64,000 nt of DNA. Origin: an uncultured Acidimicrobiales bacterium (lineage in GTDB: Bacteria > Actinomycetota > Acidimicrobiia > Acidimicrobiales > SHLQ01). This document shows positions 1 to 64,000 of this stretch, in pieces (within the stretch, counting starts at the first letter, position 1; each line of letters opens with the position of its first letter). The position numbers and the translations under genes were made by a program. A model generated the notes under the pieces. It was not told the origin of the DNA. It saw only the letters and a program-made list of their open reading frames with translations, and did no database searches. Location of the stretch: NCBI GenBank assembly GCA_938084885.1, contig CALKGG010000028.1, forward strand, positions 7,199 to 71,198. The letters run 5' to 3'.

Positions 1-1
1 C

Positions 2-55
2 GACTCAACCGACGATGAACGCGGCAGCGTCCTGAAGTTCCTGCGTCGCGACTAG
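2..55 (+). CDS. 3' end of an upstream gene (partial, ...DSTDDERGSVLKFLRRD*)
   Basis: Open frame from the window edge to TAG at 53-55, which overlaps the GTG start of the next gene (TAGTG); function not assignable from 17 residues. Confidence 0.5.
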   Translation, partial: DSTDDERGSVLKFLRRD

Positions 56-900
56 TGCAGTTTGCGCTCCTCTGCGCGGTAATTGGTTTGCTCGTCGGAC
101 CAGCGCTCGCGTTCATTGCCGAACTCGTTCCAGATCGCTCAGGAGGCGGCCAATCACCGCGGAACTGTCGAAACTGTCACGTGCACGTCTCGGCCTTTGC
201 TGCGTATCTGCCGTTTCGGACAACGGCGTCGAGATGCCCCCACTGTGACCACCAGATATCTGCCGGACGGCTACCCATCGTTCTTGCCACCAGTGCGATC
301 TTTGCTGCGGTAGGAAACGTGATCGGCGCCCGCTGGCAAGTGATTCCCGTGTTGTTCCTCGCCGCTGCAATCATTGCACTCTCCGCAGTCGACCTGGCCC
401 GCTACCGGTTGCCCGACAAACTGCTCTTCCCGTCGCTTGGCACCGGCGTGGCGATGCTCGCGATCTTCGCCGTCGCCACCAACACCACCGATCACTTCGT
501 TCGTGGCCTCGTAGCAATGTTGGCCTACGGCGTCGTGCTACTCATCCCGAACTTGATCATGCCCGCCGGTCTTGCCTTTGGCGACGTCAAGCTCGCACTA
601 CTCCTTGGACTCTTCCTTGGTTGGACCGCCGAAACAAGCATCGGTGCTGCTCGGCTCGTGATCTTTGCCATGTTGCTCGGAATGGTCTTTGGAGCATTCA
701 CTGGCCTCATTGTTGGACTCGGACGCCGCGCCTTTGGCCACGGGTTCGTGCCAGACCCCGACGTTCCACCGCCAGAAGACGGCTCGTTCGAACCACTCCT
801 GCGAACCGCGGCGCCGTTTGGACCAGCGCTCGCGTTTGCCGCCCTCATCTTGATCTTGTTCTCCGAGCAGTTCCTGGCAGGCGCCAGCATCTTGTCGTAA
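55..900 (+). CDS. Prepilin peptidase, A24 family (PilD-like)
   Basis: CxxC...CPHC zinc motifs, multiple TM segments, catalytic 'VDLARYRLPD' and 'FGDVKL', C-terminal 'PFGPAL'. Confidence 0.88.
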   Translation: MQFALLCAVIGLLVGPALAFIAELVPDRSGGGQSPRNCRNCHVHVSAFAAYLPFRTTASRCPHCDHQISAGRLPIVLATSAIFAAVGNVIGARWQVIPVLFLAAAIIALSAVDLARYRLPDKLLFPSLGTGVAMLAIFAVATNTTDHFVRGLVAMLAYGVVLLIPNLIMPAGLAFGDVKLALLLGLFLGWTAETSIGAARLVIFAMLLGMVFGAFTGLIVGLGRRAFGHGFVPDPDVPPPEDGSFEPLLRTAAPFGPALAFAALILILFSEQFLAGASILS

Positions 901-920
901 TCGATTCAACAGAAGTGCCG

Positions 921-926
921 TACGAT
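921..926 (+). promoter_or_regulatory. Putative -10 element (TACGAT) of a leaderless aroB transcript
   Basis: TANNNT hexamer 6 nt before ATG 933; no SD. Confidence 0.55.
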
Positions 927-932
927 CTAGGG

Positions 933-1979
933 ATGGAACGAAAGACCGTTACCGTCGCCCTCGGTGATCGCAGCTACCCGGTAGAGATTGGATTCGGCGT
1001 TCGTCATCACGTGCGCGACTACCTCCCCGAGCGCACCCGACGGGTCGCCGTGGTGACCCAAGAACGCATTGGCGTCCGCATCGACTGCGGCGACGTCGAA
1101 ACGCGTGTCTTTACGATTGGCCAAGGCGAAGAGCACAAAACACTGTCGACGATCGAGTCGTTGTGCCGCGCCTTCGCCGACTGGGGTTTGAACCGCAACG
1201 ACGTCGTTGTTGGGGTCGGTGGCGGCATCGTCACCGACGTGGCTGGCTTCGCTGCGTCGGTCTTTCATCGAGGTATGCCGGTCATTCATGTGGCCACGAC
1301 ACTGCTCGGCCAAATCGATGCGGCAATCGGCGGTAAAACCGGCGTCAACCTACCGGAGGGCAAGAACCTCGTCGGGACCTACTGGCAACCACTCGCTGTG
1401 TTGTGCGACGTCGAGACCCTCGACACACTTCCCGCACGCCACTACCGGGCGGGCCTTGGCGAACTTGCCAAATACCATTTCTTAGACGAGGCATCGACAC
1501 GAGAACCCGCAATTCTCGACAACGGTCGCCTCGCTGGCGACGACCTCGTCGACCGTGTGGCATGGTCGGTGCAGATGAAGGCCGATGTGGTCAGTGCCGA
1601 CGAGCGCGAAGGGGGACGGCGGGCGCTGCTCAACTACGGCCACACGCTGGGTCATTGCCTCGAGATTCTCTCTCATCACGACCTGCTTCACGGAGAGGCG
1701 GTCGGCATTGGGATCGCGTACGCCGCCGAAGTTGCCTTGGAGATGGGCCGAATCGATGATGCGCGCGTGGCCCACCACCGTGAGATCCTGGCCGGATATG
1801 ACCTCGCCATGACCCCGCCTGGAAGTCCGAGCTTTGCTGACATCACCCCGCTGCTTGCCCGCGACAAGAAAGCGCTCGACGGCATCACATTTATCCTCGA
1901 TGGCCAATCCGGTTGCGAAGTCGTCGAAAAGGTCGACCTTGACGTGCTGGCCCGCTCATACGAGCGGTTCATTTCATGA
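933..1979 (+). CDS. aroB: 3-dehydroquinate synthase
   Basis: GGGIVTDVAGF, TTLLGQIDAAIGGKTGVN, LNYGHTLGH and LLHGEAV motifs; start moved from 621 to ATG 933. Confidence 0.95.
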   Translation: MERKTVTVALGDRSYPVEIGFGVRHHVRDYLPERTRRVAVVTQERIGVRIDCGDVETRVFTIGQGEEHKTLSTIESLCRAFADWGLNRNDVVVGVGGGIVTDVAGFAASVFHRGMPVIHVATTLLGQIDAAIGGKTGVNLPEGKNLVGTYWQPLAVLCDVETLDTLPARHYRAGLGELAKYHFLDEASTREPAILDNGRLAGDDLVDRVAWSVQMKADVVSADEREGGRRALLNYGHTLGHCLEILSHHDLLHGEAVGIGIAYAAEVALEMGRIDDARVAHHREILAGYDLAMTPPGSPSFADITPLLARDKKALDGITFILDGQSGCEVVEKVDLDVLARSYERFIS

Positions 1980-3079
1980 GCATTCCCGTTGCCCGAACCC
2001 GAATAGGTCAACTCCGCGAGCGGCTTGAAACCGCAGAGCTCGACGCTTTTGTCGTCACGAATGCAACCAACATTCGTTATCTCACCGGGTTCACCGGGAG
2101 CAACGGCACCGTCGTGATTCGAGACTCGAGCGCCGTGCTCATCACCGACAACCGCTACGGAGAACGAGCAGCCGACGAACTTTCCTCGGCACGAGAACAC
2201 ACTGGCCCAGAGGTCGAAGTCATCCTCGCTGCTGGCGCTGGCCACCAACACGTGGCCCGCCACGTCGCTGCGGCAAACGCCATTGGGCTCGAAGCCAACG
2301 ATCTGTCGTGGGCACAGGCCAACAACCTCCAAGAGCGCCTCGGTGCGGATCGGGTGCGACCAACCTCGGGCATTGTCGAAGCGCTCCGCGAGTTCAAGAG
2401 CGCAATCGAGATCGAACACATGGGTCAGGCCGCAGCGATTGCCGATGGTGCGCTCGCCGAAGTTCTGGCAGAGGGGCTTGCTGGACGCAGCGAACGCGAA
2501 ATCCAACGACACCTCGACCACACGGCCGCCACGCTGGGAGCAGATGGAGCAAGCTTCGACACCATTGTTGCCTCCGGACCCAACAGCTCGCGACCGCACC
2601 ATGAAGCCGGCGACCGGGTTGTCACTACCGGCGACCTGGTCATCATCGACTTCGGCGCAGAGGTGAGCGGCTACCGCTCCGACATGACCCGTACGTTCAT
2701 CGTCGGGACGCCGACAGGCCAACAGCAGCGAATGCTCGACGCCGTCGAGGCCGCCCAAGCCGCCGGCGTTTCCGCTGTCGCAGCGGGCGCTGCGACCTCG
2801 AGCGTCGATGCGGCGTGTCGAGAAGTTCTCGCGACCTACGACCTCGAGCAGTACTTCATCCACGGCACTGGCCACGGTGTTGGTTTGGATATCCACGAAG
2901 CGCCGTCGGTGAGTGCAACCTCGACTGCTACGCTCGCCCCTGGCCACGTGATCACCGTCGAACCAGGCGTGTACATCTCCAGTGTCGGAGGCGTTCGCGT
3001 CGAGGACACGGTGGTGGTCACGAACGTCGGTGTCGAAACGCTGACCTGTAGCCCGAAGCAACCAGTGATCGCCGTCTAG
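1976..3079 (+). CDS. pepQ: Xaa-Pro aminopeptidase (M24B)
   Basis: NIRYLTGFTGS, DFGA..GYRSDMTRT, HGTGHGVGLDIHE and TVEPG..GGVRVED motifs; synteny before efp. Confidence 0.9.
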   Translation: MSIPVARTRIGQLRERLETAELDAFVVTNATNIRYLTGFTGSNGTVVIRDSSAVLITDNRYGERAADELSSAREHTGPEVEVILAAGAGHQHVARHVAAANAIGLEANDLSWAQANNLQERLGADRVRPTSGIVEALREFKSAIEIEHMGQAAAIADGALAEVLAEGLAGRSEREIQRHLDHTAATLGADGASFDTIVASGPNSSRPHHEAGDRVVTTGDLVIIDFGAEVSGYRSDMTRTFIVGTPTGQQQRMLDAVEAAQAAGVSAVAAGAATSSVDAACREVLATYDLEQYFIHGTGHGVGLDIHEAPSVSATSTATLAPGHVITVEPGVYISSVGGVRVEDTVVVTNVGVETLTCSPKQPVIAV

Positions 3080-3112
3080 CGCGTTACTGAGACTGAAGAC
3101 CGAAGGAAACCC

Positions 3113-3676
3113 ATGCCGACTATCACCACGAACGATCTGAAGAACGGAATGCACCTCGACCTCGACGGCGACTTGGTGCAGGTCATGGCGTTCCAACACG
3201 TCAAGCCCGGAAAGGGCGGAGCGTTTGTTCGCAGCACGCTAAAGAACGTGCGCACTGGCTCGACCGTCGATCGAACCTTCCGCGCCGGCGAAAAGGTCGA
3301 ACGGGCAATGATCGACAAGCGCGACATGCAATACCTCTACAAAGACGGCACGGACTTTGTGTTCATGGATACCGAGACCTACGACCAGCGCAACGTGCCG
3401 CCGGCAACGTTGGGCGACGCTGCTGACTATTTGATCGAAGGTCGTTCGGCGAACGTGCTCTTGTACGGCGAGGAAATTGTGGGCACCGACTTGCCTCCAT
3501 CGGTCGAGCTGGCCATTGCCCAGACCGAACCAGGTGTGCAAGGCGACCGTTCGTCAGGCGGAACGAAACCCGCCACGCTCGAAACCGGGAAGGCCATTCA
3601 GGTGCCGTTGTTTGTCAACATTGGTGATGTGGTCAAGGTCGATACCCGTTCTGGCGACTACCTGTCGCGGGTCTGA
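3113..3676 (+). CDS. efp: Translation elongation factor P
   Basis: [13 protein letters not shown] and KPATLETG...VPLF motifs; GAAGGA SD. Confidence 0.97.
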
Positions 3677-3678
3677 TC

Positions 3679-4083
3679 GTGGACCCACTTCAGCTCTCTC
3701 GACGCGAAGACCGCGAAACCTGTCTGGCGCTCCTCTACGAAGCCGATATGACGAGCGACTCGATTGCCGACGTGCTTGTTCGCAACCACGCCGACGAAGA
3801 CGACTACGGCACGTCGATCGTGGTGGGAGTCGACGCGCATCTCCACCAGATCGACGCGTTGATCGATGACGTGGCCGAAGATTGGACCGTGTCTCGAATG
3901 AGCGGGATCGATCGTTCGATTCTGCGCATGGGCGTGTGGGAACTCGTCCACAGCCCCGAGGTGCCAACAACGGCGGTTGTGTCCGAAGCTGTTGCGCTCG
4001 CCGAGGACTATTCGACCGAAAAGTCAGCACCGTTCATCAACGGCATTCTCGTCAAGCTTGCCTCGACCCAACGCATGAACTGA
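3679..4083 (+). CDS. nusB: Transcription antitermination factor NusB
   Basis: RMSGIDRSILR, EAVALA and FINGIL motifs; follows efp. Confidence 0.92.
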   Translation: MDPLQLSRREDRETCLALLYEADMTSDSIADVLVRNHADEDDYGTSIVVGVDAHLHQIDALIDDVAEDWTVSRMSGIDRSILRMGVWELVHSPEVPTTAVVSEAVALAEDYSTEKSAPFINGILVKLASTQRMN

Positions 4084-4141
4084 TCGTGATACGCGCTGAC
4101 GCTCCGTTGACCATCGGGCGCCCCTAGCCACCGGGATTGGA

Positions 4142-4660
4142 ATGGACGCTCGTTCGATCGCTGCGGTGTGTGATCAACTGACGACCACCGGCGGATTTCG
4201 GCTCGAACCCTGGCGCGAAGCCTGGGCCGGCACTCTCGTCGAGGCCTGGACCGACCCCGATATTGCTCGGTGGAATCCGGTGCCACCAGAACCATCGATC
4301 GAACGTGCGTCGTCGTGGATTCTCAGCACCGCGTCCCAAAATGAAGCCAGTGTCGGGATCGATGTGGTGCTCGTCGACGACCACAGCGACACTCCAGCTG
4401 GTGAGATTGGTTTGCAGATCGACCCAGCCCAGGCAATTGCTGAGATTGGGTTCTGGCTCGCTCGGCCATTCCGCGGTCGGGGAATTGGACAAACCCTGCT
4501 CAGCAGCGCCGAAGAACTTGCCAAGGTTCTCGAGCTTCGTGGATTGATAGCTCTTGTCGATCCCGCCAACAACGCGGCCATCTCGGTGTGTGCAGCACGA
4601 GGCTGGGTCGAGGTTCCCACTCGAAGCCATCGTCGGGCCTGGGCGTATCGAGCAGCCTGA
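4142..4660 (+). CDS. GNAT acetyltransferase (RimJ/RimL-like)
   Basis: AEIGFWL..PFRGRGIG acetyl-CoA motif and DPANNAAI. Confidence 0.8.
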   Translation: MDARSIAAVCDQLTTTGGFRLEPWREAWAGTLVEAWTDPDIARWNPVPPEPSIERASSWILSTASQNEASVGIDVVLVDDHSDTPAGEIGLQIDPAQAIAEIGFWLARPFRGRGIGQTLLSSAEELAKVLELRGLIALVDPANNAAISVCAARGWVEVPTRSHRRAWAYRAA

Positions 4661-4722
4661 CCAAAAACTTCCAAATTCCCGTCCCTCAGTGGCGCGACTT
4701 GCGTGGCAAACCACTACGGTGA

Positions 4723-4767
4723 CTTTCGTTCGTGAAGCGGGTCCCGTGAGGCCCGTACGAATGGAGG
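4723..4767 (+). promoter_or_regulatory. PyrR-binding RNA stem-loop whose lower stem overlaps the pyrR SD
   Basis: GGGTCCCGTGAGGCCC resembles the PyrR binding-loop consensus (UCC-GNGA-GG); TTCGT 4729-33 pairs with ACGAA 4757-61 and the stem extends into GGAGG 4763-67; TACGGT -10 at 4715-20. Confidence 0.85.
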
Positions 4768-4771
4768 AATT

Positions 4772-5383
4772 GTGGCAGACGCGGATCTTCGGCGAACCCG
4801 AGCGGTCGCCTTTGGACGAAGTGGGTTGAGCAGATTTGTTCCCCAGACCACCGTTCTCAACGCTGACGATGTGGCCCGCGCCCTCAAACGCATGGCTCAC
4901 GAGATCATCGAAGCAAACAGCGGTCTCGACGATGTCATCATCATTGGTATGGAACGGGGCGGAGTCCCGATCGCCACCGCAATTGCGAGCGCACTCGAGT
5001 CGATCGAAAACCACGCCATCGAGTTCGGGACGCTCGACGTGAGCTTCTACCGCGACGATATTTCCACCACATCGATCCTTCCCGAGGTCACAAAGATGCC
5101 CTACTCGGTGACGAACAAGCACGTGGTCCTCTGCGACGACGTGCTCTTCACAGGCCGCACCGTCCGCGCTGCACTCGACGCCGTAACCGACTTTGGTCGA
5201 CCGAAGAGCATCCAGCTTGCCGTGATGGTCGACCGAGGACATCGCGAACTGCCAATCCGGCCAGACTTCGTTGGAAAGAACCTCCCAACATCGCGAAGCG
5301 AAAGCGTCCGGGTATCGATCGACGGCGTCGAACTTGGCACGACCGAACGAATCGAATCGGGCACTCGAGAGAGCGATTCGTGA
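4772..5383 (+). CDS. pyrR: Bifunctional pyr regulator / uracil phosphoribosyltransferase
   Basis: RMAHEIIE, DVSFYRDD, DDVLFTGRTVRAA and DRGHRELPIRPDFVGKN motifs; GGAGG SD before GTG 4772. Confidence 0.95.
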   Translation: MADADLRRTRAVAFGRSGLSRFVPQTTVLNADDVARALKRMAHEIIEANSGLDDVIIIGMERGGVPIATAIASALESIENHAIEFGTLDVSFYRDDISTTSILPEVTKMPYSVTNKHVVLCDDVLFTGRTVRAALDAVTDFGRPKSIQLAVMVDRGHRELPIRPDFVGKNLPTSRSESVRVSIDGVELGTTERIESGTRESDS

Positions 5384-6300
5384 ACGACCTGCTCACCATT
5401 GAGGATCTCGGCGCCGACGGCATCAACGAGATCATGCTCACCGCCGACAGCATGGCCGAAGTCAGCGCTCGGCCCATCCCCAAAGTTCCCGCGCTACGTG
5501 GCAAGACCGTTGCGTCGATGTTCTTCGAAGACTCGACGAGAACGCGAACGTCGTTCGAAACCGCGGCCAAACGGCTGTCTGCCGATGTGCTCAACTTCAG
5601 CGCCTCATCATCGTCGGTTAACAAGGGCGAGTCCCTACGCGACACCGTCGAAACCATCGAAGCCATGGGCGTCGACGCCATCATTGTTCGGCATCGCTCC
5701 TCGGGTGCACCACGCCAAGTTGCCCAATGGGCCGAGGCGCCGGTGATCAACGCAGGCGATGGTTGGCACGCACACCCAACCCAGTCGCTTCTCGACGCCT
5801 ACACAATCCGTGCCGAAGGCCGCGACTTCGAAGGGCTCAATATCGCCATCGTGGGCGACGTCTCCCATAGTCGGGTCGCCCGCAGCAACATCGAAGCCTT
5901 CTCGGTGCTCGGCGCCAACGTCACACTCGTCGCACCACCAACGCTGCTCCCGCCTCACGTCGAAGCACTCGGGGCAACGGTCTCGCACAGCCTCGACGCC
6001 GTGCTCGCCGAAACCGACGTGCTGTACCTGCTTCGAATGCAGCACGAACGCATGGACCAAGCGTTGGTGCCCTCGCTTGGTGAATATCACCGAACCTTCG
6101 GCCTGACCCCCGAACGGGCAAAGCAACTACCGTCGAACGCGTTGATCATGCACCCCGGCCCGATGAACCGAGGAATCGAGATCTCGCCCGAGGTCATCGA
6201 TGATCCTCGGGTTCGGGTGCTCAACCAGGTCGCGAATGGTGTGGTTGTACGAATGGCCGTCCTCTATTTGGTCGTTGGATCGAACGGAGGGGTCATATGA
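5380..6300 (+). CDS. pyrB: Aspartate carbamoyltransferase catalytic subunit
   Basis: FFEDSTRTR, HPTQSLLD and MHPGPMNRG motifs. Confidence 0.97.
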   Translation: MNDLLTIEDLGADGINEIMLTADSMAEVSARPIPKVPALRGKTVASMFFEDSTRTRTSFETAAKRLSADVLNFSASSSSVNKGESLRDTVETIEAMGVDAIIVRHRSSGAPRQVAQWAEAPVINAGDGWHAHPTQSLLDAYTIRAEGRDFEGLNIAIVGDVSHSRVARSNIEAFSVLGANVTLVAPPTLLPPHVEALGATVSHSLDAVLAETDVLYLLRMQHERMDQALVPSLGEYHRTFGLTPERAKQLPSNALIMHPGPMNRGIEISPEVIDDPRVRVLNQVANGVVVRMAVLYLVVGSNGGVI

Positions 6301-7598
6301 GCACGTTCCTCCACGGTGGGTCGATCGTCGGCCCGAACGGGGTCGAAACCGCCGACGTCTTGATCACCGGCAACTCGATCGTCGCAGTGGGAACGAACCT
6401 GCCGGTCCCTGCATCTGCTCGCACGATCGACAGCACCGGAATGGTCATACTTCCCGGTCTCGTCGACATTCATTCGCACCTTCGCGAACCAGGCAACGAA
6501 GAAGCCGAGACCATCCAAACCGGGGCCCGTGGTGCCGCGCTCGGCGGGTTTACTGCCGTTGTTGCAATGCCCAACACAAACCCGACGATCGATTCCCCCT
6601 CGGTTGTGCGCGATGTGCTCGCCCTCGCCGAGGGCGTGGCGTGCGAGGTGCTTCCGGCGGCCGCGATGACCGTTGGTCGAAAGGGCGAACTGCTCACCCC
6701 AATGGGCGAACTCGCAGCAATGGGCGTGCGCATCTTCACCGACGACGGATCTGGCGTACAGAACCCGGCAATGATGCGCTCGATCATGGAATACGCCACA
6801 GGCCTTGAGGCAATCACCGACGGCGAACCCATCGTGCTCGCCCAGCATTGCGACGTGACGGCCCTGAGCGACCGTGGCCACATGCATGAAGGGGAGTGGT
6901 CGACCCGGCTCGGTATGGCGGGCCAACCCGTCATTGCCGAAACGCTCATGATGCAGCGCGACGTTGCCCTCGCCGAACTAACCGGGGCACGAATCCACTT
7001 CCAACACGTGTCATCAGCCCATGGGGTCGAGATCATTCGGTCAGCCAAGGCATCGGGTTTGGCCGTCACCGCCGAAGCAACCACGCACCACTTCACGCTC
7101 ACCGATGCGGCATGCGCGGGATACGACCCGGTGTTCAAAGTGCACCCGCCACTGCGAACCAGCGACGATGTGGCAGCGATCCGCGAGGGGCTCGCCGACG
7201 GGACGATCGACGCGATTGCGACCGATCATGCGCCGCACGAGCCACATACGAAAGAATTTTCCTTCGATCATGCACCGCCGGGAATGCTTGGCTTCGAAAC
7301 AGCGCTCAGCCTTGCACTGCACGAGCTCGGCCTACCTCTTGAACGGATCGTCGAGTTGATGAGCGTACGACCCGCCGAAATCGCCGGCATTGGCGATAGG
7401 CATGGACGCCTGATCGAAACGGGAAATCGGGCCAACCTGGCCATCGTCGACGTCGACGAAACGTGGACGGTGGCCGGCACTGCCATGGCGAGCAGAAGTC
7501 AGAACACCCCCTATGAGGGAAGAGAGCTGAAGGGCAAAGTGAAATACACGATCGTTGAAGGCGAGATCACTGTGGACCAAGGAGTAGCGACTCGATGA
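6297..7598 (+). CDS. pyrC: Dihydroorotase
   Basis: DIHSHLREPG, MPNTNP and IATDHAPH motifs. Confidence 0.96.
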   Translation: MSTFLHGGSIVGPNGVETADVLITGNSIVAVGTNLPVPASARTIDSTGMVILPGLVDIHSHLREPGNEEAETIQTGARGAALGGFTAVVAMPNTNPTIDSPSVVRDVLALAEGVACEVLPAAAMTVGRKGELLTPMGELAAMGVRIFTDDGSGVQNPAMMRSIMEYATGLEAITDGEPIVLAQHCDVTALSDRGHMHEGEWSTRLGMAGQPVIAETLMMQRDVALAELTGARIHFQHVSSAHGVEIIRSAKASGLAVTAEATTHHFTLTDAACAGYDPVFKVHPPLRTSDDVAAIREGLADGTIDAIATDHAPHEPHTKEFSFDHAPPGMLGFETALSLALHELGLPLERIVELMSVRPAEIAGIGDRHGRLIETGNRANLAIVDVDETWTVAGTAMASRSQNTPYEGRELKGKVKYTIVEGEITVDQGVATR

Positions 7599-8698
7599 CC
7601 GGACCAACACAAGCAGCACTCGTTCTCGCCGACGGGACCGTCTTTGAGGGCGAGGCATTCGGAGCGATCGCCGAAAATGGCGTGAGCAGCGGTGAGGTCG
7701 TGTTCAACACCGTCATGACCGGATACCAAGAGGTGATCACCGACCCCAGCTATGCCGGGCAGATCATCACCTTCACCTACCCCCACATTGGCAACTACGG
7801 AACGAACGCCGTCGACCACGAGTCTCGGGCGTCGTTCTGTCGTGGCGTGATTATTCGCGACCCAGCCCGCCGGGCGAGCAACTACCGCAGCGAAGACGAG
7901 TTCTCGACATACCTGCTCGCCAACAACATCTCTGGCATTGCGGGCCTCGATACCCGTCGCCTCACCCGTCACATTCGTGACCTCGGAGCAATGCCTGGTG
8001 CCTTTGGCACCGCCGATGAAGCCACCCTCCTCGCTGCGGCAAAAGCCGAACCCGGAACCGACGGCATCGATCTCGTCTCGACGGTCACCTGCGCCGAGCC
8101 GTACACGGTGAATGGTGACGGTCCTCGCACGATCGTCGCGCTCGACTTCGGTATCAAGACGTCGATCCTGACGCAGCTGAAACGTCTTGGCACGGTCGAG
8201 GTTGTGCCTGCGAGCACCACCGCAGCAGACATTCTCAGCCGGCATCCCGACGGAGTGTTTTTGTCGAACGGGCCCGGCGACCCCGAACCGCTCGGTTATA
8301 TCCGCGAAACGATTTCCGAGCTGCTCGGTCAGGTCCCGATCTTTGGCATTTGCCTCGGCCATCAGCTGCTCGCAGCCACGCTTGGGGCAACCACCTACAA
8401 GCTGCCCTTCGGCCATCACGGCGGCAACCATCCAGTGATGCGGCTGCGGGACCGCAAGGTCGAGATCACCTCGCAGAACCACAACTTTGCGGTCGAAGAA
8501 TCGTCGCTCGTCGGCGCCGAACTCACCCACATCAACCTGAACGACCACACCGTCCAAGGCCTCGCCTGCACCGACGTCGCCGCGTTCAGTGTCCAATACC
8601 ACCCAGAGGCGGGCCCCGGCCCGCACGACAGCCGCTATCTCTTCGATGACTTCGAAGCACTCATGGAGTCCACGAACTCCACGAACGGAGCGCTCTAA
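7595..8698 (+). CDS. carA: Carbamoyl-phosphate synthase small subunit
   Basis: GEVVFNT, SNGPGDP, GICLGHQ and [10 protein letters not shown] motifs. Confidence 0.97.
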
Positions 8699-11600
8699 TG
8701 CCGAAACGCACAGACATTTCTTCGATCATGGTGATCGGCTCAGGCCCGATCGTCATTGGCCAGGCATGCGAGTTCGACTACTCGGGCACCCAAGCCTGTC
8801 GCATCCTTCGAGACGAGGGATATCGCATCATCTTGGCGAACTCGAACCCCGCCACGATCATGACCGACCCGGACTTCGCCGACGCCACCTACATCGAGCC
8901 GCTCGACGTGGCGGTCCTTGAGGCAATCATTGCCAAAGAGAACCCCGACGCGCTCCTGCCGACCCTCGGCGGTCAAACAGCGCTAAACCTGGCCATGGAG
9001 CTCGAAGAGGCCGGCATCTTGGCCACATACGACGTTGAACTCATCGGCGCCGACGCCGAGGCCATCGACACTGCCGAGAACCGTGATTCGTTCAAGAAGG
9101 CCATGATCGAAATCGGCCTCGATGTTCCAAAGTCGGGGATTGCCCACGACATGGAAACCGCCCGCACCATCGCCGGTGAACTCGGACTCCCCGTGATCAT
9201 CCGCCCCGCCTACATCCTCGGCGGCAAAGGAACCGGCATTGCCGAGACCGCCGAAGAGTTTGAACATGTCGCGTCGTCGGGCATCACGGCAAGCCCTATT
9301 GGCGAGATCCTCATCGAGGAGTCGATCAAGGGATGGAAAGAATACGAACTTGAGGTCATGCGAGACCACAAGGACAACCAAGTCGTTGTCTGTTCTATCG
9401 AGAACATCGACCCAATGGGTGTGCACACCGGCGACTCGATAACCGTTGCCCCAGCCCAGACGCTGAGCGATGTGGAGCTGCAACAAATGCGCGACGCCGC
9501 GTTTGCGGTGATGCGCCGGGTCGGCGTGGAAACCGGCGGTTCGAATGTCCAGTTCGCCGTCGACCCGGCGACCGGCCGTCAAGTCGTCATCGAGATGAAC
9601 CCCCGGGTGTCTCGCTCGTCGGCGTTGGCATCGAAGGCCACAGGCTTTCCAATCGCCAAGATCGCCGCCCGGTTGGCTGTTGGCTACACACTCGACGAGA
9701 TCCCGAACGACATCACCAAGCAGACCCCGGCCAGCTTTGAACCAACCATCGATTACGTCGTTACCAAAGTGCCACGGTGGGCCTTTGAGAAATTCCCCGG
9801 CACGTCGGGCATCCTCGGCACACAAATGCAATCTGTGGGCGAGGCCATGGCCATTGGACGGACATTCCCCGAGTCGTTGCAGAAGGGTTTGCGCAGCCTC
9901 GAACTCGGCCGCGATGGGCTCAACGGCGACTCCGCTGAGGTCGCACTCGACGCGCTCAGCATGGACGAACTTATGGTCCAGGCAAACACCCCAACGCCCG
10001 ATCGCATCTTCAAGCTTGAAGCCTTGCTGCGTCGCGGCAAGACGGTCGACGAGGTGCATGAACTGACCAAGGTCGACCCCTGGTTCCTCGACCAGATGCT
10101 GCGGATCACCGAAGAGCGTGAGGCACTCGAAGGCGAGTCGATCGCGTCGATGACCACACGGGGTTGGAAGCGGGCCAAACAACTCGGGTTCTCCGATGCA
10201 CAGCTTTCCTACCTGTGGTCGGTTCCCGTTTCCGAGGTGCGCACTGCACGCAAAGCCGCTGGAGTCGAGCCAACATACAAAACTGTCGACACCTGCGGTG
10301 CCGAGTTCGACGCCGAAACCCCCTATCACTACTCGACGTGGGAAGACACGACCGAGGTTCGTCCATCAGATCGCGAGAAGGTCATGATCCTTGGATCGGG
10401 CCCAAACCGGATCGGGCAGGGAATCGAGTTCGACTACTGCTGTGTGCATGCGAGTTTCGCGCTTTCCGATGCTGGTTATGAGACAATCATGGTCAACTGC
10501 AACCCCGAGACCGTCTCGACCGACTACGACACAAGCGACCGGCTCTACTTCGAACCGCTCACGCTCGAAGACGTACACAACATCATCGAGGCCGAAAAGC
10601 CCATGGGAATCGTTGTGTCGCTCGGGGGCCAGACGCCGCTAAAGCTGGCGAACGATCTTCCAGCCGAACTCGTTGTTGGCACGTCGCCAAAATCCATCGA
10701 CCTCGCCGAGGACCGCGAACAATGGAACGCCCTGTGCGAACGGCTGGCCATCCCACAACCTCCCGGCGGCACCGCAACCACGACCGAACAAGCGCTCGAG
10801 ATCATCTCGGGTATTGGCTATCCCGCACTCGTGCGGCCGTCATATGTGCTCGGCGGTCGGGCGATGGAAATCGTCTATGACGACGCGGGCCTGCGCTCGG
10901 CAATGGACCAGCTCGCAACGTTTGGTTCGCTCGGACGCGAGGGGGGCCTGTCGGCCGAACGCCCCGTGCTCATCGATCGATTCCTCGAAGACGCAATAGA
11001 AGTCGACGTCGACGCCATCCGTGATAGCTCAGGCAATTCGATGATCGGCGCCGTCATGGAACACGTCGAAGAAGCCGGCGTGCACTCCGGAGACAGCGCC
11101 TGTGTCATCCCCCCACCAACGCTTTCCGCCGCCGTCATTGCAACGCTTGAGCAACATGCGATCACGATTGCGAACGAGCTCGAAGTTGTTGGTCTAATCA
11201 ACGTGCAATTCGCCGTCAAGGACGAGCAGGTCTATGTCATCGAGGCAAACCCTCGGGCATCACGCACCGTGCCATTTGTCGCCAAGGCAACCGGAGTTCC
11301 GCTCGCCAAGATCGCAGCTCGAGTCATGCTTGGCGCCACGCTCGACGAGCTACGCACCGAAGGCCTCGTCAGAGAACCAATCACTGGACATGTGTCGGTA
11401 AAGGAAGCCGTGCTGCCCTTCAACCGGTTCCCCGACGCCGACCCGTTGCTCGGCCCCGAGATGCGGTCGACCGGCGAGGTCATGGGCATCGACTCGACGA
11501 CCGGACGTGCCTTCACCAAGAGCCAAATGGCAGCTGGCGGCACGCTTCCAGAGTCGGGAACGGTCTTTTTCTCACTCGCCGACCGAGACAAGGCCGTGGG

Positions 11601-11988
11601 AACAGAGGCTGCAAAACAGTTCGTCGAGCTGGGGTTCAGCATCGTTGCCACGCCCGGCACCGCAGACGTGTTCGAAGCCGCTGGTGTCAGCGTGCAACAA
11701 CGGCTAAGCAAGCTCACCAACACGACCCAAACAGCACCGCCCGAAGGGCGAACAGCAGTCGACCTCATCGAAGCTGGCGAAATCGTGCTCGTCGTCAACA
11801 GCCCGGCCGGACGTGGCCCACGAGCCGACGGCGCATACATCCGGGCCGCTGCCGGCGCCCACAGCATCCCACTGCTCACCACCGGGTCTGCAGCGCGTGC
11901 AGCAGCCCGAGGCATGGCCGACTGGCTCGAGTCGCCGTTGAGCGTGAAATCATTGCAGGAGTACCACGCCAGCGGGGCATCCAGCTAA
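8698..11988 (+). CDS. carB: Carbamoyl-phosphate synthase large subunit
   Basis: MPKRTDI...[17 protein letters not shown]; duplicated ATP-grasp domains; C-terminal MGS domain. Confidence 0.98.
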
Positions 11989-12905
11989 TGGTCGACATGT
12001 CGACACGGGTCGGGAACGTGCTGCTTCCAAACCCCGTCATGACCGCGTCTGGCACCGCAGGCCACGGCAGCGAGCTCGGCCGGTATGTGCCCCTCGATTC
12101 GCTCGGGGCGCTCGTAGTCAAGTCGTTGTCGATCATGGAATGGGAAGGCAATCCTGGACCTCGCGTCGTCCAGCTTCCGGGCGCCATGATGAATAGTGTC
12201 GGGCTTCAAGGGCCGGGCGTTGCCGGATGGATTGCCGATGAGCTGCCCGCACTGCGAGCGTCGGGGGCGCGAATCGTCGCCAGCATCTGGGGTCGCACGG
12301 TCGAGGAATACCGTCAGGCCGCCGAAGCGCTGGTTCCCGTCCAAGACGACCTGATCGCCGTCGAGATCAACGTGTCATGTCCCAACATCGAAGACCGGCG
12401 CAAGATGTTCGCCCATAGTTGCGAGAGCGCAGCGACGGTTATTTTGGCAACGAACGCACTCGACGTTCCGCGTTGGGCAAAGCTCAGCCCGAATGTCTCC
12501 GATATTGCCGAGATCGCCGGTGCTGCTGGCGAGGCCGGAGCCGCCGCGGTAACACTCACGAATACGCTGCTGGGGCTCGTACTCGACCCAGCGACTGGTC
12601 AGCCCGTGCTCGGCGGGGGAGGCGGCGGGGTCTCCGGGCCGGCAATGCGTCCGGTTGCACTTCGCGCCGTATTCGATGTGGCAGCGGCCTATCCAGAGCT
12701 TCCAATCGTTGGGGTTGGGGGTATCGCAGACGCCGAAGATGCCGTGCAGTACCTTCGAGCCGGAGCGAGTGCGGTACAGGTCGGAACAGCGACGTTTGCT
12801 GATCCCCGATCCACCGCACGAGTCACCAAAGCACTCGAGACATGGTGCAACAAGGCCAGGGTTCCTCGCGTTGCCGATCTGATCGGTACCGCGCACTCCC
12901 GCTGA
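11988..12905 (+). CDS. pyrD: Dihydroorotate dehydrogenase, family 1 catalytic subunit
   Basis: NPVMTASGT, NSVGLQGPG, EINVSCPN, KLSPNV and GVGGI motifs. Confidence 0.93.
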   Translation: MVDMSTRVGNVLLPNPVMTASGTAGHGSELGRYVPLDSLGALVVKSLSIMEWEGNPGPRVVQLPGAMMNSVGLQGPGVAGWIADELPALRASGARIVASIWGRTVEEYRQAAEALVPVQDDLIAVEINVSCPNIEDRRKMFAHSCESAATVILATNALDVPRWAKLSPNVSDIAEIAGAAGEAGAAAVTLTNTLLGLVLDPATGQPVLGGGGGGVSGPAMRPVALRAVFDVAAAYPELPIVGVGGIADAEDAVQYLRAGASAVQVGTATFADPRSTARVTKALETWCNKARVPRVADLIGTAHSR

Positions 12906-12956
12906 CTTCGATCGCCACAACCGCAACATCTGAGAATCACAGAGGATCACATCATC

Positions 12957-13661
12957 ATGGAAAGCATGGACACCGTAGACATCGAACTTCGCAGCAAGTT
13001 GTGTGTCGCCCTCGACGTCGACGACATGGTCGAAGCAGTCCGCATCGCACGCGAATTATCGCCGTGGTTCGGCGTTGCCAAAGTTGGGCTCGAACTGTTC
13101 ACCGCCGCAGGAACCGACGCCATTGGCATCCTGACCGGCCTCGGATACGACGTCTTCCTCGACCTCAAGATGTACGACATTCCAACAACGGTCGAGAAGG
13201 CCTCTCGTGTGCTTGGTGCACTCGGCGTTACGTATGCGACCTACCACGCGCAAGGCGGAATGGACGTGCTTGCGGCCGGTGCGAACGGTCTGCGCCAAGG
13301 TGCAGCCGACGCTGGTCTCGATGAGCCCGTTCCACTGGCCATCACTGTGCTCACGTCCGATGCGAACGCTCCCGAACACATCATGCCCGCACGTGTCCGC
13401 CTCGCCGTCGAAGCAGGCATGGGCGGTTTGGTGTGTGGACCAAACGATGTCAAGGAAGCAAAGCAGTACGCGCCTCGGCTGTTCGGTGTCACCCCGGGTA
13501 TTCGCCCCGAGGGCGCCGATCACCACGACCAAGTTCGTGTGGCGACGCCAAAGGCCGCACTCGACAACGGATCGGACCTTCTCGTCATTGGCCGCGCCGT
13601 CACCCTTGCCGAAGATCGTGCAGCTGCAGCGGAAGCAATCGTCAACAGCTGTTTAAGCTAG
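12957..13661 (+). CDS. pyrF: Orotidine-5'-phosphate decarboxylase
   Basis: VALD, FLDLKMYDIPTTV, TPGIRP and VIGRAV motifs. Confidence 0.96.
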   Translation: MESMDTVDIELRSKLCVALDVDDMVEAVRIARELSPWFGVAKVGLELFTAAGTDAIGILTGLGYDVFLDLKMYDIPTTVEKASRVLGALGVTYATYHAQGGMDVLAAGANGLRQGAADAGLDEPVPLAITVLTSDANAPEHIMPARVRLAVEAGMGGLVCGPNDVKEAKQYAPRLFGVTPGIRPEGADHHDQVRVATPKAALDNGSDLLVIGRAVTLAEDRAAAAEAIVNSCLS

Positions 13662-13665
13662 GACC

Positions 13666-13977
13666 ATGTTCGATAGTGCTGCATACGACGACCTGTTCGC
13701 TTCGATCGACGAGGTGAAAGCGCACCGTGCGGCCTTCGTCAGCGAACTCAAAACCGGTTCGGTGGTGCTCGCCGAGGTGTTCGCGAGGGCGAGCGTCGAT
13801 CCGGTGCTTTCGGCAATGAAGGTGCTTCCCGCTATCGAAGCGCTACCCGAGACAGGCAAAGTGTCGACTCGACGGGCCTTTGGCGAGCTCGGCATCGACG
13901 AAGCAGCCCTCATTTCGGACGTGCCAGCCACGGCCATCGATGCCTTACCAAGCGCAATTGTGCGGCACGCGCTGTAA
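13666..13977 (+). CDS. mihF: Actinobacterial integration host factor (mIHF-like, H2TH)
   Basis: RAAFVSELKTG...MKV...EALPETGKV pattern; conserved position between pyrF and gmk. Confidence 0.7.
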   Translation: MFDSAAYDDLFASIDEVKAHRAAFVSELKTGSVVLAEVFARASVDPVLSAMKVLPAIEALPETGKVSTRRAFGELGIDEAALISDVPATAIDALPSAIVRHAL

Positions 13978-14531
13978 TGGCTGGTCACATCATCGTCGTT
14001 TCCGGTCCAGGTGGGGTTGGCAAAGGCACGGTCGTCTCTCAACTGCTCCTCGACAACGCCGAGCTCGCGGTTTCGCGATCGTGGACAACCCGAGATCAGC
14101 GCCCCGGCGAAGCCGATGATGCCTACACGTTCGTGTCCGAGGACGCCTTCGAGTCAGCGATTGATGCCGGCGAGTTTCTCGAGTGGGACCACCATTTCGG
14201 GAACTATTACGGGTCGCCGGTTCCTGCCGCTAACGATGCACGCGACCTCATCTTGGAGATCGACGTCAACGGTGCTCGCCAGATTCACGAAAACGGCCAC
14301 GCCGCCCTCTACATCTTCATCGACACACCGTCGCTCGAGATCCAACGAGAACGGCTTTCGGGCCGCGGCGACCCACCCGAGAAGGTCGACGAACGTATGG
14401 CTGGGGGAGCCGTCGAGCGAGAACTTGCGTCAGAACTTCCCTATGTGCACGTTGCGAACGATGACGTTGCCCGTTGTGCCGCCGAAATTGCCTCGATCAT
14501 TGCTGACTACCGTGACTCACGTTCAGTCTGA
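13977..14531 (+). CDS. gmk: Guanylate kinase
   Basis: SGPGGVGKGT P-loop, TTRDQRPGE, GNYYGS and LEIDVNGA motifs. Confidence 0.95.
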   Translation: MAGHIIVVSGPGGVGKGTVVSQLLLDNAELAVSRSWTTRDQRPGEADDAYTFVSEDAFESAIDAGEFLEWDHHFGNYYGSPVPAANDARDLILEIDVNGARQIHENGHAALYIFIDTPSLEIQRERLSGRGDPPEKVDERMAGGAVERELASELPYVHVANDDVARCAAEIASIIADYRDSRSV

Positions 14532-14600
14532 ACGCTGGTATCCTCAGCTGCGCTAGTGCTGTTCGTTTGACAGTGCCCGTTACCCCTTCAGGAGTCAGCC

Positions 14601-14927
14601 ATGAGTGACAACGCATCGATGATCGAGCCACAGGTCGAAACACTGCTCGACGCGGCCGGATCAAAGTTTCGCCTCGTGACCCTCGGAGCCCGTCGCGCTC
14701 GCCAGATCAACGCCTATTTCGGACAGCTCGGTGAAGGTCTTGGTTCGAGCGTTCCACCGCAGGTGACCTCGACTGCGCGCAAGCCGCTGTCGATCGCCTT
14801 CGAAGAGATCGCAGCCGAAAAGATTGTTCCTGTCGAACGCGATTTCGAAGCCGAAGCGCTCGCCGAAGCTCAAGCAAAGGCCGACGCCGAGGCCCTCGCA
14901 GCAGAACTCGCTAAGCAAAGCGACTGA
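14601..14927 (+). CDS. rpoZ: RNA polymerase omega subunit
   Basis: SKFRLVTLGARRARQIN...KPLSIAFEEI; AGGAG SD. Confidence 0.95.
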   Translation: MSDNASMIEPQVETLLDAAGSKFRLVTLGARRARQINAYFGQLGEGLGSSVPPQVTSTARKPLSIAFEEIAAEKIVPVERDFEAEALAEAQAKADAEALAAELAKQSD

Positions 14928-14935
14928 TCCGTTCC

Positions 14936-16135
14936 GTGGCCGCGCTTGATGGTGCCCGGGTAGTCCTCGGCGTCACGGGCGGGATCGCGGCCTACAAGGC
15001 CGTCGAGGTCAGCCGTCGACTCGTCGACGCTGGAGCACACGTCATTCCGGTACTGACCGAGGGTGCCGAGCATTTCGTTGGACGCACGACCTTTGATGCG
15101 CTCGCATCAGAAAAAGTGCAGACGAGCCTGTGGGATGAGCAGAGTCCAATTCCGCACACGTTGCTCGGTCAAAGCGCCGACCTGATTGTGGTGGCACCAG
15201 CCACCGCCAGGCTGCTGTCGGACTACCGAACCGGACGATCGGCCGACCTGCTCACCACGACGCTCATCGCAACGGCCGCACCGGTCCTTCTCGCACCGGC
15301 AATGCACACCGAAATGTGGGAGCATCCCGCCGTGCAAGAGAACCTCGATGTTCTTGCGAGCCGTGGTGTGCACATCGTGCCCGCCGAACCGGGCCGCCTC
15401 GCCGGTGGCGACATTGGCTTTGGACGCCTCGCAGCTCCGCGAACAATCGTGGCCCACGCCGAACGGGTGCTCGCCGGAGGAGACTTATTGGATCGTCACG
15501 TCGTCGTCACTGCCGGTGGCACGTCCGAACCCATCGACGCTGTTCGCGTGATCTCGAACCGGTCGACGGGCAAGCAGGGCTATGCCCTGGCCGAAGCGGC
15601 CTGGGCTCGTGGCGCCAACGTCACGCTCATCAGCACCGTCGACCGTGAAGCGCCGGTCGGCGTTACTGTGGTGCCGGTCGAAACAGCCGCCGACATGCAG
15701 CGGGCGGTCATGGCCGTCGACGACGCCGACGTCATCATCATGGCCGCGGCCGTGGCCGACTTCAGGCCGAAGGACCCGGCTGCGGTGAAGATCAAGAAGG
15801 ACGGCGATGCCGTGCCCGAGATCGAGCTCGAAAAGACCCACGATTTCCTTGTCGACTTGGGCAACAACAAGCCAACTGGGCAGGTGCTCGTTGGGTTCGC
15901 AGCCGAGACCGACAACCTCATCGACAACGCAAAAGGCAAGCTCGCTCGCAAAAAGCTCGACCTGATCGTCGCAAATGATGTCTCGGCCCCCGACGTCGGC
16001 TTTGCTCACGACACAAACCAAGTGACGATCCTGATTAGCGATGGCAGTCAAATTGAGGTACCACTGAACTCGAAACGGGTGATCGCTGACGCGATCTTCG
16101 ATGCTGTCGTCCGGGTTCAAACAACCCTCCCGTAA
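14936..16135 (+). CDS. coaBC: Bifunctional phosphopantothenoylcysteine decarboxylase/synthase
   Basis: GGIAAYK, APAMHTEM, VTAGGT.EPIDAVR.ISNRSTGKQG and VGFAAET motifs. Confidence 0.96.
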   Translation: MAALDGARVVLGVTGGIAAYKAVEVSRRLVDAGAHVIPVLTEGAEHFVGRTTFDALASEKVQTSLWDEQSPIPHTLLGQSADLIVVAPATARLLSDYRTGRSADLLTTTLIATAAPVLLAPAMHTEMWEHPAVQENLDVLASRGVHIVPAEPGRLAGGDIGFGRLAAPRTIVAHAERVLAGGDLLDRHVVVTAGGTSEPIDAVRVISNRSTGKQGYALAEAAWARGANVTLISTVDREAPVGVTVVPVETAADMQRAVMAVDDADVIIMAAAVADFRPKDPAAVKIKKDGDAVPEIELEKTHDFLVDLGNNKPTGQVLVGFAAETDNLIDNAKGKLARKKLDLIVANDVSAPDVGFAHDTNQVTILISDGSQIEVPLNSKRVIADAIFDAVVRVQTTLP

Positions 16136-16162
16136 TCGATATATGACAACGGTGCGTCCCTC

Positions 16163-16168
16163 TAGAAT
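16163..16168 (+). promoter_or_regulatory. Putative -10 element (TAGAAT) of metK, centred in an inverted repeat
   Basis: CCCTC-TAGAAT-GAGGG at 16158-16173. Confidence 0.5.
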
Positions 16169-16211
16169 GAGGGCCGCGCTTGCAGCAACGATCAGCCAGA
16201 AAAGGTAACCC

Positions 16212-17408
16212 GTGCCAGAGAACTTCAGCTTTACGTCCGAGTCGGTGACCGAAGGTCATCCCGACAAGATGTCGGATCAGATTTCCGACGCCATCCTCGA
16301 TGCGTTTCTCGAGCAGGATCCGCTCGCGCGTGTTGCCTGCGAGACGCTAGTGACCACTGGCCTTGCAATGGTCGCGGGCGAGATTACGACAAGCGGCGAT
16401 TATGTCGACATTCCGTCTATTGTTCGCAAGACCATCAACGGCATTGGATATGACCGCGAGTCGTTCGGTTTTGATGGCAATACCTGCGGCGTGATGGTTG
16501 CGATCGATGAACAGTCTGTCGACATTGCTCAAGGCGTTGACGATTCCGAAGAAACTCGTGGCGGCAGCGCCGAGGACGACCTCGACAAGCAGGGCGCTGG
16601 CGACCAGGGCATGATGTTTGGTTACGCAAGTGACGAGACCGATGTCCTCATGCCAATGCCCATTCACGTCGCGCATCGCATGGCCGAGCAACTCGCTGCG
16701 GTCCGCAAGAGCGGCAAGGTGCCCTACCTTCGCCCCGATGGCAAGACGCAGGTGACCTTCGAGTACGAGAACAACGTTCCCGTTCGCCTGAGCACCGTGT
16801 TGGTGTCAACCCAGCACAACGACGGCATCGACCGTGATTCGATGATCCGGCCTGACCTCATCGAGAACGTGATCAAGCCTGTGATCCCCGAGCAGTTTCG
16901 GGACGACGACTACGAGGTGCACGTCAACCCGACCGGTCGTTTCGTGATCGGTGGACCCGTTGGCGATGCTGGCCTTACCGGCCGCAAGATCATCGTCGAC
17001 ACCTACGGCGGCATGGGTCGTCACGGTGGCGGTGCGTTCTCGGGCAAGGATCCTTCGAAGGTCGACCGTTCCGCTGCGTACGCCACCCGTTGGGTTGCAA
17101 AGAACGTGGTTGCATCGGGTGCGGCAAAGCGGTGTGAGGTGCAGGTTGCGTATGCGATCGGCATGGCTCGCCCAATGTCGGTGCTCGTCGAAACGTTCGG
17201 TACTGAAACTGTCGATCCAGCCGCGATTGCTGATGCGGTCAACGAGGTGTTCGACCTGCGTCCTGGGGCAATTCTTCGGGACCTCGATCTGCGTCGTCCC
17301 GTTTACGGGCCAACAGCGGCATACGGTCACTTCGGCCGCAGCGGCGACGGCTTCACCTGGGAAAACACCGACCGCGCCGCCGACCTCAAGTCCGCCCTAG
17401 GCCTCTAA
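16212..17408 (+). CDS. metK: S-adenosylmethionine synthetase
   Basis: [19 protein letters not shown] and [16 protein letters not shown] motifs. Confidence 0.98.
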
Positions 17409-17446
17409 TCCCTACGGTGGCGCCTCATGCCCCACCGCGATCCACC

Positions 17447-17635
17447 GATTTGGGGTCAGACCCCAAATCCACCGGTAGCAGCCCAGATCGTCAACTTTGA
17501 ACCCTTTTGGGGTCAGACCCCAAATCCACCGGTAGCAGCCCAGATCGTTGACGTTGCTGCCGCGAAGTGAGGGTTTCGGCGAGGAAACTCTGGCTTACCG
17601 GCACATTTGGGGTCTGACCCCAAATCTACCGGTAG
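17447..17635. repeat. Cluster of three REP-like palindromes TTTGGGGTCWGACCCCAAA; copies 1 and 2 lie in a 43-bp exact direct repeat
   Basis: Palindromes at 17447-69, 17506-24 and 17605-25; identical 43-mers at 17449-91 and 17506-48; each palindrome is followed by TCYACCGGTAGC. Confidence 0.9.
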
Positions 17636-17686
17636 CGGGTGGTGGCCAGATTCTTGACTGTCGGGGATGGCCGCTAGGTTCTTGCC

Positions 17687-19480
17687 GTGACCGAACGGCT
17701 TCCTGGGTTTGAAACTGCGGGTGGAGCGCAGTTTTCGCGCCCGGAAGGCCGGTTGGTTTCGGTGCAACCCGACATCACCTCGGTCTCCCGTTCGTTCACC
17801 TACGAGATTCCCAAAGCGTGGGAAGACGATGGCCGCGCCGACCAGGTCGCCGTTGGCTCGATGGTACGCGTTGACTTCAGCGGCCGTCGTACCGCTGGCT
17901 GGGTGACCGCAGTCGATGTTCCACACGACCCCTCGGTCGAGGTTCGTTCGCTGTCGAAGTGGTCGAGCGTTGGACCGCCAGCGCACGTCATCGACCTTGC
18001 GGAGTGGGCGGCGTGGCGATGGGCGGGGCGCCTCGCTCACTTCTTGCGGGCAGCGTCGCCTCCGAAAATGGTCCCGATGGTGCGCCACGCACCTCCACCG
18101 GCCGACGTCGACGTTGAAGAGGCGTACCGGTCAACATTTATTGAGGGCGTCACCACTGTTCGGACAAACCCCACCGACACCGGACTAGGGCTCGCACTGG
18201 CGGCAACGGCGAAGGGGCGAGCACTCATTCTGGTCCCGACGATTTCATGGCGACGCCGCCTTGCTCGCCAACTGCGAGATGCCGGAGTCGGAGTCGCCGA
18301 ATACGACGACCAATGGGAACGCTCGGCATCTGGCGCAGTCACGATCGGCACTCGAATCGCCGCGTTCTCTCCAATGCCAGAGCTCGACGCGGTGCTCGTG
18401 CTCGACGAGCACGACTCGGCCTACAAGTCTGAACGCACACCGAGTTGGAACGGCCGGGATGTTGCGGTCGAACGAGCACGCCGCTCCGGGGCGCCCTGCG
18501 TACTGGCATCGCCGTCGCCGTCGCTCGAGGGGCTTCGTGCGGGAAATCGTTCGCTGGTGCCCGGTAAAGCCGCATCACGGGCAGCCTGGCCACACGTCAA
18601 GGTCATCAACCTTCGCATGCAGGACACGCCGGGACTGCTCACCGAGTCGATCGTCGACGTCATCAGGAGCCCAGGGCCGATTGCATGCGTCCTCAATCGC
18701 AAGGGACGAGCGCGCATGCTCGCCTGTGCCTATTGCGGGGCGCTCGCTGCCTGTGAAACGTGCGGTGGCTCGTTGGCTGAGACCGACGCGGGTGGCCTAA
18801 TCTGTCGCCGAGATAGCACCACGCGGCCCAAGGTGTGTAGTGAGTGCAACGGGACCCACATGAAACACCTTCGTCCCGGCATCTCTCGACTTGCCGAGGA
18901 CCTGGCAGTGTTGGCCAAGCGTGAGGTCACCGAAGTATCCGCCGATAGCGCTGGAGTCGATCTCTCGAGCAACGGCCTGTACATCGGGACCGAGGCCATC
19001 CTTCATCGCATGGACAAGGCCCGCGCAGTCGTCTTTCTCGATTTCGATCAAGAACTCGCAATGCCCCGATATCGAGCCGCAGAAGACGCCTTTGCGCTGT
19101 TGGCGCTCGCTGCCCGGCTGACCGGCCCGCGGGCCAATGGCGGCGAAATCTACATTCAGACTCGCCGACCCGACGATGTCGTGGTTCAGGCGGCGGCCCA
19201 AGGCGACCCTGGCAGCGTCGCCACGGCACAACGAGACGTCCGTCAGGTGTTTCAGCAGCCACCGTACGGCGCATGGGCGCTCGTGTCTGGTCCTGGCGCC
19301 CCGGAGTTCATCGACGACGCGCAGACGCGCTCGGGCGTCGACAGCGGTGTGCAGTTCCGCCGTCAAGACGATCGTTGGCGTGTCAGTGCGGCGACCCATG
19401 ATGTTTTACTCGATGTGCTGAACGCCACCATTCGTCCCGCCGAGCGGATTCGGATCGAGGTCGACCCGCTCGACATCTAG
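17687..19480 (+). CDS. priA: Primosomal protein N' (actinobacterial type with degenerate helicase motifs)
   Basis: FTYEIP..GSMVRVDF N-domain, LDEHD, LNRKG, Cys clusters, IQTR motif; synteny after metK; TAGGTT 6 nt before GTG. Confidence 0.88.
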   Translation: MTERLPGFETAGGAQFSRPEGRLVSVQPDITSVSRSFTYEIPKAWEDDGRADQVAVGSMVRVDFSGRRTAGWVTAVDVPHDPSVEVRSLSKWSSVGPPAHVIDLAEWAAWRWAGRLAHFLRAASPPKMVPMVRHAPPPADVDVEEAYRSTFIEGVTTVRTNPTDTGLGLALAATAKGRALILVPTISWRRRLARQLRDAGVGVAEYDDQWERSASGAVTIGTRIAAFSPMPELDAVLVLDEHDSAYKSERTPSWNGRDVAVERARRSGAPCVLASPSPSLEGLRAGNRSLVPGKAASRAAWPHVKVINLRMQDTPGLLTESIVDVIRSPGPIACVLNRKGRARMLACAYCGALAACETCGGSLAETDAGGLICRRDSTTRPKVCSECNGTHMKHLRPGISRLAEDLAVLAKREVTEVSADSAGVDLSSNGLYIGTEAILHRMDKARAVVFLDFDQELAMPRYRAAEDAFALLALAARLTGPRANGGEIYIQTRRPDDVVVQAAAQGDPGSVATAQRDVRQVFQQPPYGAWALVSGPGAPEFIDDAQTRSGVDSGVQFRRQDDRWRVSAATHDVLLDVLNATIRPAERIRIEVDPLDI

Positions 19481-19493
19481 AAAATTTGGTGCG

Positions 19494-19733
19494 CTAGTCA
19501 GAAGCGGATTCGCCCTTGTCGCGAAAGCGAACCATCAACTGCGGGATTGCGACAGTAAAGACGCAGAAGAGTCCGACAACGATCACGATGATCAACAACG
19601 GCGCCAGATCGGGAAATAGAAGGTTCAAGACAACGAGCGATGCGCCGTATGGCAGGACCGACGTCGCGAACCATTTCCACGCTGGCTGCGATGATTGCGC
19701 ACGGATAGATTTGGGGATCTCCTTCGGGGCCAT
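19494..19733 (-). CDS. Small two-TM membrane protein, unknown function
   Basis: 79-aa ORF with two hydrophobic segments; CATACT 7 nt before ATG 19733. Confidence 0.6.
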   Translation of the reverse strand: MAPKEIPKSIRAQSSQPAWKWFATSVLPYGASLVVLNLLFPDLAPLLIIVIVVGLFCVFTVAIPQLMVRFRDKGESASD

Positions 19734-19796
19734 GGCTTCCAGTATGGCAAAGAGCCGCAGTTGCACCCATGGGAGCAGCGGACGATAGCGCCCGAG

Positions 19797-21080
19797 CTAG
19801 GTCTCGTCGGGAGCGAAGTCGTCCCAGGTGGGCTGTTCTTCGAGGTCGGCGTTGGCAGCGGCGGTGGGCGGCAGGATCGATGCGGCGAGTGCAGTGGTCA
19901 GCGGGACCGCCCCGATGAGGCCGATCGAACCCGTTAGCGTCCGGACGATCTCGATGGCGATGACCTCAGAGTTCGCTACCTGCGACAGTGTTTGCTCCGA
20001 CGCCGCGAACAACAGCAGCAAAGGCAGGCTCGCACCGGCGTACGCCAACAACAGTGTGTTGACGGTGGCGGCGATGTGATCGCGGCCAACGGACAGCCCT
20101 GCGGCTATGAGACGGCTCGAGGACATCTCGGGGTTGCTGCGGCGAAGCTCGCTCACAAGCGACACCTGGGTGACCGTGACATCGTCGAGTGCACCCAACG
20201 CGCCGATGATGGCGCCACCCAAAAGGACCGAGCTGAGGCGAATGTCTTGACTGAGGATCGGAAGTACGAGCGCCTCGCTGCTCGCGAATCCGGTGAAGTT
20301 GGCGAGCTCGAAAAACACCGCTGACAGCACGAATGTCAACAACAGCGCGGAGATGGTTCCAGTAAGTGCAATCGCTGTCGTCGGGGTGAACCCGTGGGTG
20401 AGAAAAAGGCTGACGAACGCGATGATCGTCGCGGCCACGAGCGCGACGGCGACCGGGTCGTTGCCATCGAGGACCGAGGGCGCGACGTAGCCAACGAGCA
20501 CGAGGAGCGTGATGGACATTGCAAGCAGTGCCAGGAGGCCGCGGACCCGTCCGAAGACGACGACGATGATGGCGAACATGACCGCGAGGATGGCGAGCGG
20601 CGCTTGCCGTGCCTGATCTTCGTAGAAGTAGGTGTTTGTGCCGGGGATGAATCCGAGGACGACCTCATCGCCTGGGTCGAATTCTGGGACGTTGCGCTGG
20701 ATTTCTAGGTTGATCTCCGGTAGCGCGAGCACCGTTCCGGCGTCGGGGCCTTCGAGCACGTCGAGCACGAGTGAACGGCAGTCCTGGGGAAACTCGTTGG
20801 TTGCAAAACTGCATGGAGCGGTTTCAGACGAGACCACAGTAGCTGCAATACGCTGCGTGGACAGGCCAATCTCTTCGGCGGCGGCGATTGCCTCGGCCGT
20901 GCCCTCGCCCGTCGGCCATGTGAACGCAAGGCCAGTGAGAGCGCCGAACAGCGACACGCCAAGGAGCGCGAGAACGAGACGAAGTCGCGTCGATTGCAAC
21001 CAGTCGCCCCACCCGCCGTGGACGTCATCTCCATGTCCGTGGCCGTGCGCGTGGCTGTGTCCGTGTCCCATTCCGGCCAT
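19797..21080 (-). CDS. YibE/F family membrane protein with His-rich N-terminus
   Basis: IIGALGALDDVTVTQ, GRDHIAATVNTLLLAYAGASLPLL and EIVRTL.GSIGL motifs; start 21080 or 21071. Confidence 0.88.
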   Translation of the reverse strand: MAGMGHGHSHAHGHGHGDDVHGGWGDWLQSTRLRLVLALLGVSLFGALTGLAFTWPTGEGTAEAIAAAEEIGLSTQRIAATVVSSETAPCSFATNEFPQDCRSLVLDVLEGPDAGTVLALPEINLEIQRNVPEFDPGDEVVLGFIPGTNTYFYEDQARQAPLAILAVMFAIIVVVFGRVRGLLALLAMSITLLVLVGYVAPSVLDGNDPVAVALVAATIIAFVSLFLTHGFTPTTAIALTGTISALLLTFVLSAVFFELANFTGFASSEALVLPILSQDIRLSSVLLGGAIIGALGALDDVTVTQVSLVSELRRSNPEMSSSRLIAAGLSVGRDHIAATVNTLLLAYAGASLPLLLLFAASEQTLSQVANSEVIAIEIVRTLTGSIGLIGAVPLTTALAASILPPTAAANADLEEQPTWDDFAPDET

Positions 21081-21145
21081 TGTTATGCAGTGCGCTATCG
21101 GCGGGACGGAATCAGGTCTGCTATTTCTTCGCCTAGCATTCGTTG

Positions 21146-23209
21146 ATGGCAACGATTGAAGTCCTCGGAACGTGTCACCATGACTGCCCTGACAGCTGCG
21201 GCTGGGTCGCGACCGCGGTCGATGGGAAACTGACACAGCTTCGAGGGAACCCCGACCACCCGTTTTCTCAGGGCGAATTGTGCCCGAAGGTGTCGAAGTT
21301 CGTTGGCCGAGTGAACCACAACGATCGTGTGCTCCACCCGCTCATCCGCACCGGTGCCAAGGGATCGGGTGAGTTTCGTGAGGCCAGCTGGGACGAAGCG
21401 CTCGACATCGTCGTCACCGAGTTCAACCGAATTCGCAACGAACACGGGGGAGAGGCCATCCTTCCGTGGTGGTCTGCGGGTACACAGGGCCTTATCCAAA
21501 ACCAGGGCGCGGCCCCGTTGCTCTTTGGGCTTCTCGGGACGAGCACACAACACGGAAGTGTCTGTGGCGTCGTTGCTGGTTCAGGTATGGCGACCGTGTA
21601 TGGCGACGGTCTGGGCACCGATCCGCTCCAAGCCGAGCATTCGAACCACATCATCTTGTGGGGTACCAATACCAGACTGACGAACCGCCACTATTGGCCA
21701 ACGGTCGTTGCAGCACAACAGCGCGGAGCGAAGGTCACGGTGATCGATCCAATTCGCACGATCACCGCGGACAAGGCCGATGTGCACCTGCAGCCGTTGC
21801 CGGGCACCGATGTGGCGTTACTGCTGGCGATCATCCATGTGTTGATCGCCGACGGCTTGGTCGATGACGACTACGTGGCGGCGCATGCGTTGGGCTTCGA
21901 CGAGCTAGCCAACCACGTTTCTGACAAGACGCCCGCTTGGGCCGAGCCGCTGTGCGGACTTGAGGCGTCGGTGATTACCGAACTTGCTCGCTCTATCGGC
22001 ACCGAGCCGGCCACGATGCTGCGGGCCCTCATTGGAGCAGAGCACCACTATTCGGGAAGCACGGTGTTCCGGCTGCTGTCGATGATTCCTGTGCTGACTG
22101 GTTCTCACAACGTGCTGGGTGGAGGGTTCGCGCGCAGCGTTGGCTCGTGGTCTGAACGCAACGATGTCGACGTTTCGGCCATGGGTTCGATCTTGGCCGA
22201 GGTCGCGCCAGCGTCTGCGTCGAGGCGCAGCTTTCGCCAACCTGACCTCGGCGTGACTTTGACTGAACTCAACGATCCAATCCACGGGCTCTTTATCTGG
22301 AATGGCAACCCGGTGCTGTCGATCCCGAATTCGGCGGCGATTCGCAGCGGGCTCGAACGCGACGACCTGTTCACTGTGGTGAGCGAACAGTTCATCACCG
22401 ATACTGCGGCCTACGCGGACGTGATCTTTCCAGCGGCGATGGAAACCGAGATGATCGATGTGATGCCGTCGTGGGGTCATCTCTGGTTGGGATGGAACGA
22501 ACCTGCCACCGAGCCGTTGGGCGAAGCGGTTTCGAACACCGAACTGTTCCGTCGACTGGCGACCGCATTCGAGCTCGAACAACGCGAGCTGCACTTCAGT
22601 GATCTCGAACTGGTCGAGCTGATGGTCGGCGACCATGTAGACCTCGAACAGATGCGTCACGATGGTTTCGTTCGGGTAAGCGACTTCCCGGTCGACTATC
22701 TCCCCTATGCGAATGGCGGGTTTCATACGCCGTCGGGCAAGGCCGAGCTCGTCGCTGAGTCCTTTGCCAACCTGGGTGTGAGCTATTTACCGGAGTGGAT
22801 TGCTCCAGACGCCGTGGAAGGCTCGAAGCGATCCGACGGATTTGGTCTGTTCTTGCAGACGCCGAAGAAGGCAACTCGTTTCCTCAACACGTCATATTCG
22901 GGGCTCGCGGCCCACGCGGACAGAGAAACCTCGCCGCACCTCGAACTCGACCCAACAGATGCCGCCGACCGTGGCTTAGTCGCTGGCGACCTGGCCAAGA
23001 TCTTCAACGACCGTGGTGCTCTCGTGCTGCCCGTTGCAATCTCGGACCGGCTCCGACCCGGTGTCGTGAGCGTGCCTTGGGGATACGTGGACTCGGCGTA
23101 CGGCGACGGCGTCGGGTCGATCAACGACCTGACGAACGCATCGAACAGCGAGTTTGGAAACGGCTCCTGCTACGGCGACACCCTGGTCGAAGTGGTCGCT
23201 CTCAGCTAG
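21146..23209 (+). CDS. Molybdopterin-dependent oxidoreductase (DMSO reductase family, N-terminal 4Fe-4S)
   Basis: CHHDCPDSC...GELCPK, WGTN, VIDPIRT.TA, PGTDVAL, TDTAAYADVIFPAA motifs; C-terminal dinucleotide-binding domain; TAGCAT 6 nt before ATG. Confidence 0.88.
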   Translation: MATIEVLGTCHHDCPDSCGWVATAVDGKLTQLRGNPDHPFSQGELCPKVSKFVGRVNHNDRVLHPLIRTGAKGSGEFREASWDEALDIVVTEFNRIRNEHGGEAILPWWSAGTQGLIQNQGAAPLLFGLLGTSTQHGSVCGVVAGSGMATVYGDGLGTDPLQAEHSNHIILWGTNTRLTNRHYWPTVVAAQQRGAKVTVIDPIRTITADKADVHLQPLPGTDVALLLAIIHVLIADGLVDDDYVAAHALGFDELANHVSDKTPAWAEPLCGLEASVITELARSIGTEPATMLRALIGAEHHYSGSTVFRLLSMIPVLTGSHNVLGGGFARSVGSWSERNDVDVSAMGSILAEVAPASASRRSFRQPDLGVTLTELNDPIHGLFIWNGNPVLSIPNSAAIRSGLERDDLFTVVSEQFITDTAAYADVIFPAAMETEMIDVMPSWGHLWLGWNEPATEPLGEAVSNTELFRRLATAFELEQRELHFSDLELVELMVGDHVDLEQMRHDGFVRVSDFPVDYLPYANGGFHTPSGKAELVAESFANLGVSYLPEWIAPDAVEGSKRSDGFGLFLQTPKKATRFLNTSYSGLAAHADRETSPHLELDPTDAADRGLVAGDLAKIFNDRGALVLPVAISDRLRPGVVSVPWGYVDSAYGDGVGSINDLTNASNSEFGNGSCYGDTLVEVVALS

Positions 23210-23272
23210 CAGTCGGCCAGCGGCCAGCCGCGGCCGTATGGGGGCCTGTTGCCAGTGCGCGTGTGCGCTGGG

Positions 23273-23800
23273 TCAGGCGCTAGTCCAGCCTTGGCGGCGT
23301 GCTTCTGAGATCGCGATCGAGGTGGCGACTCCGACGTTGAGCGAACCCACCTTGCCGACCTGTGGAATATATCCCGCACTGTCGAGGAGCGCCAGCGCCT
23401 CCTTGCTAAGGCCCCGATCTTCGTGTCCAACAACGAGGCAAACGTTTCCCGAGAGATCGACATCATGGAGCGGCGACGCGTCGTCAGCCAGTTCGATGCC
23501 GACGATCTCGTAGCCCTGTGCCCGAGCAGCGGTGATTGCCTCGGTCGGCGTTTCGACCGTGGTCCATTCGACGTATCGCTGCGTGCCGAGCGCTGTTTTG
23601 TTGGTCTTGTTGTGGGTGGGGGACTCGGTCGCGCCGACGAGCCACAGGTGGTCAACACCGAGCGCCGCGCTGGTTCGAATGATCGTTCCCACGTTGTACG
23701 GCGTCTGCACACTGTCGAGAATCAGCGAGATCTTCTGCGTTGTGGTCCGGCGCCAGTCTCGGTGGAGGCGTTTGAGTCCGGTCGGGTCCAGGTTCTTCAT
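23273..23800 (-). CDS. SpoU/TrmH family RNA methyltransferase
   Basis: LDSVQTPYNVGTIIRT, VGHEDRGLS and IPQVGKVGSLNV motifs. Confidence 0.9.
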   Translation of the reverse strand: MKNLDPTGLKRLHRDWRRTTTQKISLILDSVQTPYNVGTIIRTSAALGVDHLWLVGATESPTHNKTNKTALGTQRYVEWTTVETPTEAITAARAQGYEIVGIELADDASPLHDVDLSGNVCLVVGHEDRGLSKEALALLDSAGYIPQVGKVGSLNVGVATSIAISEARRQGWTSA

Positions 23801-24495
23801 CGATCGTCAGCATTCGTGTTGGTCTGGCGGGGGAGCGTTTCGAGGATACGAAAGCCCTTGCGGCTACCGAGCTTGGTGGTTGCCCACCCGTTGGCGGTCA
23901 GCCAGGTGGTGAGCGAGTCCGAGCCGAGGTGTTTCTGCACGACCATCCATGCTCGACCATCGGGGGTGAGCCGGTCGAGCCACAGCGTCAAGAGCTCGTG
24001 CAGCGCCTCTTTGCCGATGCGGATCGGCGGGTTTGAGAGAATCACGTCGAAACACACATTGGTGGGAAGGTCGTCCGGAGTCGCGAAGGTGACGTTGGTG
24101 ATCCCATTGTCGCGAGCGTTTGTGCGGGCGAGTTCGAGAGCACGGGTGTTCACATCGACGCCCCACACAGCCGCCTGGGGCGCTCGCCTCGCCGCGGTGA
24201 GTGCAATCGGGCCGTAGCCGCAGCCGAGGTCGAGAATGTTCGCTGCACCGGCGGGAATCGGCGGGTGCGTTTGCAGGAGGTAGCGGCTTCCCGAATCGAC
24301 CTTCTGGTTCGAAAAAACGCCGCTGTCGGTGCCGAGCGTCAAGAACACATCGGGAAGGACCAGTTCGATCGTGCGGGGATTCGACGCGGCCGACGGTTCG
24401 GCATCGAAATATTGGCCGCCCGCAGCGTGAGCGCTGTTGCTCGCAGCGTGAGCGCTGTCACCCGCAGAGTTTTCGTTCGCATCGGTCGAAGGCAC
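23797..24495 (-). CDS. Class I SAM-dependent methyltransferase (RsmC/MTS-like)
   Basis: GVFS..VD.GS, LDLGCGYGPI and SNPPIRIGK motifs; GTG 24495 preceded by TACCGT. Confidence 0.88.
   Translation of the reverse strand: MPSTDANENSAGDSAHAASNSAHAAGGQYFDAEPSAASNPRTIELVLPDVFLTLGTDSGVFSNQKVDSGSRYLLQTHPPIPAGAANILDLGCGYGPIALTAARRAPQAAVWGVDVNTRALELARTNARDNGITNVTFATPDDLPTNVCFDVILSNPPIRIGKEALHELLTLWLDRLTPDGRAWMVVQKHLGSDSLTTWLTANGWATTKLGSRKGFRILETLPRQTNTNADDR
24421..24458. repeat. 21-bp-period tandem duplication in the methyltransferase N-terminus (SAHAA x2)
   Basis: CGCAGCGTGAGCGCTGT at 24421-37 and 24442-58. Confidence 0.85.
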
Positions 24496-24501
24496 CCCGC
24501 A

Positions 24502-24511
24502 ACGGTATCGT
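24502..24511. promoter_or_regulatory. Bidirectional promoter: overlapping -10 elements TACCGT (minus) and TATCGT (plus)
   Basis: ACGGTATCGT lies between divergent start codons at 24495 (-) and 24517/24520 (+). Confidence 0.65.
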
Positions 24512-24516
24512 GGAAG

Positions 24517-25095
24517 GTGATGAGCGCTCCGTATCGCATTCGCCATTACGGCGACCCAGTCCTGAAACAGGTAGCCAACGAGGTCACCGACATCGATGGG
24601 TCCCTCGTCCGTCTCGTCAACGACATGCTCGAAACGATGTACGACGAGCCGGGCCTCGGGCTGGCAGCTCCACAAGTTGGTGTTCGCAAGCGACTATTTG
24701 TCTATGACCTGGCCGAAGAAGACTACGACCCCCACGCCCTCATCAACCCCGAGATCGTCGAATCCGATGGCGAATGGGAGTTCAACGAAGGATGCCTCTC
24801 TGTCCCCGGACTTTCATGGCATATCGTGCGTCCAAAGACCGTCCATATTCGCGGCTACGACCTCGACGGCAACGAAGTTAACATCGAAGCCGACGAACTC
24901 GAAGCGCGGCTTTTCCAACACGAACTCGACCACCTCAATGGTGTACTGCTCGTCGAACATCTCGACGACGATCAGATGAAGGAAGCAAAGAAGATCCTTC
25001 GCGAGCGAGCCGAACAGGGCGACGGAACCGCCGAGGCCATGAGCGCCGAGCTCGGGCTGACGCTGCCAAAGCCCGGCGGGCTTTCGCTGCCGTAA
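24517..25095 (+). CDS. def: Peptide deformylase
   Basis: GLGLAAPQVG, EGCLSVP and QHELDHLNG motifs; start GTG 24517 or ATG 24520. Confidence 0.96.
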   Translation: MMSAPYRIRHYGDPVLKQVANEVTDIDGSLVRLVNDMLETMYDEPGLGLAAPQVGVRKRLFVYDLAEEDYDPHALINPEIVESDGEWEFNEGCLSVPGLSWHIVRPKTVHIRGYDLDGNEVNIEADELEARLFQHELDHLNGVLLVEHLDDDQMKEAKKILRERAEQGDGTAEAMSAELGLTLPKPGGLSLP

Positions 25096-25103
25096 GGCAA
25101 CCC

Positions 25104-26048
25104 GTGTCCTCGTCCCCAATGCTGCCGCTCCCACCGTCGAGCCCCGATGACATCGGCCGTATCGCATTCCTTGGCACACCCAGCATTGCGGTGCCGACGC
25201 TCCAAGCAATCATCGATGCTGACTACGACGTGGCGCTGGTGGTATCAGGCGCCGACAAACGTCGGGGCCGGGGCAAAGAAACATCGCCGACCCCGGTGAA
25301 AGCACTGGCACTCGAATACGACATTGCCACCTCAGCCAACGTCGACGATCTGCTCGCCGTGCACGAATCAGACCCGATCGACCTCGCCGTCGTCGTGGCC
25401 TTTGGGCAAATCATTCGGACCAATGTGTTGATGCAGATCCCGATGATCAACCTGCACTTCTCTGCGCTGCCTCGATGGCGCGGTGCAGCCCCGGTCGAAC
25501 GAGCCATCCTCGAAGGCGATAACGCAACGGCGATCGACGTGATCACCGTGGCCGAAGGCCTCGACGAAGGCGACATTTGGGCAGAGCTTCCGTGGCCGAT
25601 TTCGCCCGATGCCACGCTGCTCGAGACGTGGAACGACATGGCCCACGCCGGTGCCCAACTCATCGTCGGCACAATGCAGGCCGGTTTCACAAACCCGAGG
25701 GCACAAACGGGTGACCCCGTCTATGCAAAGAAGATCCAAAACCACGACCTTCGACTCGACTGGACCAAAACCGCAGTCGAACTCCACCGGCTCATTCGCA
25801 TCGGCAACGCGTGGACCGAATACGACGGGCAGCGGTTCAAGATCCACGACGCCACCGTCGAGCCTGAGTCAAACCTCACCGCTGGCGAGATTGGCGACCT
25901 CGTTGCTGGGACCGGCGATGGCGGTCTGCGGCTCGTGACTGTTCAACCGGCCGGAAAACCCCGAATGGACGCCGAGGCGTGGGTACATGGGGCCCAGCCG
26001 AATGGGCAATTCTTCGATACCGAAAGCACTTGTGACGAACGCTCCTGA
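25104..26048 (+). CDS. fmt: Methionyl-tRNA formyltransferase
   Basis: FLGTP, DKRRGRG and NLHFSALPRWRGAAPV motifs. Confidence 0.95.
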   Translation: MSSSPMLPLPPSSPDDIGRIAFLGTPSIAVPTLQAIIDADYDVALVVSGADKRRGRGKETSPTPVKALALEYDIATSANVDDLLAVHESDPIDLAVVVAFGQIIRTNVLMQIPMINLHFSALPRWRGAAPVERAILEGDNATAIDVITVAEGLDEGDIWAELPWPISPDATLLETWNDMAHAGAQLIVGTMQAGFTNPRAQTGDPVYAKKIQNHDLRLDWTKTAVELHRLIRIGNAWTEYDGQRFKIHDATVEPESNLTAGEIGDLVAGTGDGGLRLVTVQPAGKPRMDAEAWVHGAQPNGQFFDTESTCDERS

Positions 26049-27210
26049 ACCATCCAAGACGAACGGCGTCATTGCGCGCCGTCTCGCCATCGACGCGTTG
26101 GAACGGATCGAGGTCGATGGGGCATACGCCAACTTGTTGGTCCCAAAGCTGCTCGAAGAGTCGAACCTCGACGATCGCGATCGCGGGTTCATAACCCAGA
26201 TTGTCTACGGCGCAACCCGGATGAAACGGGCACTCGATTACCTCGTCGACCGTTACGTCGATCGTGATGACGTCGACTCTCGGGCCCGTGCGGCTCTTCG
26301 AGTCGGTGCATACCAGCTGGCCTATATGCGAACGCCTTCTCATGCTGCGGTCGACGCAACCGTCGCCGCAACGCCCAAGCGGGCACGCGGATTCGTTAAC
26401 GCCGTGCTTCGTAAGGTCGCAACGGCGGGTTCTGCCGACGACACGACGTGGCCCAACGACAGCCTCCGGCTCAGCTATCCGGACTGGCTCGTGAAGCGTC
26501 TCGATGTCGATCTCGGCGCGCGCTCCCATGGGGTGCTCGCGGCGATGAACGAGGCCGCGACCACCCATGTTCGCCTCGACGGCTATCGACAAGACCTCGC
26601 GTCTCAAGAAGTGGCGTCGCTCATCTCAGTCGACCCCGGCGGGTTGGTGTACGACCTCTGCGCTGCCCCTGGAGGCAAAGCCACCTTTATTGCGGGCGCC
26701 AATAACGGAAGCATCGTGATTGGCTCCGACCTTCACGAACACCGTGCGGGTCTGGTGCAAACCGCAGCCGAAGACACCTCGGTGCCCGGCGCTGAACCAA
26801 ACGTGCACGCCCTCGTCGCCGATGCCACCAATGCGCCCTACCGTGCAGCGAGCGCGCAGGCAGTGCTCATCGACGCGCCGTGCTCGGGGCTTGGCTCGCT
26901 TCGGCGCCGTCCCGACGCCCGTTGGCGAATCAAGCCCGCCGACATCGACAACTTGGCCAGTCTGCAATTCGAACTCATTGCCGCAGCAGCCAAACTCGTC
27001 GCGCCATCCGGACAGGTGCTGTTTTCGGTGTGCACGCTCACCGCGGCCGAATCAATAGCCGTCGACGAACGCGTCGCGACCGAGCTTCCCGAGCTCGAGC
27101 CCCAGCCGCTCACCGAACCGTGGGAACAGTTCGGCCGAGGTGGCCGCTTACTCCCCGACACCTTCGAGGGTGACGGAATGGCGGCGTTCAACTATCGGCG
27201 CGTGCCCTAG
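26032..27210 (+). CDS. rsmB: 16S rRNA m5C methyltransferase RsmB/Sun (NusB-like N-domain)
   Basis: GFVNAVLR, DLCAAPGGK, DAPCSGLG..RRRPD and SVCT motifs; follows fmt; start uncertain. Confidence 0.9.
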   Translation: MTNAPEPSKTNGVIARRLAIDALERIEVDGAYANLLVPKLLEESNLDDRDRGFITQIVYGATRMKRALDYLVDRYVDRDDVDSRARAALRVGAYQLAYMRTPSHAAVDATVAATPKRARGFVNAVLRKVATAGSADDTTWPNDSLRLSYPDWLVKRLDVDLGARSHGVLAAMNEAATTHVRLDGYRQDLASQEVASLISVDPGGLVYDLCAAPGGKATFIAGANNGSIVIGSDLHEHRAGLVQTAAEDTSVPGAEPNVHALVADATNAPYRAASAQAVLIDAPCSGLGSLRRRPDARWRIKPADIDNLASLQFELIAAAAKLVAPSGQVLFSVCTLTAAESIAVDERVATELPELEPQPLTEPWEQFGRGGRLLPDTFEGDGMAAFNYRRVP

Positions 27211-28359
27211 TTACACATAGCTACGTTTGGCGACCTCTTCGAGCATGACCTCGGTTGCGCCGCCGCCAATCGGCAGGATTCGAGCGTCGCGGGCCATGCG
27301 ATCGATCGCTGACTCGCTCATGTAGCCCATTCCACCATGGAATTGCACGCAGTCGTACATGACCTCGTTGATTGCTTCGCAACCCCACGCCTTGATCGCC
27401 GACATTTCCTTGACGTTGTCCTCTCCCTGATCGCCAAGCCACGCCGCGTGATACATCGCTGCACGAGCAGCATCGATCTTTGCTTGGTTCATGCCCATCC
27501 GTTGACGGATAGCGCCAAGGTCGAACAACTTGCCGCCAAAGGCTCCACGCTCTTGGCAGTATTCGTTCGTGAGATCGATCGCTGCCTGCGCGGCTCCGAC
27601 GCCCATACCAACGAGCACCATTCGCTCGTTCTGGAAGTTCTTCATTGTCTCGTAGAAACCCCGGTGCTCGGTGCCGAGCAAGTTCTCTTGGGGAACCCAC
27701 ACATCGTCGAAGATCAGCTCGGCAGTATCGCTCGAAAGCCAGCCGTGCTTCTTCAGTTTCTTGCCGACCGTGAACCCTTCGGTGCCTTGGTCGACGAGGA
27801 ACATCGAGATGCCGTACTTATTTGTTTCGTCGGTGCGGGCAGCAACGATGACGGTGTCCCCGTATACGCCGTTGGTGATGTACAGCTTCGTGCCGTTGAG
27901 GCGCCACCCATCGCCATCTTTGACCGCGGTGGTGCGAATGCCTGCCACGTCAGAGCCTGCATCGGGTTCGCTCACGCCGACGGCCATGATGTGGGTGCCG
28001 GCCATGATGCCGGGAAGGTATCGGTCGAACTGTTCTTGGTTGCCCGAGTTGATCAGATGGGGCGACGACATGTCGGTGTGCACAAGGCAGGTGACGTCGA
28101 AACCTGCAAAGGTCGACGACCCCAACGCCTCGGAGAACACCGCACTCGCCACATAGCCCATGCCCAAACCGCCGTGCTCCTCGGGCACTCGCAACGAGAA
28201 CATGCCGAGCGAACCCATCGTGGCGAGAACGTCGCGCGGTACCTTGCCCGCCTCCTCCCACGCCTCACCGTGCGGCGTCACTTCTTTTTGGACGAACTCG
28301 ACGGTTTGGTCGTAGATGGCTTCGAGTTCGTTGGTCATATAGGCGTTGCGCAGTGTCAT
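27211..28359 (-). CDS. Acyl-CoA dehydrogenase
   Basis: SEPDAGSDVA, LNGTKLYITNG, QFHGGMGY and RILPIGGGATEV motifs. Confidence 0.93.
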   Translation of the reverse strand: MTLRNAYMTNELEAIYDQTVEFVQKEVTPHGEAWEEAGKVPRDVLATMGSLGMFSLRVPEEHGGLGMGYVASAVFSEALGSSTFAGFDVTCLVHTDMSSPHLINSGNQEQFDRYLPGIMAGTHIMAVGVSEPDAGSDVAGIRTTAVKDGDGWRLNGTKLYITNGVYGDTVIVAARTDETNKYGISMFLVDQGTEGFTVGKKLKKHGWLSSDTAELIFDDVWVPQENLLGTEHRGFYETMKNFQNERMVLVGMGVGAAQAAIDLTNEYCQERGAFGGKLFDLGAIRQRMGMNQAKIDAARAAMYHAAWLGDQGEDNVKEMSAIKAWGCEAINEVMYDCVQFHGGMGYMSESAIDRMARDARILPIGGGATEVMLEEVAKRSYV

Positions 28360-28374
28360 GTGGGGCCTCGTACG

Positions 28375-30135
28375 TTAGCTAACGGGTTGGTTTGGTGGGG
28401 AGAACGCGATCAGCACGGCGTTGCTTTCGACCTGATCGCCCGGTGTTACGTTGACGCTCTCGATCGTGGCGTTACCCGCTGCGGTTATTGGGTGGAGCAT
28501 CTTCATAGCCTCGATAGTCATCAGTACCTGTCCAGCGGAGACCTCGTCTCCTTCCGCAACCAAAACCTCGGTGATCAGTCCGGGAAACGGTGCGGTGACT
28601 TCGGTCCCTGCGTCGGCGGCGTGTCCTGTGCCGTGCCAGCGCTCGTCTCGACTCGGGCTGTCAAAGGCAGCGGCGGACGTGTGTGGGGTTAGCCGTTGCC
28701 CCGTTGCCGTCGACCACGGCGAGTGCGGTTCATTCAGGTACGGCGATGACCTTGGTGTTGGGGTTTCGTCGAGGAACCGGGTCGTGACCGTGCCAGCTCG
28801 AACTTCGGTTCTGCTCGCCAGCCATCGGAGGAAATCAACGTTCGTGATCACACCGTCGACGGATAGATCACCGAGTGCCGAAGCGAGCTGATCGAGCGCA
28901 GCGATTCGGTCAGATGCCGTGACGATGAGCTTGCCGATCATCGAGTCATAGTGTGGCGAGATGTTCGACCCGCTCACGATGGCTGCGTCCCAGCGGATGT
29001 GGTCGGCTTCGGGCACGGCAAGCTCGGTAACGGTACCGGTTTGGGGGAGGTGCCCGGCCCAGGCATCTTCGGCGGTGATCCGGGCCTCGATCGCGTGGGT
29101 CGGGTTTGCGGCGAGCGCATCGTCGAAGCAGGTTGCGGGCAGAGTAATCTTCTGCCCGCTCGCAATGGCGAGCTGAACAGCGATGAGGTCGATGCCGGTG
29201 ACTTGTTCGGTCACGGTGTGTTCGACCTGAATGCGCGTGTTCATTTCTAGGAAGAAGAAGTCGTTGGACGCCGCGTCGACGATGAACTCGATCGTGCCGA
29301 CCGAGTCGTAGCCAATCGCTTTCGATAGTGAAACCGCAGCGGCGCGCATGGCGACCGCAACGTGGTTGGGAAGGTTCGGCGCCGGTGCCTCCTCGATGAC
29401 TTTCTGATACCGGCGTTGAACCGAGCACTCGCGTGTTCCGAGATCGATGACGTTTCCGTGCGTGTCGCCAGCGACCTGCACCTCGATGTGACGGGGCCGG
29501 GTGATGTAGCGCTCGACGATCACATCGTCGTTGCCGAACGACCTGAGCGCTTCACTTCGGGCGTCGGTCAGGGCCTGGTCGAAGTCGTCGGGAGCGTGCG
29601 CGATTCGAATGCCTTTGCCCCCGCCTCCGGCCGATGCTTTGACCAAAATCGGATATCCAATGCTCTCGGCAGCTGCCTTGAGGTCGGCTGGGTCTTGGCT
29701 TTCGTTAAAGCCCGGGATCACCGGCACACCGGCGGCGACGGCGACGTTGCGGGCCTCGATCTTTGCGCCCATCGATGTGACCGAGGCAGGCGATGGACCA
29801 ACCCACGTCAAACCTGCGTTGATTACTGCCGTCGCGAACTCGGTTCGCTCCGACAAAAAGCCATAGCCGGGGTGCACGTGCGTGGCCTCGGACCGGTTCG
29901 CTGCATCGAGGATCGCGTCGATCGACAAGTAGCTTTCGTCGAGGGCGGCTGGGCCAATCCGTTCACTGCGGGTCGCTTCGGTCACATGGGGTGCATGCTC
30001 GTCGGGATCGGCATATACCGCCACGCTGTCGACGCCCCACGCTCTGCAGGTGCGGATCACGCGGCGCGCGATCTCGCCACGGTTGGCGACGAGCACGACC
30101 ATGTTGGTGTCTGGGCAGGGGATTGGTTCAGCCAC
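28375..30135 (-). CDS. Acyl-CoA carboxylase alpha subunit (biotin carboxylase + BCCP)
   Basis: ANRGEIA, HPGYGFLSE, KASAGGGGKG, EMNTRIQVEH and biotin motif EAMKM. Confidence 0.93.
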   Translation of the reverse strand: MAEPIPCPDTNMVVLVANRGEIARRVIRTCRAWGVDSVAVYADPDEHAPHVTEATRSERIGPAALDESYLSIDAILDAANRSEATHVHPGYGFLSERTEFATAVINAGLTWVGPSPASVTSMGAKIEARNVAVAAGVPVIPGFNESQDPADLKAAAESIGYPILVKASAGGGGKGIRIAHAPDDFDQALTDARSEALRSFGNDDVIVERYITRPRHIEVQVAGDTHGNVIDLGTRECSVQRRYQKVIEEAPAPNLPNHVAVAMRAAAVSLSKAIGYDSVGTIEFIVDAASNDFFFLEMNTRIQVEHTVTEQVTGIDLIAVQLAIASGQKITLPATCFDDALAANPTHAIEARITAEDAWAGHLPQTGTVTELAVPEADHIRWDAAIVSGSNISPHYDSMIGKLIVTASDRIAALDQLASALGDLSVDGVITNVDFLRWLASRTEVRAGTVTTRFLDETPTPRSSPYLNEPHSPWSTATGQRLTPHTSAAAFDSPSRDERWHGTGHAADAGTEVTAPFPGLITEVLVAEGDEVSAGQVLMTIEAMKMLHPITAAGNATIESVNVTPGDQVESNAVLIAFSPPNQPVS

Positions 30136-30141
30136 GTCAGG

Positions 30142-31764
30142 TCACATCCGGTAGACGATGCGGTCGCCGGTGACGGGAGCATCTTGTCGGGCGGCGAGCG
30201 CGAGGCACATGCCGAGGGCGTCGCGGGTGTCGAGAGGGCTGATCAGCCCGTCGTCCCACAGTCTGGAGGTGGCGTAGTACGGGTTCGATTGTTCCTCGTA
30301 TTGGCTTCGAATCGTCGAGCGAATCTCGGCGATCTCTTCGCTCGTTGTTTGGGCGCCCGACATGCCGCCGAGCCGGATGTCGGTGAGCACGGTTTCGGCG
30401 GTGTCGGCGGCCATCGTGGCGATTCGGCTGTTCGGCCAGGCAAAAAGGAACCGTGGGTTGAAGCCGCGGCCACACATGCCGTAGTTGCCAGCACCGTATG
30501 AGCCGCCGATGAGCACCGTGAATTTAGGGACTCGGCAGTTCGCGACGGCGGCGACCATTTTGGCGCCGTTCTTTGCGATGCCACCGATCTCGGAGTCTCT
30601 GCCGACCATGTAGCCCGTCGTGTTCTGCAAGAACAGCAGCGGAATCGAACGTTGGTTGCACAACTCGATGAAGTGGGTGGCCTTTAAGGCGTCTTCAGAA
30701 AAGATGATCCCGTTGTTCGAGATGATGCCGACCTGGTGACCCCAGATGCGGGCGAAGCCAACCGCGATTGAGGTGCCCCACTCGGGTTTGAATTCGGCGA
30801 ACTCGCTCGCATCGACCAGGCGGCTGATGATTTGGCGGGAGTCGAACGGGATGCGGGTGTCGGCGTTGACGATGCCAAGGATGTCTTCGGCTGGGTGTGC
30901 GGGCGCTTTGGGCTCGGTCCAGTCCAACCATCCGTGTCGTTCGTCGATGCGCTTCTGGTTGGTATTCTCGCACAGCTCGCGAAGTAACCCATAGGCTTCG
31001 GCTTCGGTCTGGACCATGTAGTCCGACACCCCGGATTGGCGAGTGTGGAGCGCAGCACCGCCGAGGTCATCGGGTTCGACGACTTCACCAAGTGCGGCCT
31101 TCACAATGGGCGGCCCGCCAAGGAAGATTCGGCCAATGCCTTCGACCATGATCACTTCGTCGGATAGTGCCGGGACGTAGGCGCCGCCGGCGGTGCAGCC
31201 GCCGAGCACGACCGATAGCTGGGGGAGTCCGGCCGCCGACATTCGCGCTTGGCGGTAGAAGGTGCCGCCGAAGTGGTCCTTGTCGGGGAACACCTCGTCT
31301 TGCATGGGCAAGAACGCGCCGCCCGAGTCGACGAGGTAGATGCAGCCGAGCTCGTTCTCGAGCGCAATGTCTTGGGCTCGGACCTGTTTCTTAATACCGG
31401 CGGGGAAGAGGGAACCGCCTTTGACAGTGGCGTCGTTGGCGATAAACATCCACGGCACGCCGTGGATTAGCCCAATACCGGTCACGATGCCAGCGCCGGG
31501 GAATTCGTCATCTGCCTGGCCGAATCCAGCGAGGGTCGAGAGCTCCATGAACGGGGCGCCCTCGTCGGAGACCATGTCGATCCGGTCTCGTGCCATCACC
31601 TTGCCTCGGTCGTGATGACGTGCAATCGAACGGGCGCGTCCTCGCCCGCCGTCGATGGCGAATCGCAGCCGCTCGGTGAGGGTGGCGAGGTCGGCTCGAT
31701 AGGCGGCGGTGTTCTCTTTGAACAGGTCGCTCTGGCGGTCGATCGGGTTTGGGATTGGTCGCAT
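30142..31764 (-). CDS. Acyl-CoA carboxylase beta subunit (methylcrotonyl-CoA carboxylase-like carboxyltransferase)
   Basis: ANDATVKGG, LVDSGGAFLP.QDEVFPD..HFG, GSYGAGNYGMCGR and YATSRLWDDG motifs. Confidence 0.92.
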   Translation of the reverse strand: MRPIPNPIDRQSDLFKENTAAYRADLATLTERLRFAIDGGRGRARSIARHHDRGKVMARDRIDMVSDEGAPFMELSTLAGFGQADDEFPGAGIVTGIGLIHGVPWMFIANDATVKGGSLFPAGIKKQVRAQDIALENELGCIYLVDSGGAFLPMQDEVFPDKDHFGGTFYRQARMSAAGLPQLSVVLGGCTAGGAYVPALSDEVIMVEGIGRIFLGGPPIVKAALGEVVEPDDLGGAALHTRQSGVSDYMVQTEAEAYGLLRELCENTNQKRIDERHGWLDWTEPKAPAHPAEDILGIVNADTRIPFDSRQIISRLVDASEFAEFKPEWGTSIAVGFARIWGHQVGIISNNGIIFSEDALKATHFIELCNQRSIPLLFLQNTTGYMVGRDSEIGGIAKNGAKMVAAVANCRVPKFTVLIGGSYGAGNYGMCGRGFNPRFLFAWPNSRIATMAADTAETVLTDIRLGGMSGAQTTSEEIAEIRSTIRSQYEEQSNPYYATSRLWDDGLISPLDTRDALGMCLALAARQDAPVTGDRIVYRM

Positions 31765-32369
31765 CAGCTATTCGCCAGTCCGTTCCAGAGCGGGCCGACG
31801 ATCGCTGCCGCGAGGTCGCTGGTTGAGCCGTTCGCCGGATCGAACCACTGCACGGTCGAGTTCATTGCGCCAAAGAGCGCGAGTCGGGCAATGCTGACCC
31901 CATCGTCGTCAAGACCGGGCGCAATAGCTGATAAGAGCGCGGTCCAGTTCGCTTCGTAGGCGTCGCGTTTGGGAACCGTAGCTGCTCGTACCTCGGCTGG
32001 AGCAAACGGGAACACGGTCACGTGAGCTGCGGTAAAGGCATGGTGTGAAAACAATGCTTCGAGGTGTGCAGCGACGTGGGCGTGGAGTCGATCTGGCGCC
32101 GATGCATTTGGCGGTAGCTCGGCGGCGGCCGCCGCGAACGCCGTGGTGACTGCTTCCATACCAATCTCGAGGATCTCGGTCAGCAGTGCGTCTTTCGATT
32201 CGAAGTGGTGGTAGATGGAGGCTGGTTGCATGTCGACGGCGTCGGCGATCGTGCGAAGCGAGGTTTCGGCATAGCCGCGGGTTAAGAAGAGCTCGGCTGC
32301 TTCGCGCAGGATTCTGTCTCGTCCAGTTTCGGGGTTCGTCGTCTTGCGAGCCGCTGTTGTCATAGCCAC
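31764..32369 (-). CDS. TetR/AcrR family transcriptional regulator
   Basis: ILREAAELF..GY..TSLRTIA...SIYHHFESKDALL HTH; start GTG 32369 (alternatives 32372, 32363). Confidence 0.92.
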   Translation of the reverse strand: MAMTTAARKTTNPETGRDRILREAAELFLTRGYAETSLRTIADAVDMQPASIYHHFESKDALLTEILEIGMEAVTTAFAAAAAELPPNASAPDRLHAHVAAHLEALFSHHAFTAAHVTVFPFAPAEVRAATVPKRDAYEANWTALLSAIAPGLDDDGVSIARLALFGAMNSTVQWFDPANGSTSDLAAAIVGPLWNGLANS

Positions 32370-32376
32370 CATTCGG

Positions 32377-32405
32377 ACACTACCGAACGATCGTTAGGTT
32401 GGCAA
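32377..32405 (-). promoter_or_regulatory. sigma-A-type promoter (TTGCCA-17-TAGTGT) with palindromic operator ACCGAACGATCGTTAGGT in the spacer
   Basis: -35 at 32405-32400, -10 at 32382-32377; operator 32382-32399 fits CNAACGNNCGTTNG. Confidence 0.75.
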
Positions 32406-32460
32406 GGGTCGACATTGGATGCCCAACCGCGTGCCGCCAGCGAACCTCGCCCCGCTCGTC

Positions 32461-35040
32461 CTAGATAGCGATCCGAATCCACTCAATCGACGAACCCTGA
32501 CCAAAGAATTCCTCCAGCGCGGCCTCTTCTTCTGGTGTTGGATCACGACCCTCTTCTTCGAAGGCAAACAACGCCTCGGGCGCCACGACGAATACCTCGC
32601 GGCGCAGCAGTACTTCGTCATCGCCAACAGCGCCAACGGAGGTAAACGAACCCTCGTCCTCGCTTGGGAACGTATTGAGCAACGTCCACGTTTCGCCGTC
32701 TGGGGAGAACCACAGCTCGTTCACGAACGCAGCTCCGATTCCGGAGCCACCATTTTCTTCGAACGAGCGATCGATCTCGGCAACGATGTCATCGACGAGG
32801 AACACGATAAGGACATCGCCCGTGTCAGGGTCGAGCCAAACAGCGTCCTCGGCCTCGTTGATGCGGAGGACCCCAGGGACCTCTCCAGACTCGAAGGCCT
32901 CCTCGTAGGAGACGTTGTCGTGGATGACGACGCCGTCGGTCGTGCGGAGGGCGCCCAATTCTCCATCGAGCGGTACCTCCATCACGAAGCCGTCTTGTTC
33001 GATCTCGACGACCTCGAAATCAAACGGGATCAACGGCTCGACCGTGCCGGTGATCAGCGTCGCAAATCCCGCTGGCCCGGCGAAGGTCGTTTGTGACACG
33101 GCGAACAGTTCGGTCGGGATCTCGCTGTCAGACCACGAATCGCCGAGGTCGGTGGTCGCGAGCACAACAGGGGCGCCAGTCTCACCGGTGTCGACGTCGA
33201 ACTCGACCTCGATCGCAACCGCACGATCGTTGTTGGCCGCGAGCTCTATAGCGACCGGCGCCTCGTCCTGTGGGCTGAATTCTTCGACGACGGTCCAGGC
33301 AAGGCCATCGCGTGAGCGAAGGACTCGTGAGAATCCCTCGGCGTCGAACACGGTCGCCATGAAGCCCTCGTTTGTGCCGACAATCGTGGCGGGGAAGCCG
33401 TCGACGGGAAGCTCGGCCACCGTAAATTCACCACCGAATTCACCACCGATGCTGCCCACAAGCACGATCGGGGTACCAGCGGGAGGTTCGCCAAATGCCT
33501 CGACGAGTTGATCGTAGAACTCGTCGCCAGGCACGAGGCGAAGGATCTCGACCTCTTCTATGTCGCCCTCATCGGTGTCGCCCTCATCGCCCTCATTGGT
33601 GGCGACGTCGAAGTTGCACGTGCTGATCACGATTGGATCGCCACGACCGCCACTCTCGATACTGCAGATCGAATCAATGGTTTCTTCGGGTATGACGCCC
33701 GCGGTAACGAGAGCTTCGAATGGATCGGTGAAGCCCTGCTCGACGCTCATCAGGAGCGCCAGCTTGTCGCCCGACACCGCAACAGAATTGACAAAGGTGA
33801 AGCCTCCATCTGCTGACGGGATGTTGGGGAGCTCGGCGGTTGACCAGTCGATGCCGTCAGCCGACGTCGCGACAATTTGGACGGGCCCGTCAAACTCGAC
33901 CTCTCGGGCAAAGAAGGCATCGACAATCACGTCGTACAATTCGTCGCCAGGCTCGATGCGAAGTATCTCGACGCCTTCGAAGAATTGGGATTCGAACTCG
34001 TTGAACTCGGTCTCGATCTGCGCCCGTTCTTCGTCTGTCGACGCGTTCTCGAGCGCGTCCTCGAGGTCGGCGAACGCCGCATCGAGCTCTTCGAAATCAC
34101 ATGAGGTGACGATGATTGGCTCGCCCGGAGCGTCAACGCTGACGTCGCAGAGATTGTTGATCTCGGTATCTGTTAGGAGGCCAGAATCGAAGAGGATCTC
34201 GAATGGGTCCGTGATATCTGGGACGAGTTCGATGATTGCAACGAGCCCGTCGGCGGCTGGGACGATGTTGAGCACGAACGCGTCTTGCGGAAGTCCGCTC
34301 GTTGGTGCAACCTCCCACTCGCTGCCGGTGGGTGATGACGCGAACGCAATGCCGTCACGTGTCGTGTCGAGGCGGACGAACTCGCCGTTGAAGAACGCGA
34401 CCTGGCCGGTGCCTGGTGCTGGGAGTGCCGAGTCGGCAATGGCCTCCTCGCTGCCGTTGTTGCCAGCAGTGTCTGTGTCGGGCCCGGGCGTAGTGGTTGC
34501 GGCTTCATCGTCTTCGCTGGCTTCGCCTTCGGCGTTAGATTCGTCATCGTTGGTGTCGGGAGCGGCCTGCGTTGGTGGTGAAGTCGTTGGCGGTGACGTC
34601 GCTGGAGGTGAAGCCGCTGGAGGTGCGGTGGTTGCTGGAGGTGCGACAGGAGTTGTCGCCGCGTCGTTGTTGGCCGCGTCGTTGTTGGCCGCATCGTTGT
34701 TGGATGACGGAGCCGAAGATGTCGTGGTCGTCGACGTTGTTGTTGTTGTTGTTGTTGGCGCAACCGATGTCGTGGTCGTCGACGCTGCTGGCTCTACGGC
34801 GAGAGGTTCCTCGTCGGGTGTGGTCTCGGACTCGGAAGGTTCGGACGCATCGGAAGTGGTGTCCGCGTCCTCTGTCGACGCGGCAGTCTCGGTCTCCTCG
34901 GCGCGTTCGGTAACGCCCGCGACCTCGGCGTCGACACCGTTGGTTGCGCCTTCGGTACCGTCGCCGCCGCTGAGCGCAGCCACGATGCCGATCACTGCCA
35001 GCCCCAACACCATGAGCAGCGCAATGCCCTTACCAGCCAT
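32461..35040 (-). CDS. Large acidic exported protein: N-terminal signal/anchor, Thr/Pro/Ala linker, Asp-box-like motifs and an internal duplication
   Basis: Hydrophobic N-terminus; SPTGSEW/SADGIDW/SRDGLAW/TDLGDSW/SPDGETW motifs; start set at ATG 35040 because 35271 overlaps chorismate mutase. Confidence 0.75.
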   Translation of the reverse strand: MAGKGIALLMVLGLAVIGIVAALSGGDGTEGATNGVDAEVAGVTERAEETETAASTEDADTTSDASEPSESETTPDEEPLAVEPAASTTTTSVAPTTTTTTTSTTTTSSAPSSNNDAANNDAANNDAATTPVAPPATTAPPAASPPATSPPTTSPPTQAAPDTNDDESNAEGEASEDDEAATTTPGPDTDTAGNNGSEEAIADSALPAPGTGQVAFFNGEFVRLDTTRDGIAFASSPTGSEWEVAPTSGLPQDAFVLNIVPAADGLVAIIELVPDITDPFEILFDSGLLTDTEINNLCDVSVDAPGEPIIVTSCDFEELDAAFADLEDALENASTDEERAQIETEFNEFESQFFEGVEILRIEPGDELYDVIVDAFFAREVEFDGPVQIVATSADGIDWSTAELPNIPSADGGFTFVNSVAVSGDKLALLMSVEQGFTDPFEALVTAGVIPEETIDSICSIESGGRGDPIVISTCNFDVATNEGDEGDTDEGDIEEVEILRLVPGDEFYDQLVEAFGEPPAGTPIVLVGSIGGEFGGEFTVAELPVDGFPATIVGTNEGFMATVFDAEGFSRVLRSRDGLAWTVVEEFSPQDEAPVAIELAANNDRAVAIEVEFDVDTGETGAPVVLATTDLGDSWSDSEIPTELFAVSQTTFAGPAGFATLITGTVEPLIPFDFEVVEIEQDGFVMEVPLDGELGALRTTDGVVIHDNVSYEEAFESGEVPGVLRINEAEDAVWLDPDTGDVLIVFLVDDIVAEIDRSFEENGGSGIGAAFVNELWFSPDGETWTLLNTFPSEDEGSFTSVGAVGDDEVLLRREVFVVAPEALFAFEEEGRDPTPEEEAALEEFFGQGSSIEWIRIAI
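34658..34756. repeat. In-frame tandem repeats in the linker: 15-bp (NNDAA)x3 and (GTT)7 poly-Thr
   Basis: GCCGCRTCGTTGTTG x3 at 34658-34702; (GTT)7 at 34736-34756. Confidence 0.85.
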
Positions 35041-35173
35041 GCCATTGTCCACGTTGCACTCCAGTCGCCTAGCCAACGTCCAACCCGGCCGCCGGTGTGG
35101 CAACAGTAACACCGCGCGCTCATGCTGGCGGCCCGGAGGCGGTGAACTCGTCACATTCGACGAAGACTGCCAA

Positions 35174-35455
35174 CTAGCTATCGGCCTGCTTGTGGTGCTG
35201 GATGACTTCGTCGACGATGAAGCGCAGGAATTTCTCGCTGAAGACCGGATCGAGCCCAGCAGTTTGCGCAAGCGCTCGGAGGCGTGCGACTTGGACAGCT
35301 TCGCGATCAGGGTCGGCAGCAGCGAAGCCGACTTTTGCCTTGTGCTGCCCGACGCGTTTGGTGATCTTGAACCGCTCGGCGAGCAGATGGATCAGTGCAG
35401 CGTCGATGTTGTCGATACTGCTGCGACATTCTTCGAGTACCGGGTCGTTATCCAC
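35174..35455 (-). CDS. Monofunctional chorismate mutase (AroQ class)
   Basis: RSSIDNIDAALIHLLAERF...DPDRE motif; GTG 35455 preceded by TACTGT + 7 nt. Confidence 0.9.
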   Translation of the reverse strand: MDNDPVLEECRSSIDNIDAALIHLLAERFKITKRVGQHKAKVGFAAADPDREAVQVARLRALAQTAGLDPVFSEKFLRFIVDEVIQHHKQADS

Positions 35456-35594
35456 GATGAGCACAGTACACCGCAACCACCCCGTCGCCGCAAAGAGGTA
35501 TGGAGGCGGATCGGTGGTCGCGGAGCCAGAAATACAGGGGCTGGCGGACCACAGATTTTCCGGTGGCGGGCCGTGGTGGGGTACGTTGTCCTTG

Positions 35595-36131
35595 ATGGCA
35601 GATTCACATGCTCCCAACGACCACGGTGCAACGCCCGCAAAGATCGTGACCGTCTCTGACGGCGTGGTCTATGGAACTCGTGAGGACCGCAGCGGCGACA
35701 CGCTCGAGGCGCACTTGCGCAACGCGGGATACGACGTGGTCGAACGGGCACTCACCGAGGATGGCACCGAGCCAGTTCGCAACACGCTCCTTGGACTGGC
35801 CGACGGGTTCAACGGCGTGATCGTCACGACCGGGGGCACCGGATTTGGCCCACGCGACCTCACGCCAGAAGGCACACGGGCAGCGATCGACCGCGAGGCG
35901 CCCGGCTTGGCCGAAGCCATGCGACTCGTGAACCCGCTCGGCAGGTTAAGCCGCGGCATCTGCGGCACGATCGGCGAAGCGCTCGTCATCAACACTCCCG
36001 GCTCAACGAAGGGCTGCGTCGAGACCTTCGACGCTATCTCCGACGTCATTCCACACGCAGTTCGCCTCATGGTCGACAACGCCGACCCGCACCCCCACGC
36101 CGAAACGCCATCTGACCCAAACGCCTCGTGA
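35595..36131 (+). CDS. Molybdenum cofactor biosynthesis protein MogA/MoaB
   Basis: TVSD, REDRSG, TTGGTGFGPRDLTPEGT and NTPGS motifs; TACGTT + 7 nt before ATG. Confidence 0.9.
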   Translation: MADSHAPNDHGATPAKIVTVSDGVVYGTREDRSGDTLEAHLRNAGYDVVERALTEDGTEPVRNTLLGLADGFNGVIVTTGGTGFGPRDLTPEGTRAAIDREAPGLAEAMRLVNPLGRLSRGICGTIGEALVINTPGSTKGCVETFDAISDVIPHAVRLMVDNADPHPHAETPSDPNAS

Positions 36132-36135
36132 GCCA

Positions 36136-37209
36136 ATGAGTCGCCCAGAACCCGCCCAACTCGGCCCGAACAACACCGCTGCCTACCAAGAGTCGATGAT
36201 GCGGCGCGCAATGGCGAACGCCCAAACCGCTCGCCTTCGCGCTCGGCCGAATCCCTGGGTGGGAGCAGTGCTTGTCGATACCTACGGCGTGGTCTACGAC
36301 GGTGCCACCCACGCTCCCGGTGGTCCGCACGCCGAACGTGAAGCGCTCGACGCTGCGGGCAACAACGCCCAAGGAGCGACCGTGTTTACCACGCTCGAAC
36401 CGTGCAGCCACACGGGTCGAACTGGGCCGTGTACCGAGGCGCTCATCGACGCTGGCGTGGCCCGAGTGGTCATTGGGGTGACCGACCCGGATGCGAACGT
36501 GTCTGGCCGAGGAATTGAACGCCTGGTCGCTGCGGGCATCGACGTTGTGACCAGCGTGCTGATCAAAGAGGTCGAACAACAGTTGGCGTCATATCTCACC
36601 CAACGCCGCACCGGCCGTCCGCACGTCATTTGCAAGCTGGCCCAAACCCTTGACGGCGCAATCGCTGCCCCCGACGGCACCAGCAAGTGGATCACCGGCG
36701 AGAGTGCCCGACGAGACGTGCATCGCCTACGAGCCGAATCCAGTGCGATCATCGTTGGTACGGGAACGGTCGTGGCAGACGACCCATCGCTCACCGTTCG
36801 CGACTACACACCACCCGAACACGACGACGAACTTGGGCCCCTTGACCCGTGGCGCATCGTGGTCGGCAGCACTGCGTCATCGCTGCACGACCACGCAACG
36901 ACCGCCCCGTTCGAATCGTGGGATGGTCCACTCGACGGGCTGCTCGATGAGCTCGGCGAACGCGGCCTGCTGCAAGTACTCGTCGAAGGTGGGGCGACAC
37001 TTGCCGGCGCGTTCCATTCGTTGGGACTTATCGATGAGTATTGGCTCTATCTTGCCCCGGCGATCATGGGCGGTAGCGATGCAAAGTCGACGTTCGCCGG
37101 TCCCGGAGCGACCACAATGGCCGAGGTCCAGCGCGGCACCTTTGTGAGCGCGACGCCCCTTGGCGACGACCTGCGCATCATCTATCGCCCCAACTCGCCG
37201 AGAAGCTGA
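36136..37209 (+). CDS. ribD: Riboflavin biosynthesis deaminase/reductase
   Basis: PNPWVGAV, HAE, TLEPCSH.GRTGPC, SKWIT and VEGG motifs. Confidence 0.95.
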   Translation: MSRPEPAQLGPNNTAAYQESMMRRAMANAQTARLRARPNPWVGAVLVDTYGVVYDGATHAPGGPHAEREALDAAGNNAQGATVFTTLEPCSHTGRTGPCTEALIDAGVARVVIGVTDPDANVSGRGIERLVAAGIDVVTSVLIKEVEQQLASYLTQRRTGRPHVICKLAQTLDGAIAAPDGTSKWITGESARRDVHRLRAESSAIIVGTGTVVADDPSLTVRDYTPPEHDDELGPLDPWRIVVGSTASSLHDHATTAPFESWDGPLDGLLDELGERGLLQVLVEGGATLAGAFHSLGLIDEYWLYLAPAIMGGSDAKSTFAGPGATTMAEVQRGTFVSATPLGDDLRIIYRPNSPRS

Positions 37210-37225
37210 GCTCGCCGGAGCTGAA

Positions 37226-37606
37226 CTACAGCGGAATAGTGAGCTCGATCGGGACGTGGTTCGGATCCTCGAAGTTCACCAACGTCAACCCCATGTCGGG
37301 GCGAGGGTTCACCTGGTGAGCAACGTTGGCGGACACGAGTGATGCCACTGTGGCGTCGAGGTCGGTCGCCCGAAACGCCACATGGTTGATATTTGATACC
37401 GCCCGGTCTCTTGGGGACTGGCGCAGTGACGAAGGCCCCTCGACGACATTGACGTGCACGACGGCAGTATCGCCGCTGTATAGCCACACGCCCGGCGAGC
37501 CCGAGGGCTTCGGCCGTGGGTCGAGGTCGAGTACGCCCTGATAGAACGCAATGGTGCCGTCGAGGTCGTCGGTGTCGATGTTGACGTGATCCAGCCCGGT
37601 GATCAT
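37226..37606 (-). CDS. VOC/glyoxalase family protein
   Basis: LDHVNI...FY..VL, NHVAF and DPNH.PIEL motifs. Confidence 0.85.
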   Translation of the reverse strand: MITGLDHVNIDTDDLDGTIAFYQGVLDLDPRPKPSGSPGVWLYSGDTAVVHVNVVEGPSSLRQSPRDRAVSNINHVAFRATDLDATVASLVSANVAHQVNPRPDMGLTLVNFEDPNHVPIELTIPL

Positions 37607-37609
37607 GGG

Positions 37610-38455
37610 TTACACGATGGCGTCGGTGTTGAGCGCGACAATGCCCGTGGCACCAATGTCTTGAAGCACGCCGAGTTTGGACCAAAGCTGTGACTTCTTC
37701 ACCACGATGTGGGCTGCCACGAGATCGTCGCGTCCAGAAAGCGGAAGAATGGTCGGTGCAGCGAGCCCTGGGAACACGGTGCCGAGCTCGTCGAGCTTGT
37801 CTTTCGGCACGTGCAACATGACGTACTGGGTTTGGCGAGCCTCGATTGCGGCGTTGATGCGAAGCAAGAGTTCGGCGATCGTTGGACAATCCGGGTCGCC
37901 CCAGCTGAACGTCGCCTGGCAGCTATACCCCTCGGCGAGAACACGGAGGCGGTTACGTTGCAGGCTGCCGCCGGTCTCTCGCAAGTCCACAATGGCATCG
38001 GCGAGCCCTACTGCACAGACGCCTTCGAGCGAGCCGCCCATGTTGACCACCGTGGCGTCGACGCCCTCGTCCTTCAACCACCGGCTCGTCCAGCTCGGAA
38101 GGTGCGTCGCGACCGTGTGGCCCGACAAGTCGGACAAACGTTCAAATGGGGAGTCTTCTTTGACCGCAACGATGAGATCGGATCGCGAGAATCCCAAATC
38201 GATGCTCGACCAGTCTTCGATACCGTTTTCGAGCGCAGTGTCGGTGGAGATGAACGCAGCGTCGAGTTTGCCTTGTGCAAGCCACGCCGCAGCGTCGCGT
38301 GGGCGCATTTCGATGAACTCGATACTTTCGACCTCGGCCGAGGCGTTCATCCGGTCGAAGGATCGACGCGAATAACCAGCGTGGGCCAACAGCTCGAGCA
38401 CGGACTCGCGCAGGCGGCCCTTCGATGGAATGGCGATTCGGGTTTGCTCACCCAT
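37610..38455 (-). CDS. hisG: ATP phosphoribosyltransferase, long form
   Basis: IAIPSKGRL, GSLE...GLADAIVDLRETGGSL..N motifs; C-terminal regulatory domain. Confidence 0.88.
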   Translation of the reverse strand: MGEQTRIAIPSKGRLRESVLELLAHAGYSRRSFDRMNASAEVESIEFIEMRPRDAAAWLAQGKLDAAFISTDTALENGIEDWSSIDLGFSRSDLIVAVKEDSPFERLSDLSGHTVATHLPSWTSRWLKDEGVDATVVNMGGSLEGVCAVGLADAIVDLRETGGSLQRNRLRVLAEGYSCQATFSWGDPDCPTIAELLLRINAAIEARQTQYVMLHVPKDKLDELGTVFPGLAAPTILPLSGRDDLVAAHIVVKKSQLWSKLGVLQDIGATGIVALNTDAIV

Positions 38456-38456
38456 G

Positions 38457-38948
38457 TCAGTTTTGCTCGACGGCGCTGCTCACTCCGACAAACGCTTGCT
38501 GCAGCTGTGCACGGGCATTGCGCAGGGTTGCTTCGTTTTCGCCGAGCCGGCCTTCGAGGCCGTCGACCATCGAGCTCATTGCGTCGATCGCCAGCGATGC
38601 TTCGTTGAGGTTTGGCGGGTTCTGTCGAAGGTGGATCGCTGCCAGTTCGTACAAGCCCATGACGTGGTTCGCAATAACCACGTCGGGTGGGGTGGTGGCG
38701 AGTTGGCGCTCTTGTTCAGCCATCTGTGCCATCGCTTCTTCGAGCTGGGCGCGTTCTTCGTCACTCAGCTCGTCGAGCGACGGAATGCCAAGCGCCTCTG
38801 CGAGCGCGTCTTCGTCCATTTCGACACCGCCGACCTCAGCGGACCCTGCTGGGTCATGGCGTGTTGGGTCTGCTGGGGGCTGCTGGGTTGGTTGCTGGGG
38901 CTTGTCGCGGGGAACTTCATGTTCGCCGCCCGGTGTCCACAAACTCAT
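38457..38948 (-). CDS. Conserved actinobacterial protein (DUF1844-like)
   Basis: EASLAIDAM..LV.GL..RLG..E..LR..L.QLQ.AFV pattern; divergent from infC; start 38948 or 38957. Confidence 0.7.
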   Translation of the reverse strand: MSLWTPGGEHEVPRDKPQQPTQQPPADPTRHDPAGSAEVGGVEMDEDALAEALGIPSLDELSDEERAQLEEAMAQMAEQERQLATTPPDVVIANHVMGLYELAAIHLRQNPPNLNEASLAIDAMSSMVDGLEGRLGENEATLRNARAQLQQAFVGVSSAVEQN

Positions 38949-38992
38949 TCGACTCATCCAATCTGGGGATAGTGCTGCTTTTCGCAGTCCGT

Positions 38993-39002
38993 AGCCTATG
39001 CT
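38993..39002. promoter_or_regulatory. Putative bidirectional promoter: TAGGCT (minus) and TATGCT (plus)
   Basis: AGCCTATGCT between the divergent DUF1844-like gene and infC. Confidence 0.5.
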
Positions 39003-39006
39003 GATC

Positions 39007-39136
39007 GGCAGACAAATTGTTCTGAAGCGGACCGCTGGATTGTTACCGAGCCGGACGGACCCGCCCAGCCACTTGAGGGTGCGCTGGGTCTCACAGAGAC
39101 ACAACGTAGAGCGGGCGGTTTTTTCTGCCGTCTGCC
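39007..39136 (+). promoter_or_regulatory. Structured 5' leader of the infC-rpmI-rplT operon (possible L20-responsive element)
   Basis: Stems CCCAGC/GCTGGG and GTCTC/GAGAC; CCGCCC/GGGCGG followed by T6; long-range GGCAGAC/GTCTGCC pairing. Confidence 0.5.
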
Positions 39137-39223
39137 CACTGTGATGAGTTTTTGTGTGTCCCGACGTTTCTCGTCTGGCTACAGAGCCCGATGAAAGGAT
39201 CTGCCCTTGCGCAGTGAGCAGTC

Positions 39224-39844
39224 ATAGCTGATAAAGCCGAAGCCAGAATCAACGAGCGAATTCGTGCACGCGAAGTTCTTCTTGTTGGTGCCGATGGCGA
39301 GAAGCTGGGCGTACGCCCCACACCCGAGGCCCTCCGCATGGCGGGCGATCTTGACCTCGACCTCGTCGAGGTCGCAAGCAAGGCAAACCCCCCGGTTTGT
39401 AGGATTATGGACTACGGCAAGTGGAAGTACGAACAATCACAGCGAGAGAAGGAATCTCGTAAGAAGAGCACCAACGTCACCGTCAAGGAGATGAAGTACC
39501 GGCCAAAGATTGGCCAAGGCGACTTCGATACCAAGACGCGTAAGGTTGAAAAGTTCCTCGGCGAAGGTTCCAAAGTCAAGGTCACGATCATGTTCCGTGG
39601 CCGAGAAATGCAGCATCCGGAACTCGGACGCCGCATTCTCGATGACATTGCGGACGTGGTCGACAACATTGCAAACGTGGAATTCGGACCAAACCTCGAA
39701 GGCCGCAACATGGTCATGGTGCTTGGGCCGGACAAGAAGAAGATTGCAGCGTTGAAGAAGGCACAGGACGCAGCAGCCGCAGAGGCCGCACTCGCCGAGC
39801 AAGACAGCGACAGCACCGAATCATCTGGTTCTGAAGAAGAGTAG
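39224..39844 (+). CDS. infC: Translation initiation factor IF-3, non-canonical ATA start
   Basis: RINERIRAREV..., DLVEVA..ANPPVCRIMDYGK and KVKVTIMFRGRE motifs; in-frame TGA at 39215 and no ATG/GTG/TTG before the conserved RINE. Confidence 0.95.
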   Translation: MADKAEARINERIRAREVLLVGADGEKLGVRPTPEALRMAGDLDLDLVEVASKANPPVCRIMDYGKWKYEQSQREKESRKKSTNVTVKEMKYRPKIGQGDFDTKTRKVEKFLGEGSKVKVTIMFRGREMQHPELGRRILDDIADVVDNIANVEFGPNLEGRNMVMVLGPDKKKIAALKKAQDAAAAEAALAEQDSDSTESSGSEEE

Positions 39845-39880
39845 TTCCAAAACAAATGACGACAACCGAAAGAGGTCCTC

Positions 39881-40075
39881 ATGCCAAAGATGAAGACACA
39901 CCGGGGTGCTGCAAAGCGCTTCAAGAAGACCGGCTCGGGCAAATTGCGCCGCAACAAGCCAGGTCGTAACCACATGCTCGAAAAGAAGAGCGCAAAGCAC
40001 AAGGCACGGTTCCTCGGCGACGCCGACGTAGCCAAGGCCGACGCCAAGAACATCGAAAAGATGCTCGGACACTGA
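39881..40075 (+). CDS. rpmI: 50S ribosomal protein L35
   Basis: MPKMKTHRGAAKRFKKTGSGK. Confidence 0.98.
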   Translation: MPKMKTHRGAAKRFKKTGSGKLRRNKPGRNHMLEKKSAKHKARFLGDADVAKADAKNIEKMLGH

Positions 40076-40102
40076 GCGAAGACACGTAGAAGGGATTCTG
40101 TT

Positions 40103-40516
40103 ATGGCACGCGTCAAGCGTTCGGTAAACGGCCGTAAGAGCCGCAAAGCAACACTCAAGAAGGCCAAGGGGTATTACGGAAATAAGAGCCGTTCATACCG
40201 TGCGGCAAATGAACAGGTCATGCACTCAGGCAACTATGCCTTTCGTGACCGTCGTGCTCGCAAGGGCGAAATGCGTCGCCTCTGGGTGCAGCGCATCAAT
40301 GCTGCATGTCGTCTCAACGACACGACCTACAGCAAGTTCATCTTTGGGTTGAAAGAAGCGGGCATCGAAGTCGACCGTAAGGTCCTCTCCGAGCTCGCAA
40401 TCCAAGATCCAGCGGCGTTCACGGCGCTCGTCGAGGCGGCGTCTGCTGCTGCAGCTGCGAGCAACAGCGAAGCTGCGAGTAACAGCGAAGCTGCGAGTGA
40501 CGGGGCAGCCGCCTGA
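40103..40516 (+). CDS. rplT: 50S ribosomal protein L20 with Ala/Ser C-terminal extension
   Basis: MARVKR...AKGYYG...[22 protein letters not shown]. Confidence 0.98.
40453..40498. repeat. 18-bp tandem repeat (about 2.5 copies) in the rplT 3' end
   Basis: AGCTGCGAGYAACAGCGA repeated, encoding SNSEAA x2. Confidence 0.85.
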
Positions 40517-41292
40517 TCCTCGAGCTTTCTGCTCGTAACCCACGGGTCGCCGACGTCCGACGTCTGCTGCGTCAAAAAGCGCAGCGGCGTCGGTCGTCTC
40601 GTTTTGTCGTGGAAACCCCAAAGCTCGTCCTCGAAGCGCTCGAGAGCGGGCTCGTTGTCGACCACGTGATCGTGCCCGGTGATCAGCATCCAGATCCCGA
40701 TATTGCCGAACGTTGCGAGGCCGACAAGGTTCGCTTGTTCGGCCTCGAACCCGACGCGTTCACCAAGCTTTCCGATGCCCGGACCCCTCAGCCTGCGTTG
40801 GCGGTGGTGGAGAGCCCTTTGCTTGCACTCGATGAACGCTTCGTACGGGGCGGCAACTATCTGGTGCTCGTCGACGTTGCTGATCCGGGCAATGTCGGCA
40901 CCTTGATCCGCACGGCCGAAGCGTCTGGTTGCGCGGGAGTGATCGTCACATCGCAAACCGCTGACGTGCTTTCGCCAAAGGTGGTGCGTTCATCGTCGGG
41001 GTCGGTGCTGCGGGTGCCGATTGGCGAGGTTGAGAGCTCTGAACTGCTCGAGTCGCTGCAGTCGTTGAACGTTCAAAGCGTGGCGAGCGCTATGGATGGT
41101 CCCAGCTATGGCGACGTTGAGTTGGGCGGGGGAACCGGGGTTGCGATTCTGCTCGGTAACGAAGCGCACGGCCTTCGCCCCGAGCTGATCGACAACTGTG
41201 ACCACATCGTGTCGATCCCCATGCATGGAAAGGTCGAGTCGCTTAACGTGGCAACCGCCGGCGCGGTGCTTGCGTTCGGGCTCTTTGCGTAA
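40513..41292 (+). CDS. TrmH/TsnR family RNA methyltransferase, probable CTG start
   Basis: N-terminal SARNPRV...R...[23 protein letters not shown] and [12 protein letters not shown] motifs; in-frame TGA at 40498. Confidence 0.88.
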
Positions 41293-41312
41293 CGTTTGCC
41301 CGACAGTTGCAG

Positions 41313-42185
41313 CTAGCCGCAAATCTCGAAGTTGTTTTGTAGCGGGGTGAGTCCTGCAGCGTCGGCTCGTTCGCGGAACTCTGCGAGTCCGGGCTGGTCA
41401 CTTATCCACGCAATCTTTTCGGCCTGCCCGTCGGTTGCGGGTTCAAGTCCGTAGACGTAGGCGGAGAACGCCTCGGCGAAGTCCTCTTCGGGGTCGCTTG
41501 CGGCGTACTGGCCAAAGAACGAGTTGTCGAGCGAGCAGCGCTGTTCGCCTCCGTCGACCGATGCTTCGGCGGCGAGGGTTTCGAGCTCGCGTGCATTCCA
41601 GAACTCGGTGACCCACGCAAACATCAGCGAGTCCTCAGCAAAGCAGCCGTTGCCGTTCCAGTAGGTCTCGCAGTCGTCGGGATCGCCGGCGGTGTCGAGT
41701 TCGGCTTGGGTTTGGGTAAAGACGTGTGCGAACTCGTGGGCGTTGGTCAGGCTGGCCTCGTCGCGGTCGTTGGCGAATTCGTTGACCTCGATAGCGAGGA
41801 GGAACTGGCTGTGGTCGTCGTCGACGGGTGACACGAAAGCCAACGTGACTTCCTCTTCGTTCCCTTCCCAGACAAAGCCAGCGAAGAGACCGAGGTCGGT
41901 CATCTGCGCAGGCGGCGTGATGATTGAGAGCTCTTCGAACGCTTCGATCACCGCATTGTTTGCTTCGCCGAAACAGAGTTCGCCGAGTTCACCGTCGATG
42001 ACCAAGTGTCCGCTCACGACCGTCGTGTCCTCGTCGCCGCCGAGGTCTTCAGCAGTACATGTCGTGTTCGATGATCCAGTGGGTTCTTCGGTCCCGAAGT
42101 CGTCAGCTTCGCCATCGATGCCGCATGCTGCCAACGCAACGGCGAGAGCGATGAGTAACCCGTTACGCCTGATGTGAGCGTTCAT
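41313..42185 (-). CDS. Acidic lipoprotein, putative zinc metallopeptidase
   Basis: Lipobox LAAC, HEFAH (HEXXH) and YAASDPEEDFAEAF; ATGA overlap with the upstream gene. Confidence 0.78.
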   Translation of the reverse strand: MNAHIRRNGLLIALAVALAACGIDGEADDFGTEEPTGSSNTTCTAEDLGGDEDTTVVSGHLVIDGELGELCFGEANNAVIEAFEELSIITPPAQMTDLGLFAGFVWEGNEEEVTLAFVSPVDDDHSQFLLAIEVNEFANDRDEASLTNAHEFAHVFTQTQAELDTAGDPDDCETYWNGNGCFAEDSLMFAWVTEFWNARELETLAAEASVDGGEQRCSLDNSFFGQYAASDPEEDFAEAFSAYVYGLEPATDGQAEKIAWISDQPGLAEFRERADAAGLTPLQNNFEICG

Positions 42186-42985
42186 GAATGTTCCAACCAA
42201 TTCTCGAGATAGCGGGCCACGCCATCGTCATGATGTGCGCTGGTAATGACGTCTGCGGCGTCGAGCACCGCGGGGTTCGCGTTTGCAACAGCAACTGCAG
42301 TGCCCGCAACTGCAAACGCAGGGAGGTCGTTGAAGTTATCGCCAAAGACGTGCACATCACGCATCTCCACGCCGAGCTCGGCGGCAGCGACCAATACGCC
42401 ATCGCCCTTGGATACGGCGCTGTTGGCAATCTCGAGGTACGTGTCTTTGGCCCGGTAGGTGACCACTGCGTCATTCGAGCTGAGCATCGTCTCGAGGTCA
42501 TTGATCAGGTTGGCGTTTCCCATGCACATGATCTTGTGTGGTGGTGCCTCGGTGACCTGATCAGACTCGACATACTCACTCGCCCGTCGACTGTTGGGAG
42601 CGACCATAGTGTTATTGGATTCGCGTTCGGACCAGCGATCGTTGCCCCAGGCAAACCAATCGTTCCCTGCATAGAAGCTGGCATGGAGGTCGCGCTCCCA
42701 ACACGCTTCATAGATCAGTAGGGCCGAATCGGCATCGATTGGCGTGTCGAGCACAGCCGTGCCAGCACTGTTGAGCACAAGGCCACCGTTGTATGCAACG
42801 AGCGGGACCCCGCTCCCTTCGTAGATGGCTTCGAGAATGCGCATCGACGTTGGGGGACGGCTCGAACACAGCACGAAATGGTGCCCTGCGCCGACGACCC
42901 GGCGAATGGCGGCCTCGGTGGCTCTGGAGAGTGATCGCTGCGGATTGAGCAACGTTCCGTCGATGTCGGAGATGAACAACGCCAT
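42182..42985 (-). CDS. Cof-type HAD-IIB hydrolase
   Basis: SDIDGTLL, YNGG, YLEI...SKG and FGDNFND motifs. Confidence 0.92.
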   Translation of the reverse strand: MALFISDIDGTLLNPQRSLSRATEAAIRRVVGAGHHFVLCSSRPPTSMRILEAIYEGSGVPLVAYNGGLVLNSAGTAVLDTPIDADSALLIYEACWERDLHASFYAGNDWFAWGNDRWSERESNNTMVAPNSRRASEYVESDQVTEAPPHKIMCMGNANLINDLETMLSSNDAVVTYRAKDTYLEIANSAVSKGDGVLVAAAELGVEMRDVHVFGDNFNDLPAFAVAGTAVAVANANPAVLDAADVITSAHHDDGVARYLENWLEHS

Positions 42986-43093
42986 TGCGCCACCACTATG
43001 GCACAGCGTCCGTCGACAGATCTGGACCCTGAATACCTGCACTTTCCCTCCAGAAAACGTAGAGAAGGCCGCGGCATCGGGCAGACTGGGCCG

Positions 43094-44086
43094 ATGGAAT
43101 TGGACGCACTGGTCGAACGCGCAACGACCGAAATTGCCGCCGCATCCGACCTCGATGCCCTCGCCGAGGTCGAACGCACGGTGCTGGGCAAAAAGGGCGA
43201 GCTTGTCAGTCTCAAGAAGACCCTTGGTCAACTCGAACCAGACGAGCGAAAGGTCGCCGGACAGGCCCTGAACGAGGCAATGTCGAAGGTCGCTGGCGTC
43301 GCGGGAGCCCGACGCGACGTGCTCGCAGCGGCCGCCGAAGCTGAGCAGCTCGCGGCTGAACGCCTCGATCTCACCGAGGTCATGGATGCGGTGAACAGAG
43401 GGCACCTCCACTTGGTCACTCAGGCCCGCGACCGTCTCGAAGATGTGTTTGTGGGGATGGGTTTCACCGTGGCCGAAGGCCCAGAGGTCGAATCGGCCTG
43501 GTACAACTTCGAAGCGTTGAACATCCCCGAATGGCATCCTGCCCGGGGCAGCTTCGACACGATTTTCGTCGATCTCGGCGAGCCCGAAACCACTATGCTT
43601 CGCAGCCATACCTCGCCGGTACAGGTGCGCACGATGGAGAACCAAGAGCCACCGATTTACATCGTTGCGCCCGGGCGAACGTTCCGCACCGACACCGCCG
43701 ATGCCACCCACCTGCCGGCGTTCAACCAAATCGAAGGGCTCGTTATCGACAAGGGCATTGGTCTCGGCGACTTGGCCGGAACGATCGAGAGCTTTGTCGG
43801 CGCGTTCTTTGGCCACGAGGTCACGACCCGTCTCCGTCCGAGCTACTTCCCGTTCACCGAACCATCGGCCGAGTTCGACATCAGTACCCCGTCGGGCGAC
43901 TGGCTCGAACTCGGCGGCTGTGGAGTGGTTCAACCAAAAGTGCTCGAGAACTGTGGCATCGACCCCGAGGTGTGGCAGGGCTTTGCCTTTGGGTTCGGTA
44001 TCGACCGTTTGGCGGTCATGCGCTACCAACTCGATGACATTCGCGAGCTCGTCAACAACGACGTGCGCTTCCTGCGCCAGTTCTAA
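43094..44086 (+). CDS. pheS: Phenylalanine--tRNA ligase alpha subunit
   Basis: NFEALN.P..HPAR, LRSHTSPVQ, RPSYFPFTEPS and GFAFGFG.DRL motifs. Confidence 0.97.
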   Translation: MELDALVERATTEIAAASDLDALAEVERTVLGKKGELVSLKKTLGQLEPDERKVAGQALNEAMSKVAGVAGARRDVLAAAAEAEQLAAERLDLTEVMDAVNRGHLHLVTQARDRLEDVFVGMGFTVAEGPEVESAWYNFEALNIPEWHPARGSFDTIFVDLGEPETTMLRSHTSPVQVRTMENQEPPIYIVAPGRTFRTDTADATHLPAFNQIEGLVIDKGIGLGDLAGTIESFVGAFFGHEVTTRLRPSYFPFTEPSAEFDISTPSGDWLELGGCGVVQPKVLENCGIDPEVWQGFAFGFGIDRLAVMRYQLDDIRELVNNDVRFLRQF

Positions 44087-44111
44087 CCAGTAGTTCTACG
44101 AGGTATTCGAA

Positions 44112-46508
44112 ATGAAGGTTCTTCTTTCCTGGTTGCAGGAGTTCGCCCCCGGTATCGACGGTGATCCAATCGAGCTTGGCGAAACGCTCAGCGCGCTCGG
44201 TCTGGCCGTCGAGGAAATGACCATCACTGGCCAAGGCCTCGACGGTATTGTGTTGGCGAAGGTCCTCGACCTTTCGCCGCATCCCGATGCCGACAAGATC
44301 CAGGTGGTTCAGGTCGACTCGGGCGATGGGCAGCCGTTGCAGGTCTGTTGCGGTGCGTTCAATATGCGCGTCGGTGACCTCATCCCGTTTGCGACGGTCG
44401 GAACAACAATGCCCAACGGCATGGAGATCGGCGTTCGCAAAATGCGAGGGTTGGCGAGCAACGGCATGTGCTGTTCGGCCGAAGAGATTGGCTTGGGCGA
44501 CGACTCAAACGGCATCATGTTGCTGACCGATTCCGCCGACGAGTCGCTCGTTGGTCAGCCAATCACGACCGCACTCGGCATGGAAACCGATGTCTTGTAC
44601 GACTTAGAAGTCAACGCAAACCGTCCCGATGCGCTATCGGTGGCTGGTGTCGCGAGGGATCTCGCCGCGGCCTTGGGCGTGCCGTTCAGCTTCCCTAAGG
44701 CACACGTCGAGCGCAGCGGTGAGCCGGTCGAAACCACAGCGACGGTAACCGTCCACGACCCATCCCTGTGCGGTCGGTTCGCAGCCCGCGTCTTGCGGAA
44801 CGTAACTGTCGGCGAAAGCCCTCGCTGGATGCAGAACCGGCTCATTGCCCTCGGCATGCGGCCAATCAACTCTGTTGTCGACACGAGCAACTATGTGATG
44901 CTCGAACTCGGCCAACCAAATCACGTCTTCGACCTCGACACGTTGCCCGACGGTGTGCTCAACGTGCGTCGGGCCCGCGACGGCGAGACGCTCATCACCC
45001 TCGACGAGGCCGAGCGCCAGCTGATCGCCGGCGACGGTGGGATTTCCAACAGCGCCGATGAGCTGGTCAGCTTGGCCGGTGTCATGGGAGGGCTCAGCAC
45101 CGAGGTCACCGAGCAAACAGCGAACGTTCTCCTCGAGATGGCGTGGTGGGATCCGCCGTCAATCTCGCGAACGGTCAAGCGATTGAACCTGCCGAGCGAA
45201 GCGTCGACCCGCTTCCGGCGAGGCTGCGACTGGGGCGAGAACATCGATCGAGCCATGGACCGCTTCTGCGAGCTGATGGCTGACATGGGGGCCACGATTG
45301 CGCCGGGCCAGATCGACGTATCTGGAGATGTTCCAGACGTGTCGGCCCAGAGGGCTCGTGTTCGCAAGATCAATAGCATTCTCGGCACCGACATGACCGC
45401 ACAGGACATGAGTAATCGCCTGACTGCGATCGGGTTTGGCGTCACGGTGGTAGAAGACGATCTCTCGATTTCGGTGCCGACGTTCCGTTGGGATGTGGTG
45501 AGTTCCCACAGCGCCGAGTTCGAAGCTAATATCGCCGAAGAGGTCGGCCGCATGTACGGCTTCGAACGCATCGAAAAGACCGTGCCGAAGGGCGAACAGG
45601 CTGGTCACCTTAGCCAGTACCAACAGGACCGGCGCTTGGTGCGTCAGGTACTCGTCGGCTCCGGCTGCGACGAAACCCAACCAATGCCGTTCCTCGCTCC
45701 AGGCGATTTGGCCAAGGTCGGGCTCGCCGAGGACGCCATCAGCTTGGCAAACCCGCTCGACGCATCCGAGAGCGTGCTTCGGACGTCGCTGCTGCCGGGC
45801 CAACTCAAATCGATTGCCTATAACCAATCGCACCGCACCCCATCCCCACGCTTCTTCGAACTGGGAACGGTCTTTCTCGCCCCAAAGGAGAACGACCGCG
45901 GCGAGATGCTTCCTGATGAACACGAATACCTTTGTGTGGCGCTCGCCGGAGAGGACGCTACGGCGGCGGTAGCGGTGGTGAACGTGCTCGCCAATGCGTT
46001 GGCACTTCCCAACGTGCAGGTCCGAAACTCTGCATCGTTGCCTGGCATGCATCCCACCCGATCTGGCGAGGTGGTCATTGCGGGTCGCGCCCGTGGCGTC
46101 GTTGGCGAGGTGGCCCCGTCGGTGCTTCGCTCCTTCGATGTTGATGGACGTGTGGCGTGGCTCCAGCTCGACTTGACCGAAATCCTCAACGGACCGCACG
46201 GCAAGCGTTCGTATCGCCGGGTGAGCAAGTTCCCATCGAGCGACATGGACCTCGCCTTCGTCGTTCCCGACGACACCGGAGCCGACCGAGTGCGGAACAC
46301 CATCTCTAAGGCGGGCGGAGATCTTCTCGTCGACCTGTCGCTCGTCGACACCTACCGTGGTCCAGGGGTTGTTGAGGGAAGCCGGTCATTGGCATTCCGG
46401 TTGCGTTTCCAAGCCAACGACCGCACCTTGACCGATGAGGAAATCACGAGCACCCGTGAGGCGATTATTGCGGCGGTTGCGAAGCAAAATTCAGGAACGC
46501 TGCGATAG
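44112..46508 (+). CDS. pheT: Phenylalanine--tRNA ligase beta subunit
   Basis: HPDADK, NRPDALS..GVAR, EEVGRMYG, LRTSLLPG and DRTLTDEE motifs. Confidence 0.97.
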   Translation: MKVLLSWLQEFAPGIDGDPIELGETLSALGLAVEEMTITGQGLDGIVLAKVLDLSPHPDADKIQVVQVDSGDGQPLQVCCGAFNMRVGDLIPFATVGTTMPNGMEIGVRKMRGLASNGMCCSAEEIGLGDDSNGIMLLTDSADESLVGQPITTALGMETDVLYDLEVNANRPDALSVAGVARDLAAALGVPFSFPKAHVERSGEPVETTATVTVHDPSLCGRFAARVLRNVTVGESPRWMQNRLIALGMRPINSVVDTSNYVMLELGQPNHVFDLDTLPDGVLNVRRARDGETLITLDEAERQLIAGDGGISNSADELVSLAGVMGGLSTEVTEQTANVLLEMAWWDPPSISRTVKRLNLPSEASTRFRRGCDWGENIDRAMDRFCELMADMGATIAPGQIDVSGDVPDVSAQRARVRKINSILGTDMTAQDMSNRLTAIGFGVTVVEDDLSISVPTFRWDVVSSHSAEFEANIAEEVGRMYGFERIEKTVPKGEQAGHLSQYQQDRRLVRQVLVGSGCDETQPMPFLAPGDLAKVGLAEDAISLANPLDASESVLRTSLLPGQLKSIAYNQSHRTPSPRFFELGTVFLAPKENDRGEMLPDEHEYLCVALAGEDATAAVAVVNVLANALALPNVQVRNSASLPGMHPTRSGEVVIAGRARGVVGEVAPSVLRSFDVDGRVAWLQLDLTEILNGPHGKRSYRRVSKFPSSDMDLAFVVPDDTGADRVRNTISKAGGDLLVDLSLVDTYRGPGVVEGSRSLAFRLRFQANDRTLTDEEITSTREAIIAAVAKQNSGTLR

Positions 46509-46513
46509 ACGCG

Positions 46514-46547
46514 AAATGGCCGGCGTCCAAAGACGCCGGCCACTTTT
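46514..46547. terminator. Intrinsic terminator after pheT (possibly bidirectional)
   Basis: 11-bp perfect stem TGGCCGGCGTC-CAAA-GACGCCGGCCA followed by CTTTT and preceded by AAA. Confidence 0.8.
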
Positions 46548-46592
46548 CATTGCTGATACCGACCGACATATCGCGGTCGCTGACGTAGTGGA

Positions 46593-47309
46593 TTAGCTGT
46601 TGCGGGTAATCGTGACGGTGACGATCGACGAGTTGTTGTCCCAGTCGCGTGCGTCGGGGATGGTGCCGATGCCTTGGAGCGTTGGGTGCACGCGGATCAC
46701 ACCGTTTTCTGCGAGCGATGGGTTGGACTCGCCGGTTCCTTCGCCGGTTCCGCCGCAGAATGGTGCGGGGACGATGTCGGCGAGGTTCTCGGTGTTGATC
46801 TCGGTTCCTGCGTCATACCCACGAAGGTCATAGGTGAAGGTTTGACCAACGTCATGTGGTAGACGCTTGGAGTCGGCGCCGGTGAAGCCGTCGTTGGTGC
46901 AGATGATCATCGACACGAGGCTGAACTTGCGTTCGTCGCTGGTGACGTCGAAGCTGACGGTTGCGCCTGGGGCGATTGGTGCGTCTGCGCCAACTCCCGA
47001 GACGCCGAGGCCGGCGTCGTCGACTGCGCCAGCGAGTTCTGCGGCGAGTACTGGTACGGCACCGTTTTCAGCAACTGCCTGAACGCCTGGGCTTGCAGGC
47101 TCCTTGATGTCGAAGACATCGACGGCGTTGCTATGGACCGCGAAGTTCGGTGGCGTGAAGTACTGGCCACTCGTGTTGTTCGTAAACGTCACTCGGTAGG
47201 TCGGTACCTCCGATGCGCCGGCGATTGTTTGTGTTGCCACTGTTGGCAAGAGCACGGCGACTAGGCCGAGCAGGGCGACGAAGGCCCCTCGAAAAATGCC
47301 TCTCCTCAT
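46593..47309 (-). CDS. Secreted spondin_N-domain protein
   Basis: Signal peptide; YRVTFTN, QYFTP, ASPGVQAVAENG, SMIICTNDGF and YDAGTEIN motifs; GGGAG SD. Confidence 0.82.
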   Translation of the reverse strand: MRRGIFRGAFVALLGLVAVLLPTVATQTIAGASEVPTYRVTFTNNTSGQYFTPPNFAVHSNAVDVFDIKEPASPGVQAVAENGAVPVLAAELAGAVDDAGLGVSGVGADAPIAPGATVSFDVTSDERKFSLVSMIICTNDGFTGADSKRLPHDVGQTFTYDLRGYDAGTEINTENLADIVPAPFCGGTGEGTGESNPSLAENGVIRVHPTLQGIGTIPDARDWDNNSSIVTVTITRNS

Positions 47310-47469
47310 GAATGTTCTCCCAAGTTCCGCCCACCACCGAGCGTGGTGGAACAAGCCCAGGAATACGCCACGGAGTGGGTGAACTCAAGATGAGTGTCCC
47401 ACGTTTTGTTCGATTTAAGATTGGTGAACTGGACGGTGGTAGGGGCGGTGGAGTGCCGACGGGGCGTGA

Positions 47470-48354
47470 TTATGCGGCAAGTGACTGGTTGCGGCCCCGC
47501 TTCTTTGCAAGGTACAGGTTTGTGTCGGCTCGCGAAATTGCCTTGTTCAAGTCGGCCGTATCCGGTGACACACAGTGCGAGATTCCCACCGAGATGGTGG
47601 CGACGAGGGGGCCGGTCGGGGTAGCGATTGGTGTGGTACCCACGGCAAGGCGCAAGCGCTCTGCGGCGGCAAATGCACGCTCGGTCGTACAGTCTGGGAT
47701 GACCGCGACGAATTCCTCGCCGCCGTAGCGGGCGAGCAGGCTGTTGTTGGGAAGTGCGGTTCGTGTGCGCTCGGCCAATGTGGTGAGCACGTGGTCGCCG
47801 GTCTCGTGGCCGTACGTGTCGTTCACGGCTTTGAACTTGTCGACGTCGATCATCAACACGGCCGCGCCCGTCTCGGGCACGATTTGTTGCTGCCATTGTT
47901 CAAGGAGTGCTCGCCTCGTCAAGCAACCGGTGAGCGAATCGGTATTGGCCAACAGCTCAAGCGCAGCGGACTTTTCGTGCAGGAGTTCGTTCACCCGAGT
48001 GATCTCGGTAATGTCGTGCATGATGCCGACCAGGTAGATCGATCCATCCGCTTCCAGACGGCGTTTTCGGGTCAGTGTCTCTCGCTGCTCACCCGACGAA
48101 TTCACCACTGTTTCGGTCGCCTCGTCGATCTCTCCCGATGCCAAGACTCGGAGGTCGCCGCCATTGCATTGCGCGGCCTGGCGATGGGTAAATACGTCTT
48201 TGTCGGTCCTTCCGACAAGCGAGTTCGTGTCGACATTGAACAGTTCTTCGAAGGCGTGGTTGACCCAGACGTACCGAAGGTCTTTGTCCTTGACCAAGAC
48301 CGGGTTCGGTAGCGTGCCCAAGATCGCGAGGGGCAATTCAGAGCGGTTGTCCAT
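47470..48354 (-). CDS. PAS-GGDEF diguanylate cyclase
   Basis: PAS domain (PNPVLVKD..RYVWVN); DSLTG, DVDKFKAVNDTYGH, ARYGGEEF and AD..LY.AK..GRN motifs. Confidence 0.93.
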   Translation of the reverse strand: MDNRSELPLAILGTLPNPVLVKDKDLRYVWVNHAFEELFNVDTNSLVGRTDKDVFTHRQAAQCNGGDLRVLASGEIDEATETVVNSSGEQRETLTRKRRLEADGSIYLVGIMHDITEITRVNELLHEKSAALELLANTDSLTGCLTRRALLEQWQQQIVPETGAAVLMIDVDKFKAVNDTYGHETGDHVLTTLAERTRTALPNNSLLARYGGEEFVAVIPDCTTERAFAAAERLRLAVGTTPIATPTGPLVATISVGISHCVSPDTADLNKAISRADTNLYLAKKRGRNQSLAA

Positions 48355-48458
48355 GGGTCTCCATTCGAGAGAAGGGCTTTCGAAATACGTATCGGCGATT
48401 AGTCAAAAATTCTTGAACGCGCCTCGCTCAACCCAACGAAATTTGGTGGCGGTACCAC

Positions 48459-49751
48459 TTATTCGACCCAGGTAGCGGCGGCGCTGCGGAGGGGTTGGGG
48501 CGGCCTGCTGGGGGTTCCGCCAGTCGGTTTCGCGAATTGGACGGTGCCAAACGCCGACTCCATAGACACGAGGTGTTGCGGATCGGGCTCGACGGTAGCT
48601 GGAACGAACTCGCGCGGTCCACCGAGTGAGGTCAACCAGTTGCGAGTGCGCAACAGCGAGACTCGAACACGCCACGTGCCGCCCTCTCGGCGTTGGCGCT
48701 GCCGGGCCTTCTCGGCAGCGCCAGCAGCGAGTAAGCCAGTCATGTAGTCCAATGCCTGGACTGGGAGTGGGGTAGGGGCTGACGCGTTCGCTGCGCGAGT
48801 ACCTGCGTCGACGATTCCGGTCGTGGACTGCACGATCGAATCGAAGCCACGACGGCCCGCCCATGGCCCCTCCCAGTCAAAGGCACTGAGCTGCACCATG
48901 ACGCATCCTTCGGGGATCGAATCGGCATCGAAACCGTGGCCTCCGAGCGCACCCGGGCGGTAGGCGTCGATCCACACGTCGGCCGAGGAAAGCAGTCGGC
49001 GCATCTGTTCGGCATCGGCTGGCGAACGTAGATCGAGTGACGCATTCCGTTTGCCTGAACCGGTGGTAATCACACAAATTGGCACGCTGGGAAGGTGCGG
49101 CGCATCGATGCGAAGTACATCGGCGCCGAATGCAGCAAAGAGTTGGCCGGCGACGGGCCCGGCGAGGACCCGGCTGCAGTCGAGGACTCGGGTTTGGGCT
49201 TCGCCAATCCGTGGATCGCCATCGCCAATGCGCTCGATAGATACAAGCGGGAGGTGGGTGGTTGCCACCGCATGGGGATGCGTTTGCCACTCCGCAAGGG
49301 TTCGCACGTGCGCCGCGATCATGCCCGCGTCGATGAGCGCAGTCTCCAACTCGATCGGGTCGTGGTCGAGTATCGCTTCTTGTACTGCTTGGCGAGAATC
49401 CTCACAGCCGAGGTATTGGACAACGCCTTCGTGGTGGTGAGGAAAGTTGCAGTGCAATTGGAGGTGTCGGCCGTTTGCCGTGTTGTAGTAACCCGACAGT
49501 GTCGACCATTTCGGCAGTGATTCGCCATTCACCTCGACGGGCGTTGCAAAGTAGGTGGAGAGCGCAGAGCCGCTCACCTCGGTCGCGCCAAACACGACGT
49601 TCGCATACCCAGCAGCGGCCAGAGCAGCCGTGTCGAGGTCGAACGCCGACGCAAAGTTCGGCGAGCCCAGAACCGTCAAATCCGAGGTTTCAACCGCTCT
49701 GCCGCCGACAAGAGCATCGATCTCGGCGATCTTCGCGAGTACGGCGTCCAC
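48459..49751 (-). CDS. CoA-transferase family III (CaiB/BaiF)
   Basis: VLDCSRVLAGP, GADVLRID, GKRNASLDL, YRPG and RRGFDSIVQ motifs; TACGAT + 7 nt before GTG. Confidence 0.88.
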   Translation of the reverse strand: MDAVLAKIAEIDALVGGRAVETSDLTVLGSPNFASAFDLDTAALAAAGYANVVFGATEVSGSALSTYFATPVEVNGESLPKWSTLSGYYNTANGRHLQLHCNFPHHHEGVVQYLGCEDSRQAVQEAILDHDPIELETALIDAGMIAAHVRTLAEWQTHPHAVATTHLPLVSIERIGDGDPRIGEAQTRVLDCSRVLAGPVAGQLFAAFGADVLRIDAPHLPSVPICVITTGSGKRNASLDLRSPADAEQMRRLLSSADVWIDAYRPGALGGHGFDADSIPEGCVMVQLSAFDWEGPWAGRRGFDSIVQSTTGIVDAGTRAANASAPTPLPVQALDYMTGLLAAGAAEKARQRQRREGGTWRVRVSLLRTRNWLTSLGGPREFVPATVEPDPQHLVSMESAFGTVQFAKPTGGTPSRPPQPLRSAAATWVE

Positions 49752-49816
49752 CTCCTTGATCGTATTGGGCCGAATCGCTTAGGGGCTTCCCCGCATCGAG
49801 ATTTCGGCGCGCTTGG

Positions 49817-50806
49817 TTATGTCGCAATGATTCCGTCGATGTCCCACAGGTCGGTCCATGACTGGCCGTCCTTCCAAAGGAATACCTGCCCCTTGATCAT
49901 TCGGCAGTCTCGATCGGCGGCAACGAGCATCGCTTGCTCGTCGGCGGTGAGTGGGTCCGCGGTCGCAGCGGCTAGGTTCGCTGCCAGGTTGTGTTCCGTC
50001 GTAGAGAACGGAATCGGCGTGTGCCCCTGATCGATCGCCCACATCAGACACACCGCAGCTGGATGGACGCCACGAGCCTCGGCAAGGGCACGGATCCCAC
50101 GATCGTCAATGGGGGAGGTGTCGTTAGGTGTGCGATCGCGTTCGGGTCGGTTTGGTGAGCCCAGCGGACAGAAACCAATGGGTTGGATCGACCGCTCGCG
50201 CAAGTACGACCGAAAGGCGCTCTGTTGGAAGTGGGGATGGAGTTCCATCTGGTTCACCGAGGGCGTGATTGTCATGTCTGCGAACACCGCGTCGAACTTT
50301 GCCGGAGTCATATTTGAGGTTCCGATGTGTCGCACGAGGCCCCGCTCGACCAGCGACTCCATCTGCGCCCACGCCTCCAGATACGCATCCGGATTGAACG
50401 CGACAGCTCTCGGGTTTCGCTCATCGACATTCGCGTGTGCGGCGTGCGAATTGGGAAACGGCCAGTGGACAAGGAAGTTGTCGAGATAGTCGATCCCGAG
50501 ATCGCGTAACGTCTGCTCGCACGACTCGCCAACCGCGTGGTGTGAATCGTTCCAGACCTTTGAGCTGATCCACAGTTCGTCACGCGGTATCGCGGTAGAA
50601 CCGAGTACCGCTCCAATCTCGGCTTCATTGCCATACACCGACGCACAGTCGATGTGTCGATACCCGAGCGCCAGGCCAAGCCGCACAGTGTTTGCCACCG
50701 TTGCGGCGTCGACGTGGTCAGAACCAAACGTACCAAGCCCAATGCCAGGCATTTTCGCACCTGAATACAACGTTCGCATTGGAATGTTTGCCGTGGGTTC
50801 TGTCAT
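49817..50806 (-). CDS. Aldo/keto reductase
   Basis: GLGTFG, GYRHIDCASVYGNE, SKVWN, LVHWP, IGTSN and NQMELHP motifs. Confidence 0.92.
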   Translation of the reverse strand: MTEPTANIPMRTLYSGAKMPGIGLGTFGSDHVDAATVANTVRLGLALGYRHIDCASVYGNEAEIGAVLGSTAIPRDELWISSKVWNDSHHAVGESCEQTLRDLGIDYLDNFLVHWPFPNSHAAHANVDERNPRAVAFNPDAYLEAWAQMESLVERGLVRHIGTSNMTPAKFDAVFADMTITPSVNQMELHPHFQQSAFRSYLRERSIQPIGFCPLGSPNRPERDRTPNDTSPIDDRGIRALAEARGVHPAAVCLMWAIDQGHTPIPFSTTEHNLAANLAAATADPLTADEQAMLVAADRDCRMIKGQVFLWKDGQSWTDLWDIDGIIAT

Positions 50807-50832
50807 GGCTGCGAAGCCTAGCGGCCTTCAAA

Positions 50833-50872
50833 TATGCATGAATATGCATTATTGTGAATAACCCGCTAAGGT
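50833..50872 (+). promoter_or_regulatory. ARG box(es) overlapping the arg operon promoter; -10 TAAGGT
   Basis: TGCATGAATATGCA at 50835-48 and a second half-site TGAATA 20 nt later; AT-rich patch; TAAGGT 50867-72 lies 7 nt before ATG 50880; argR is in the operon. Confidence 0.85.
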
Positions 50873-50879
50873 GCTGCGA

Positions 50880-51947
50880 ATGTCTTCTCAAACGAACGGC
50901 ACCGCTGCGCCCAAACGTGTGGGCGTGGTTGGAGCGTCAGGTTACACCGGCACAGAACTGCTCCGGTTAATCCACGGCCACCCGAGCCTAGAACTCGCAG
51001 TGGCCACTGGCGACTCCAAAGCTGGAACAAGAATCGCCGACCTCTACCCAAGCTTGGCCGCTGCGTATGGAGACCGAAAGTACGAGCCATTTTCTCCAGA
51101 GTTGGTCGATGGACTCGATCTTGTCTTTATCGGCCTCCCACACGGCATCTCAATGTCGGTCGTGCCCCAAATACGGGGCAAGGTGGGCCACATTGTCGAC
51201 CTCGGCTCAGATTTCCGCTTGCACGACAAAGCCCTCTACCCCGAGTGGTACAACGCCGAACACACCGCCCCCGACCTGCTCGACGAATTCGTGTACGGCC
51301 TGCCAGAGCTGTTTCGGGAGAAGATTTCGGGCGCAGAACTCATTGCGGCCACCGGATGCAATGCTGGAGCGTCGATCTTTGCGCTTGCGCCGCTGCTTAC
51401 GGCAGGCGCCATCGAGGGTGATGGCATAATCATCGATCTGATCACCGGGGTCAGCGGCGCTGGTCGCCCACCGAAGGAGAACACGACGTTCTGCACGGTC
51501 GACGAGAACGTCACTGCATATGCACTGTTGTCGCACCGGCACACCCCCGAGATCGAACAGGCGCTTCACGAGCGGACCGGAGTCGACACCACCGTGTTGT
51601 TCACGCCGCACCTTGCACCAATGAACCGAGGAATTATCTCGACGTGTTATGGCCGCCCGGCAAAGGATGGGTTGACGAGTGACGATGCGCTCCAGATTCT
51701 CGCCGACTTCTACGAGAACGAACCGTTCATGGTCGTCGACGAACGCAGTCCGTCAACAAAGGCAGTCACCGGATCCAACAGCGTGCACCTCACAGCACGC
51801 GTCGACCCACGAACAGGCCATGTCATGGTGATCTCGGTGCTCGACAACCTCATGAAGGGCGCCTCGGGCATGGCCGTACAGAACGCCAACCTCGCGCTTG
51901 GCCTCGACGAAACGCTTGGGCTGTCCTCGATTGGGGTCTACCCATGA
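50880..51947 (+). CDS. argC: N-acetyl-gamma-glutamyl-phosphate reductase
   Basis: GASGYTG, LPHG, DLGSDFR, GVSGAGR, HRHTPEI and DNLMKGASG motifs. Confidence 0.96.
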   Translation: MSSQTNGTAAPKRVGVVGASGYTGTELLRLIHGHPSLELAVATGDSKAGTRIADLYPSLAAAYGDRKYEPFSPELVDGLDLVFIGLPHGISMSVVPQIRGKVGHIVDLGSDFRLHDKALYPEWYNAEHTAPDLLDEFVYGLPELFREKISGAELIAATGCNAGASIFALAPLLTAGAIEGDGIIIDLITGVSGAGRPPKENTTFCTVDENVTAYALLSHRHTPEIEQALHERTGVDTTVLFTPHLAPMNRGIISTCYGRPAKDGLTSDDALQILADFYENEPFMVVDERSPSTKAVTGSNSVHLTARVDPRTGHVMVISVLDNLMKGASGMAVQNANLALGLDETLGLSSIGVYP

Positions 51948-53182
51948 GCGCTGTGTCCCCGCTCGCCCCAGCGAGCTTTCCCGAGCTTCCCCCGGTCGCT
52001 GGAGTGCAGCTGGCCACCTTCGAGGCTGGCCTTCGTTACCAGAATCGGGCCGATCTGATGCTCGCTCTGGTCGATGACGCCACCACTGTGGCTGGCGTGT
52101 TCACCACGTCGCTCTGTCCATCGGCACCGGTCGACTGGAGCCGGTCGATCCTCCAACGCGGCACTGCCCGGGCAATCGTCTGTAACAGCGGGAACGCAAA
52201 CGCGTTTACCGGCAAAGCAGGCGCAACATCGGCCGAGCTCACCGCCAAAACAATCGCCGCAGCCTTCGACATCGAACCCACGTCGGTGCACCTCGCATCG
52301 ACTGGCGTCATTGGTGAAACCCTGCCCGACGATCGCCTTGTTGGCGGCCTCGAGAACCTCGCCAACCAACTCGCTCCAGCAACAGCAGCGGGCTGGGAAG
52401 CCGCAGCCAACGCCATCCGAACAACCGATACCTTCGCGAAAGGAGCGTCGGCGACCGTCGACCTCGATGGCACGGCAATCACCGTAGTCGGCATTGCGAA
52501 GGGGAGCGGCATGATTGCTCCAGACATGGCGACCATGCTCGGCTTTGTCTTTACCGATGCCGCCGTTGCCCCCAACGTGCTGCAAACAATGCTGAGTGGA
52601 GCCGCAACCGCGTCGTACAACCGGATCACGGTCGATTCTGACACGTCGACGAGCGACTCGGTGTGGCTATTCGCCACCGGTGCGAGTGGCGCAGCGCCCA
52701 TTACGTCGGTCGATGACCAGCGCTACGGTCCACTCGCCGAAGCGGTCAGCGCAGTGAACCTCGACCTTGCCCATCAGATTGTTCGCGACGGTGAAGGCGC
52801 AACCAAGTTCGTCGAGATCACCGTGTCGGGAGCCGAGCACGATGAGGCTGCGTCGGCGATAGCCCTGTCCATTGCAAACTCGCCCCTCGTCAAGACCGCA
52901 CTCGCTGCCGAAGACGCCAACTGGGGTCGCATTGTCATGGCTGTTGGAAAGGCTGGACAACGAGCGAATCGTGATGCCCTCAAGATTTGGATCGGCGACG
53001 AGCTTGTTGCCGACCAAGGCGTACAGGTGCGTGGCTACTCGGAGGACCGAGCGACCGAGCACTTGAAGAACGATGAGGTCAAGATCAGCGTCGACGTCGG
53101 CATCGCAGATGGCACCGCAACCGTATGGACCTGCGACCTCACCCACGGATACATCGAAATCAACGCTGGATACCGATCATGA
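51944..53182 (+). CDS. argJ: Ornithine acetyltransferase / N-acetylglutamate synthase
   Basis: NSGNANAFTG, TTDT, KGSGMIAPDMATML autocleavage site, RDGEGATK and DANWGR motifs. Confidence 0.96.
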   Translation: MSAVSPLAPASFPELPPVAGVQLATFEAGLRYQNRADLMLALVDDATTVAGVFTTSLCPSAPVDWSRSILQRGTARAIVCNSGNANAFTGKAGATSAELTAKTIAAAFDIEPTSVHLASTGVIGETLPDDRLVGGLENLANQLAPATAAGWEAAANAIRTTDTFAKGASATVDLDGTAITVVGIAKGSGMIAPDMATMLGFVFTDAAVAPNVLQTMLSGAATASYNRITVDSDTSTSDSVWLFATGASGAAPITSVDDQRYGPLAEAVSAVNLDLAHQIVRDGEGATKFVEITVSGAEHDEAASAIALSIANSPLVKTALAAEDANWGRIVMAVGKAGQRANRDALKIWIGDELVADQGVQVRGYSEDRATEHLKNDEVKISVDVGIADGTATVWTCDLTHGYIEINAGYRS

Positions 53183-53280
53183 TAACTCTCAGAGCACTGC
53201 ACGTTTGGCGGAGCCAAAGGTGGTTAGTGAGCGAAGCGAACGGCGGATACATCGAAATCAACGGCGGGTACCGATCATGA
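53146..53280 (+). repeat. 37-bp direct repeat of the argJ 3' end (34/37 identical) flanking a 61-bp insert
   Basis: CGGATACATCGAAATCAACG-NN-GG-N-TACCGATCATGA at 53146-82 and 53244-80. Confidence 0.92.
53179..53280 (+). CDS. 33-aa mini-ORF coupling argJ to argB (MIRU-like element)
   Basis: MITLRALHVWRSQRWLVSEANGGYIEINGGYRS*; ATGA overlap at both ends. Confidence 0.6.
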   Translation: MITLRALHVWRSQRWLVSEANGGYIEINGGYRS

Positions 53281-54173
53281 ATGAACCGACCGCTCTAGAT
53301 GTTGCCGACCGCGGATTTGAACCGTCCCGTCGCGCCCAGTCGCTGATCGAAGCGCTGCCGTATATCGAGCGCTTTCGGGGTGCGATCGTCGTCGTGAAAT
53401 TCGGGGGCAACGCCATGGTCGACCCCGACCTCAGCCGCACGTTTGCTGAAGACATTGTCCTCTTACGCTCGGTTGGCTTGAAGCCCGTTGTCGTCCACGG
53501 TGGCGGCCCGCAGATCGGTGAGATGCTCGACAAGCTCGGCAAAGAAACCGAGTTTCGAGAAGGTCTGCGAGTGACCGACGCCGAAACCCTCGACGTTGCC
53601 CGCATGGTGCTCGTTGGCAAGGTCGGCCGTGACATCGTCGGCGCAATCAATGTGCACGGCGCCTACGCCGTTGGCTTGTCGGGCGAAGACGGCGGCCTTA
53701 TCCGAGCATCGGCGCGCGATCCCGAGCTTGGTTTTGTCGGCAACATCGAGTCGGTCAACCCGAACATTGTCGAACGCCTCCTCGCCGAAGAGCTGATCCC
53801 GGTCATCTCGACGATTGGGTCCGACGCATTTGGGCAGGCCTACAACATCAACGCCGACACTGTCGCCGGTGCGCTCGCCGGTGCGCTGCGTGCCGAAAAG
53901 GCCGTCTATCTCACCGATGTTCCGGGTCTGCTCGCCGACGTTGATGATCCAGCAAGCCTCATTGCGCAGTCGACAGTGCCCGAACTCAACGCACTCATCG
54001 ACGACGGAACGATCGCCGGGGGGATGATCCCGAAGGTCGGCGCGTGCATCCACGCCGTCGAATCGGGCGCGACCGCCGCACATATGCTCGACGGGCGAGT
54101 ACCGCACGTCCTGCTGCTTGAACTCTTCACCGATGCGGGCATCGGAACAAAGATCACCCTTGGAGTCACATGA
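53277..54173 (+). CDS. argB: Acetylglutamate kinase
   Basis: VVKFGGNAM, VHGGGPQI, GLRVTD, NINAD and GGMIPK motifs. Confidence 0.96.
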   Translation: MNEPTALDVADRGFEPSRRAQSLIEALPYIERFRGAIVVVKFGGNAMVDPDLSRTFAEDIVLLRSVGLKPVVVHGGGPQIGEMLDKLGKETEFREGLRVTDAETLDVARMVLVGKVGRDIVGAINVHGAYAVGLSGEDGGLIRASARDPELGFVGNIESVNPNIVERLLAEELIPVISTIGSDAFGQAYNINADTVAGALAGALRAEKAVYLTDVPGLLADVDDPASLIAQSTVPELNALIDDGTIAGGMIPKVGACIHAVESGATAAHMLDGRVPHVLLLELFTDAGIGTKITLGVT

Positions 54174-55450
54174 GTACCACCGTCCACACCGAAGCAGTGA
54201 ATGCCGGACCGGCACTCAGTTTCTGTCCAATGATGTCGAACTACGGCGCGCCATCACTCACTCTTGTCAAAGGCGAAGGTACCGAGGTCTGGGATGACCA
54301 AGGCCGTCGATACCTCGATTTCTTGTGCGGGCTTGCGGTCACAAGCCTGGGGCACAGCCACCCGGTAGTCACCGAAGCAATTCGTAACCAAGCAGGCACG
54401 CTCATGCACGTGAGCAACCTGTACAACACGCTTCCGGGGCCAGAAGTGGCGATCACACTCGATCGGCTGTTGCAAACCTTCAGCAGCGCTGCTGTTACAC
54501 GGGCCGCCGACCCGACCGTGGTGACCGAGTCGCCGCGCAGCCAACGCGGCCAGGTCTTGTTCCAGAACTCGGGCGCCGAAGCCAACGAAGCAGCCATCAA
54601 GATTGCTCGCAAATACAACGGTCGAGGTCGCCACGTGGTGCTGTCGGCGTTGCGCAGTTTCCACGGTCGGACGCTTGCCACGCTGCACGCCACCGGCCAA
54701 CCCGAAAAGCACGAGGCGTTCGCTCCGCTTCCAGAGGGATTTCGCCACGCGGCCTACAACGATGTCGAGGCGATGGAAGCAGCGCTCGATCCGAGCGTCG
54801 GCGCAATCATCGTGGAGGCCATCCAAGGCGAAGGCGGCGTAAACACTCCCGATGCTGGCTATCTCAACGACCTGCGGGCGCTCTGCGACGACCGGCAGCT
54901 GCTCTTGATCCTCGACGAGATCCAGACCGGCGTTGCTCGGACCGGCGAGTGGTTCGCGTTTCAACACGACGCGGTCATGCCCGACATTGTCACCATGGCC
55001 AAGGGCCTCGGAAACGGCATGCCGATTGGTGCAGTGTGGGCCAAACGAGAGGTTGCTGAAGCCCTCAAGCCCGGCGACCACGGCTCGACGTTCGCGGGAG
55101 GCCCGCTTGCAGCGGCTGCAGCACGAGCAACACTTTCGGTGATGGAGCAGATGGATGCGCCTGCGGTTGCGACCCAAAAGGGAGCCGAGCTCACCAGTGC
55201 GCTTCTGGCCCTCGACGGCGTTGCGACAGTCCGGGGTAAGGGGATGCTGCTCGCGGCAGAACTGACTACCGATGGCCTTCGTGGTCGTACCGGCGGTGAA
55301 GTGTCGGCGGCGATCGCCGCGAACGGCGTTCTCACCAACGGCGTGACGGCGACATCGATCCGGTTCGCCCCACCGCTCACCGTGTCGTCGGGCGAGATCG
55401 AAGAAGCGATCCACAAGATCGACGCCGCCTTGAAGGGAGCGCAACTATGA
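54170..55450 (+). CDS. argD: Acetylornithine aminotransferase
   Basis: NSGAEANE, FHGRT, DEIQTG, AKGLGNG and HGSTFAG motifs. Confidence 0.94.
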   Translation: MSTTVHTEAVNAGPALSFCPMMSNYGAPSLTLVKGEGTEVWDDQGRRYLDFLCGLAVTSLGHSHPVVTEAIRNQAGTLMHVSNLYNTLPGPEVAITLDRLLQTFSSAAVTRAADPTVVTESPRSQRGQVLFQNSGAEANEAAIKIARKYNGRGRHVVLSALRSFHGRTLATLHATGQPEKHEAFAPLPEGFRHAAYNDVEAMEAALDPSVGAIIVEAIQGEGGVNTPDAGYLNDLRALCDDRQLLLILDEIQTGVARTGEWFAFQHDAVMPDIVTMAKGLGNGMPIGAVWAKREVAEALKPGDHGSTFAGGPLAAAAARATLSVMEQMDAPAVATQKGAELTSALLALDGVATVRGKGMLLAAELTTDGLRGRTGGEVSAAIAANGVLTNGVTATSIRFAPPLTVSSGEIEEAIHKIDAALKGAQL

Positions 55451-56340
55451 GACACCTGCTCGAAATCGATGATCTGACCGGCGACGAACTCGTACACGTG
55501 CTCGAACTCGCGCAAACGAGCACCCCACCGCAGGTCTTGTCGGGCAAAGGCATGGCGCTCGTGTTCGAAAAGCCGAGCCTGCGCACTCGCAACAGTATGG
55601 AGATGGCCGTCTTTCAGCTCGGCGGGCACCCCGTGTACATCCAAAGCAATGAAATTGGACTCGATACCCGAGAGTCGGTCGAGGACGTCACCAACACACT
55701 CGCCGGATTCCACGCTGCGATTGGGGCTCGCGTGTTCGAACATTCAAAGGTTGAACGTATGGCAGCGGTCGACAGAATCCCGATCGTCAACTTGCTCAGC
55801 GACGCAGCACATCCAATGCAGGCGTTGGCCGACGTGCTCACCATCATCGATGAGTTCGGGTCGGTTGAAGGACGAGTCGTCACCTACGTTGGCGATTCGA
55901 ACAATGTCACCCGGTCACTGGGCCTTGCTGTTGGCATGCTCGGTGGCATCTTTCGGATTGCATCGCCGATCGACTACAGCTTTGGCGAGGATGACCTCGC
56001 TCGACTGCGTTCTGCGGGGGGAGTGGTCGAGACGATGACCAACCCATACGAAGCAGTCGAGGGATGCGACGTTGTGTACAGCGATGTCTTTACCTCGATG
56101 GGCCAAGAGGCCGAAACCGACATTCGGTTGCGAGCGTTTGCCGACTATCAGATCAACGAATCGCTAATGGCGGCCGCTGGAGACGCTGTGTTCTTACATT
56201 GTTTGCCTGCGCACCGTGGCGAAGAGGTCACGAGCAACGTCGTCGACAGCCCCGCGAGCCGGGTCTGGAAGCTGGCCGAAAACCGTATGCACGCCGCCCG
56301 CGGCTATCTCGCGTTTGTTATCGGAGAATCAGAACTGTGA
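55447..56340 (+). CDS. argF: Ornithine carbamoyltransferase
   Basis: FEKPSLRTR, HPMQALAD, SMGQE and HCLPAHRG motifs. Confidence 0.95.
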   Translation: MRHLLEIDDLTGDELVHVLELAQTSTPPQVLSGKGMALVFEKPSLRTRNSMEMAVFQLGGHPVYIQSNEIGLDTRESVEDVTNTLAGFHAAIGARVFEHSKVERMAAVDRIPIVNLLSDAAHPMQALADVLTIIDEFGSVEGRVVTYVGDSNNVTRSLGLAVGMLGGIFRIASPIDYSFGEDDLARLRSAGGVVETMTNPYEAVEGCDVVYSDVFTSMGQEAETDIRLRAFADYQINESLMAAAGDAVFLHCLPAHRGEEVTSNVVDSPASRVWKLAENRMHAARGYLAFVIGESEL

Positions 56341-56456
56341 CCTTGGGTAGCCCGGAGGGACCGAGGGCGGAAATGGGCCTCTGGCCAGCAGCGGAGCATC
56401 GAGGAGCGCAGCGACAGATTGTGAACGCTGGAGCGACGAAGGAGCGGGACGTATGA
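56337..56456 (+). CDS. 39-aa mini-ORF coupling argF to argR (MIRU-like element)
   Basis: GTGA overlap with the argF stop and ATGA overlap with the argR start; (V/M)TLGSPEGPRAEMGLWPAAEHRGAQRQIVNAGATKERDV*. Confidence 0.6.
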   Translation: MTLGSPEGPRAEMGLWPAAEHRGAQRQIVNAGATKERDV

Positions 56457-56914
56457 GCAAGACATCGCGTCAACATCGGATAGTGCAACTTTTGGGGGAT
56501 GTGGCGGTCACTTCACAGACGCAGCTTGTTGAGCTGCTGCAAGCCGAGAACATCGAAGCGACCCAGGCCACGGTGTCTCGCGACCTCGAAGACATTGGAG
56601 CTATCAAAGTTCGGGTTCCCGGCGGCGACCTTGTGTATGCGCTTCCAGAGCACACCAACGACCAAGTCGCTCCGCCCGATCATCTCCGCCGTGTCCTGAG
56701 CGATTGGGTTGCAGAGGTTGCCCATTCGCACAATATCGTTGTTATCCGGACCCCTCCTGGGTCCGCGCATGTCGTTGCGTCCGCGCTCGACCGTTCAGGC
56801 CTTGACGGCGTGATCGGCACGGTCGCCGGCGACGACTCCATCATGATCGTCGCGTCAGAAGAAACCACCGGCAAAGACCTTGCCGCTCATATTGCAGATC
56901 TCGCAGGAATCTAG
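56453..56914 (+). CDS. argR: Arginine repressor
   Basis: TQATVSRDL, RTPPGSAH and GTVAGDD motifs. Confidence 0.96.
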   Translation: MSKTSRQHRIVQLLGDVAVTSQTQLVELLQAENIEATQATVSRDLEDIGAIKVRVPGGDLVYALPEHTNDQVAPPDHLRRVLSDWVAEVAHSHNIVVIRTPPGSAHVVASALDRSGLDGVIGTVAGDDSIMIVASEETTGKDLAAHIADLAGI

Positions 56915-56929
56915 GAGTTCACCAATCCC

Positions 56930-58168
56930 ATGGCAGCAAACGCCGCACACCAATCCATCGACAAGGTTGTCCTCGCGTATTCGGGCGGCCTCGACACCTC
57001 GATTATTCTCAAATGGCTCCAGGAGACCTACGAGTGCGAGGTCGTCACCTTTACCGCCGACCTTGGTCAGGGCGAAGAGGTCGAACCAGCTCGCACAAAG
57101 GCCCTCGAAATGGGTGTTCCCGCCGAGCAGATCTACATCGATGATCTTCGCGAAGAGTTCGTTCGCGACTTCGTGTTTCCAATGTTCCGGGCCAACACGA
57201 TCTACGAAGGCGAATACTTGCTCGGGACGTCGATCGCCCGTCCCCTGATCGCAAAGCGTCTCGTCGAGATCGCTGTCGAGCAGAACGCCGACGCAATCAG
57301 CCATGGTGCCACCGGCAAAGGAAACGACCAGGTCCGCTTCGAGCTGGGTGCCTATGCGCTCAAGCCCGACATCAAGGTGATCGCCCCGTGGCGCGACTGG
57401 GATCTTGGGTCCCGCGAGTCGCTGATGGCCTATGCCGCCGAGCATCAGATTCCAATTGAGATGAAGCGGGGCAAGGAGTCGCCATTTTCCATGGACGCCA
57501 ACTTGTTGCACATCAGCTTCGAGGGCGGCCCACTCGAGAACCCGTGGACCGAACCTCCCGAGGAGATGTGGCGCTGGTCGGTCAGCCCCGAGACTGCTCC
57601 CGATACCCCCACCTATCTCGAACTCACCTACGACGCCGGTGACATCACCGCGATCGACGGTGTGGCAATGTCCCCGGCCACGGTGCTCACCGAACTCAAC
57701 CGCCTCGGCGGCGACAACGGCATTGGACGACTCGACATCGTCGAGAATCGCTTTGTTGGCATGAAGAGCCGCGGCGCCTACGAAACACCGGGTGGCACGA
57801 TCATGATGCGCGCCCATCGCGCGATTGAGTCGATCACGCTCGACCGTGAGGTGGCGCACTTAAAGGACGAGTTGATGCCTCGTTACGCGAAGCTCATCTA
57901 CAACGGGTTCTGGTTTAGCCCCGAGCGCGAGATGCTCCAGACCGCCATCGACCATAGCCAGGCTGCCGTCAGCGGTGTGGTTCGGCTCAAGCTGTACAAG
58001 GGCAACATCACCGTTGTTGGACGCAAGAGCGACAACTCGCTGTTCGACGAGAAGATCGCCACGTTCGAAGAGGACGACGGCGCATACGACCAGTCCGATG
58101 CCGAGGGCTTTATCAAGCTCAACGCCCTCCGTCTCCGGACCCTCGCGTTCAAGAGGGGTAACGGATGA
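56930..58168 (+). CDS. argG: Argininosuccinate synthase
   Basis: [24 protein letters not shown] and GMKSRG.YETPG motifs. Confidence 0.97.
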
Positions 58169-59607
58169 CTCTCGAGGGGAGCGGCGCGAACCAAGCCAGC
58201 AGCGTAGGCAGCGTTGGGTCGTCGGGCGGAGGTCCCGAAAGGTTGCAGCTCTGGCAGGGACGGTTCGAGGGTGGGCCGTCGGAAGCGTTGCAGCAGCTGA
58301 ACGACAGCTTGCCATTCGATCAGCGCATGTTTCGCGAGGATATTGCGGGGTCTCGCGCCCATGTCGTGATGCTCGAAGCGGTCGCCATCTTGACCACCGC
58401 TGAGCGAGACGGTGTGCTCGCAGCTCTAAACCGGGTCGAAGAAGAGCTGGTGGCGGGTGATTTTGAATTCGCCGCAAGTGATGAGGACATTCATACCGCA
58501 GTCGAACGGCGGGTCACCGAACTCGAACCCGCCGGCGCAAAAATGCATACGGGGCGGTCCCGCAACGATCAGGTCGCAACCGATGTCCGGTTGTGGACGC
58601 TCGCGGCGATCGACGAGATCACCGATCTGGTGCGCCGGTTGCAGCGCACGCTGTTGGGCAAGGCCGAAGCAGCCGGCGATGCCTACCTGCCCGGGTATAC
58701 CCATCTTCAGCAGGCCCAGCCGGTGGCGTTGGCCCACCATTTGTTGGCGCACGGCTGGATGCTCAATCGCGATGTTGATCGTTTGGCCGATGCCCGGCGG
58801 CGAACCGATGTGTCGGTGCTTGGCGCTGGCGCTCTCGCCGGCTCGTCCCTTCCGCTCGATCCATCGATTTCTCAGAACGAACTTGGATTTTCCGGCCTCT
58901 TCGACAACAGCCTCGATGCCGTTGCCGACCGAGATTTCGTGGCCGACACGCTCTACGCACTGACCATGATCGGCGTGCACCTCAGCCGTATTGGCGAAGA
59001 GCTCATCATTTGGGCCAGCACCGAGTTTGGATTTATTACGCTCGACGACGCGTTCAGCACTGGTTCGTCGATGATGCCGCAGAAGAAGAACCCCGATATT
59101 GCCGAACTCGCTCGGGGCAAGGGCGGCCGGCTGATCGGCAACCTCACCGGGTTCTTGGCCAGCGTGAAAGGCTTGCCGCTCACGTACAACAAGGACATGC
59201 AGGAAGACAAAGAGCCGTTGTTCGATGCGGTCGACACGGTTCGTCTCACGCTGCTCGCGCTCGACGGCATGATTGGTTCGACCACGTTCAATACCGACGT
59301 GATGGCTGCCCAAGCAAACTCTCCCTATGCGGCCGCAACCGACCTGGCTGAGTATCTGGTTACGAACGGAACGCCATTCCGTGAAGCACACGCCATTGTC
59401 GGCGAGGCGGTCCGCAACGCCCTTGCAGGTGAGGGCACGCTGGCAGAACTGGTAATGGCCGACGAACGCCTCGGACCAGAAGCTGCAGCGATCCTCGAAC
59501 CTGGAGTCTCGGTGACGCGTCGCACAACCCATGGTGGCGGCAGCCCACACGCTGTTGCATCCCAGCTCGAGCGCTTCCGGCAGGCAATCAGCCCACACGG
59601 CAGCTAA
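58165..59607 (+). CDS. argH: Argininosuccinate lyase
   Basis: [22 protein letters not shown] and [12 protein letters not shown] motifs. Confidence 0.97.
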
Positions 59608-59637
59608 GTCACGCGAGCGCGACTGCCCGAAAAACGC

Positions 59638-59673
59638 AAAAACTGCGGCCGAGCATTCGCTCAGCCGCAGTTT
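59638..59673. terminator. Intrinsic terminator between convergent argH and the RTX gene
   Basis: AAACTGCGGC-C-GAGC-ATTC-GCTC-A-GCCGCAGTTT; reads as stem + T5 on the minus strand. Confidence 0.8.
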
Positions 59674-59699
59674 CAGCGTCCACTACACATCGCCAGTGT

Positions 59700-60755
59700 T
59701 TACTCGTCGGTGTTGAGTTCGATCCAACGCTCGCCCCACGCCACAGCGTCGTCGTAGTACGAGGCTGCGGGGTTGATTGTGTTGTCCAAGTTCGGGTGGT
59801 TGCGTCGTTTGAGCAGTGCCTCGCCGATTGCCTTTGCCTCGCCCGGGGTCACCGGCTCAAGGTGAATGGATTCGCGAGGGTTGATGTTTGCAGTCGCCGC
59901 TGGTTCGAGGACAAAGTCGGCGCCGCCGAGCATGACCTGGGCTCCGTCGACCATAAAGACGATGCTGTTTCGGGTGCCGTCACGGCCCATGTGGACGTAC
60001 ACGTTGCGGGTGCCGCCGGCGAGTTCGCTTGGAAGCGCTTGTGCTGGCAGGAGAGGATTGTCGGCGGCGGTCACGTATGCGCCTTCGCAGCTGGCAAATG
60101 TGGCACTGGCGTTGGTTACCGAGGCGCAATGGTCAAATCCGCCACCGGCCTTGACGAGCAAATCGATTCGGTCGGCGGACAGAATGTCTTCACCCTTGCC
60201 GCCAAGGAGCCGGTCCTTGCCCTTGTGGCCAACGAGGATGTCGCGGCCCGGGCCGCCGTTGATCTTGTCGCGGCCGTTGTAACCGAGGAGCTTGTCGTTG
60301 CCCTTGCCACCAATGATGACGTCGGAACGGTTGGTTCCAATAATGGTGTCTGAACCATTACCGCCGTAGGCGACCAGGCGACCAGTGTCTTCAAGGAGAT
60401 CTTGTGGAATCAGCGTGTTTTCGGTGTCCCAGTTGCCTGCGATGAGGTCGTGTCCGCCGTTGCCGTAGATGGTGTCGGCGCCGAGGTTGCCAAAGAGCAG
60501 GTCGTTGCCGGTTCCTCCGCAGATGATGTCGTTTCCGGCACCGGCGAAGACCTTGTCGTGACCACCGAGGGCGACGATGACATCGTCACCGTCGGTTCCA
60601 AAGAGGTTATCGTTGGACTCGGTGCCAACAATAGTGGCTTCCTCGCCACCGCAGAAGACCGTTGGGGTCTGTGCTCCTGCGAGGGAAGTAGTCGTGGCGA
60701 GTAGGGCAATGGCCGCTGCAATAGCGGTCCCGACGTGGTGCTTCTTAACGTTCAT
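59700..60755 (-). CDS. Secreted Ca-binding (hemolysin-type GGxGxD repeat) protein with a distinct C-terminal domain
   Basis: Signal peptide, C.G..ATIVGT cap and many GGxGxDxLx nonapeptides. Confidence 0.88.
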   Translation of the reverse strand: MNVKKHHVGTAIAAAIALLATTTSLAGAQTPTVFCGGEEATIVGTESNDNLFGTDGDDVIVALGGHDKVFAGAGNDIICGGTGNDLLFGNLGADTIYGNGGHDLIAGNWDTENTLIPQDLLEDTGRLVAYGGNGSDTIIGTNRSDVIIGGKGNDKLLGYNGRDKINGGPGRDILVGHKGKDRLLGGKGEDILSADRIDLLVKAGGGFDHCASVTNASATFASCEGAYVTAADNPLLPAQALPSELAGGTRNVYVHMGRDGTRNSIVFMVDGAQVMLGGADFVLEPAATANINPRESIHLEPVTPGEAKAIGEALLKRRNHPNLDNTINPAASYYDDAVAWGERWIELNTDE

Positions 60756-60890
60756 AGCTCAATGCTGGCTCACGCAGAGTGGTGTGGTAAGGGTCTTCTG
60801 GACCATCCCGTGAAAAGAGATGGGTGTCACATCTCGTTGCTTGTTCGGTGGTCGAGACCGGCGGGCCAGTCGGGTGGTACCGTCTGCACC

Positions 60891-61496
60891 ATGCGTGAAT
60901 ACATGCGATTCGGTTGGGACGATCCAGCAATGGTCGGTAGTTCAGAGCCGCGCGCAGCATGGCATCATGTTGCGCCCGTGCACGTCCACGAGCTCGAGGA
61001 GGTCAAGCGGAAGTTCTTCGAGCTGACCGCCCTCGAGCCAGGTGCGCTCGATCGTATGACCACTCCAGGGCATCTCACTGGCTCGGCGCTTGTGTTCAAT
61101 CACGATGCCACCGAAACATTGCTCCTGTTTCACACGAAGCTTCAGCGATGGCTCCAGCCCGGTGGGCACGCCGATGGCGAGGCCAACCTTGCGCGGGTGG
61201 CTCTCAAAGAGGCGATCGAGGAAAGTGGTATTGACGAACTCGAGATCGTCGATCCGGCAATCGACCTCGACATCCACAACGTTGCGCCCGCCGGTGCTGA
61301 ACCTGTGTGGCACTATGACGTTCGTTTCGTTGTCTTTGCCCCCGCTGGCGCTCAACCTGTTGGCAATCACGAGTCCCAAGACATTCGGTGGGTGCCCCTT
61401 GGTGAGCTCGACGGCTATGACCTCGACGACGGTCATCATCGGATGATCGCCGCTGGAAAGATCGTCGCCGATCAACTCATCAGCGAGAGCGCCTAA
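60891..61496 (+). CDS. NUDIX hydrolase
   Basis: GHLTGSA and Nudix box PGGHADG...ALKEAIEESG; TACCGT + 7 nt before ATG 60891. Confidence 0.88.
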   Translation: MREYMRFGWDDPAMVGSSEPRAAWHHVAPVHVHELEEVKRKFFELTALEPGALDRMTTPGHLTGSALVFNHDATETLLLFHTKLQRWLQPGGHADGEANLARVALKEAIEESGIDELEIVDPAIDLDIHNVAPAGAEPVWHYDVRFVVFAPAGAQPVGNHESQDIRWVPLGELDGYDLDDGHHRMIAAGKIVADQLISESA

Positions 61497-61526
61497 CCCG
61501 AACGAGCACCGTTTCGGTCCATTGGG

Positions 61527-62387
61527 TCAATACCGGAGACGCTTCTTCCAGCGTTCGATCGTTGGGTTAAACGTGTCGATTGTGCGAAACGCCTCGCCGC
61601 GCACGGCGCTTCGCGCCGTTGCCATCTCGGCCATTCGTTCTTGGGGAATAAGCAAGTAGTCCCAGTAGTAGGTTCCGGCGACCTCGACGAATTCATCGGC
61701 ACCCAACTCGTTGCCGAAGAGGTCGACGATTGCGAGACCGTGGACGTCAGCGAACTCCAACAGTTCCGCTGTGCCATAGCCATAGACCGCTGCAGCTCGA
61801 TGGCCGAACTCGATGCTGATGATCGGCCGATCGAGGCGAATGCGGCGCTGCGCCCCTCGGAGCACATCGAGTTCACCGCCTTCAACATCGATTTTGATGA
61901 ACGAGATTCCCGGTGGGATCTTTTGGTTGTCCAACCGGTCGAGGGCGACCTCGATACTGGTTGTCTGCGGCCGGTGGAGCTTCTGGTCGTCATTGCCGTA
62001 ACGGTCACGAAGTCCCGATTCGCCCGGTGATGCGCCATGCAGGACAAAGGTGTCAGTACCCGACCGGTTCGAAAGGGCCACCTCACGCACTTCGGTGTTG
62101 TCGGCACGACGAAACTCTCGCGCAAGGCCCGCTGCGAGCGCAGGAATGGGCTCAAAGAGCACCATCGTGGCTGGCCGGAGGTAGCGCTGAAAGCGACGGC
62201 TGTGCATCCCGTTGTGTGCGCCAACGTCGATGACGACACCGCCGCGCTGAACGTAGTGGCGGTAACTGATCGTGAGCAACCGTTCCCAATCGATCGCCGA
62301 TGGCTGCAACCCACGGTCGTGTCGCAACGAATAGATATCTGCAGCGCCGCAGAACGCAGCGTGGACGGTGGAGTTCGTGCCAGACAT
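61527..62387 (-). CDS. FkbM family methyltransferase
   Basis: IDVGAHNG, FEP and FIKIDVEGGELDVL.GA motifs; GGGAG SD. Confidence 0.9.
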   Translation of the reverse strand: MSGTNSTVHAAFCGAADIYSLRHDRGLQPSAIDWERLLTISYRHYVQRGGVVIDVGAHNGMHSRRFQRYLRPATMVLFEPIPALAAGLAREFRRADNTEVREVALSNRSGTDTFVLHGASPGESGLRDRYGNDDQKLHRPQTTSIEVALDRLDNQKIPPGISFIKIDVEGGELDVLRGAQRRIRLDRPIISIEFGHRAAAVYGYGTAELLEFADVHGLAIVDLFGNELGADEFVEVAGTYYWDYLLIPQERMAEMATARSAVRGEAFRTIDTFNPTIERWKKRLRY

Positions 62388-62436
62388 TTCTCCCAATCGG
62401 CATCGGGAAGGTGATGCTGAGTGGTTTCTATTGTCG

Positions 62437-63018
62437 TTACAGGTCGCCGGGAGGCAGACAGCTCCTGAACTCATTCACCCGCGCAAATCCGCTCATTCGC
62501 TCGGCAATGAAGATGCCATCACTCTCGGTATTGAGGAACCGAACGTCTCCCTCGGTGCGGAGACGTTCGACGTGGGTCATCCGGTCGCTGATCAAAATGT
62601 CCCAGTCCTCCAACCACCGGCTGACGAGGTCCCGATCCTCGGGTGTTCCGCCTTCGAGTTCGGCGAGCGCCATCCGCATTGCGGTCAAGGCCACATTGCT
62701 GTTCTCGACGATGTTGGCCCGGCTCTCGGGGCCGTCGGCCGATCGAGGAGACGGCAATGCATCGAGTTGGGCGACCGTTGCGGCGCACGTAGCTTCGATC
62801 GTGGCCACGTAGGCCTCATCGGCGATCTGGTCGGGCGCCTGGAAGATTTGGCGTGCCCATGGACTAAACGCAAAGATCCAGAATGCAATGGCGCCGAGTA
62901 TGAACACGACGGCAAAGACGCGGGTGACCGGCCCCATCCCTTCGGGAAGCGGTTCGAGCATGTCGTGGGGCTCTTCATTTTCGGGGTCGTCGTCCCGGTC
63001 CGATGCTGATTGTCTCAC
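62437..63018 (-). CDS. Single-TM hypothetical protein
   Basis: One TM (AVVFILGAIAFWIFAF) and two Cys; GTGA overlap with the PBP stop. Confidence 0.7.
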   Translation of the reverse strand: MRQSASDRDDDPENEEPHDMLEPLPEGMGPVTRVFAVVFILGAIAFWIFAFSPWARQIFQAPDQIADEAYVATIEATCAATVAQLDALPSPRSADGPESRANIVENSNVALTAMRMALAELEGGTPEDRDLVSRWLEDWDILISDRMTHVERLRTEGDVRFLNTESDGIFIAERMSGFARVNEFRSCLPPGDL

Positions 63019-64000
63019 TCGGTCAACTGCAGAACGATATTCACGGTGGTGCCAGCTTCTGATGGTGTGCCCGGTGCCGGGTCTTGACGAACAACGACAG
63101 CGTCAACTGAGTTGTTCGCCCGCACAAACTCGCCGTTTGCGTCGACGAATACTCGACGGTGGGTGAATCCTTCGCTACGGATGCGGAATCGGGCGCTGCC
63201 GAGATCGAGACCGATCACGTCTGGAACCTCGACGGGCACTGGTGCGATTGCGACTTCGACAATTACCGACGCGCCGCCCGGAGCGGAGATGCCTGGCGGC
63301 GGTGACTGGTTGATGATCGTGTTGGCCGGGAAATTCTGGTCCTCGATGCGAACAGGGGAGAGGGTGAGCGACGTGCCGTCGAGCTGTGCGTTTGCCTGTT
63401 GGACGGTCAGACCGAACAAATCGGGGGTCTGTACCGAGTCTGGTAGCTCAACAATGGTGTTGGTTGGAGCGCTCACAGGGGGAGCTGGAAACTCCGCTAC
63501 GGGAATCCGTGCGTGCGCTGCGGTCATGATCTCTCGCCAGATCTGCGCTGGATAGGTGCCGCCGGCGACCTGAATATCGGTTCCAGGATCCTCGTCAGTG
63601 CAGGTCTTTCGGCTGCACGGAACCATCGAAATTTGGCCTTGTGGGAAGCCAACCCACACCGCTGCGGCCAGATCTGGCGTGTAGCCGGCAAAGGTTGCGT
63701 CGGCAAAGTTCTGGGCCGTGCCAGTCTTGCCTGCCGCAGGTCGCCCAAAATCGGCGTCTCGACCCGTCCCTCGTGCAATGACCTCGCCAAGAATAAACGA
63801 CAGCTGGTCCGTGGTGGTCGTCGACAGCACCCGCTCACCGCTCGGCTCGTGGCGCCACAACGTCGTACCGTCGGGGTTGATGATCTCGCTCACAAAGACC
63901 GGGTCATGTTGCACGCCGCGGTTGGCAAACGTTGCATAGGCCGCAGCCAGATCGAGTGTGGTGACGTTCTCGGTGCCGAGGACTGAGGCATACACCGGGG
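63015..64000 (-). CDS. Penicillin-binding protein (probably class A) with C-terminal PASTA domains, 5'-truncated by the window
   Basis: LAAAYATFANRG and AGKTGT transpeptidase motif; two PASTA repeats (TPDLFG / VPDVIG...Q.P.PG). Confidence 0.9.
   Translation of the reverse strand, partial: PVYASVLGTENVTTLDLAAAYATFANRGVQHDPVFVSEIINPDGTTLWRHEPSGERVLSTTTTDQLSFILGEVIARGTGRDADFGRPAAGKTGTAQNFADATFAGYTPDLAAAVWVGFPQGQISMVPCSRKTCTDEDPGTDIQVAGGTYPAQIWREIMTAAHARIPVAEFPAPPVSAPTNTIVELPDSVQTPDLFGLTVQQANAQLDGTSLTLSPVRIEDQNFPANTIINQSPPPGISAPGGASVIVEVAIAPVPVEVPDVIGLDLGSARFRIRSEGFTHRRVFVDANGEFVRANNSVDAVVVRQDPAPGTPSEAGTTVNIVLQLTE

Follow-up and report, generated by a model that had tools for sequence, protein, structure and literature searches.

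Mycobacterial interspersed repetitive units (MIRUs) lie in the same orientation as their flanking genes, and REP sequences, which form the mosaics known as BIMEs in enterobacteria and pseudomonads, are linked to RAYT, a Y1 transposase. In the portions available of two accounts (PMC12548453 and PMC3184786), through which we draw on Supply et al. (1997), MIRUs are 40–100 bp long, occur in tens of copies per genome and in tandem arrays, contain internal GC-rich inverted repeats and sit between operon genes at sites that are filled or empty among relatives. According to the same partial sources, the small ORF of a MIRU overlaps both neighbours by 4 nt (−4), filled sites bear tetranucleotide direct repeats, and the unit is proposed to maintain translation of the downstream gene. 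The available part of PMC3184786 describes REP sequences as short, GC-rich imperfect palindromes that are extragenic, often behind a stop codon and inside operons. It also describes Neisseria REP2 and Borrelia IR, small repeats upstream of genes that carry a promoter and supply the downstream gene with a ribosome-binding site, an ATG and an open frame.

Here we analyse an insert between argJ and argB in an uncultured Acidimicrobiales bacterium, and find that it is one copy of an undescribed dispersed repeat family of one family-level Acidimicrobiales lineage. We consider it likely, at a probability of roughly 80%, that the insert is a small non-coding interspersed repeat resident at the argJ/argB overlap, with a frame that preserves translational coupling. 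Within the window (the whole 64,000-nucleotide stretch analysed), the features are:

51944–53182, + strand: argJ (ornithine acetyltransferase), from the ORF table; Pfam ArgJ PF01960, 455.5 bits; stop inside the ATGA at 53179–53182
53146–53182, + strand: repeat copy 1, the final 37 nt of argJ including its stop (direct-repeat search)
53179–53280, + strand: mini-ORF of 33 codons, ATG over the argJ stop and TGA over the argB ATG (ORF table)
53183–53199, + strand: variable spacer from the first ATGA to the element (relatives' sequences)
53196–53246, + strand: match to repeat-family model R1, hairpin plus core (covariance model; own-genome coordinates C28:60394-60444, 42 bits, E = 4.6e-8)
53200–53222, + strand: conserved hairpin CAC.TTTGGC-GGA-GCCAAA.GTG (RNAfold, covariation)
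53222–53243, + strand: family core GGTTAGTGAGCGAAGCGAACGG, including GCGAAGC at 53231–53237 (pattern searches)
53244–53264, + strand: 21-nt extension (L009 compared with L010–L012), flanked by AACGGCGG at 53239–53246 and 53260–53267
53244–53280, + strand: repeat copy 2, the rebuilt argJ end with the native argB-start context, −15 to −1 (direct-repeat search, junction comparison)
53277–54173, + strand: argB (acetylglutamate kinase), from the ORF table; Pfam AA_kinase, 159.5 bits
56337–56456, + strand: second relay mini-ORF, 39 codons, between argF and argR; opens in a GTGA at the argF stop and closes in an ATGA at the argR start

The operon reads argC–argJ–33-codon mini-ORF–argB–argD–argF, with an ATGA overlap at all junctions, and Pfam assigns the neighbours to the ArgC, ArgD, ArgF and ArgR types. 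The original prediction had placed ATGA overlaps at 53179–53182 and 53277–53280 and hairpin motifs between them, and the sequence reads as claimed, including TTTGGC-GGA-GCCAAA at 53204–53218. The 33-codon ORF that it described across the argJ stop and the argB start is present in the ORF table, where the frame is given as MITLRALHVWRSQRWLVSEANGGYIEINGGYRS. Its 37-bp argJ end recurring at 98 bp was likewise reproduced by a repeat search (53146–53182 versus 53244–53280; 34/37 identical, 92%; spacing 98), and local alignment of the two flanks of the insert gave z = 22.6 against 60 shuffles. Two features of sequencing run X1 would fit an assembly artefact in which repeat copies were misjoined in the metagenome bin: no single contig of that run bridges the whole unit, and in one contig the sequence that precedes copy 1 runs directly into the letters after copy 2. 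However, the read-support check that had been proposed yielded contigs from two other runs that span both repeat copies without a gap, namely a 128-nt Logan contig from run X2 (53146–53273, 3 differences) and a 157-nt contig from run X3, of another study (53138–53286, 12 differences). The same layout is also present in five other assemblies, and we regard an artefact as scarcely credible.

Sequence matching the middle of the insert occurs at unrelated loci in nine relatives. The repeat unit is about 58 nt long and comprises a 13-bp hairpin and, 3′ of it, the 22-nt core, in which a TAG TGA pair closes one reading frame. Searching for the core with up to three mismatches returned 237 matches in 23 of 26 genus genomes, against none for a reversed control pattern, and model R1 gave 435 matches at E ≤ 0.001 in 25 of the 26 (0–39 per genome). 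The predicted membership of a dispersed small-repeat family was thereby confirmed. The bacterium's own genome holds two full copies, at argJ–argB and at C74:14946-15004. Records retrieved in an exact-core scan of 185,579 species were mostly titled Acidimicrobiales; among the 80 listed, 65 were titled Acidimicrobiales or Acidimicrobiaceae and none Mycobacterium. Rfam covariance models produced no match at E ≤ 10 in 52900–53500 of the window. The original prediction knew of no such family in Acidimicrobiia, and our search of the literature on Acidimicrobiia and Acidimicrobiales found no description of a small-repeat family of this kind.

Most copies lie just behind stop codons, in both orientations, and some lie beside tRNA genes. 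Where the core faces a gene end (42 sites), a distance of 1–5 nt to the stop codon is found in many cases, and co-directional sites hold 27 antisense and 17 sense copies; these context counts rest on a home-made gene caller (codon-usage log-odds, trained on 659 long ORFs of the bacterium's own genome). A GC3-based caller was dropped because it missed argJ and argB. The element also forms tandem arrays with periods of 51–95 nt, one of which repeats every 52 nt and contains 15 exact matches to the core. The argJ–argB junction is itself prone to small duplicates, including a 14-nt duplicate of the argB start in L017, a 9-nt duplicate in L014 and a repeated TAQD-coding stretch in L019 and L020. 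Such duplicates lend some colour to the alternative that the original prediction had set against itself, in which the junction was merely duplicated in tandem, locally and neutrally, and neither a mobile nor a repeated element was involved. However, hundreds of unrelated loci share the 50-nt middle of the insert, which is unlike the argJ sequence upstream of the repeat and contains a hairpin with compensatory changes, and we consider this explanation highly improbable.

Across the six arg orthologues, 96.7% of cells in the hairpin alignment pair, and 6 of 12 pairs have changed on both sides. In the family as a whole, 85.6% are paired, compared with 72% when shuffled and about 40% when slid; changes on both sides are seen for 7 of 13 pairs, and the picture is the same on 43 copies. 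Support for the hairpin comes from covariation only; the RNA of the whole mini-ORF (102 nt) folds no better than shuffles (z = −0.13). Of the mini-hairpins originally proposed, the first is therefore real and covaries, whereas the GNA triloop failed as a family trait: it is particular to the arg copies, and family loops are mostly 4–6 nt.

A comparison of 24 argJ–argB junctions, which takes up the suggestion to look for empty sites, revealed six full elements, all in the same place, one deleted remnant and ten direct ATGA overlaps. Two further junctions have element-free mini-ORFs (14 and 23 nt), four have a stop plus a spacer, and one has an odd insert that bears a GAGCGAAGCGAA motif. The ATGA-to-ATGA spans of the six full inserts are 98, 74, 77, 77, 83 and 83 nt, and all six frames are open and end on the argB ATG, with orthologous mini-ORFs of 25–28 codons in the five relatives. 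In L011 compared with L012, a −1 change in the spacer is matched by a +1 change in the 3′ arm, such that the local peptide is altered and the frame restored. The predicted retention of the ATGA-to-ATGA frame thus withstood indels in relatives, although the six arg copies are kin and represent fewer than six independent indel events. The four relatives that lack an overlap have a stop, a short spacer and a Shine–Dalgarno-like run, so coupling at argJ–argB is not indispensable.

The conservation of the mini-ORF could instead reflect its product, either a micropeptide with a function of its own or a leader peptide that senses arginine. Of the six mini-ORFs, four contain 5–7 Arg codons in an operon that makes arginine, several orthologues read RVRRSRT across the hairpin, and the C-terminal (G/S)YRS is kept with synonymous changes only. 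However, L011 reads the hairpin in another frame (CKFGAAD, no Arg), only two Arg codons fall across it in the window's copy, and the N-terminal parts are unrelated between species. Moreover, the conserved WLVSEANG is no more than a translation of the conserved DNA core, and other loci read that core in different frames or antisense. A peptide function is very unlikely on this evidence, and selection on frame rather than on peptide would have unusually clean comparative evidence in the −1/+1 pair, arrays whose period is divisible by three, and open frames in both orientations.

The original prediction had remarked on the unusual length of the duplicated coding end, but this length is not a trait of the element: in relatives the duplicate covers only about 15 nt of the argJ end, and here an extra 21 nt between the AACGGCGG repeats brings it to 37 nt. 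None of the other 23 junctions has this extension, and the X3 contig has the same length. From these comparisons, the 37-nt repeat reads as a secondary event, in which a 21-nt tract of the argJ end would have been copied in between two AACGGCGG repeats. The spacer that precedes the element is not conserved in relatives (17–26 nt by manual reading), and its lengths are equal modulo 3 across carriers once the −1/+1 pair of L011 is counted. Tentatively, it may be a decayed 5′ end of argB, as suggested by L016 versus L023, L010 versus L017 and one 22-nt alignment (z = 5.1); tested against each species' own argB start, the spacer gave shuffle P values of 0.04, 0.38, 0.49, 0.51, 0.67 and 0.99, non-significant in five of six.

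Between the two argJ-end copies, the last four codons differ only synonymously in each of the six arg carriers, and one clade shows a joint switch of both copies from Gly to Ser. At the nuoD–nuoE junction of L144, two copies of the NuoD end differ at 8 of 42 nt, all synonymous. Taken over the six arg carriers and the nuoD–nuoE carrier, which is independent of them, 16 of 16 bases that differ between the duplicate and the true gene end are synonymous. One reading, which we doubt, is that the rebuilt C terminus is under selection because restart at an ATGA overlap depends on the last codons or on the end of the nascent peptide. If selection were responsible, rather than gene conversion or allele capture, the family would be a portable relay cassette that is tolerated only by copying that signal.

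The same synonymous differences in L144 are expected of two diverged functional alleles, and they bear on a further possibility: that the insert arose by recombination or template switching, not by transposition, with the relay function unchanged. A replication or repair strand may have left the arg template just inside argB, copied the element elsewhere and returned at an upstream microhomology, or the allele of a diverged relative may have been taken up; in either version, a return upstream of the point of departure would give the junction duplication as a by-product. Consistent with this idea, 67 of 78 family sites have no flanking duplication, so duplications are not the signature of the family's normal spread, and in both sense rebuilt-end cases the end of the element meets the target at a short shared run (AACG.C in arg and GGC in nuoD, by manual reading). 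The element state also needs seven changes on the ArgJ+ArgB tree, and a single carrier clade is rejected by the AU test (P = 6.8e-5). By contrast, the arg copies all share a right-hand junction and a short-stem triloop subtype, features that a single old insertion with later losses through the direct repeats would also explain; no donor sequence was identified, and microhomologies of 3–5 nt are weak evidence. We place such an origin a little short of even odds.

The relay layout is found at other junctions too. A strict test for relay mini-ORFs, applied to 78 family sites, was passed by 11 sites at five loci: argJ–argB, nuoD–nuoE in antisense (three species), nuoD–nuoE in sense, soxD–soxA and one further junction. 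The specificity for stop/start overlaps that had been proposed for the element is therefore not a property of the family. The sense nuoD–nuoE relay carries the 42-nt rebuilt NuoD end, and in the bacterium's own genome nuoD–nuoE has related modules within a GTGA-to-ATGA frame of 29 codons. A looser test, which accepted any start over any stop (32 rows for the 78 sites), was dropped; many of its rows were wrongly oriented, TCATGA being palindromic. A metagenome scan for the core end, nine free bases and TCATGA returned no stretches.

From anatomy and conservation only, we infer how the mini-ORF might be translated and coupled. The element would have come to sit where argJ and argB overlap in an ATGA, probably just within argB and a few bases from its 5′ end, with the junction duplication accompanying its arrival and argJ left intact. 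The old argB start would then open a short frame through the element, in one of its two open frames, and this frame would end on the second ATGA, where argB's native upstream context has been copied. Ribosomes leaving argJ may restart on the mini-ORF and melt the hairpin during translation; termination at the second ATGA would then lead to a restart on argB, a relay by which coupling would be kept despite 98 extra bases. More generally, elements in tight junctions are probably kept readable so that ribosomes pass to the next gene. No RNA run was listed as holding the argJ–argB stretch.

Judged against the published descriptions, the element appears to resemble REP/BIME in build and MIRUs in behaviour. 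Its size, copy number, tandem arrays, position between operon genes, internal inverted repeat and filled and empty sites match the MIRU features given in the available text of PMC12548453 and PMC3184786. The −4-nt overlap of both neighbours is present at the locus and in five orthologues, and the role proposed for MIRUs in downstream translation would apply here too, so the MIRU comparison drawn originally agrees with these accounts as far as they are available; overall, the earlier interpretation is partly supported. The element differs from MIRUs in belonging to another phylogenetic class, in having, as judged from record titles, its own core sequence, in occurring in both orientations and in forming relay ORFs at a minority of sites (11/78). 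Duplicates are about 15 nt in relatives, 37 nt in the window and 42 nt in L144, unlike the MIRU tetranucleotides, and are mostly absent. The ATGA tetranucleotide itself bounds the arg insert.

Like the REP sequences described in the available part of PMC3184786, the family combines a short GC-rich imperfect palindrome with extragenic positions often behind stops and inside operons, either orientation and no target duplication at most sites. Its hairpin, as in BIMEs, is also joined to different tails or modules at other loci. The conserved 22-nt unpaired core after the hairpin, and the copies kept as predicted relay frames, set it apart from REP. Among ten Y1 loci examined, we found no REP-associated Y1 transposase flanked by the element and identified no mobilizing enzyme. 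One of the ten has an R1 match within about 1.5–2 kb, a full element 119 nt upstream of the Y1 domain, and other R1 matches near Y1 loci are weak; PF01797 occurs in 23 of 26 genus genomes, and element copy numbers do not, by eye, track Y1 gene numbers. In feeding translation signals to a downstream gene, the element may be compared with Neisseria REP2 and Borrelia IR as partially available in PMC3184786; unlike them, it has no evident promoter or start codon and would borrow the start codon of its target. It differs from MITEs, which have inverted repeats at their termini and a target-site duplication of short, fixed length: here the inverted repeat lies internally, an unpaired core comes after it, and 67 of 78 sites lack a flanking repeat.

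These findings would extend the MIRU idea, of a repeat tolerated in an operon by carrying ribosomes across itself, to an unrelated element in a marine lineage that is distant and uncultured. Across 24 genomes, one junction occurs filled, empty, as a remnant or with a spacer, which offers a natural series for the effect of termination–reinitiation on enzyme ratios. For annotation, the findings suggest that junction ORFs of 25–60 codons in these genomes may be repeat-borne relay frames, not genes, and that a repeat may supply gene ends or starts. In the same operon, the argF–argR mini-ORF is filled by a second dispersed repeat family, unlike the arg element.

The insert between argJ and argB lies in an operon in which the ORF table gives an ATGA overlap at every junction of argC–argJ–mini-ORF–argB–argD–argF (window positions; gene names confirmed by Pfam):

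50871-51947, argC
51944-53182, argJ
53179-53280, mini-ORF of 33 codons between argJ and argB
53277-54173, argB
54170-55450, argD
55447-56340, argF

A repeat search returned a single 37-nt direct repeat, in which the end of argJ (copy 1, 53146-53182) recurs at 53244-53280 (copy 2) at a spacing of 98, with 34 of 37 positions identical; the alignment of the two flanks of the insert had z = 22.6 against shuffles. These results confirm the observation from which the original prediction had started: the region reads exactly as described, including the repeated argJ end and both small palindromes. The native −15 to −1 context of argB is reproduced before its new start.

The junction holds a copy of a repeat family. 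When the insert was used as a query against its own genome, a second match of 25 nt was found on contig C74, and a comparison of 1 kb around the junction with 40 relatives placed the middle of the insert (about 53195-53250) at unrelated positions in nine other genomes. A conserved 22-mer core, GGTTAGTGAGCGAAGCGAACGG, is present in 23 of the 26 genomes of the genus (237 matches with at most 3 mismatches, 0-24 per genome), and the reversed core, used as a control pattern, gave 0 matches. Aligned copies define a unit (the element) of about 58 nt, in which the core directly follows a hairpin, CGA(T)GTTTCGAGCC-loop-GGCGAGAAACTCG. Across 24 copies, 85.6% of cells at the 13 named hairpin pairs are standard pairs, compared with 72.2% in shuffled alignments (none of 500 reached the observed value) and around 40% with the partner slid by one column; both-side changes occur at 7 of the 13 pairs, and a model-fitted alignment of 43 copies gave the same picture. 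The covariance model of the element, R1, has 435 matches at E ≤ 0.001 in 25 of the 26 genomes (0-39 per genome). In the window's own genome, R1 recovered two full copies, and it also found the hairpin with other tails beside putative tRNA genes (C19, C101) or followed by a second hairpin (C91, C17, C13, C132), which makes the family a BIME-like mosaic. One sense frame of the element is closed by TAG TGA and one antisense frame by TAA, and the other four are open.

The core is otherwise almost fixed in sequence, but the middle base of GC-GAA-GC (core position 13, window 53234) ranks with its most variable sites (among 39 distinct copies, 32 have A, 4 have G and 2 have C; T also occurs among the 22-mer matches), which fits a GNA triloop mini-hairpin without proving one. 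Separately, the hairpin of the element with a different tail, GGTTCGAACGAAGTTCGATACG, stands in tandem in the window's own genome (C19, 12454-12502; C101, 75-207) and in L064 and L123, adjoining sequences that resemble tRNA gene ends, and one closed MAG chromosome carries an array of 15 exact-core matches with a period of 52 nt.

The element is narrowly distributed. A scan for the exact core, with one genome per species for 185,579 species, returned 81 stretches; among the matches listed (80 of 81), and going by record titles only, 65 were Acidimicrobiales or Acidimicrobiaceae, 2 Actinomycetota, 5 'uncultured bacterium' and 8 bore other names. In an even sample of the order, the core (at most 2 mismatches) occurred in 6 of 151 genomes, comprising all 3 of the window's own family and one genome each in three other families. 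The element had no match in Rfam, and, as had been supposed, no description of such a repeat in Acidimicrobiia was found in open-access papers and preprints.

We compared 24 argJ–argB junctions, from the window's own genome, 22 genomes of the genus and one of another family, leaving out L026, on a contig without argJ, and L034-L038, from other families in which ArgJ is missing or shares only about 38-43% identity. In six, the full element occupies one shared position (L009, the window's own, and L010, L011, L012, L014 and L016), and in L015 the last 14 nt of the core and the duplicate are all that remains. L013 has a different insert bearing a GAGCGAAGCGAA motif, in frame with argB; L017 and L025 have mini-ORFs (14 and 23 nt) that lack the element and likewise run from ATGA to ATGA; and in L018, L019, L020 and L033 a stop is followed by a short spacer with a purine-rich run and then a start. 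The remaining 10 are direct ATGA or GTGA overlaps without an insert, the empty site that the prediction had proposed to look for. On a tree of ArgJ and ArgB that excludes the junction columns, the 7 carriers require 7 changes of carrier state, an AU test rejects the carriers as a single clade (p = 6.8e-5), and L016 (filled) and L023 (empty) are near-identical sisters. Such a pattern calls for recurrent loss, recurrent gain or lateral exchange. The arg copies are all alike in their right-hand joint (...GCGAACGGC then G/A-G-G/C TAC...) and in a short stem of 9-10 bp with a GNA triloop and no bulge; on this basis we lean, tentatively, towards a single old insertion that was subsequently lost in some lineages by way of the direct repeats. 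For sequencing run X1, a 599-nt Logan contig tracks argJ to window position 53165 and from 53166 continues with the nine letters found behind copy 2 instead of those behind copy 1, as expected of a molecule lacking the 98-nt unit or with a converted copy 1; this hints, weakly, at a deletion allele in the sample. In L019 (genome G010) and L020 (G024), a coding stretch at the argB N terminus (TAQD...) is tandemly repeated, with a run of N within it in L019; such repeats occur in some relatives, and small duplications thus arise preferentially at the 5′ end of argB.

Both the frame and the hairpin are conserved at this junction. From the first ATGA to the second, the six full inserts measure 98, 74, 77, 77, 83 and 83 nt, and in every one of them the frame is open and stops on the argB ATG, consistent with insert lengths that keep the frame. 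The junction sequences suggest several separate length events, namely spacers of 17, 20 and 26 nt, a 9-nt duplication (L014) and a 21-nt tract (the window). In L011, the spacer is one base shorter and the 3′ hairpin arm one base longer, such that the peptide across the hairpin reads CKFGAAD, against RVWRSQ or RVRRSR in the others, and the frame is restored; this −1/+1 pair argues that selection at that place acts on the frame and not on the peptide. The hairpin arms change in pairs among the orthologues (TTTGGC/GCCAAA, TTCGGC/GCCGAA, TTCGAC/GTCGAA). Across the six copies, 96.7% of cells pair and both-side changes occur at 6 of 12 pairs, in an alignment that leans towards structure because it was fitted to the model.

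The long duplication of the argJ end is real in the window, but relatives repeat only the last four argJ codons and the stop, about 15 nt. The 21 extra bases (53244-53264) equal argJ 53146-53165 plus one base and lie between two copies of AACGGCGG (53239-53246 and 53260-53267). All three mismatches of the 37-nt repeat fall within the portion common to relatives, and two of them form the GGC codon that closes the element in every species. The simplest account is that a short patch passed from copy 1 into copy 2 through misaligned repair or replication; the reverse direction, in which an old 37-nt duplicate was shortened by slippage between the AACGGCGG repeats, is conceivable. The extension is not brand new, since a 92%-identical contig from another study matches the window in length here. 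Over six species, the last four codons of the two copies differ at 8 bases, all synonymous, and the L014/L016 clade has Ser in both copies where the others have Gly.

Across the family, 100-odd loci yielded 78 distinct sites, with genes called by a home-made codon-usage model; the 81 exact-core loci favour well-kept copies because of how they were selected. Sites lie between co-directional genes with the core antisense (27/78) or sense (17/78), between convergent (15/78) or divergent (5/78) genes, or within a long open frame boundary (9/78), and 5/78 are undecided. Gene ends that face the core end very often lie 1-5 nt from it, or take their TAA stop from the core. We applied a strict relay test, in which an upstream frame of at least 70 codons has its stop overlapped by a start, and the resulting mini-frame crosses the whole element or array and stops on a start opening at least 70 codons. 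Eleven of the 78 sites passed, at five loci:

argJ–argB, 5 rows
nuoD–nuoE, element antisense, three species (NuoD and NuoE by Pfam)
nuoD–nuoE in L144, element sense
soxD–soxA in L049 (SoxD by Pfam)
L137, junction of unnamed genes

The proposal of an element that inserts at stop/start overlaps was thus right in its core, a dispersed family with relay junctions at five loci, but its generalisation was too narrow, with strict relays at only 11/78 sites.

One of the antisense nuoD–nuoE species has three tandem 51-nt units of 17 codons each. In L144, from another Acidimicrobiales MAG (reverse strand, about 6020-6180), the last 14 nuoD codons occur a second time behind the sense element; the two copies differ at 8 of 42 bases, all synonymous, and the mini-ORF ends in IISSVDPILGEVDR, as does NuoD itself. 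This is the same rebuilt-C-terminus arrangement as at argJ, at an independent locus. The L144 copies look like two diverged functional alleles, which points to template switching or homology-anchored illegitimate recombination. Such an origin is a possibility for the arg copy too, at somewhat less than even odds, given that in both long-duplicate cases the element joins its target at 3-5 shared bases. Significant flanking direct repeats occur at only 11/78 sites, four being the arg and nuoD cases and the rest composite modules or arrays.

In the window's own genome, nuoD–nuoE (C38, 4529-4618) holds related modules, namely an antisense second hairpin and a portion of the main one; the 22-nt core is missing. 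These modules lie in a frame of 29 codons that links the nuoD stop (GTGA) to the nuoE start (ATGA). Besides the copy at argJ–argB, this genome has a single full copy (C74, 14946-15004; L069, L086), which is antisense, 7 nt inside a gene start, and creates an 8-codon frame, MAAVRSAH, stopping on the element's TAA. No flank of this copy is duplicated, and the element is absent from the orthologous sites in two relatives (G017 and G024).

We propose that ribosomes terminating on argJ would restart on the overlapping ATG and translate 33 codons, that this translation would open the hairpin, and that termination at the second ATGA would allow restart on argB. Such a relay design is already known from mycobacterial MIRUs: a 2025 review ascribes the same function, ribosome relay to the downstream gene, to them (PMC12548453), and an older one (PMC3184786) characterises them by size and copy number, by their location in operons with overlapping ORFs, and by internal GC-rich inverted repeats and tetranucleotide direct repeats. 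The element differs from MIRUs in sequence family (judged by record titles), orientation rule and repeat length. Its build resembles that of REP/BIME; Y1 transposase genes occur in 23 of 26 genomes of the genus, but among the 10 Y1 loci checked only one has an element nearby and none was found flanked by it, so that the transposase association of REPs is not evident at those loci. Its interest lies mainly in the comparative evidence on frame maintenance and in the rebuilt gene ends with synonymous changes only.

The arg operon contains a second relay mini-ORF (56337-56456, 39 codons), which links the argF stop (GTGA) to the start (ATGA) of an ArgR-type gene (Pfam Arg_repressor). The middle of this mini-ORF, about 56355-56449, belongs to another dispersed repeat, for which relatives show dozens of matches at unrelated loci and the window's own genome no second copy. 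Across the genus, this junction is either empty (ATGA, GTGA or TGATG overlaps) or filled, in sense or antisense; the L193 insert is preceded by a duplicated ATGAGCAAG start, and the motif GAGCGAAGCGA is common to this repeat and the argJ–argB element. A relay scan of the window's own genome also found a 43-codon ATGA-to-ATGA frame on contig C66 (about 20790-20919, minus strand), in which a 15-nt unit, AACGCTGTGACCTCG, is repeated in tandem about 4.5 times.

Follow-up and report, generated by a model that had tools for sequence, protein, structure and literature searches.

A candidate ribosome relay in an inserted repeat at the argF/argR junction of an uncultured Acidimicrobiales bacterium

In the 64,000-nucleotide stretch of contig CALKGG010000028.1 that was analysed here (the window), which stems from an uncultured Acidimicrobiales bacterium (G000 in our genome set), argF for ornithine carbamoyltransferase (55447..56340, forward strand, 297 aa in the ORF list) is followed on the same strand by argR for the arginine repressor (56453..56914, 153 aa). 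Both gene names, assigned initially without database searches, are upheld because the proteins score above the NCBIfam cut-offs (328.9 bits for NF001986, cut-off 306; 146.9 bits for TIGR01529, cut-off 130.45). The N-terminus MSKT of ArgR is kept in relatives, and reading of the sequence revealed no in-frame argR start farther upstream within the spacer. The other junctions examined in this genome, argC/J, argB/D, argD/F and argG/H, are all ATGA overlaps. By direct reading, the argF stop TGA (56338-56340) sits within GTGA (56337-56340) and the argR ATG (56453) within ATGA (56453-56456), leaving a spacer of 112 nt (56341-56452) and confirming the GTGA-to-ATGA distance of 116 nt, 2 mod 3, stated in the initial annotation. 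The 39-codon mini-ORF proposed there (56337..56456, forward strand) also stands: its translation, VTLGSPEGPRAEMGLWPAAEHRGAQRQIVNAGATKERDV followed by the stop, runs from the GTG over the argF stop at 56337 to the TGA over the argR start at 56454-56456, and the frame overlaps its neighbours by -4 at both ends. In G000, this frame is already open from 56064, upstream of GTG 56337; the other two sense frames of the spacer contain one internal stop each and the antisense strand none. With a composition of G48 C27 A25 T12, the spacer is purine-rich (65%) as had been noted, and the motifs named for it all lie where they had been placed (CCCGGAGGG at 56351-59, GCGGAGC at 56391-97, GAGGAGCGCAGCGAC at 56401-15 and GGAGCGACGAAGGAGCG at 56430-46). 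An AAGGAG sequence (56439-44) is located 8 nt upstream of the argR ATG. A simple consensus scan of the spacer yielded no promoter-like or terminator-like site, and Rfam covariance models gave no match at E up to 1 between positions 50000 and 60000 of the window.

Comparison of argF-argR across relatives, a check proposed in the initial annotation, identifies the spacer as an insert. Among 23 same-genus loci with both genes, eleven are free of any insert (eight with an overlap of -4, two of -1 and one of -8), and twelve carry a repeat between the genes, five in sense and seven in antisense orientation. The filled junctions have spacers of 54-186 nt and the repeats belong to several subfamilies. 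On a tree of ArgF plus ArgR, empty junctions and those filled in sense or antisense orientation are intermingled, with different subfamilies at the site; this two-gene tree is weakly resolved, and the filled junctions share ancestry and cannot be taken as independent. The flanking tetranucleotides are GTGA...ATGA in G000 and G006 and ATGA...ATGA in G004, and in G000 this tetranucleotide repeat is the sole flanking repeat, with no longer duplication. As the comparison of these sequences shows, the ancestral argF/argR junction was a 4-nt ATGA/GTGA overlap like the operon's other arg junctions, and insertion of the repeat left (A/G)TGA on both sides. In the genomes scored as empty, the ArgF proteins have tails such as DEGAGT, GDGAGAS and others. 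The filled allele was also found in three marine-metagenome DNA runs from one study; an empty-site contig was not seen in these public runs, whose contigs are unable to show absence, and no RNA run is listed with this DNA.

The inserted copy (56341..56452, forward strand, sense) is part of a repeat family, termed family 1 here, as the initial annotation had surmised and as the insert-free sites and dispersed matches in relatives indicate. It does not contain the optional 5' module of the family. Its conserved core of 76 nt (56360..56435, forward strand) is matched by covariance model R1 with 70.4 bits and an E value of 1.9e-10 (match G000:C28:63558-63633; nhmmer E 1e-12). Within the core, all on the forward strand, lie helix H1 (GGCC-TCT-GGCC, 56376..56386; in alignment A1, columns 17-20 paired to 24-27), helix P1 (56389..56430; CAGC 56389-92 with GCTG 56427-30) and, enclosed by P1, helix P2 (GCATC 56396-400 with GATTGT 56417-22) and an apical GC-GCA-GC (56406-12). 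The H1 columns are 98.7% paired over 69 copies of A1, with GCGCC/GGCGC and GGCC/GGCC as stem variants. Pairs 32-77 (AU 43, CG 13, UA 5) and 49-59 (CG 23, GC 15) covary, compensatory pairs are present in P1 and P3, and helix cells of the family are 97.5% paired as compared with 24-43% in a control with the partners slid. These are the helices that find support; the hairpins CCC-GGA-GGG and GC-GGA-GC, which had been singled out initially, are not those that covary in family 1. The exceptional stability ascribed to such hairpins is not borne out either, as the G000 copy folds no better than shuffled sequences (z -0.14 as RNA, +0.93 as antisense DNA). This copy departs from the consensus in three places, in P2 and the flank of P2. 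The 3' module, GGAGCGACGAAGGAGCGGGACGT (56430..56452, forward strand), comprises the Shine-Dalgarno-like AAGGAG. The AAGGAG variant is confined to start-adjacent sense copies and stands before a start codon in four of five instances. Of 16 instances of an AACGAG variant, eight adjoin the stop codon of a gene in antisense and none a sense start only.

Matches to R1 occur in all 26 genomes of the genus, most of which are incomplete MAGs, with 1-46 matches each and at least 18 in ten of them; these matches are not exact copy numbers. None was detected in 149 genomes from outside the genus in the order sample, which has no bearing on mycobacteria, and the family 1 repeat appears to be confined to one uncultured Acidimicrobiales genus, having been found only there among the genomes searched. 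Family copies are extragenic and found in either orientation, frequently in clusters or tandem arrays, as in G009 with periods of 49, 68 and 105 nt; the G000 copy is single. Most reside outside operon junctions, some 3' of tRNA genes, and in 60 of 96 loci (seven sites were entered twice) the 3' end of the element adjoins a gene in antisense at its stop codon. G000 itself yielded two strong and two weak R1 matches; besides the argF/argR copy, blastn-short and two HMMs recovered a single clear one, located where a contig ends, and two remnants. The argF/argR copy has derived changes in common with that of G006 and is old and partly decayed; the family is nearly extinct in G000. Among the papers listed in a literature search, none concerns such repeats in Acidimicrobiia as judged by title or abstract.

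At eleven of the twelve filled argF/argR junctions we found a relay, i.e., a frame of 20-64 codons whose start overlaps the argF stop or begins at most 5 nt from its first base and whose closing stop overlaps the argR start. At the twelfth, the frame ends 14 nt inside argR. Stops are absent from the relay frame in all twelve spacers, the other frames having 0-2. The antisense spacers measure 54, 129, 129, 132, 138, 144 and 186 nt, each divisible by three, and the ATGA-to-ATGA sense spacers 61, 106 and 112 nt, each leaving a remainder of one, such that lengths within each class differ by multiples of three only. Relay and phase across the filled junctions bear out the initial idea that the 2 mod 3 phase reflects a real constraint. 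Shuffling each spacer 2000 times, with the phase left free, produced a comparable relay ORF in 302 shuffles (15%) of the G000 spacer; at the eleven relay junctions the relay was kept in 15-54% of the shuffles, and at the twelfth, which has no exact relay, in 0 of 2000. The relay in G000 is by itself not beyond chance and gains its weight from the comparison with relatives. Family 1 cores are poor in stops on the sense (0.63 versus 1.48 in shuffles) and on the antisense strand (0.64 versus 1.06), and all three sense frames are open in 39 of 70 cores. An open frame therefore costs little, and the signal lies mainly in the phase. The relay peptide is not conserved among copies; family 1 encodes no conserved peptide and is non-coding in this respect.

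A comparable insert lies at the argJ/argB junction of the same operon, where the initial annotation had already noticed a matching architecture. In this insert (53179..53280, forward strand, read from the sequence), a 33-codon relay ORF (98 nt from ATGA to ATGA) runs across a copy of a second repeat family, recognized by its consensus and by dispersed copies (family 2; 53183-53276, forward strand). On either side lie 36 nt from the 3' end of argJ, duplicated in direct orientation (53147-53182 and 53244-53280; self-match of 37 nt, 92%), and an ATGA-to-ATGA relay of 25-33 codons is kept in six of six filled argJ/argB junctions. Further sense copies with a relay are found in relatives. In G012, a sense copy between argD and argF provides a 24-codon relay from TTGA to TTGA, at a site in G009 two tandem 68-nt units are chained via TAGTG overlaps to a GTGA start, and a sense copy at purF of G001 lies in a TGATG-to-TAATG frame of 116 codons. 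Of 68 candidate co-directional settings in a crude scan of the 96 loci, nine gave a relay, each time with a sense copy; the scan used ORF-based gene calls and is noisy, several of the nine being doubtful on inspection. The flanking duplications vary by site (4, possibly 9, 16 and 15-36 nt).

We consider it likely that the argF-argR spacer is an inserted family 1 repeat with a ribosome relay frame that is under selection. A ribosome ending at the argF TGA would restart at the overlapping GTG, translate the 39-codon relay frame, which has no conserved sequence, and terminate at the TGA overlapping the argR ATG, where it could restart once more, probably aided by the AAGGAG that the element itself supplies 8 nt upstream of this ATG. 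With the relay and an AAGGAG of its own, the repeat would be able to sit in an operon junction at little cost, and selection would then preserve an open frame and a length that is in phase, but not the peptide. It might also be that AAGGAG by itself suffices for argR initiation and that the relay is dispensable. A bolder reading, which we regard as rather unlikely, holds that these are junction-seeking mobile elements of Acidimicrobiia, harmless on both strands, that move by a non-RAYT route and leave junctions that are later healed. Such elements may be stop-poor on both strands, offer a relay in either orientation and carry the ribosome binding site variant only when facing a start. Their movement would duplicate 4 to 36 nt of the target, and through later in-frame deletions the 3' module would come to encode a new C-terminal tail for the protein upstream; healed junctions would be exemplified by ArgF with tails such as DEGAGT and GDGAGAS.

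The selected relay has to be weighed against several other explanations. The chief role of the element might be that of an RNA or ssDNA structure at gene ends, be it a terminator, a processing site or a 3' stabilizer, with argR lowered or tuned and the relay incidental. The placement directly after stop codons in 60 of the 96 loci, in one preferred orientation relative to the gene, the copies after tRNA genes and the covarying helices fit this idea, which we nevertheless judge to be improbable, because the G000 copy has the inconspicuous folding z scores given above, the spacer is devoid of terminator-like or promoter-like sites in a simple scan, and neither the AAGGAG variant nor the conservation of phase at 12 + 6 junctions would be explained. 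The structural and the relay reading are compatible and do not exclude each other. The initial annotation had furthermore envisaged a REP-like element moved by a trans-acting HUH (Y1) transposase of the RAYT/IS200 type, the gene for which would lie elsewhere. Genes for PF01797 proteins are indeed present in 23 of 26 genomes of the genus, including three in G000, and the repeats resemble REP/BIME in being extragenic, hairpin-forming, present in both orientations and often clustered or tandem. This mobilization is not borne out, however, by the loci themselves: neither a family 1 HMM match nor the GAGCGAAGCGA word was located near any of the 11 PF01797 loci examined (the three of G000 with 2.5 kb on each side and eight of relatives with about 1.5 kb on each side), none of which is flanked by repeats of either family. 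Repeat and PF01797 counts are uncorrelated over 26 genomes (Spearman rho 0.04, p 0.83), and G023 and G012, with 29 and 18 repeat matches, contain no PF01797 match, both being incomplete MAGs. We therefore hold movement by such a transposase to be very improbable.

Even less credit is due to the idea that local duplication or slippage at the junction, and not insertion of a mobile repeat, gave rise to the spacer. Upstream genes do have duplicated 3' ends, namely the 36 nt at argJ/argB of G000, about 15 nt in orthologous argJ/argB inserts and 16 nt at argD/argF of G012, and the 68-nt unit of G009 is in tandem; yet the core is common to hundreds of unlinked copies in 26 genomes, the repeat occurs in both orientations at the argF/argR junction, and in G000 this junction exhibits a tetranucleotide repeat and nothing longer. 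A functional small protein as the product of the 39-codon ORF is hardly conceivable. The ORF is uninterrupted, begins with a start codon and resides in an operon, but its peptide has no protein family match, and the core is read in different frames and both orientations, giving peptides that are unrelated except near the 3' module.

Among described repeats, MIRUs (mycobacterial interspersed repetitive units), reportedly introduced by Supply et al. in 1997, come closest in design to the selected relay. The initial annotation had also pointed to words in the spacer that may be typical of MIRU-type repeats; our comparison is by described architecture. The analogy fits those parts of the published descriptions that we drew upon (PMC3184786, PMC12548453), in which a MIRU-like relay repeat is a short unit of about 40-100 bp. 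According to these parts, features in common are a short intercistronic unit (here an insert of 112 nt with a 76-nt core, 54-186 nt in relatives), filled and empty sites among relatives (12 versus 11 of 23), a tetranucleotide direct repeat on both sides (GTGA...ATGA in G000), an internal ORF that overlaps the neighbouring stop and start with -4 spacing, G+C-rich internal inverted repeats and tandem arrays at some loci (here in G009). On the same basis, our repeats differ in their host class, Acidimicrobiia and not mycobacteria, in that most family 1 copies lie directly after stop codons, antisense and outside operon junctions, in that antisense argF/argR copies keep the relay too, and in the presence of just 2-4 copies in G000. 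REP/BIME elements of Enterobacteria and Pseudomonas, whose general features are taken in part from PMC3184786, are likewise extragenic, hairpin-forming mosaics of modules that cluster at gene 3' ends in both orientations, and the imperfect palindromes of family 1 indeed lie outside genes, close to gene ends and in either orientation. However, the family 1 core is longer (about 76 nt, four helices), reaches tens of copies at most, is not associated with RAYT and has a relay ORF and a Shine-Dalgarno variant at operon junctions. MITEs, as far as portrayed in the same parts of PMC3184786, compare in their non-autonomous size, presence/absence polymorphism and short flanking repeats. An imperfect inverted repeat of 11 nt (82-91% complementary) is present near the ends in two of two full-length family 1 copies examined, and none of at least 8 nt was found in the 5'-truncated G000 copy. 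In contrast to MITEs, no parent IS was found, the ten 5'-module matches in G009 containing no inverted pair 1-3 kb apart and G000 showing none, with the 5' module as the sole module tried, and the flanking duplications range from 4 to 36 nt.

The design proposed for MIRUs thus appears to recur in another class, the Acidimicrobiia: an arrangement that spares the genes, put forward in 1997 for mycobacteria, would be present in a distant, uncultured marine actinobacterial lineage. For genome annotation this is a warning that such mini-ORFs are relays, not genes, and the variable repeats suggest themselves as markers for population studies of these bacteria. Many versions of one and the same junction are available here, empty or filled in sense or antisense orientation, by different subfamilies and at different lengths, a comparison that is absent from the MIRU descriptions in those parts of PMC3184786 and PMC12548453 that we drew upon. 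Across these versions phase and openness alone are conserved, which provides comparative evidence for selection on the coupling of termination and reinitiation.

At the argF/argR junction of G000, the genome of the window, the argF stop codon TGA (56338-40, + strand) lies inside a GTGA and the argR start codon ATG (56453, + strand) inside an ATGA, with a GTGA-to-ATGA distance of 116 nt and a spacer of 112 nt (56341-56452). A mini-ORF starting with GTG at 56337 (+ strand) stays open for 39 codons and its TGA overlaps the argR ATG, so that it forms a relay, i.e. a short ORF linking the upstream stop to the downstream start. The initial annotation had described this ORF, the distance and the overlaps at both ends as well as four purine-rich motifs; reading of the sequence bore out the former, all four motifs were found in place, and the names argF and argR, like argJ and argB, were upheld by NCBIfam. 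The mini-ORF peptides of argF/argR and argJ/argB have no NCBIfam match. The mini-ORF frame is already open from 56064, the spacer contains 12 T among its 112 nt, and a comparable relay ORF occurred in 302 of 2000 shuffled spacers with free phase; the G000 copy alone is therefore not significant. The other G000 arg junctions examined (argC/J, argB/D, argD/F and argG/H) are plain ATGA overlaps. The operon is a chain of such overlaps at window positions 51944, 54170, 55447 and 58165, and only argR/argG is separated by a plain 15-nt spacer.

Relatives offer a direct comparison. The argF/argR junction was extracted from 29 loci, 23 of which belong to the same genus and contain both genes. Eleven of these 23 lack an insert and feature a 4-nt overlap (A/G)TGA (eight cases), a 1-nt overlap (two) or an 8-nt overlap (one, ATGTCTAA); a 4-nt overlap is also present in L026, a locus from another family of the order. 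The remaining 12 junctions are filled with inserts of 54-186 nt, five in the orientation seen in G000 (sense) and seven as the reverse complement (antisense). The initial annotation regarded the spacer as an insert and an absence of empty-site relatives as speaking against this; such relatives exist, and the spacer is therefore not an ancient conserved leader. In public data, the filled allele resides in three DNA runs (X1-X3) from a single marine-metagenome study, and one of these runs may be where the present DNA comes from; the empty allele was found in none of the runs searched, whose contigs cannot show absence, and no RNA run holding the spacer was found among them. In X1-X3 sequence depth is elevated over the repeat core (56376-56409), a rise due to further family copies on short contigs that stem from different organisms of these marine communities; the 5' hairpin module and a GGGCGAAGCCC module are visible at the loose contig ends.

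On an ArgF+ArgR tree based on 449 columns, with many weak forks, empty junctions intermingle with those filled in sense or antisense; G000 (sense) clusters with G017, whose antisense insert is from another subfamily, and with the empty junction of G010. The different subfamilies at this site argue for several events, the number of which is not fixed by the weak tree. Four junctions scored as empty, L013 (G001), L024 (G015), L020 (G008) and L017 (G009), have lengthened ArgF C-termini, encoded by the last 20-40 nt of argF: DEGAGT (G001), GDGAGAS, DETGTRVRGS and DGGRRPENV instead of the common ..GES. These tails read like a translated 3' module of the repeat, and that of G001 (...DEGAGT) corresponds to this module in frame. 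This hints that in-frame deletions may have absorbed part of old inserts, leaving the lengthened tails as healing scars.

The assignment of the spacer to a repeat family was likewise borne out. Its central 100 nt have many unlinked same-genus matches with 75-95% identity, and a covariance model (R1) built from an alignment of 69 cores (A1) finds 1-46 matches per genome in all 26 genus genomes. Among 151 genomes sampled from the order, R1 matches the two that belong to the genus and none of the other 149. A strict core pattern, searched in a collection of 185,579 species, recovers 79 stretches, and almost all of them come from MAGs bearing the title uncultured Acidimicrobiales or Acidimicrobiia. 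Within G000, R1 scores the argF/argR copy at 70 bits and a second one, lying at the end of contig C111, at 57 bits; it also detects two weak remnants, in agreement with nhmmer. This repeat, family 1, is thus dispersed yet rare in G000. Records titled Verrucomicrobiales or Chthoniobacterales MAGs also carry it (L059, L083; L061, L078, L086, L105, L115, L118, L121, L128, L129), and L129, one of these records, includes a filled argF/argR junction; these titles are probably wrong labels or reflect mis-binned contigs.

Family 1 is a mosaic of modules. It may open with a 5' module or an extra hairpin, continues with helix H1 (GGCC-TCN-GGCC or GCGCC-TCN-GGCGC), then P1 as the outer helix and P2, followed by an apical hairpin P3 that varies from GC-GAA-GC to GGCCC-N4-GGGCC, and may close with a 3' module. 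On A1, most rows of which were found by a pattern that fixes P2, 97.5% of cells are paired in this four-helix structure compared with 24-43% in controls with slid partners. P1 (AU 43, CG 13, UA 5) and P3 (CG 23, GC 15) show compensatory changes; RNAalifold predicts only nine pairs on A1, limited by the alignment's gap placement. The hairpins named in the initial annotation differ from these helices, and the exceptional stability ascribed to them was not recovered for the G000 copy, which departs from the consensus at three positions in P2 and its flank and folds no better than shuffled sequences (z -0.14 as RNA, +0.93 as antisense DNA).

At 60 of 96 loci, counted from crude ORF-based gene calls with seven sites entered twice, a distance of 0-30 nt separates the 3' end of the element from the stop codon of an opposite-strand gene, and the usual order is therefore gene, stop codon, antisense element. 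The sense, start-adjacent placement of G000 represents a minority. Some copies directly follow tRNA gene 3' ends (L059, L073, L102, L120, L122, L123 and G000 C66:3053-3131). The 3' module was found 21 times. Its AAGGAG form stands upstream of a start codon and long ORF in four of five instances. Of the 16 instances of the AACGAG form, 8 adjoin a stop codon in antisense, none stands before a start codon alone, and one is ambiguous. An exact-match genus scan with the AAGGAG 15-mer yielded six sites: four are the start-adjacent copies just mentioned, a fifth belongs to a tandem array, and the sixth is a fortuitous match within a gene.

Mobilization in trans by a RAYT/IS200-like HUH nuclease, as proposed initially, found no support. 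Genes for PF01797 (Y1 transposase) are present in 23 of the 26 genus genomes, but neither repeat family occurs in the flanks of the 11 loci examined and the number of these genes shows no relation to that of the repeats (rho 0.04). The three G000 matches, all outside the window (C50:32652-32981(-), C76:21600-21920(+), C36:5699-6022(+)) and without either repeat in their flanks, sit in open frames of 327-371 aa; IS200-type TnpA is shorter. Family 1 differs from REP/RAYT systems in lacking their transposase association, the one defining feature tested. An imperfect inverted repeat of 11 nt is located close to the ends of two full-length copies but is absent from the 5'-truncated G000 copy, and a search with the 5' module found no parent IS. 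The MIRU analogy drawn at the outset fared better: the design of MIRUs (Supply et al., as described in PMC3184786 and PMC12548453) matches that of the relay repeat, a likeness of described architecture only. No paper describing such repeats in Acidimicrobiia was found, and by this analogy family 1 is a new repeat family of MIRU-like design. Overall, the original observation is confirmed and its interpretation partly supported.

Two like inserts in one operon had also been postulated. The relay architecture is indeed common to both. The argJ/argB insert of G000 (53183-53276) belongs to a second family, composed of a variable hairpin and, behind it, a tail with a 25-mer, GGTTAGTGAGCGAAGCGAACGGCGG (53222-53246), that is 100% identical at dozens of genus sites, an unusually strong conservation for a repeat. 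The 25-mer occurs at unlinked sites in many genus species (L150-L167) and in tandem arrays with periods of 51, 85 and 90 nt. Family-2 inserts also occupy argJ/argB in G001, G006, G014, G021 and G023, and are absent from at least G020 and G005 (plain ATGA). All six filled junctions contain an ATGA-to-ATGA relay of 25-33 codons and a duplication of the argJ 3' end (15-36 nt). In G000 this is a 36-nt direct duplication flanking the insert (53147-53280), whose second copy shares its reading frame with the C-terminus of ArgJ (..YIEINGGYRS*); in the five relatives about 15 nt are duplicated and track each species' own argJ sequence. G012 (L048) has inserts with a relay ORF at three arg junctions, argJ/argB (74 nt), argD/argF (67 nt; TTGA to TTGA, 24 codons) and argF/argR (132 nt). 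One site in G009 has a tandem pair of 68-nt units linked through TAGTG overlaps to a GTGA start, and in G001 purF is preceded by a frame of 116 codons with a TGATG overlap at its start and a TAATG overlap at its end. Copies of both families are accompanied by a third recurrent module, GGGGAGCGGAGCTYGCGTAGCGACC, with ATG often coming after it (L164, L165, L066, L178, L197), and intergenic regions in this genus resemble mosaics assembled from several small modules.

The main result is the maintenance of the relay across filled junctions. Eleven of the 12 filled argF/argR junctions, irrespective of orientation, have a start codon that either overlaps with the argF stop or begins at most 5 nt from its first base, and the ensuing frame of 20-64 codons closes on a stop in exact overlap with the start of argR (ATGA, or ATGTCTAA and its variants); in G017, the twelfth, the frame extends 14 nt into argR. 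The relay frame is free of stops in all 12 spacers, and the other two frames contain 0-2. Cores are stop-poor compared with shuffles on both strands (0.63 versus 1.48 stops per core in sense, 0.64 versus 1.06 in antisense), so that openness is partly a property of the family and phase is the sharper signal. Antisense spacers measure 54, 129, 129, 132, 138, 144 and 186 nt and ATGA-to-ATGA sense spacers 61, 106 and 112 nt, lengths that within each class differ only by multiples of three. The G006 copy, sharing with that of G000 a departure from the family consensus (GTGAACGCTGG), is a 5'-deleted version of it, 51 nt shorter and in phase. Taking the distinct lengths at argF/argR and argJ/argB together, length has changed ten times or more, always in phase; by our own arithmetic the chance of ten such changes is about (1/3)^10 if the events are independent. 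The relay peptides are not conserved, the core being read in different frames by G000 and G004. Judged from these sequence comparisons, the evidence that the inserts may function as relays between neighboring genes is unusually clear.
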